22,609 nt of DNA from a virus (lineage: Duplodnaviria; Heunggongvirae; Uroviricota; Caudoviricetes): IMG/VR virus record IMGVR_UViG_2639762834_000007. One strand, 5' to 3'. This document shows, one piece after another, positions 1 to 22,609 of the stretch (the stretch's first letter is position 1; each line of letters begins with the position of its first letter). The notes under the pieces are model-generated. The model ran no database searches. It was not told the origin of the DNA and was given only the letters and a program-made list of their open reading frames with translations. The position numbers and the translations under genes are program-made.

Positions 1-1176
1 TCAGTCGCCCTGAACGCCCGCGACAGCGCCGCCGAATAAGGCTTCAGCTCGTCTTCCGGCATCGGGCGCCGCGTCTTTGATCCAGCGTCCGTATCGTTGC
101 TCGATCATCTTCAGGCTGATATGGCCCATCTGGCTAGCAACCCACATCGGCGGTTCGCCGGCCGACAGCATCATACTCGCGTAGGTGTGCCGAGTCTGAT
201 ACGGTCGACGATAGCGCACCGCGGATTTTTCGATGGCGCGGTTCCACGCAAGCCAGATCACGTTGTCGCCGCTCCACGCCTCGCCGGTCCGGGGGTTTAG
301 GAAGATCGAGCCGCCGATAAGCAGAGTGAATCGCTTCTGGTCGTCGAGGGCTGCGAGGGCTGGTTCGAGCAGCTTCACATTGCGCCGACTGCCGCGCGTC
401 TTCGTGTCCTCGACCTTCTTCGCGACGCGAGCAGCTCGCGTCCGGGCACGTTGTACGCGAACGATTCCACGCTTCCAGTCGATGTCGCCCCACTGGAGGG
501 CGATCAGCTCGGACGTTCGCAGGCCAGTCCAGAACGCAAACTGAAACAGATTCCTTTCTTGTCCGGCCATCGCGCCGAGAATCGCGGCCTGCTCCTCCGC
601 GGTGAATGGATCGACATCGTCGTCTCGGCCTGGTGCTTCGTTTCGCTGGTAAGTCCACCCATACAAAACGTTTGTCTCGACGATCTCATCCTGCAAGGCT
701 TCAGCGAGTGCCGCCCGGAAGACCGATAGCACGTTGGTCATGCGCTTATTGCCGAATTTCTGCTTCGCTGCCCATTCGCGCACGTGGGAACGACGTACAT
801 CGGACATCGTGAGGTGGCCGAATGCTGGTTTCAGTGTCCCTTTGATGATTTTCCTGTAACCCTCGATCGTGCTGGCGGCGAGAACATTCTCCTGCCGGTC
901 GAGCCACGTGTCGAGGAACGACTCCACCAGCAGAGCATCGCCTTGCCGTTCGACGAACCGAGCTATCCGTTTCGACTCCGGGAAGGAAACTCGGTAGTCG
1001 AACGTTCCGTTTGCGATCGCGGTGCGAACCGCGCCGAGAAAATTGGCGGCTGCTTTTAGGTTAGCGGGAGTGGGCTCGAGGCGGATGCGCTCGCGACAAC
1101 GGACGCCCTTATAGGTGAAGGTGACTTCGATCGAACTGCCACTAATGGCGCGGACACCCGTGCCGTTTCTACCCAT
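1..1176 (-). CDS. int: Tyrosine integrase with DUF3596-like arm-binding N-terminus
   Basis: GLRTSEL (catalytic R), RPYQTRHT, MGH, terminal Y; SD GAGGGG upstream. Confidence 0.95.
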   Translation of the reverse strand: MGRNGTGVRAISGSSIEVTFTYKGVRCRERIRLEPTPANLKAAANFLGAVRTAIANGTFDYRVSFPESKRIARFVERQGDALLVESFLDTWLDRQENVLAASTIEGYRKIIKGTLKPAFGHLTMSDVRRSHVREWAAKQKFGNKRMTNVLSVFRAALAEALQDEIVETNVLYGWTYQRNEAPGRDDDVDPFTAEEQAAILGAMAGQERNLFQFAFWTGLRTSELIALQWGDIDWKRGIVRVQRARTRAARVAKKVEDTKTRGSRRNVKLLEPALAALDDQKRFTLLIGGSIFLNPRTGEAWSGDNVIWLAWNRAIEKSAVRYRRPYQTRHTYASMMLSAGEPPMWVASQMGHISLKMIEQRYGRWIKDAAPDAGRRAEALFGGAVAGVQGD

Positions 1177-1349
1177 CTTTCATACCCCTCAATATCAATT
1201 AAAATGCGCCCGTCCGGCGCCTTCACCCACAGTTGACCTTCTAGCCACACACCGTCACGGCGTTTGGATTTCACTGCGTCTTCCGTATAGCCGGTCATTT
1301 CACAGAACTTGAGTACCGTGACGTACCGGGATGCGAAGGCGGCGATCAT
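1056..1349 (-). CDS. xis: Excisionase; ATG 1349 preferred, GTG 1355 possible
   Basis: Winged-helix Xis pattern (KFCEMTGYTEDAVKSKRRDGVW...APDGRILID); SD AGGGAG; overlaps int start. Confidence 0.85.
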   Translation of the reverse strand: MIAAFASRYVTVLKFCEMTGYTEDAVKSKRRDGVWLEGQLWVKAPDGRILIDIEGYERWVETARVSAPLVAVRSKSPSPIRASVVASASASSPLPLT

Positions 1350-1465
1350 TGCCACGTCTCCCTAAATCTGATCTGTGTGCGGTCATCGAACCGGTGAGCG
1401 CTCGACGGCCTTTTGACGCACTGCCGTTTCGGGCCAAATCGGTCCATTTTTCTGCTGTTGCTCAT

Positions 1466-1474
1466 GCTAGGATT
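1466..1474 (+). promoter_or_regulatory. Extended -10 promoter candidate TGcTAGGAT
   Basis: TGn-TAnnnT upstream of ORF 1499. Confidence 0.45.
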
Positions 1475-1498
1475 TCCTGAATTTCGATTTCAAAACTT

Positions 1499-1735
1499 AT
1501 GGGGATGGCTGTGGCGTTCGAGACGATTAAGGCGTGCGCCGAGTGCACCGAACTGCACGGGCAACCGTCGACCATAAAGCCGAAGCATCTCGTGATGGTC
1601 GGTGCAGGCGTGTTCCAAGGCGAATGTCGAGAAGAGCACTACGAGTGCTCGACGTGCGGTGCTGCGTTTGCTCGTGTTTTGACGGGCGAGACAGCATCCC
1701 GCGTATGGCTTGTGGTGAATTCAATCCAGCACTGA
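1499..1735 (+). CDS. Small putative Zn-binding protein (CxxC...CxxC)
   Basis: CAEC and CSTC motifs; own promoter candidate. Confidence 0.7.
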   Translation: MGMAVAFETIKACAECTELHGQPSTIKPKHLVMVGAGVFQGECREEHYECSTCGAAFARVLTGETASRVWLVVNSIQH

Positions 1736-1777
1736 CGCCCGCGCGCGTCGCGCCGTCAGATTCATGAAACCCGGGAG

Positions 1778-1786
1778 TGCTACGAT
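1778..1786 (+). promoter_or_regulatory. Extended -10 promoter candidate TGcTACGAT
   Basis: TGn-TAnnnT upstream of ORF 1817. Confidence 0.45.
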
Positions 1787-1816
1787 TGCCTCGGTTAGTT
1801 TCATGATCTGATCCAA

Positions 1817-2026
1817 ATGAAGCATTTGTTTACGATGCGCGGCTACCACGTCGACTGCACGCCGCGCGCGACCGAAGACGGCCAGTTCGCCTCACAGGTG
1901 ACATTCACCTACATCGGCTACCACCCGGAAGCATCATTCAAGACGCTCGGTACATATGAAACGGAAGAGGCTGCCGTCGAGCGGGCGCGATCGTTCGCCG
2001 TTGAATGGCTCGCGCGATACGGTTGA
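1817..2026 (+). CDS. Small hypothetical protein, predicted beta-beta-beta-alpha
   Basis: 69 aa, RGY motif, amphipathic C-terminal helix. Confidence 0.75.
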   Translation: MKHLFTMRGYHVDCTPRATEDGQFASQVTFTYIGYHPEASFKTLGTYETEEAAVERARSFAVEWLARYG

Positions 2027-2034
2027 ACTGGGCT

Positions 2035-2278
2035 ATGCTCGATCAATTCACATACCGCGGGTACGACGTTGAGATAGAGGCAACCGAGCGGGAGAGCGAT
2101 GCACTTGGCCCGCGCGTGCTCGTGAGCATGTCGATCGTCCGCGCACGCGATGGCGACGTGCTGTTTCGCGAGGCGCCGATCCGCATGCTGCCAGCCGGTG
2201 TGACTCACGCCTGATCTGGCGATCGAATACCGGCGAGATGAGGCTCGGCGCCGGGTAGACGGGGTGATCAGTGCGTAG
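2035..2278 (+). pseudogene. Small beta-beta-beta-alpha protein with an apparent frameshift near 2206
   Basis: Frame stops at 2214; the +1 frame from 2207 reads TPDLAIEYRRDEARRRVDGVISA* to 2278. Confidence 0.55.
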
Positions 2279-2301
2279 TGCAGTTCAATACGGACGCTGA
2301 T

Positions 2302-2547
2302 ATGTCGGAACATATGGTTGTCGACGAAAACGGTTATCTGTGTTTTTGCGAAGCACACGAAGAGGCCTCGGGTGTTTGGCGCGCACTCGTGCGTTTCGAG
2401 CGCAAGAGCGACCATACGGCGAAGAAGACGCATATCGTAGGTATGACGCACAAGATCTTTGAGAAATTTGCGACCCACCACGAAGCAATGGAAGCCGCAA
2501 AGGCTTACGCCAGATACAAGGCGTCTCGAGACGACACGGGTCTCTAA
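2302..2547 (+). CDS. Small hypothetical protein, predicted beta-beta-beta-alpha
   Basis: ATG 2302 with GGACG upstream; NGY motif; C-terminal helix EAMEAAKAYA. Confidence 0.75.
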   Translation: MSEHMVVDENGYLCFCEAHEEASGVWRALVRFERKSDHTAKKTHIVGMTHKIFEKFATHHEAMEAAKAYARYKASRDDTGL

Positions 2548-2565
2548 AATCAACGATCGAGGTGA

Positions 2566-2664
2566 CTACTCTTCTGCACCGATAGAGCATCGCATCTGCG
2601 ATTTGCGGCCGTCGAGGATGGCGCACACCATCGGGTCGGCAAAGAGGATCGGGAATTCACTCAT
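2566..2664 (-). pseudogene. 5' remnant of a phage ASCH-like gene (MKERPILF...MVRAILDGRKTQTRR type)
   Basis: MSEFPILFADPMVCAILDGRKSQMR then stop after 32 codons; SD AAGGA. Confidence 0.65.
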
Positions 2665-2696
2665 GATGGGATTCCTTGAAACGAAAGGAGGCGAAA

Positions 2697-2912
2697 ATGG
2701 GGGCTGGCAATGAACGAGATCGACTGCAATACGAAGCCGAGATGGCGAAGCGAGACTTGGACGCAGCGGAGGCTGCTGTGCATCCATCGAAAATCCCGAC
2801 GGACCGCGCACCTAATGAGGCGCTTTTCGTGCGGCTGGAGGACGCGCGAGCAGTCTACGAGGCGAAGCAGCGCGCCCTCGAGGAATATGAGCGGGGAATC
2901 TCTCCGTCTTGA
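2697..2912 (+). CDS. Small helical hypothetical protein
   Basis: SD AAGGAGG before ATG 2697; helical hairpin pattern. Confidence 0.7.
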   Translation: MGAGNERDRLQYEAEMAKRDLDAAEAAVHPSKIPTDRAPNEALFVRLEDARAVYEAKQRALEEYERGISPS

Positions 2913-2933
2913 CTGACTCGATAGGAGGCGATC

Positions 2934-3176
2934 ATGGCAAAGCCAGTAATTTCGCGTGAAGAATTCATCGCGAGGGTCAATGAGCGCCTTCCGAGCCACT
3001 ACGCTTACGAAGTCGGTTGGCGCGTCTTTCTGTATCCGGAGGGCTCGGACGGGCAGACCGCGAGCGGTTACGATCTTGAGCCACGATCGGCCGTCGGGCA
3101 CATCAAGCAAGTGATCGACCACGTCAAGTCGACGTACGACGTCGTTCCGAATATTTCGCTCGCGGCTCACGACTGA
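2934..3176 (+). CDS. Hypothetical protein (moron)
   Basis: SD AGGAGG; 80 aa with globular composition. Confidence 0.75.
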   Translation: MAKPVISREEFIARVNERLPSHYAYEVGWRVFLYPEGSDGQTASGYDLEPRSAVGHIKQVIDHVKSTYDVVPNISLAAHD

Positions 3177-4114
3177 CTCCTCGGGAATTCGTCATGCGTG
3201 CGGCTGTCGAGCAGGCGGCCGGTGGCGCGCTTGCCTGCGCGTTGCATCCAGCAATCGCTGCGGCCGCGTGCGCCGAGCCGCTGACCGCTTTCTCCGACGT
3301 CGGTGATCCGGCGACGTGGCGCGGTGTCGACAAGCGGATAGCCCATACTCTCTGGACCCCGCGGACACCATTCGCCCCATTGCTTGAACAGGAACGGGAC
3401 ACTCGCGGCTGCGCACTGGTCCCGCAGCGACCTGGTCCAGTCGGGGTGCATAGGCCGCGCGCCGGGGCCGCTTTCGCCGCCGGCGATCACCCAGTCGATA
3501 CCTCGCAGCCCACGAGAGGGTGCGTCTACGATGTTCCCATTCATGTCCGACCAGAGAGCCCCGCTCGACACCAGATCCACGGGCCCAAGCAGCGGCTCCA
3601 TCGACAGGAAGCGTACGCGCGCGGGTACTGCGAGCAGCTTCGGGATGTCGCGGCCGGCCTCTTCCTGGTTGACGATCGTCGCGCCGAGCCAGACGTTATC
3701 CGGCAGGCGATCGAGCCCGATCTCGCACAGCATTGCCGCAGCGTTGCCGATCCGTTTCGTCAGCAGCAGCCAGTCGAGATTCTGCGTGTCTCCGATCAAC
3801 CTGAACAAGTCCATGCGCCATGCGGGCGGCACAGCGTTGTCGAATACATCGGAGAGCGACGCGCAGAATACGCGCTGGCGGCGGTCGTGCTTCGCGAAGA
3901 ACTCCCCGTGACGTGCATTCCATCGCTTCGGATTGTTCCAGGTGGACGCGGCCGTGCGATGGCGCGGATTGCCAGCGCCCCAAACCACGCGAAGTGCCGT
4001 GCTGGCGCGCTCGCGCTCGGCATAGCAGTGGTCGCAGCCGGGAGATATCTTCGTGCAGCCGATCCACGCATTGAATGTGTGGTCGCACCATTCGATTTTG
4101 CTGTTCTCGCTCAC
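3167..4114 (-). CDS. Phage Gp37/Gp68 (DUF5131) radical-SAM-like protein
   Basis: SKIEWCDHTFNAWIGCTKISPGCDHCYAE, WLLLTKR, SMEPLLG, GGESG, FLFKQWG; GTG 4114 overlaps upstream TGA; SD AGGGAG. Confidence 0.92.
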   Translation of the reverse strand: MSENSKIEWCDHTFNAWIGCTKISPGCDHCYAERERASTALRVVWGAGNPRHRTAASTWNNPKRWNARHGEFFAKHDRRQRVFCASLSDVFDNAVPPAWRMDLFRLIGDTQNLDWLLLTKRIGNAAAMLCEIGLDRLPDNVWLGATIVNQEEAGRDIPKLLAVPARVRFLSMEPLLGPVDLVSSGALWSDMNGNIVDAPSRGLRGIDWVIAGGESGPGARPMHPDWTRSLRDQCAAASVPFLFKQWGEWCPRGPESMGYPLVDTAPRRRITDVGESGQRLGARGRSDCWMQRAGKRATGRLLDSRTHDEFPRSQS

Positions 4115-4449
4115 GATTTGCTCCCTTGGGTGCGGGCGGCGTCGAGGGCGCATTCCACCTCGTCTACATCTGGCGGCGGCTCATTACCGCTGCGCCAGCG
4201 CTCACGTAGTTCAAGCGCGTACGTAGCCGCATCGACATACCATGCTCGCTCCCGCAGCCAGCGATAGCGCTCTGCGCAGAGCTTGTCGTCATCCGTCACC
4301 TCGGAGCGCGGCTCCGGCTGGCTCGGATGGGGGGCGAGAATTGCTTCCAGTTCTTCCGCAAGCTTGTACTGGCAGGAATGTCGGGCCTCGTCTGCTGCGC
4401 GGCTGATCACCTGACGTTCGCCGACCGTCAGCGCGTCGTTATTCGGCAT
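4111..4449 (-). CDS. Phage hypothetical protein with AERYRWLR motif
   Basis: Common phage motif; translationally coupled to neighbours. Confidence 0.75.
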   Translation of the reverse strand: MPNNDALTVGERQVISRAADEARHSCQYKLAEELEAILAPHPSQPEPRSEVTDDDKLCAERYRWLRERAWYVDAATYALELRERWRSGNEPPPDVDEVECALDAARTQGSKS

Positions 4450-4681
4450 GGTCGACTTCCCTCACTTCTTTGATGAAGTCGGCGGCATCCTCAGACGACT
4501 CGAAGAAAAATGTCTTATTCGTTCCGCCGTCGTAGACATGCGCCCATTTCTTCAGACTCGGCTCGTAAGCCTGCACGCTGTACTTCGGCTTGAGCGTGTT
4601 CATGTCAAGCCACGGATGAGTGCGCATTCTCCATTCCGGCCGCACGCTACTGCGCGCGATTCCAAGTTGCCTCTTAGCCAT
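4439..4681 (-). CDS. Phage hypothetical protein
   Basis: 80 aa; overlaps both neighbours. Confidence 0.7.
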   Translation of the reverse strand: MAKRQLGIARSSVRPEWRMRTHPWLDMNTLKPKYSVQAYEPSLKKWAHVYDGGTNKTFFFESSEDAADFIKEVREVDHAE

Positions 4682-4931
4682 GGCTGGCTCCCTCGGCAGT
4701 TGACTTGCCGCAAAACGGGCAGTAGCTGGAAATGACCGGAATCAGCTTTCCGCGCATGAATCCTTTCGCCTGCGCGACGATCTTGAACTCGGTCTTGTGG
4801 ATCACGCGTATCGAATTGCTAGACATGGAGAATCCGGCCGATTGGCAGTCGGCCGAGGCGTCCGCGCCGAGTTCTTCGCTGTAGCGTTTGGCCAGTTTGA
4901 TCTCGATCTCGCTTATGCAATTGCAGTTCAT
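4674..4931 (-). CDS. Cys-containing phage protein (CNC...YCPFCG)
   Basis: ATG 4931 overlaps upstream TGA (ATGA). Confidence 0.75.
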   Translation of the reverse strand: MNCNCISEIEIKLAKRYSEELGADASADCQSAGFSMSSNSIRVIHKTEFKIVAQAKGFMRGKLIPVISSYCPFCGKSTAEGASHG

Positions 4932-7000
4932 GATTTGTCGGCTCCGTTGAGAAGGGTGGCACGGTCGAGACGTTCGAGCTCGGCGAGGATCAGTGCACCG
5001 GCGCGCACGAGGTCGCGGCGCGGGTCCTTCGGCTTCCACCACTTCATATCCCAAGGCCAAAGGCTATTCTGCGCGGCTGGATTGCCTTCATGAGGTTTTG
5101 CAGACTGGTACGCATCGGCTCTCCATGCAAAGCAAGAGCCGGCGTGTAGCGCATAACAAGCGGCGGCGCGTGCCATTTCACCTTTGTCATGCTCGTCGTC
5201 GTGCTTGGGCGTCCAGCCTTCCGCCTCCACCTGTCGGCGGCGCTCGGCGAGCATGTCGCGCGCAGCGTCCGTCAGGCTCGCCACCCTCGCGGCGGGCTGG
5301 GCGGTGTAGACGGGTATCAGGCCGCCGATCCGATCCGCGACTATCTTGTTGCGCGTGGCGTAATTGCTCACTGGTGCGACGCAGGCGTACGGCTGCGCCT
5401 CTCCCGCGTCAGCGGCGGCGTGATCGTGGTCGCGCAAGTACGCGGCAAGCGAGCAGGCGAAGTCGGCAGCGAGCTGTCCCGTGATGTAGCGGCCAAAGTC
5501 ATGCCGGCGCAGGCGCTTCGCGAAGAACTCGGCCACGTAGCTCCGGCCGCCCGCAGTGGTGCTCAGATCGTGCGGCCCGATCGGCTCGCGCGCCTCTCCC
5601 GCATCGGCGGGGGCGCTGACGGCGTAGCACGGAATCGAATACGGCCGCACCGATGATGCGGTAGCGCCACCATCTGCCAATGCGCGTTGCTTTTGCGCGG
5701 CGGTGATTGCCCGGTCGTCATCAGTCACCCACGCGATCGGCTCGCGCGCCTCTGCCAGTTCGCTGACCTCGTTCGTCTCGAATAGTCCATTCGCGAGCAA
5801 CGAATAGTGTCCGCTGCACTTCGGGCATGCAACGCTCATGACGTTCTCGTGGCCGCATCCGGGGCACTTATCTTCGACCGGCGACGGACCGGACCAGCCG
5901 CACGGATAGCCGCATGCTGCATCCGTTGCGTGGCCGTCGTTGATGCCGATGTGGTCGCAGCGATCGCACTGCCGCACCTCGACGTAGATCTGATTCGGCT
6001 CGCGCGCCTCTGCTGGTGCGTCGGCCTGCGTCCTCCGTGCGCCAAAGGTCGGCATACCTTCCTGCGCATCCTGCGCGCAGGCACACGGACTTGCTCCGCC
6101 GTCGGCCTCGATCACCCCTTCGCCATCGCAATGCGGGCATTCCGTCGCATGGGCCGGTGCGTCGGCCTGCGCGGGTTGCGGGGCATAGTAGACGCGACGA
6201 CGATTGCTCGGCTGTCGTTCGGCGTAATACGCCGGTGTGACGTCGGCCCACGAACTCGTCTCTTCAACCCACACCTGATGGATTACCTGATGGATCGCCG
6301 CCGGTTCTTCCGGCAGAGCGGGGCGAGCGCCGAGAAACCCAAGCGGAAACCAAACTCCTGAATCCTTGCGGCATTGCTCGATGGCGTCATTCCAGAGCCA
6401 GTCGCCCGACAATTCCCCGGTGTCCGGATGCTTGCGAACCCACGCCACCGCCTCCGCAGCGGGCGATGCTGCCGCGCGGGCAATGACTTCCTTCAGCGAA
6501 TTGAGCATCTCCGTCATGTACCCAACGTCATAGGCATCGTTGCGAAGTTGTGCATTCTCGATGCAGTTCTCCAGCCCGTTACGCAGCCGTTCAAGCTTCG
6601 CCCGCTCGTCGGCCGTCGCGGCTGCCGCCATAGCGGGGGAGCGGGACTCGATGAAGCCGAGCGCGCGGCTGCGTCCATACTTGGGGTCGCATGGTTCTTC
6701 TGCGAAGTAATGACCGAGTTCGGGCTCGTCGGGCCAGTCGATGAACCATGCGATCGGCTTCGCCCCTTCCGCACCTGTCTCATTGGCAGAGATGGAGAGC
6801 GCAGGCACGATCGCGCGATCGATCAGATCGTCGACGTTGCGCGAATCGCAGTAGTCGAAGGCGCGAAGGATGCGGCCCTCCGGAGCGCGGATGCCTTCGT
6901 CGGAATCCAGCTTGCCGAAGTATTCGGAAATCGATTCGCCCAGCGCTTGCCGCTGGTCGTCCGTCAGCGCATCAGCGCGGCTCTGTTGTTGGTCGTTCAT
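4928..7000 (-). CDS. 690-aa modular Ead/Ea22-like early protein
   Basis: Repeated EP[IV]AW...PxY modules, Cys clusters, C-terminal LAERRRQVEAEGWT...WPW...RDLVRAGALILAELERLDR domain; SD GAGG before ATG 7000. Confidence 0.8.
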   Translation of the reverse strand: MNDQQQSRADALTDDQRQALGESISEYFGKLDSDEGIRAPEGRILRAFDYCDSRNVDDLIDRAIVPALSISANETGAEGAKPIAWFIDWPDEPELGHYFAEEPCDPKYGRSRALGFIESRSPAMAAAATADERAKLERLRNGLENCIENAQLRNDAYDVGYMTEMLNSLKEVIARAAASPAAEAVAWVRKHPDTGELSGDWLWNDAIEQCRKDSGVWFPLGFLGARPALPEEPAAIHQVIHQVWVEETSSWADVTPAYYAERQPSNRRRVYYAPQPAQADAPAHATECPHCDGEGVIEADGGASPCACAQDAQEGMPTFGARRTQADAPAEAREPNQIYVEVRQCDRCDHIGINDGHATDAACGYPCGWSGPSPVEDKCPGCGHENVMSVACPKCSGHYSLLANGLFETNEVSELAEAREPIAWVTDDDRAITAAQKQRALADGGATASSVRPYSIPCYAVSAPADAGEAREPIGPHDLSTTAGGRSYVAEFFAKRLRRHDFGRYITGQLAADFACSLAAYLRDHDHAAADAGEAQPYACVAPVSNYATRNKIVADRIGGLIPVYTAQPAARVASLTDAARDMLAERRRQVEAEGWTPKHDDEHDKGEMARAAACYALHAGSCFAWRADAYQSAKPHEGNPAAQNSLWPWDMKWWKPKDPRRDLVRAGALILAELERLDRATLLNGADKS
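5579..6171. repeat. Direct linker repeats between modules
   Basis: gatcggctcgcgcgcctct at 5579 and 5735 (17-bp core at 5995); ggtgcgtcggcctgcg at 6015 and 6156. Confidence 0.9.
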
Positions 7001-7014
7001 GGTCGAACCTCGAT

Positions 7015-7497
7015 TCAAGACGGTTTGCGGATCTCGACCGCACACGGCGTGGTCATCACTTCGTGCAAAGCCGCTTCAAGCCATCCCATGACCCACTCAT
7101 CGCCCACGACGCTTCGAAGCAGTTGGTAAGCGGACAGCAGCGACGCGGACAAGTAGGAGACCTTCTCTGATTCAGTCATCGTGGCGATGCCGTTGCGGGT
7201 GTAGTCGTCCAACACGAGCTTTATCATCCGCATATCTTCGGCTTTCTCGGCGTTGCCGTATGGCGCGTCAGCGCAGCTCTTCTCGGGTTGCGCTGCCTCG
7301 TCGTGGGCGATGGGCCGGGCAGGATGGGCAATCAACACCTCGAGTAGCCCATTCGCTGCATCTGCGTCTTCGGCACCGCGGCCGCGAAGGCGGTCTTCTG
7401 CGCGTTCGATCAACCCTCGCTGCTCGTCCGTCAGCGCCGCCGGAGTAATGAGCTGCGCCTCGGTGCTCGCGTTCGTCGATTTCTTCATCACGCTCAA
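7015..7497 (-). CDS. Phage hypothetical protein
   Basis: TTG start overlaps upstream TGA; SD GGAGGA; ALTDEQR motif. Confidence 0.7.
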   Translation of the reverse strand: MSVMKKSTNASTEAQLITPAALTDEQRGLIERAEDRLRGRGAEDADAANGLLEVLIAHPARPIAHDEAAQPEKSCADAPYGNAEKAEDMRMIKLVLDDYTRNGIATMTESEKVSYLSASLLSAYQLLRSVVGDEWVMGWLEAALHEVMTTPCAVEIRKPS

Positions 7498-8165
7498 AGT
7501 TCCTCCAACAGCTTGTCGATCGGCTTGCGCGATTGCAGGACGACGAGAGCCATTTGTCTCTTACCTTCGTCGAACCCCGCCCGATAGGCGGCTTGTTCTG
7601 CGGGTGTGCGCCCGGTAGGCTCCGTTGTATGCCGTGTGCGATCGCGGCGCACCTTGGGGGGAATTGCACGTGCAAACAGCGCGTGCGGGCCGTCTTCGGT
7701 GTCGTAGATCTCGAGCAGCACCCAACCTTCGCCATCGGGTGGCGTCGGCGTCCATGCGCTGCAGTCGGCGTCGGCGCGCTCGTAGTACTGCTCGTAGCTT
7801 TCGGCATCGACGTCGGATTCCATGCTGATGAATGCCGATTCGATGCCGAACGCTTCAAGGAACCTGTCGACGCGTACATCCTCGTCGCAGAGGGGAAGCT
7901 CGGGATGCGTCAGCCAGCCTTGTTCGTCGCGCTGGATCTCGCGCGGTGCGAGCAGCTTTGCTCGCAGCCCTTCGAGCGAAACGAAGCCGTCGAAGAGCGA
8001 TTCCCGTGTCGCGGTCGCGAGGTCGAGCCGAAGAGCCTTTGCTTGCTTCAGTACCTCGTCGCGCTGCGGAGACTCAGGCAGCCTGTCGACAGCACCGACA
8101 AGCTCGAATGCGTACTGCGTCAGGTTCACGATGCCGTTCGCGCGCGGTTTCGTCTCATTCGTCAT
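7494..8165 (-). CDS. Phage hypothetical protein
   Basis: WTPTPPDGEGWVLLEIYDTEDGP motif typical of phage early proteins; SD GGAGG. Confidence 0.8.
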   Translation of the reverse strand: MTNETKPRANGIVNLTQYAFELVGAVDRLPESPQRDEVLKQAKALRLDLATATRESLFDGFVSLEGLRAKLLAPREIQRDEQGWLTHPELPLCDEDVRVDRFLEAFGIESAFISMESDVDAESYEQYYERADADCSAWTPTPPDGEGWVLLEIYDTEDGPHALFARAIPPKVRRDRTRHTTEPTGRTPAEQAAYRAGFDEGKRQMALVVLQSRKPIDKLLEEL

Positions 8166-8178
8166 GTCGTGCCTCCGT

Positions 8179-8886
8179 TCAATAGTCGCGGCCGGGGTAG
8201 TAGGTATTGATGCTGTTCTCGTCGCCGTCGATGATCAGCTTCGTGCCGGCGGCGTAGAGCTGAAACAGGCGGCGCTTGAAGCCGTGCATGGGGCCGACAA
8301 ACAGCGCCTTGCTAGGGTCTTTTTGATCGATCTGAACGCTGTACACCTGGCCGTCGTGGACGTCGATCTGATACGGGCATTTGTAGTGTTCGGTATCGCT
8401 CTCCTTGTCCAGGTAGATGTGGTAGAACTTCGAACTGGTGATGCTCGCTTCGCGAACAATCAGCGTGATCCGATCCGACTCATCGCACGAGCACGGGCGG
8501 TACTGGCGATTGGTATGCTCGTCCTTGATGAATTCCTCGACGAGTTGCGAGAGCTTGATTTCGGCCGGTGCGGGCGCGAGCAGCTCCTTCATCTGCTTCT
8601 CGATCTGCGTTTTGATTGTCGCGTTCAACTGCGCGTCGACCTGCTGTCGGATGATCTTGAGAATGAGGTCGTTGTATCCGGGCAGACCAAGGTTATGCAA
8701 ATCGACTTGCAGCGCGGTTTTGACGTGCTCTTTCAATTGCTCGCCGAAGGTCGAGTACGAGCGGAGTTCTTCGTCGAGGATCGAGGTGATCGTCTTCGTC
8801 AACTTTTCTTCGATCGCCTTCTCGATCGCGCCGGCCGCGACGATGTTCGAGAAGGCAGTGGAGACGGCTTGTTGCAGTTCTTTCAT
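8179..8886 (-). CDS. Phage hypothetical protein, helical N-terminus
   Basis: SD AAGGA before ATG 8886 (MKELQQAV). Confidence 0.8.
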   Translation of the reverse strand: MKELQQAVSTAFSNIVAAGAIEKAIEEKLTKTITSILDEELRSYSTFGEQLKEHVKTALQVDLHNLGLPGYNDLILKIIRQQVDAQLNATIKTQIEKQMKELLAPAPAEIKLSQLVEEFIKDEHTNRQYRPCSCDESDRITLIVREASITSSKFYHIYLDKESDTEHYKCPYQIDVHDGQVYSVQIDQKDPSKALFVGPMHGFKRRLFQLYAAGTKLIIDGDENSINTYYPGRDY

Positions 8887-8918
8887 GGCTTGGTCCTTAT
8901 GCACGTCATTGGAATTCG

Positions 8919-8948
8919 AAAAAGGTGCTGGTCCGTACAGGCACCAGC
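8919..8948 (-). terminator. Intrinsic terminator with a competing alternative hairpin
   Basis: GGTGC/GCACC + TTTTT; alternative GCTGGT/ACCAGC. Confidence 0.55.
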
Positions 8949-8959
8949 TCAAGCAGGGG

Positions 8960-9069
8960 TTCAAGGGCGGACACTCAGCGCTCGCATAAGGCAGCGTTGC
9001 ATGACTGCTTGGCATCAATTTGAGGGAATGGCGGGACCCAACCGCCATCGCCGAGCGTCCGCTCTTGAA
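8960..9069 (-). ncRNA. Candidate structured RNA (multibranch)
   Basis: 21-bp closing stem (18 WC, 2 GU, 1 mismatch) enclosing two hairpins. Confidence 0.5.
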
Positions 9070-9081
9070 TCTCCGCAGAGG

Positions 9082-9109
9082 AAAAAGAGGGTGCCGAACT
9101 GGCCACCCT
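9082..9109 (-). terminator. Intrinsic terminator
   Basis: AGGGTGGCC-AGTTC-GGCACCCT + CTTTTT. Confidence 0.7.
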
Positions 9110-9110
9110 T

Positions 9111-9146
9111 AAAGGCCGCCCATATCCGAGGGGAGAGCCGGGCGCG
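9111..9146 (-). promoter_or_regulatory. Conserved pre-terminator element, copy 1
   Basis: 18/20 identical core to 10203-10222; abuts the terminator. Confidence 0.6.
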
Positions 9147-9160
9147 GGCTCAGAATTTCG

Positions 9161-9973
9161 TTACTTGATCTGGACGAACGGGACGCTGCTCGAGCCCATG
9201 TACTGGGGGAGCTTGCCGTCCCATTTCTCGATCGCCATCTGTTGCAGGATTTGGCTGTTCTCGCGTAGTGCTTTCGCTTTCACCTCGAGCGCTTCGGCCT
9301 CGCCCTTGGCGATCGCGACTTGCTTTGCCGCGTCCGCCTCGGCTGCACGCAGTTCGTTCTCCTTCTGCTGCGCGATCTGCGTCGCAGCGATCTTCCCGTT
9401 GATCGAGTTCATGACCTGCTCGGGGAGGCGCATCTGATTCACGAAATAGACCTTCTCGACACTGATTCCGACCTTCGCGGCGTTCGCCTTTACCTCGTCC
9501 TCGACGCGCTGCTGTAGCGCCGCCTTGCCCCTGCCGTAGACGTCCTCGACCGCCATCGACGCGCCGGCGAGATTCAGGGCGTCGCGCACGATCGCGCGCA
9601 GGTAGACGCCCGTGATCTCATCGACTCCGCGCCGATACTTCTGGAACACCTTGGGCGCGTTCTCACGCAGGATCGCGTAGCTCACGCCGATGTCGGTGTT
9701 GACCGACAGGCCCTCCACCGTCTGGAACGTGAACGACTCGTCGGACTTGCCAGCTTTGTCCCACACGTAGGACTGCGTGAACGTCGGGAAGATGAACATG
9801 TCGACGTTGGGCCCGTTGAAGTAGCGACCGGGCCCCTTCACTTCGACGTTGACACCGCGGTCGTCGCCGTAGCGTTGCACCTTCACACCGACGTAGCCGG
9901 CTGGGACGTTGTCGCAGCCGGCCGCGAGGAACATCGTCGGCGCGAGGATCAGAATCAGAAACAGGCGTTTCAC
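9161..9973 (-). CDS. SPFH/band-7 (prohibitin) domain lipoprotein
   Basis: GTG 9973, SD AAGGAG; signal peptide with lipobox LAAG-C; VPAGYVGV; C-terminal coiled coil; EKWDGKLP. Confidence 0.9.
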   Translation of the reverse strand: MKRLFLILILAPTMFLAAGCDNVPAGYVGVKVQRYGDDRGVNVEVKGPGRYFNGPNVDMFIFPTFTQSYVWDKAGKSDESFTFQTVEGLSVNTDIGVSYAILRENAPKVFQKYRRGVDEITGVYLRAIVRDALNLAGASMAVEDVYGRGKAALQQRVEDEVKANAAKVGISVEKVYFVNQMRLPEQVMNSINGKIAATQIAQQKENELRAAEADAAKQVAIAKGEAEALEVKAKALRENSQILQQMAIEKWDGKLPQYMGSSSVPFVQIK

Positions 9974-10152
9974 TTGGTCTCCTTGAAATGAGGGGGGATG
10001 AATTTCACAAAGGCGGCGGCATATGCCAGCCACACGAACGGCACGGCGAGCAGGGTGATGCTGCTGTCCTGATTCACCAGCCACGGGGTGACGATCGACA
10101 GCAGCACGAGAAACAGCACGGCCGCGACGATGAGCTTCGAAGCGGTTTTGAT
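9970..10152 (-). CDS. 60-aa two-TM membrane protein; start codon is ATC (non-canonical or inactivated)
   Basis: GGAG-6 nt-ATC AAA ACC; two hydrophobic segments; stop overlaps the SPFH GTG. Confidence 0.6.
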   Translation of the reverse strand: MKTASKLIVAAVLFLVLLSIVTPWLVNQDSSITLLAVPFVWLAYAAAFVKFIPPHFKETK

Positions 10153-10165
10153 TGGTATCTCCGGT

Positions 10166-10201
10166 AAAAAATGGCGGGGCGCACATACGGGCCGCCCCGC
10201 C
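10166..10201 (-). terminator. Intrinsic terminator
   Basis: GGCGGGGCG/CGCCCCGCC 9-bp stem + ATTTTTT. Confidence 0.8.
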
Positions 10202-10202
10202 G

Positions 10203-10240
10203 AAAGGCCGCGCTTATCCGAGAGGAAATCCCGCGCGCGG
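10203..10240 (-). promoter_or_regulatory. Conserved pre-terminator element, copy 2
   Basis: Matches 9111-9146; abuts the terminator. Confidence 0.6.
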
Positions 10241-10278
10241 CGGGCGGGGAACTGCGGTGTGTGGCGTGCGACAGCCAC

Positions 10279-10318
10279 AAGAAAGCCACGCGTCCGGAGC
10301 GCCGGAATGTGCGTGGCT
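10279..10318 (-). terminator. Probable intrinsic terminator
   Basis: AGCCACGC/GCGTGGCT with inner TCCGG/CCGGA + TTCTT. Confidence 0.6.
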
Positions 10319-10339
10319 ACTGGGTAGGTAGAAAACCGA

Positions 10340-10367
10340 TTGTTATGGCGTGCGGTTGAGCTATGAT
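10340..10367 (+). promoter_or_regulatory. Sigma70-type promoter candidate for the moron
   Basis: TTGTTA-16-TATGAT. Confidence 0.45.
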
Positions 10368-10409
10368 TTGAAGCGCCATGTGGCAAATAAGTAAGATCCG
10401 GGGGCGAAA

Positions 10410-10673
10410 ATGAAAGTTAAAGTGAAGAATCTCTCTGCTGAGATTGAACTTAAGAACAATGGTATTGAGCTTGAGATTCGCGATAACGCTGATAATTTTC
10501 TCGGAGACCTGATCGTCACCAAGTCATCCATCATTTGGTGCAAAGGGAAGACGAAGCGCGGGTATGGGGTGAAGAAGCGTCTTCAGGATTTCATCGACTA
10601 TATGAATGCAGATGCTCCCGTAAAAAATAGGGTCAGCATAAAGGCAGCGGCAAGGGAGGCTGCCAACAATTGA
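10410..10673 (+). CDS. 87-aa beta-rich moron protein
   Basis: AT-richer codons, opposite strand, own promoter candidate. Confidence 0.8.
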   Translation: MKVKVKNLSAEIELKNNGIELEIRDNADNFLGDLIVTKSSIIWCKGKTKRGYGVKKRLQDFIDYMNADAPVKNRVSIKAAAREAANN

Positions 10674-10747
10674 TGGGCCGATTTGCTTTCCGCTGTTCCG
10701 AGTGGCCGCGTGCTCGGCAAGCCATGCGGTGATTCATCGGTAGGACA

Positions 10748-10870
10748 TCAGGCGACGCGCCGCAACGACGTTCGATGTAGCTGTTGCTTGCGACAAGCAT
10801 CGTAAGCATTCCAAACTAGTAAGATGATTGCTACTGTTGCTGATCCGATCCAGATCTTAAATGTGGACAT
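10748..10870 (-). CDS. 40-aa single-TM peptide (not in ORF track)
   Basis: MSTFKIWIGSATVAIILLVWNAYDACRKQQLHRTSLRRVA; SD AGAGG; 2 nt after upstream stop. Confidence 0.6.
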   Translation of the reverse strand: MSTFKIWIGSATVAIILLVWNAYDACRKQQLHRTSLRRVA

Positions 10871-10872
10871 CG

Positions 10873-10992
10873 TCAGCCTCTGCGTGCGTCTACATAGCCA
10901 AGCCAATAGCCAATCGTCTCCGAACGCGGCTCGCGACCGAGAGCTGCGTCATTCCAGCCTTTCACATACTCCCTGATGCGTGATTGCTCCAT
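10873..10992 (-). CDS. 39-aa Rmf/CrpP-like peptide
   Basis: SD GAGGA; EYVKGWNDAALG...YWLGYVDA pattern. Confidence 0.6.
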   Translation of the reverse strand: MEQSRIREYVKGWNDAALGREPRSETIGYWLGYVDARRG

Positions 10993-11041
10993 GGTTGATC
11001 CTCGGTGGTGATGTCGAGTTGCCGTCTTGGCAGTTGAGTCG

Positions 11042-11167
11042 CTAGACCGTTGCTGCGGCAACACCGGGGGCGATCAGATTCAGCGCGATCTCGCGCAGCA
11101 GGTGCTCGACAAGAGCGCCACGTGGCATGCGGCGCAGCTCGAGCAGGTTCTTTGCGGGTTGGCTCAC
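11042..11167 (-). CDS. 41-aa peptide (not in ORF track)
   Basis: SD AGGAGGT; MSQPAKNLLELRRMPRGALVEHLLREIALNLIAPGVAAATV. Confidence 0.65.
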   Translation of the reverse strand: MSQPAKNLLELRRMPRGALVEHLLREIALNLIAPGVAAATV

Positions 11168-11177
11168 GATTTACCTC

Positions 11178-11405
11178 CTAGACCTTGAGTCCGACCGTAC
11201 GCAGGAACAAGCGTCGGTCGTATTCGAGCTTCAACCGGGCCGCGTGCCGCATTGCATGGGCGCGACCGATGTTCTCGCTGTACCGATGAGATAGGCCGAG
11301 TACCGCCCACGTCTCACGGCTCGCGTTTGCGCTGACTTCGAGGTCAGCTGCTGCGTTTTCGAGCCACTCGACCGACACGGTCGGCAGCTTCCGTTTCGAT
11401 TCCAC
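11178..11405 (-). CDS. First pL-operon protein, hypothetical; alternative ATG at 11453
   Basis: SD AAAGGAG before GTG 11405. Confidence 0.7.
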   Translation of the reverse strand: MESKRKLPTVSVEWLENAAADLEVSANASRETWAVLGLSHRYSENIGRAHAMRHAARLKLEYDRRLFLRTVGLKV

Positions 11406-11520
11406 TGGATCTCCTTTCGAAGGGACACGATCGCGATCCTCGTTTCCCCTCATGATTTAGTAGTCCGAATTCAAAACAACGATCAGGGCGTAACACCAAT
11501 CGATCTGCTTCCTTGTCAGT

Positions 11521-11688
11521 TTTCATGGGATGGGGCCACTGCCGCGACTTCCGGCTTCGCTTTCCCCTCCGAACGACAATCCGGCTATCTCGCGAACCGC
11601 CACGTGCGTCGCGACCAACTCCGGCGTCCTCTGGCTCCCTCGCCGCGGCCAGACCACGTCCGCATCGGCAGGACCCCATCTCATGAAA
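11521..11688 (-). other. Long-range stem in the pL leader (possible processing site or structured RNA)
   Basis: tttcatgggatgggg/ccccatctcatgaaa (14/15) plus ctgccg/cggcag. Confidence 0.55.
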
Positions 11689-11831
11689 GCTGAGTGGTGT
11701 CGGGCGCTACCCCGTTTCTCGGCTACACCGTAGAGCCGACCGGTTGCTCCCTTGCGGGTCCCGGTACGCTGGCACTCTTAAAGATCGATCCGCCGGAGCG
11801 GTGCAGCGAGCAAGGCTGCGGTATGGATCGA

Positions 11832-11871
11832 AGAATAAACAAGAGTTTATCAAGAGTCAACAAAAGTTTGT
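11832..11871 (-). promoter_or_regulatory. pL promoter with operators OL1 (11835-11850) and OL2 (11856-11871)
   Basis: TTGACT-17-TATTCT; perfect ATAAAC-N4-GTTTAT matching OR. Confidence 0.85.
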
Positions 11872-11954
11872 GCCTGTGTGGGAGGGCAAGTTCGACCGCG
11901 TGTGGCGAAGACGCGGATCAGCCTGTAAATTCTTGGGAGGAATTGGACGCAATC

Positions 11955-12848
11955 ATGAAAATTCAACCTCTCCCACCTCTTCAGTGCCTTGTTTTCTTCG
12001 ACGCAGCCGCAAGACACGGCAACTTCACGCGAGCAGCCGAGGAATTGAATGTGACGCAAGGCGCGGTTAGCAAACAGGTTGTGAAGCTCGAGACGTTTCT
12101 TGGGACAACTCTCTTTGTCCGAGATGCCAAGGCCTTGCATTTGACTCGCGCGGGCCAGCAGTACGCTGATCGGGTGCATGCGATTTTGGCCGACTGTGTC
12201 GAGGCAACTGCACTTGTGATGAAGGAGCAGACTCCGCACAGCCTTACTATTGCGTGCGCGTCCGGCACTGCAACATTGTTTTTGGCGGATCGGATTGCCG
12301 AGTTCAGCGCGGAGCATCCGGAAGTCTCCGTGCGAATTCTTGTTCGAGAAGGCGTGTTCAATTTGAACGCGGCCGAATTCGACATTGGCGTCTACTACAT
12401 TCGCGACGTTCCTCCCCCCGGCATTGCTGGAACGGCGATCATCGCGGAGGACGTTCACGCATACTGCGCGCCGACGTTTCTCGCGGGGCGCCGCGTGCCT
12501 CCCCAGGACTTGATGGAGGCAACTTTACTTGTTGCGGAGGAACAGCAGCGTCAGTGGATGGGATGGCGAGATTGGTTTCGCCTGACTGTCGGCGAAATCG
12601 GGTTTCGTCCGGCTCGAACTATTTCTGCGAACAGCTACCCAGTACTGCTGCAACTGGCACTGCATGGGCACGGAGCAATTTTGGGCTGGAAGCATATGAT
12701 CACGCCACTTGTTGAGAGCGGGAAGCTGGTTTTAGCGTCGGATGCGCATGCAAGCTTCGGCGGCGCGTATCAGGTCATCTGGCCTGCGGATCGCCGAGAC
12801 ACGCCCGCGGTCACGATGTTTCGCGAGTGGCTACTGACGCATGTATAA
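11955..12848 (+). CDS. LysR-type regulator, GcvA-like
   Basis: LPPLQCLVFFDAAARHGNFTRAAEELNVTQGAVSKQVVKLE HTH plus substrate-binding domain. Confidence 0.95.
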   Translation: MKIQPLPPLQCLVFFDAAARHGNFTRAAEELNVTQGAVSKQVVKLETFLGTTLFVRDAKALHLTRAGQQYADRVHAILADCVEATALVMKEQTPHSLTIACASGTATLFLADRIAEFSAEHPEVSVRILVREGVFNLNAAEFDIGVYYIRDVPPPGIAGTAIIAEDVHAYCAPTFLAGRRVPPQDLMEATLLVAEEQQRQWMGWRDWFRLTVGEIGFRPARTISANSYPVLLQLALHGHGAILGWKHMITPLVESGKLVLASDAHASFGGAYQVIWPADRRDTPAVTMFREWLLTHV

Positions 12849-13002
12849 GTCATACGATTGGTTCAATTTGCATCATTCCTTATGGTCAGGCTGCCCCGAG
12901 AATTTTTCATAGTAAGTAATTCGTAAATAGACGTAATATTTCGTGCGCGATCAAATCTTGTTTGATAGCCGTAATAACTCAATAATCCGAGGGCACGAAA
13001 TA

Positions 13003-14292
13003 ATGCAAACATCAACGTACGCGCGCGAGGCCGCGCCGAGTGCGAGCTCCGACACGCATCGGAGAGCTGTAATCGCCGTCATCGTCGGAAATGGTTTCGA
13101 ATGGTTCGATTTCATTTCGTATAGTTTCTTCTCAGTCATTATTGCGAAACTATTTTTCCCGTCGACGGACGACAACCTGTCTCTGTTGCTGTCGGTTTCG
13201 ACGATTGGCGTAGGCTTCTTTATGCGTCCGATCGGTGGCATCGTGATTGGCGGAATTGCGGATAAAGTGGGGCGCCGAGCAGCACTTACGGTCACGATTG
13301 CATTGATGACCGCCGGGACGGCGATGATTGGATTCGCGCCGACATACAAAGATGCAGGGCTTGGCGCGCCACTGATGATTGTCGTCGCGCGTCTACTTCA
13401 AGGATTTTCGGCTGGAGGGGAAATGGGAGGTGCGACAGCGTATCTTCGCGAGCGCGTGCCGGCCGAGCGGCATGGATACTACACGAGCTGGATTCAGGCA
13501 AGTATCGGGTTCGCGATTATCCTTGCGTCAGTTCTTGCGGTGTTTATCGTGAAGTGCCTCGATGAGCAGCAGATCGAATCTTGGGGCTGGCGAATCCCCT
13601 TCCTTCTCGGACTCGGTCTCGGCCCGGTCGGGATTTATATCCGCAGTAGGCTGAACGACCCTGGCTTTCCCGCAGACGAGCGTTTGGGCGAGTGTGCGCC
13701 GGTCGTCGAGGTCGTCAGGAGCTTTTCGCGTGAGGCGCTTGTCGGATTTGGTTTAGTCGTCTTCTGGACGGTTTGCTCTTATGTCCTACTGTTCTACATC
13801 CCGACCTACGCTTCGAAGGTTCTGAAACTCCCGTCTTCTACGGGTTTCATCGCAGTGCTTGTCGGCGCGTCAATTGTTCTCTTCGTCACACCTTTGATTG
13901 GACACCTTTCCGATCTGTTTGGGCGCCGCTGGTTCCTTGCGGGAGCGTTGCTCGTTGCGATCGTCGCGGCTTATCCGCTGTTCGCTATGTTGAATGCCGC
14001 ACCAGGGTTGAAGTCGTTGCTCGTGTTCCAGGTGGTGTTCGGGCTCGTTATCGCCAGCTACGAGGGGCCAATCCTGGCGGCGCTTAGCGACATGTTTCCA
14101 GACGGGGTTCTGTCGACTGGGATTTCGATCTCGTACAACCTCGCCGTGATCACGTTTGGTGGATTCTCCGCCGCGATCATTACGTGGGCGATTGCGACCA
14201 CGCACAACAACCTCGCGCCGGCATTCTACGTGATAGCAGCGGCCATCGTGAGCTTGATATCCGTGTCTCTCTGGCAACCTCGCAGGAAGTAG
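13003..14292 (+). CDS. MFS transporter, metabolite:H+ symporter family (ProP/CitA-like)
   Basis: GNGFEWFDF, DKVGRR, RLLQGFSAGGE; multiple TM segments; SD GAGGG. Confidence 0.95.
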   Translation: MQTSTYAREAAPSASSDTHRRAVIAVIVGNGFEWFDFISYSFFSVIIAKLFFPSTDDNLSLLLSVSTIGVGFFMRPIGGIVIGGIADKVGRRAALTVTIALMTAGTAMIGFAPTYKDAGLGAPLMIVVARLLQGFSAGGEMGGATAYLRERVPAERHGYYTSWIQASIGFAIILASVLAVFIVKCLDEQQIESWGWRIPFLLGLGLGPVGIYIRSRLNDPGFPADERLGECAPVVEVVRSFSREALVGFGLVVFWTVCSYVLLFYIPTYASKVLKLPSSTGFIAVLVGASIVLFVTPLIGHLSDLFGRRWFLAGALLVAIVAAYPLFAMLNAAPGLKSLLVFQVVFGLVIASYEGPILAALSDMFPDGVLSTGISISYNLAVITFGGFSAAIITWAIATTHNNLAPAFYVIAAAIVSLISVSLWQPRRK

Positions 14293-14375
14293 AGCCGATT
14301 GGGCGGGCCTCTCGATGGACGATGCCGAGAGGCGCGCACCCTGCGAACGTTCAATCAGACCTACGAGGTGGCCAC

Positions 14376-14639
14376 TTGAAGAAATACAACAGGGAGTTTG
14401 CCGCGGGGGCGTTGCAGTCCGTGAGCCTCATTGCAAAGGATCTCGGGATTCTCGCGGCAGAGAGAATTCGACATTTACAAGCGATCTTCTCCGCGATTGA
14501 TGCACTGTCGGATCGGTCGGATCAATCACGCATTACGAGCGACCTTGCGCGGTGCGGGAGATGGATTGCAGGGGATGTCTGCGGTGACATTGACGACGCC
14601 GTCGAGTCTATAGCGCAAACATTGCAAGACGTCCACTAA
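14376..14639 (+). CDS. 87-aa helical hypothetical protein
   Basis: SD GAGGTG + TTG; stop overlaps the cI stop. Confidence 0.7.
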   Translation: MKKYNREFAAGALQSVSLIAKDLGILAAERIRHLQAIFSAIDALSDRSDQSRITSDLARCGRWIAGDVCGDIDDAVESIAQTLQDVH

Positions 14640-15037
14640 CGATCGCCGCGAAAGGCGGCTATCAGGGCCGCGACTTTTTCTGCGTCCGCAATGGGCAGCT
14701 CGAGGAGGTCGCGGACGGCCTGCTGTATCGACTCAGGAGCAGCATCAAATCTCTCCTGAATCTTCACCTTCTTCCCCGCCCCGACAGGCGGTTTTCGCGA
14801 TCGACGCAGCGCGTCAAGTCCCGCGCTGTCGAGGCGCGACAAATCGTCCTCAAGCAACACGTTCAAATCAACCCGGAAGTGCTTTGCTAGCTGTGGCGCA
14901 AGATCCGACCGGCTACTGTCGCGCTTTTCCAGCGCATAGATCGGCTGCTGTGATTCGATGCCGATAGCGCGCGCAAGGTCCGGACGGGTTTCGCCCGTCA
15001 GGGTGCGTAGTCGTGCGACGTTTTTTCCGAGTGCCAT
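14636..15037 (-). CDS. cI: Phage repressor (XRE HTH), no S24 peptidase domain
   Basis: N-terminal HTH (LGKNVARLRTLTGETRPDLARAIG); divergent from cro. Confidence 0.8.
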   Translation of the reverse strand: MALGKNVARLRTLTGETRPDLARAIGIESQQPIYALEKRDSSRSDLAPQLAKHFRVDLNVLLEDDLSRLDSAGLDALRRSRKPPVGAGKKVKIQERFDAAPESIQQAVRDLLELPIADAEKVAALIAAFRGDR

Positions 15038-15044
15038 GAGCCGG

Positions 15045-15112
15045 ACTCTATAAACAATTGTATATTCGATCAATAAACGAGAGTTGACTGACGATAAACT
15101 ATGGTTTATCGT
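15045..15112. promoter_or_regulatory. OR region: pRM (-), pR (+) and three operators
   Basis: pR TTGACT-17-TATCGT; pRM TTGATC-17-TAGAGT; operators at 15050, 15073, 15094; 22-bp perfect-arm palindrome 15091-15112. Confidence 0.85.
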
Positions 15113-15118
15113 TCGCGC

Positions 15119-15415
15119 ATGAACACTCCGTCGCAACTCTCACCATTCGAAACGTTGTGCCTCGCAGTCAGCCTTTGCGACTCGCAAGCCGACTTTGCGA
15201 GGAGGGTCGGCGTATCCCCCCAAGCTGCAAGTAATTGGATTAAGCGGGACCGCCGTGCGCCGATCGAAGCTTGTCCATTTGTTGAGCGCGCCGTTGATGA
15301 TCCGCGCGTCGTGTGCGAAACGCTCCGGCCGGACTACCAAGGTTGGGTCGTCTTGCGCCAACTGATGCTGCGCGGCGACGAGAGCTTGCGGGAGCAGAAG
15401 GAACTCGCGGGATGA
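15119..15415 (+). CDS. cro: Cro-like regulator (YdaS family)
   Basis: SQADFARRVGVSPQAASNW HTH; LRPD motif. Confidence 0.85.
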   Translation: MNTPSQLSPFETLCLAVSLCDSQADFARRVGVSPQAASNWIKRDRRAPIEACPFVERAVDDPRVVCETLRPDYQGWVVLRQLMLRGDESLREQKELAG

Positions 15416-15531
15416 CGCCCTCGGGTTCAATGAAGTAAGGGGCGAAATCGCTTTCAGTTATTTTATCTTGTTTGGGTTAACGATATCCTATTGGGCATGC
15501 TGTCCCTTACGGGCCAGCGGAAGGAGCCAAC

Positions 15532-15669
15532 GTGACAAATGCTAACGACAAGTGCGCTGTGACGATCGAGGCAAGTCCCATTGGAACGGGGCGCGTCTTG
15601 ATCGATGGCGTCGAGGTCCGGTGTGTCCAGAGTGCCAACGCGCGTACCCAACAGAGGGAGACTTCATGA
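15532..15669 (+). CDS. 45-aa peptide (not in ORF track)
   Basis: SD AAGGAG + GTG; ATGA coupling to the next ORF. Confidence 0.5.
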   Translation: MTNANDKCAVTIEASPIGTGRVLIDGVEVRCVQSANARTQQRETS

Positions 15670-15854
15670 AGCGCATGTACGCGCGTTTCGTCCTGTGGCT
15701 GATTCGGCCGGCGCTCAACTTGCGGACTGAGCGCCAGAAAGCCGCGGTCCGTTACTACGAGGCAGCTATCGGATCGACTGGGCCAAGTTGGAGAAGCCTT
15801 CGGAATACCGTTCAAACGACGACAGGACGCCATCGCCGGCCCGTTCGCTGTTGA
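15666..15854 (+). CDS. 62-aa hypothetical protein
   Basis: SD GAGGGAG; 3' half overlaps an antisense gene. Confidence 0.45.
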   Translation: MKRMYARFVLWLIRPALNLRTERQKAAVRYYEAAIGSTGPSWRSLRNTVQTTTGRHRRPVRC

Positions 15855-16020
15855 GCAATGTCACACGAGCCACCTCAAGTGCTTGAGTGTGCTCCGTGAT
15901 GAACCGATTGAGTTGATCTTTGGACATCGACCGAAGTAGAGCGTCAACGACTGCAAGAAGCGCCATGTTTTCGCCCTTCAGTTCGCAGATCCGGTCAGCC
16001 ACGTCTTTTAGATCCTTCAT
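15766..16020 (-). CDS. 84-aa helical moron protein
   Basis: Amphipathic helical pattern; SD GGGGGA. Confidence 0.65.
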   Translation of the reverse strand: MKDLKDVADRICELKGENMALLAVVDALLRSMSKDQLNRFITEHTQALEVARVTLLNSERAGDGVLSSFERYSEGFSNLAQSIR

Positions 16021-16205
16021 GGGGGTCCCCGTATGGAAATGGTTGTGTGAGAGCTGCCAATTCTAAGACGAAAGCTCGGGACCCTCGCCCAATGCAGTAG
16101 ATCGCGCCTGCATGGCGCGGTTGAGGAAATTGAATTTTCGTTCGCACCATAGGGACACACTTTAGTAGTCCTTACCGCGACAAACAACGTTCAGATGAGG
16201 ATTGA

Positions 16206-16646
16206 ATGAACATCATCGACGCCGCATACGCGGTTGTTCACGATTACCCGGGCGGCAGTGAGTCGCTCGCGCCGCGTCTCGGTATGTCGGCGGCGGTGCT
16301 GCGGAACAAGGTGAACCCGAACAACGCTACGCATCACCTCGGGCTTGCTGACGCGGTTCGCGCGACGGACGTGACCAACGACGATCGGATGCTCGAAGCG
16401 TGGGCTGGCGAGCGTGGCTACGCGCTCGTGAAGTTGCCGAGCGCCGTTGACTGCTGCGACGCCGCGATCGTCGAGCTGATGGGCAAGGCGTGGTCGACGC
16501 ACGGCGACGTCGGGCAGGAGATCGTGAAGACGCTCGAAGACGGCCGTGTCGAGCGGCACGAGATCGAGCGCGTGGATCACCGAATCTTCAAGCATGCGCA
16601 GGTGCTTCTCGATATCTCCGCGCGGCTGCGCGGCATGGCCGAGTAG
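16206..16646 (+). CDS. cII: CII-like regulator (186/P2 CII, YmfL type)
   Basis: LAPRLGMSAAVLRNKVNPN...HHL; EDGRVERHE; SD GAGGA. Confidence 0.85.
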   Translation: MNIIDAAYAVVHDYPGGSESLAPRLGMSAAVLRNKVNPNNATHHLGLADAVRATDVTNDDRMLEAWAGERGYALVKLPSAVDCCDAAIVELMGKAWSTHGDVGQEIVKTLEDGRVERHEIERVDHRIFKHAQVLLDISARLRGMAE

Positions 16647-16656
16647 TGGGGAGCGC

Positions 16657-17886
16657 TTGAGTGTCGCCTACTACAACGAGCACGATCAAGTCGCCGCGGA
16701 GTGGCTGCGCAACCTCGTTGCGGCAGGCCACATCGCGCCCGGTGACGTCGACGAACGCGACATCCGCGACGTGCATCCCGACGACCTTCGTCCATACGCC
16801 CAGTGCCATTTCTTCGCAGGCGTCGGCGTCTGGTCCTACGCGCTTCGTCGCGCCGGATGGCCCGACGATCGACCTGTTTGGACGGGTTCCTGTCCGTGCC
16901 AACCTTTCTCCGCGGCAGGCAAAGGACTTGGATTTGATGATGAGCGGCACCTGTGGCCTGCGTGGTACTGGCTCATCGGCGAGCGCCGCCCTGCAATCGT
17001 CTTTGGAGAGCAGGTTGCGAGCTCGGCTGTCGACCCTTGGATCGACCTTGTTCAAGCTGACGTGGAAGCGCTGGACTACGCCTATGGGTGTGTCCCGTTT
17101 CCGTCTGCGGGCGTCGGTGCTCCGCACATCCGCGACCGGGCGTACTGGATGGCCTACGCCTACGGCCGCGCTCGCAGAGAAAGGCGTGCGCACGTTCGAG
17201 AGGGGGCTGATGGAAGCGATGCGCAATCATGGGCCGGATCTGGCGGCAGCGGCATGTCTGGCCGGCTGGCCGACACCGACAGTCGGCAACGCGGAGGGCT
17301 CGCAATCGTTCGAGGGCTTGAGCGCGACGGGCAAGACGCAGGACGGTCGCAAGGTAGCGGTGAGCCTGAATCACGTGGCGCAGTTCGCGGGATGGCCGAC
17401 ACCTACGTCGACGGATTTCAAAGGCGCACCGTCGAAACCGTATTCGGAGCGGGGCGGCGGCAAAAAGGGGATGCGCCTGGACGCAGCGGCACACCACTGG
17501 CTCGCAGGCTGGCCGACACCCACATCAACGGATGCGCTCCGGAATCCGGCTGCGCAGTTCTCGACGACGAACATCGCGTTGAACCACACGGCGGCGCTCC
17601 TGAAGGACAACCCCATGCCGGCTCGACTAACGGCTTCTGGCGAGCTGCTGACTGGCTCCTGTGTCGGGATGGAAAGTGGAGGCCAGTTGAATCCGGCACA
17701 TTCCCGCTGGTTGATGGGTCTGCCGGTCGCATGGGACGAGTGCGCGCCGATCAAGCGCGCCTCGCCGCGCTTCGTCCACGGAAAGACCAAGGCAGCCGCC
17801 AAGGCCGACTCCGAGGGTACGGCAACGCGATCAACGCGGAAGCGGCGGTTGCGTGGATCGAAGCGTGCCGAGGAGTGATCGGATGA
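16657..17886 (+). CDS. C5-cytosine DNA methyltransferase, catalytic (alpha) frame
   Basis: [35 protein letters not shown]; TTG start with SD GGGGAG. Confidence 0.9.
16937..17878 (+). CDS. Overlapping-frame methyltransferase beta/TRD subunit
   Basis: +1 frame open 16661-17878; SD AAAGGA before ATG 16937; four GWPTP units; [13 protein letters not shown] (motif IX-like). Confidence 0.72.
17147..17523 (+). repeat. Four 17-bp GWPTP-coding repeats
   Basis: At 17147, 17264, 17390, 17507; spacing 117/126/117. Confidence 0.9.
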
Positions 17887-19019
17887 ACTGGCTCGATCAA
17901 TCCCACCGCGGAGACTGCCGTGACCTGATGCGCGCGATGATCGCCGACGGCGTGCGTGTGCAGACGATCGTGACGTCGCCGCCGTACTGGGGCCTTCGCT
18001 CGTATCTGCCTGACGGACATCCCGACAAGGGCAGGGAGATCGGCAGCGAGCCGATACTGCGCGAGTTCATCGACACGCTCGTCGGCGTGTTCGAGCTCTG
18101 CCGCCAACTGCTCGTGGACGACGGGACGCTCTGGCTGAACATGGGCGATGCCTATGCCTCATCGGGCGGACAGACGCCGATGCGCGGTGAGACGTTTGCC
18201 GGGCGCGCTCGCGCTAAGGAGAACATCTGCCTGAGCAACAGGAAAGCGGGCATCGACGGTCTGAAGGTCAAGGATCTGATGGGCCAGCCGTGGCGTCTTG
18301 CGTTTGCATTGCAGGATGCCGGCTGGTATCTCCGACAGGACATCATCTGGCACAAGCCGAACCCGATGCCCGAGAGCGTGCGCGACCGCTGCACTAAGGC
18401 ACACGAATATCTGTTTCTGCTTTCGAAGAGCGAGCGCTACTACTACGACTTCCACGCGATGCAGGAGCCTGTGAGCGGTGGTGCTCATGCACGTTCGCCC
18501 GGCAATCGGTCACACAAGGCCACAAATGCATTTGCGGCGGGCGACGAGCATCACCGCACGAAAAGCGGACTCGTCGCGTACGCCGAGCGGCAGCGCGCCG
18601 CGGGCGTCAATCCGAAAGCTGTAGCGGTCGCCGGTTGGCAGACGGGACCGGGCGCACATTCGACTGTCGAGCACAACCGCGGCGCTCGTGCAAAGCGGCA
18701 GAAGCAAAACGAATCGTTCTCGGCAGCCGTCACCGACGTTGTCACGAGTCGAAATCGCCGGAGCGTCTGGACGATCCCGACGCAGTCGTTCGACGGCGCC
18801 CACTTTGCAACTTTCCCCGAGGCGCTCGTCGAACCTTGCGTGCTCGCCGGCAGTCGGCCGGGCGACGTCGTGTTCGATCCGTTCTTCGGCAGCGGCACGA
18901 CCGGACAAGTAGCGCAGCGCCTCGGCCGCCGTTTCATCGGCTGCGAACTCAACCCGGACTATGAGCCGCTGCAGCGCGATCGTCTGCGGCAGCCGGGATT
19001 CGTTTTGGAGGTCATGTGA
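17883..19019 (+). CDS. Beta-class amino-methyltransferase (likely N4-C)
   Basis: TSPPY near N-terminus; DPFFGSGTT near C-terminus. Confidence 0.92.
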
Positions 19020-19978
19020 GCGAGCGCCCAACCCTCCACGTCGTTTCTCTGTCCGGCGGCAAGGACAGTACCGCGACGCTGCTCGTCGCGCTCGAGCTGC
19101 ACGGACACGAGAACGTCCGTGTCGCAATGGCGGATACAGGCAACGAGCACCGTCTTACCTACGAGTATATCGACTATCTCGAAGACGTCCTGTCGATCCC
19201 GGTGGCGCGTCTCAAGCGTGACTTCACTCCCGAGTGGTGGCATCGGCGCGACTACGTTCGCGACAAGTGGCCGGAGAAGGGTGTTCCTGAGAACGTCGTC
19301 CTGCGCGCCTTAGCCGTGTTCGAGCGTGGGCCGACCGGCATCCCCTTCCTCGACCTTTGCATCATCAAGGGGCGCTTCCCGAGCCGCATGGCTCAGTTCT
19401 GCACGTACTTCCTCAAGACTGAGCCTCTGAATGAGTACGCGCTGAACCTGATCGATGAGGCGGGTGTTGCTGTGTGGTCTTGGCAAGGTGTCCGCTTCGA
19501 GGAGAGCGAGGCGCGCCGCAACCGCCTGCAGGGCACAGGGGCATGCGTCCGATCGTTTGAAGAGGTCGGCGGGGGACTGTTCATCTATCGGCCGGTGTTG
19601 CGCTGGACGGCCGAATCCATATTCGAAGCGCACCGCGTAGCCGGTATCAGACCGAACCCGCTCTACCTGCAAGGCCGCAAGCGCGTCGGTTGCCTCTGCA
19701 TCAATGCTGGTAAAGACGAGATCCGGCAATGGGATATGCGTGACCGCGACCACATCGAGATGATCGCCGAGTGGGAAGGCATCGTTTCGGATGCGTCGAA
19801 GCGTGGCAACTCCACCTTCTTCCCGGCCCCAGGCGAGACGGACACGGCGCGGGAGCGAGGAAACATCTGGCAAGTCGTCGAGTGGTCGAAGACGACTCGT
19901 GGCGGTCGGCAATACGACCTTCTCGCGGACGCAGAACCTGCGACGGCATGCTCGTCCGCATACGGGCTCTGCGAATAG
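19016..19978 (+). CDS. PAPS-reductase-family (PP-loop) protein
   Basis: [17 protein letters not shown]...LK, GVRFEES..R, RVGC. Confidence 0.9.
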
Positions 19979-20012
19979 CTCCACACACCAACTATCTCAA
20001 CAGGAGCCACTG

Positions 20013-20834
20013 ATGGCCAAAAACTCAATCGACGTCTACGGGGCGTCGGGCAAGGGCAACGTCCTTTCGATGGACCCTGACAAGCTGACGCTCGTCACGG
20101 ACCCGAAGCACCCGCTGTACGACCGGCGCGTACATCAGGCGCCGAACCAGAAGACGGTTCGGAACTACCGGGCGCAGGGCGTGCTCGAGCCGGTGCTCTT
20201 CTACAAAGACCCGGAGACGGGCGAGAACCTCGTGATCGACGGCCGTCGCCGCGTGATCAACGCGCGCGAGCTGAACCGTCAACTGATCGATGCGGGCGAA
20301 GAGCCGATCACGATTCCAGCGATCCCGAAGCGCGTTATGCGCGACAGCGACAAGTCGTTCGTCGGAATGATGGTCAGCACGAACGAGATCCGCGAAGAAG
20401 ACTCGCCGATCAACCGAGCCGAGAAGATGGCTCGCATGCTCGACGTCGGCCACACCGAGGATGCTATCGCCGTCGCGTTCGGTGTCGAGGTGCCGACCGT
20501 GCGCTCTGCTTTGAAGCTGCTCGACTGCTGCATGGCGGTGCGTGACGCTGTTGAGGCGGAACAGATCACTGTGTCGCACGCGCTGAAGCTTGCGAAGCTG
20601 TCGCCCGACGAGCAACGCGCGAAGGTTCAGGCGTTGATCGATGCCGCTGACGGCAAGGAAGGGCACGCGCGCTCGCGTGCGCAGAAGGCCGTGCTCGGCG
20701 GTTCGGCGGCACGCGTACGTCCGCGTAAGCAGATCGAGGCGGCGCTCGCGGAGGCGACGGGCGAGCGCTTGGCGGCGCTGCGATGGGTGCTCGGTATTGA
20801 CGACGCGGAAAGCGCACAGGAGGCCGCCGAATGA
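20013..20834 (+). CDS. ParB/Srx-like N-terminal domain protein with HTH
   Basis: GVLEPV...VIDGRRR; HTH; SD CAGGAG. Confidence 0.85.
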   Translation: MAKNSIDVYGASGKGNVLSMDPDKLTLVTDPKHPLYDRRVHQAPNQKTVRNYRAQGVLEPVLFYKDPETGENLVIDGRRRVINARELNRQLIDAGEEPITIPAIPKRVMRDSDKSFVGMMVSTNEIREEDSPINRAEKMARMLDVGHTEDAIAVAFGVEVPTVRSALKLLDCCMAVRDAVEAEQITVSHALKLAKLSPDEQRAKVQALIDAADGKEGHARSRAQKAVLGGSAARVRPRKQIEAALAEATGERLAALRWVLGIDDAESAQEAAE

Positions 20835-21091
20835 GTTTCGAGCACCTCAACCGCGCTATGCGCGAGCAGTTCCCGCCGACGGCCAAGGTGATCCTGATCT
20901 TTCTGGCGCGGTTGGCCGACGAGCAGGGGAATTGCGATCCGTCGATCGACGCCATTGCGGAATTCGCGGGCGTGACGCGCGTGACCGTGTCGTCGACCCT
21001 TCGCACGTTGGAGGAGGCCGGTGCGCTGCGCATTACGCGCCGGCCCGGTCACCCGAGCGCCTATCGCTTGACTCTCGGGAGAGCGTCTTGA
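20831..21091 (+). CDS. Stand-alone winged HTH (HTH_36-like) protein
   Basis: AKVILIFLARLADEQGNCDPSIDAIAEFAG. Confidence 0.85.
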   Translation: MSFEHLNRAMREQFPPTAKVILIFLARLADEQGNCDPSIDAIAEFAGVTRVTVSSTLRTLEEAGALRITRRPGHPSAYRLTLGRAS

Positions 21092-21237
21092 CTCCGACCG
21101 ACATCAAAGAGCCCGTTCCGGCGCGCGCTGGCGAAGTGACGCCCGTTGCGGTGACAGCTCGCGCAGCGGCCACGCGTACGTGTCTGTCATGTGGCGCAAA
21201 GACTGACGCTGACGGCGCGTTGCCGTGCGGGCACTGA
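21088..21237 (+). CDS. 49-aa peptide with CLSC...CGH motif
   Basis: TTG overlaps upstream TGA; SD GGGAGAG. Confidence 0.6.
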   Translation: MTPTDIKEPVPARAGEVTPVAVTARAAATRTCLSCGAKTDADGALPCGH

Positions 21238-21244
21238 GGAGCCT

Positions 21245-22237
21245 ATGAGCGTCAAGGTTATGAACGCGGTGTTCGAGCGCTATCCGGAAGGCGGCGGCGA
21301 GATGATTCTCGCGCTGGCACTTGCGGACCATTCGCACGACGACGGCACGCACATCTATCCGAGCGTCGACAAGTTGGCTGCGAAGACGCGCCAATCACCG
21401 CGTGCAGTGCAGTACCAGCTTCGCCGGATGCAGCAGTCGGGCTGGCTAATTCTCGTGAGTGAGTCGAAGGGCGGGCGTGGGAATACGCGCGAATACCGAA
21501 TCAATTCGGACTGGATAAACGGTGCAGAACTTGCGCCCATTTCCTCGGGTTCAAAGGGTGCAAAAAATGCACCCAATGGAAAGGGTGCAAACGACGACGT
21601 AAAGGGTGCAACTGACGACATAAAGGGTGCAAATCACAGCACTAAAGGGTGCAAAGCTTTTGCACCCGAATCATCAGGAACCGTCAGAGAACCATCAGAG
21701 AACCATCAACCCGCGCGGCGTGCGCCGCGAGTTGCGTTGCATGGCGAACTGCGATCAATCGAGCTGCCCGACTGGTTGCCCGTCGACGCGTGGCTCGACT
21801 GGTGCGAGCACCGCGAGGCGAAAGCGGCGGAGAAGTCGGCGCCGTGGACACGCCCGGCGGCGAAGGTGTCGCTGCGCCGCCTCGAGAAGCTGAGAGAGCT
21901 TGGGCATGCCCCGGCGGACTGCATCGACGAAGCGGTGCTGCGCGGATGGACGGGGCTGTTCCCGGTGAAGTCAGACAGCACGGCGACGAGCGGACAGGAC
22001 GTTCCTGCCGACTGGCACAAGAGCGCGCAGGGTGTCACTGACCGCGGTAAGCAACTCGGCATCGAGCAGCGCGAGGGCGAAGTGTTCATGCGTTTTAAGG
22101 CGCGCGTCGTCAAGGCGGACGGGCCCGGCGAGGCGATGGAGGAAATGCTGCGCGAGGCTGCCCGCTTCGGGAATGAGACCTACGAGCAGTTGTACCGGTA
22201 CTTCAACGACATCCCGCGCGATCAGGAGGCGACGTGA
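21245..22237 (+). CDS. Phage replication initiator (lambda O analogue)
   Basis: N-terminal HTH_36 (IYPSVDKLAAKT), internal iterons, GWTGLF motif; SD GAGGAG. Confidence 0.88.
   Translation: MSVKVMNAVFERYPEGGGEMILALALADHSHDDGTHIYPSVDKLAAKTRQSPRAVQYQLRRMQQSGWLILVSESKGGRGNTREYRINSDWINGAELAPISSGSKGAKNAPNGKGANDDVKGATDDIKGANHSTKGCKAFAPESSGTVREPSENHQPARRAPRVALHGELRSIELPDWLPVDAWLDWCEHREAKAAEKSAPWTRPAAKVSLRRLEKLRELGHAPADCIDEAVLRGWTGLFPVKSDSTATSGQDVPADWHKSAQGVTDRGKQLGIEQREGEVFMRFKARVVKADGPGEAMEEMLREAARFGNETYEQLYRYFNDIPRDQEAT
21553..21667. repeat. Replication origin iterons
   Basis: AAAGGGTGCAA at 21553, 21580, 21601, 21622, 21644; inverted TGCACCC ending 21574 and 21667. Confidence 0.88.
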
Positions 22238-22609
22238 CGAAGCGCGCTTCACGGCCGCTCGTCGTTCCCGAGGGTACGGCGATGGTTGGCACGGCACGCG
22301 TGCGCGACGACCGAACTATCGGTCGCAGCTTCGCCGAGCGCGAGCTGGCGCGCCGCACGGGCAAACAGCCGAACTCCGAATTCGACGAAATCGCATCCGG
22401 CGACCTCGACCGGCCACTCTTCACGCCGGTAATGACGGCGAAGCGCTCGAAGTACCGCAACACGAAGTGCGAGCACGACGGCATCAGGTTCGACAGCAAG
22501 CGCGAGCGGTCGCGATGGTTCGAGTTGATCAAGCAACAAGACGTCGGGCTGATCAGCGGTCTTCGGCGTCAGGTCGTCTTCGAGCTCGCACCCGGTGTGG
22601 TCATCGCAA
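22234..22609 (+). CDS. DUF1064-family nuclease, 3' partial
   Basis: SKYRNTKCEHDGIRFDSKRE...LRRQVVFEL; SD AGGAGG + GTG. Confidence 0.85.
   Translation, partial: MTKRASRPLVVPEGTAMVGTARVRDDRTIGRSFAERELARRTGKQPNSEFDEIASGDLDRPLFTPVMTAKRSKYRNTKCEHDGIRFDSKRERSRWFELIKQQDVGLISGLRRQVVFELAPGVVIA

Follow-up and report, generated by a model that had tools for sequence, protein, structure and literature searches.

Can one stretch of phage DNA encode, in two overlapping reading frames, the two parts of a single enzyme? The question is raised by a locus in the window, by which we mean the whole stretch of 22,609 nucleotides that was analysed, in which a first-pass annotation had proposed a two-subunit C5 cytosine methyltransferase whose alpha and beta chains are read from the same nucleotides. 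Two plus-strand frames are indeed both open for about 1.2 kb, frame A (alpha) over positions 16657-17886 and the +1 frame (beta) over 16661-17878, the latter amounting to 405 aa in the list of open reading frames. Frame A starts just past the stop codon of a gene for a CII (CP76) regulator (Table 1). The methylase is of the orphan type, belongs to a prophage and sits in an early operon, with no characterised restriction-modification partner.

Table 1. Features of the alpha/beta locus and its neighbours, with positions numbered from the first letter of the window.
Feature	Position	Strand	Basis and remarks
Phage CII (CP76) regulator, upstream neighbour	16206-16646	+	PF06892, E 4e-43
Shine-Dalgarno-like GGGGAG, alpha	16648-16653	+	3 nt upstream of TTG 16657; read off the sequence
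Alpha gene, frame A	16657-17886	+	TTG start, 409 aa; C5 methyltransferase catalytic subunit (supported by profile and motifs); ORF list, PF00145, phrog_363
Upstream open part of the +1 frame, from GTG 16661	16661-16933	+	Not conserved; probably outside beta
Alpha motif I, FFAGVGVWS	16810-16836	+	F53, A54, G55 and W59 invariant in the alpha alignment
Alpha motif IV, GSCPCQPFS, with catalytic Cys81	16885-16911	+	Invariant in 50 sequences
Internal Shine-Dalgarno AAAGGA for beta, within alpha GKG	16921-16926	+	AAAGGAG in relatives
Beta gene, +1 frame	16934-17878	+	314 aa from TTG; putative DNA-recognition subunit; phrog_1008, beta profile
Beta start codons TTG 16934, ATG 16937 and ATG 16940	16934-16942	+	+1 frame; codon bias in relatives
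Beta N-domain, residues 1-72, helix and beta-hairpin	16934-17149	+	Overlies alpha motifs VI-VIII; many invariant columns
Alpha motif VI, FGEQV (ENV variant)	17002-17016	+	G117, E118, Q119 and V120 invariant
Alpha motif VIII, APHIRDR	17119-17139	+	R159, D160 and R161 invariant
Beta cassette array, four GWPTPT-led cassettes, types A-D-F-B	17150-17617	+	Repeats; beta-frame wobble
WPTP units of beta	17150, 17267, 17393, 17510	+	+1 frame
Alpha filler, residues 171-321	17167-17619	+	Composition; pLDDT <50; variable first codon positions; 0 stops in 51/51 loci
Beta C-terminal conserved domain, PARLTASGE...CAP	17618-17749	+	Near-invariant block in the alignment
Doubly constrained alpha/beta segment	17620-17724	+	Low diversity at 3 codon positions; both alignments near-invariant
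Motif IX-like 13-residue segment of beta	17687-17725	+	Pattern resemblance only
Alpha motif X, YGNAI, start of the C-terminal helix	17818-17832	+	Y388, G389, N390, A391 and I392 near-invariant
N6/N4 DNA methylase, downstream neighbour	17853-19019	+	PF01555, E 7e-51; 34-nt overlap with the 3' end of alpha

The chain read in frame A matches PF00145 (E 2.3e-8; score 34.3 bits, cut-off 22) over profile positions 66-162, corresponding to motifs IV-VIII only, and the phage family phrog_363 at E 5.6e-77. Its motifs FFAGVG, PCQPFS, GEQV, HIRDR and YGNAI show little or no variation among 50 sequences. An AF2 model made with a 50-sequence alignment predicts a confident catalytic domain for residues 1-170 (pLDDT ~90), which Foldseek matches to M.HhaI (E 8e-8, ~168 columns) as well as to further C5 methyltransferases, the N-terminal domain alone giving these matches. 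Further along the same model, residues 183-390 are predicted to be disordered and residues 394-408 to form a C-terminal helix (pLDDT 81-87). Residues 171-321 contain 18% glycine and 15% arginine. The segment 322-356 is strongly conserved yet of low AF2 confidence. No target-recognition domain (TRD) or motif IX could be recognised between motifs VIII and X of alpha, where residues 183-390 are disordered and unconserved as protein. The initial description of alpha as a chain with motifs I, IV, VI, VIII and X, without motif IX and with an R/G-rich middle, agrees with both coordinates and composition; profile, motifs and predicted fold support the identification of alpha as the catalytic chain of a C5 methyltransferase.

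The openness of the +1 frame needs to be read against base composition. From alpha residues and GC-rich codon usage, ~2 stops are expected in the +1 frame as opposed to ~15 in the +2 frame, and ~12% of synonymous shuffles of frame A leave the +1 frame of the window equally open (P ~0.12), so that in this GC-rich window alone the open frame is not significant and the case rests on relatives. We fetched 79 IMG/VR loci with frame A, in all of which the +1 frame is open for ~270-470 codons, and thinned them to 51 loci with <85% alpha identity, whose middle region is almost saturated with nucleotide changes. Expected counts were obtained by shuffling synonymous codons region by region, and are to be read with the reservation that the 51 loci are related and do not constitute independent trials. 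Against these expectations, the beta frame is stop-free in 51/51 loci both in A codons 81-162, where 16.8 such loci are expected, and in A codons 163-318, where 19.8 are. In A codons 1-80 and 357-409, stops in the beta frame are as frequent as expected. Reciprocally, when the synonymous codons of beta are shuffled, alpha is expected to remain stop-free through its filler in 5.2 loci and does so in all 51. In eight relatives of lower GC content (45-62%), namely eps15, SJM3, FoX4, NINP13076, KBG, Tadhana, Delraymugoa and SOVA965, the openness of the +1 frame exceeds chance in each one taken singly (P <= 0.003), the nested arrangement being retained even at 45-47% GC. Homologues had been expected to keep both frames open if the two-subunit idea was right, and they do so in 51/51 thinned relatives, with no frequent stops in the beta frame; this comparison of sequences establishes the gene as genuinely dual-coded and conserved.

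A translation start of its own had also been proposed for beta inside alpha, and both the Shine-Dalgarno sequence and the start codon turn out to be conserved through strongly biased alpha codons. The codons of the alpha segment GKG.GF(D/A)DE spell AAAGGAG, six bases, and then TTG and ATG in the +1 frame. Across the 51 loci, alpha Lys89 is AAA in 36 and AAG in 2, against a background near 1:1, Gly90 is GGA in 39/51 and Gly92 is GGG in 38, and Phe93 is TTT in 50/51 relatives, whereas other Phe codons of these genes are TTC in 81% of cases. The +1-frame TTG is kept in 48/51 relatives and the ATG of the next codon in 34/51, the third-position diversity of alpha reaches its lowest value at the Shine-Dalgarno/start segment, and many of the beta proteins in databases start precisely at the conserved ATG. 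The AAAGGA noted at the outset in front of the +1 frame is thus present in the window and kept in relatives by way of biased alpha codons. Upstream of it, over A codons 1-80 of the relatives, +1-frame stops occur at the expected rate and alpha shows ordinary wobble; as the +1 frame is unprotected there, the 405-aa long form is probably not a real product. These sequence patterns support a conserved internal Shine-Dalgarno sequence and TTG/ATG start that belong to beta.

Nucleotide diversity by codon position indicates which of the two frames is constrained along the gene. Over alpha codons 1-75 and 371-409, diversity is 0.44-0.58 at third positions versus 0.1-0.2 at positions 1 and 2, the ordinary alpha wobble that implies selection on alpha only. 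Third-position diversity is depressed to 0.12-0.36 in alpha codons 81-160, which implies constraint on both frames. Codons 311-356 are nearly frozen at all three positions, and values for the segment 17620-17724 are 0.10-0.22, 0.06-0.12 and 0.04-0.16 at codon positions one, two and three. In the middle of the gene, the first position of alpha, which is the third position of beta, is the most variable. This middle aligns poorly, and the diversity test was repeated within homologous units of the beta repeat array, the cassettes described below. Within cassette types, diversity at beta positions 1, 2 and 3 is 0.21, 0.16 and 0.47, with amino-acid identity of 0.70-0.97 in the beta reading versus 0.43-0.59 in the alpha reading; a frame-neutral control, with clustering and alignment by DNA, gives 0.25, 0.22 and 0.50. 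Such beta-frame wobble in the cassettes implies that the variable region is a protein in beta and merely kept open in alpha, and it supports purifying selection on this region in the beta frame and not in the alpha frame. In the N-domain of beta, the excess of beta identity is 4-5 times that of a control region. The idea that the specificity region has been placed on the overlapping subunit is borne out to the extent that the putative region is under beta-frame, not alpha-frame, purifying selection, from which its location on that subunit follows.

The conserved ends of beta flank 1-5 cassettes of ~30-45 residues, each led by GWPTPT; the repeated WPTP units that had been seen in the +1 frame of the window were located at four sites (Table 1). 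The 172 cassettes of the 51 loci comprise 21 recurrent types and 45 singletons, and the types recur in shuffled order and at differing positions, as exemplified by the orders A-D-F-B in the window, A-D-B in L014, C-D-A in L012, C-B-A in L048 and E-A-B in L019. Close Burkholderia relatives differ by whole cassettes. The modularity of the array suggests a role in target recognition. Multispecific C5 methyltransferases of Bacillus phages, such as M.SPRI and M.Phi3TI, are single polypeptides read in one frame, and between motifs VIII and IX they carry exchangeable modules of ~40 residues that stand in tandem and recognise targets; in their modularity, the shuffled GWPTPT cassettes resemble those tandem modules.

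Alpha and beta frames match separate phage methyltransferase families, beta being assigned to phrog_1008 (E 1.8e-40) and phrog_31772 (E 4.5e-32), both of them phage 'DNA methyltransferase' families. Searches with the beta of the window and 50 members returned no relevant Pfam family, the NCBIfam search with beta gave no match, phmmer against PDB sequences produced 0 matches, Foldseek of the AF2 model of beta against the PDB yielded nothing at E <= 0.001, and the ESM Atlas search brought up unnamed viral clusters only. Beta alone models poorly (AF2 mean pLDDT 56), the sole confident part being residues 10-62 (pLDDT 71-87), with a helix at 15-34 and a hairpin at 40-62; the conserved C-terminal block has low confidence in this model. 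By eye, a segment of beta resembles Dcm RLTPRECARLMGF, and the motif IX-like block sits in canonical order, between motifs VIII and X. An hhalign comparison of the beta alignment with E. coli Dcm, a weak test in that the template is a single sequence, gave a probability of 0.07. The motif IX-like stretch noted in the +1 frame is present, at 17687-17725, but neither Pfam nor hhalign against Dcm gives a significant match, and we use the name for a block that resembles motif IX in pattern. Among the loci examined, there was no case of beta unaccompanied by alpha. Beta is probably the DNA-recognition subunit, that is, the part that alpha lacks.

The two-protein reading is based on the openness of both frames in homologues, the conservation of the internal start and the selection acting in the beta frame; all three held, in support of the two-subunit interpretation first put forward. 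We regard it as likely that this one stretch of DNA gives rise to two polypeptides which together form a single C5 cytosine DNA methyltransferase. Alpha would be translated end to end. Its motifs I-VIII would make up the domain for AdoMet binding and catalysis, followed by a disordered spacer, free to drift provided that no stop arises, and by a helix with motif X that closes off the catalytic domain. Beta would initiate at the internal ribosome-binding site and the TTG/ATG codons at 16934-16940, within the alpha segment GKG.GF(D/A)DE, and its N-domain, exchangeable cassettes and motif IX-like C-terminal block would be equivalent to the small target-recognition domain of single-chain enzymes. 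By analogy with M.EcoHK31I, beta would bind alpha and supply DNA recognition, in a heterodimer for whose activity both chains may be needed. The enzyme would then protect phage DNA from restriction, which is the probable role of these orphan methylases of early operons.

The alpha/beta organisation of M.EcoHK31I was reportedly described by Lee, Kam and Shaw in 1995. According to two published accounts (PMC2836561, PMC3404938), this enzyme of E. coli HK31, which recognises YGGCCR, is an alpha/beta C5 methyltransferase and represents one experimental demonstration of nesting: beta is contained entirely within the alpha gene, in a different frame, both chains are needed, motifs I-VIII and X are on alpha and motif IX is on beta, the TRD is placed on alpha, and beta, a sizeable chain there, stays usable when as many as 67-70 residues are removed from its N-terminus. 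The present locus is similar in that the beta ORF lies wholly within the alpha gene in the other frame, an arrangement conserved here in 51/51 loci, and in that beta appears, from sequence evidence here, to have its own translation start. It differs, as far as published descriptions rather than the sequence of M.EcoHK31I allow comparison, in that the variable cassettes are selected in the beta frame, their alpha reading being disordered filler, and in being an orphan prophage methylase outside a characterised restriction-modification pair. M.EcoHK31I is the closest known system, the present one being most likely of the same kind with the cassette region on the nested subunit.

Splitting and nesting are also known separately. 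M.AquI is not known to have a long overlap on the same DNA. This enzyme (CYCGRG) is a natural split between a catalytic chain and a chain with the distal variable region and late motifs (PMC3404938). Its smaller subunit carries motifs IX and X, unlike the present system, in which motif X is on alpha and the genes are nested. The Rz/Rz1 spanins of phage lambda provide a case of a gene embedded in the +1 frame of another whose products form one complex, but they serve an unrelated function and the embedded gene is a short one, as opposed to an overlap of ~310 codons with two doubly constrained segments here. A same-strand overlap of this length, with two segments constrained in both frames, is conserved across phages of distant hosts and illustrates how a disordered 'shadow' reading can allow two proteins to share DNA. 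Natural split C5 methyltransferases serve as platforms for targeted methylation (PMC2836561), and the family would offer thousands of natural split variants as tools.

Other readings of the +1 frame lead to different expectations. If it were a by-product of high GC content, a frameshifted pseudogene or an assembly error, then the 12% of synonymous shuffles that leave it open in the window would be unsurprising, but identical or near-identical copies occur in independent assemblies (L002-L009), the arrangement persists at 45-47% GC, the beta wobble signature survives frame-neutral clustering, the beta start is conserved and the beta profile matches 14,420 clusters; comparative data leave this reading with next to no probability and effectively refute it. 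Programmed frameshifting could instead produce a single chain, with frame A read up to motif VIII, the +1 frame for the TRD and motif IX, and a -1 shift back for motif X. The composite order of motifs I-VIII, then WPTP and the motif IX-like block, then YGNAI would be that of a canonical C5 methyltransferase, and natural 1-nt indel fusions join the alpha N-terminus to the beta C-terminus. We nevertheless think a frameshift product very unlikely: slippery heptamers for a -1 shift occur between motifs IX and X in no more than 2/51 loci, no slippery site was found at the junction of motif VIII and WPTP, and frameshifting leaves unexplained why a Shine-Dalgarno sequence and start are conserved 70 codons upstream of the first WPTP, why the beta N-domain over motifs VI-VIII is conserved and why the alpha filler is stop-free.

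Beta might, alternatively, be a real and separately translated protein that is no methyltransferase subunit at all, and merely shares its DNA with one while acting in DNA binding, anti-restriction or regulation. The failure of beta to match a Pfam family, a known structure or, significantly, a motif IX profile is what such a protein would lead one to expect. Its constant association with alpha at the loci examined, however, is not, nor is the fact that alpha has no recognisable TRD and motif IX and carries disordered filler exactly there; the C-terminal block of beta is motif IX-like and in canonical order between motifs VIII and X, and M.EcoHK31I supplies a precedent for a nested subunit. An independent function of beta is, to our mind, improbable.

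If beta is the recognition subunit of a two-chain enzyme, the cassettes invite a further and more speculative interpretation, which we put forward as possible though doubtful: that they are exchangeable recognition modules re-assorted at WPTP-coding DNA, with alpha serving as a sequence-blind tether, and that TRD and motif IX were displaced into the second frame without overprinting. Recombination at the repeated WPTP-coding DNA would re-assort cassettes and so change or multiply methylation specificities; the overlapping alpha reading would be a disordered tether, deliberately blind to sequence and compatible with any set of cassettes; and, for the whole family, an ancestral TRD and motif IX would have moved to another frame, as opposed to arising by de novo overprinting. 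On that view the family, with more than 14,000 protein clusters across phages of several bacterial phyla, would rank among the longest and most widespread functional same-strand overlaps known in phages. If specificity resides on a cassette-shuffled nested subunit, methylation patterns relevant to host range could shift by simple recombination.

The nested arrangement extends well beyond the 51 relatives. Near full-length tblastn matches, in either frame, were obtained in phages of Burkholderia, Bordetella, Ralstonia, Pseudomonas, Salmonella (epsilon15), Klebsiella, Xanthomonas and Rhodobacter and in cyanobacterial phages, and the hosts of phages with this nesting include Proteobacteria, Actinobacteria and Firmicutes. 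The 44-aa C-terminal domain of beta matched 234 phage records (tblastn), and among 1.84 billion cluster representatives, the beta profile matched 14,420 at E <= 1e-3 and 5,422 at E <= 1e-30. The shorter enzymes of enterobacterial and Xanthomonas phages have a PTP-type motif and NP....WLMG.P in the +1 frame, and the same +1-frame motifs occur in Mycobacterium phage KBG, Paenibacillus phage Tadhana, a T4-like Krischvirus and a Stenotrophomonas phage. In a wider sample, made up of 75 additional loci with relatives of the KBG and Tadhana enzymes, a regular expression for the motif matched 62, with the motif in the +1 frame in 59/75, and none was found in the other 13, most of which likewise show a long open +1 frame; open stretches in this sample have a median length of 236 codons in the +1 frame versus 53 in the +2 frame. 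Two of the remaining matches, L143 and L206, are 1-nt indel fusions with the motif in frame with alpha, and L125 is nested. Single-frame relatives, with WPTP and the motif IX-like block in frame with motifs I-VIII, were found solely as the indel fusions L143 and L206, P0006 being similar; in all three, 1-nt indels join the alpha N-terminus to the beta C-terminus. The existence of these fusion variants suggests that other product architectures may be viable.

In annotation, the nested gene is usually misrepresented. A search of the open-access literature found no description of a widespread nested gene of this kind, and the ShiLan papers deal with a different methylase and an out-of-frame HNH insertion. 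Gene callers had been predicted to report one product only, which is true of most GenBank records, generally with alpha alone, and fails for the few that list both. In the closest phage, vB_E354, the long +1 ORF is the sole CDS, named 'putative metabolic enzyme', and the methylase frame is missed; the SOVA965 record has a piece of the beta frame annotated; phage K1H lists a nested 'Mte8-like protein'; and the records of Paenibacillus phages contain, uncommented, two nested 'DNA-cytosine methyltransferase' CDS.

The most conserved block of beta, the putative DNA-recognition subunit read in the +1 frame, shares its DNA with a 30-residue segment of alpha, the C5 methyltransferase catalytic chain, that is almost invariant (17620-17724) and is modelled by AF2 with low confidence. 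The middle of beta is a variable array: at least 21 recurrent types of GWPTPT cassette were recognized in the window (17150-17617) and in the beta protein alignment, across which both the order and the number of cassettes differ between phages, and whole-cassette differences separate even close Burkholderia relatives. At the 5′ end, alpha begins at TTG 16657 and the long +1 ORF has its earliest start codon, GTG 16661, 4 nt further on; a single GGGGAG site precedes both. The first 91 codons of this long ORF stay open in no lineage but that of Burkholderia, and they resemble low-complexity sequence read off-frame.

Three relatives (P0006, L143 and L206) are, as sequenced, 1-nt indel variants in which the alpha N-terminus is joined in frame to the beta C-terminus. 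The order in these candidate fusions runs from motifs I-VIII through the PTP cassettes to the motif IX-like block, and in L206 motif X falls in an ORF apart, 108 aa long, that has an ATG of its own.

The closest GenBank relative, Burkholderia phage vB_E354 (PQ789824; 98-99% identity), has the long +1-frame ORF, named ‘putative metabolic enzyme’, as its sole annotated CDS at 1501-2718, leaving the C5 methyltransferase frame without a CDS in that record. Both nested CDS are annotated in a few GenBank and RefSeq records, among them those of phage K1H and Paenibacillus phage Tadhana, and the papers tied to these records do not remark on the overlap.

Coordinates of nested genes, candidate fusions and downstream genes
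Feature	Coordinates	Record or locus	Remark
Nested CDS pair	604-1428 and 692-1384	Phage K1H (L084, GU196278)	‘Mte8-like protein’ label
Nested CDS pair	1049-2119 and 1251-1955	Paenibacillus phage Tadhana (L086)	Two ‘DNA methyltransferase’ entries
Candidate alpha-beta fusion	601-1649	P0006; L143; L206	
N6/N4 methylase	17853-19019	Window	34-nt overlap with alpha end
PAPS-reductase-family protein	19016-19978	Window	
Protein with ParB HTH domain	19791-20834	Window	

The genes 3′ of alpha are tightly coupled (17853-20834), and the N6/N4 methylase, the PAPS-reductase-family protein and the ParB HTH protein form one DNA-modification module. Elsewhere in the prophage, a tyrosine integrase occupies the left end of the window (1-1176, minus strand), and the immunity region holds two apparent cargo genes (11694-14292), one for a LysR regulator and one for an MFS transporter.
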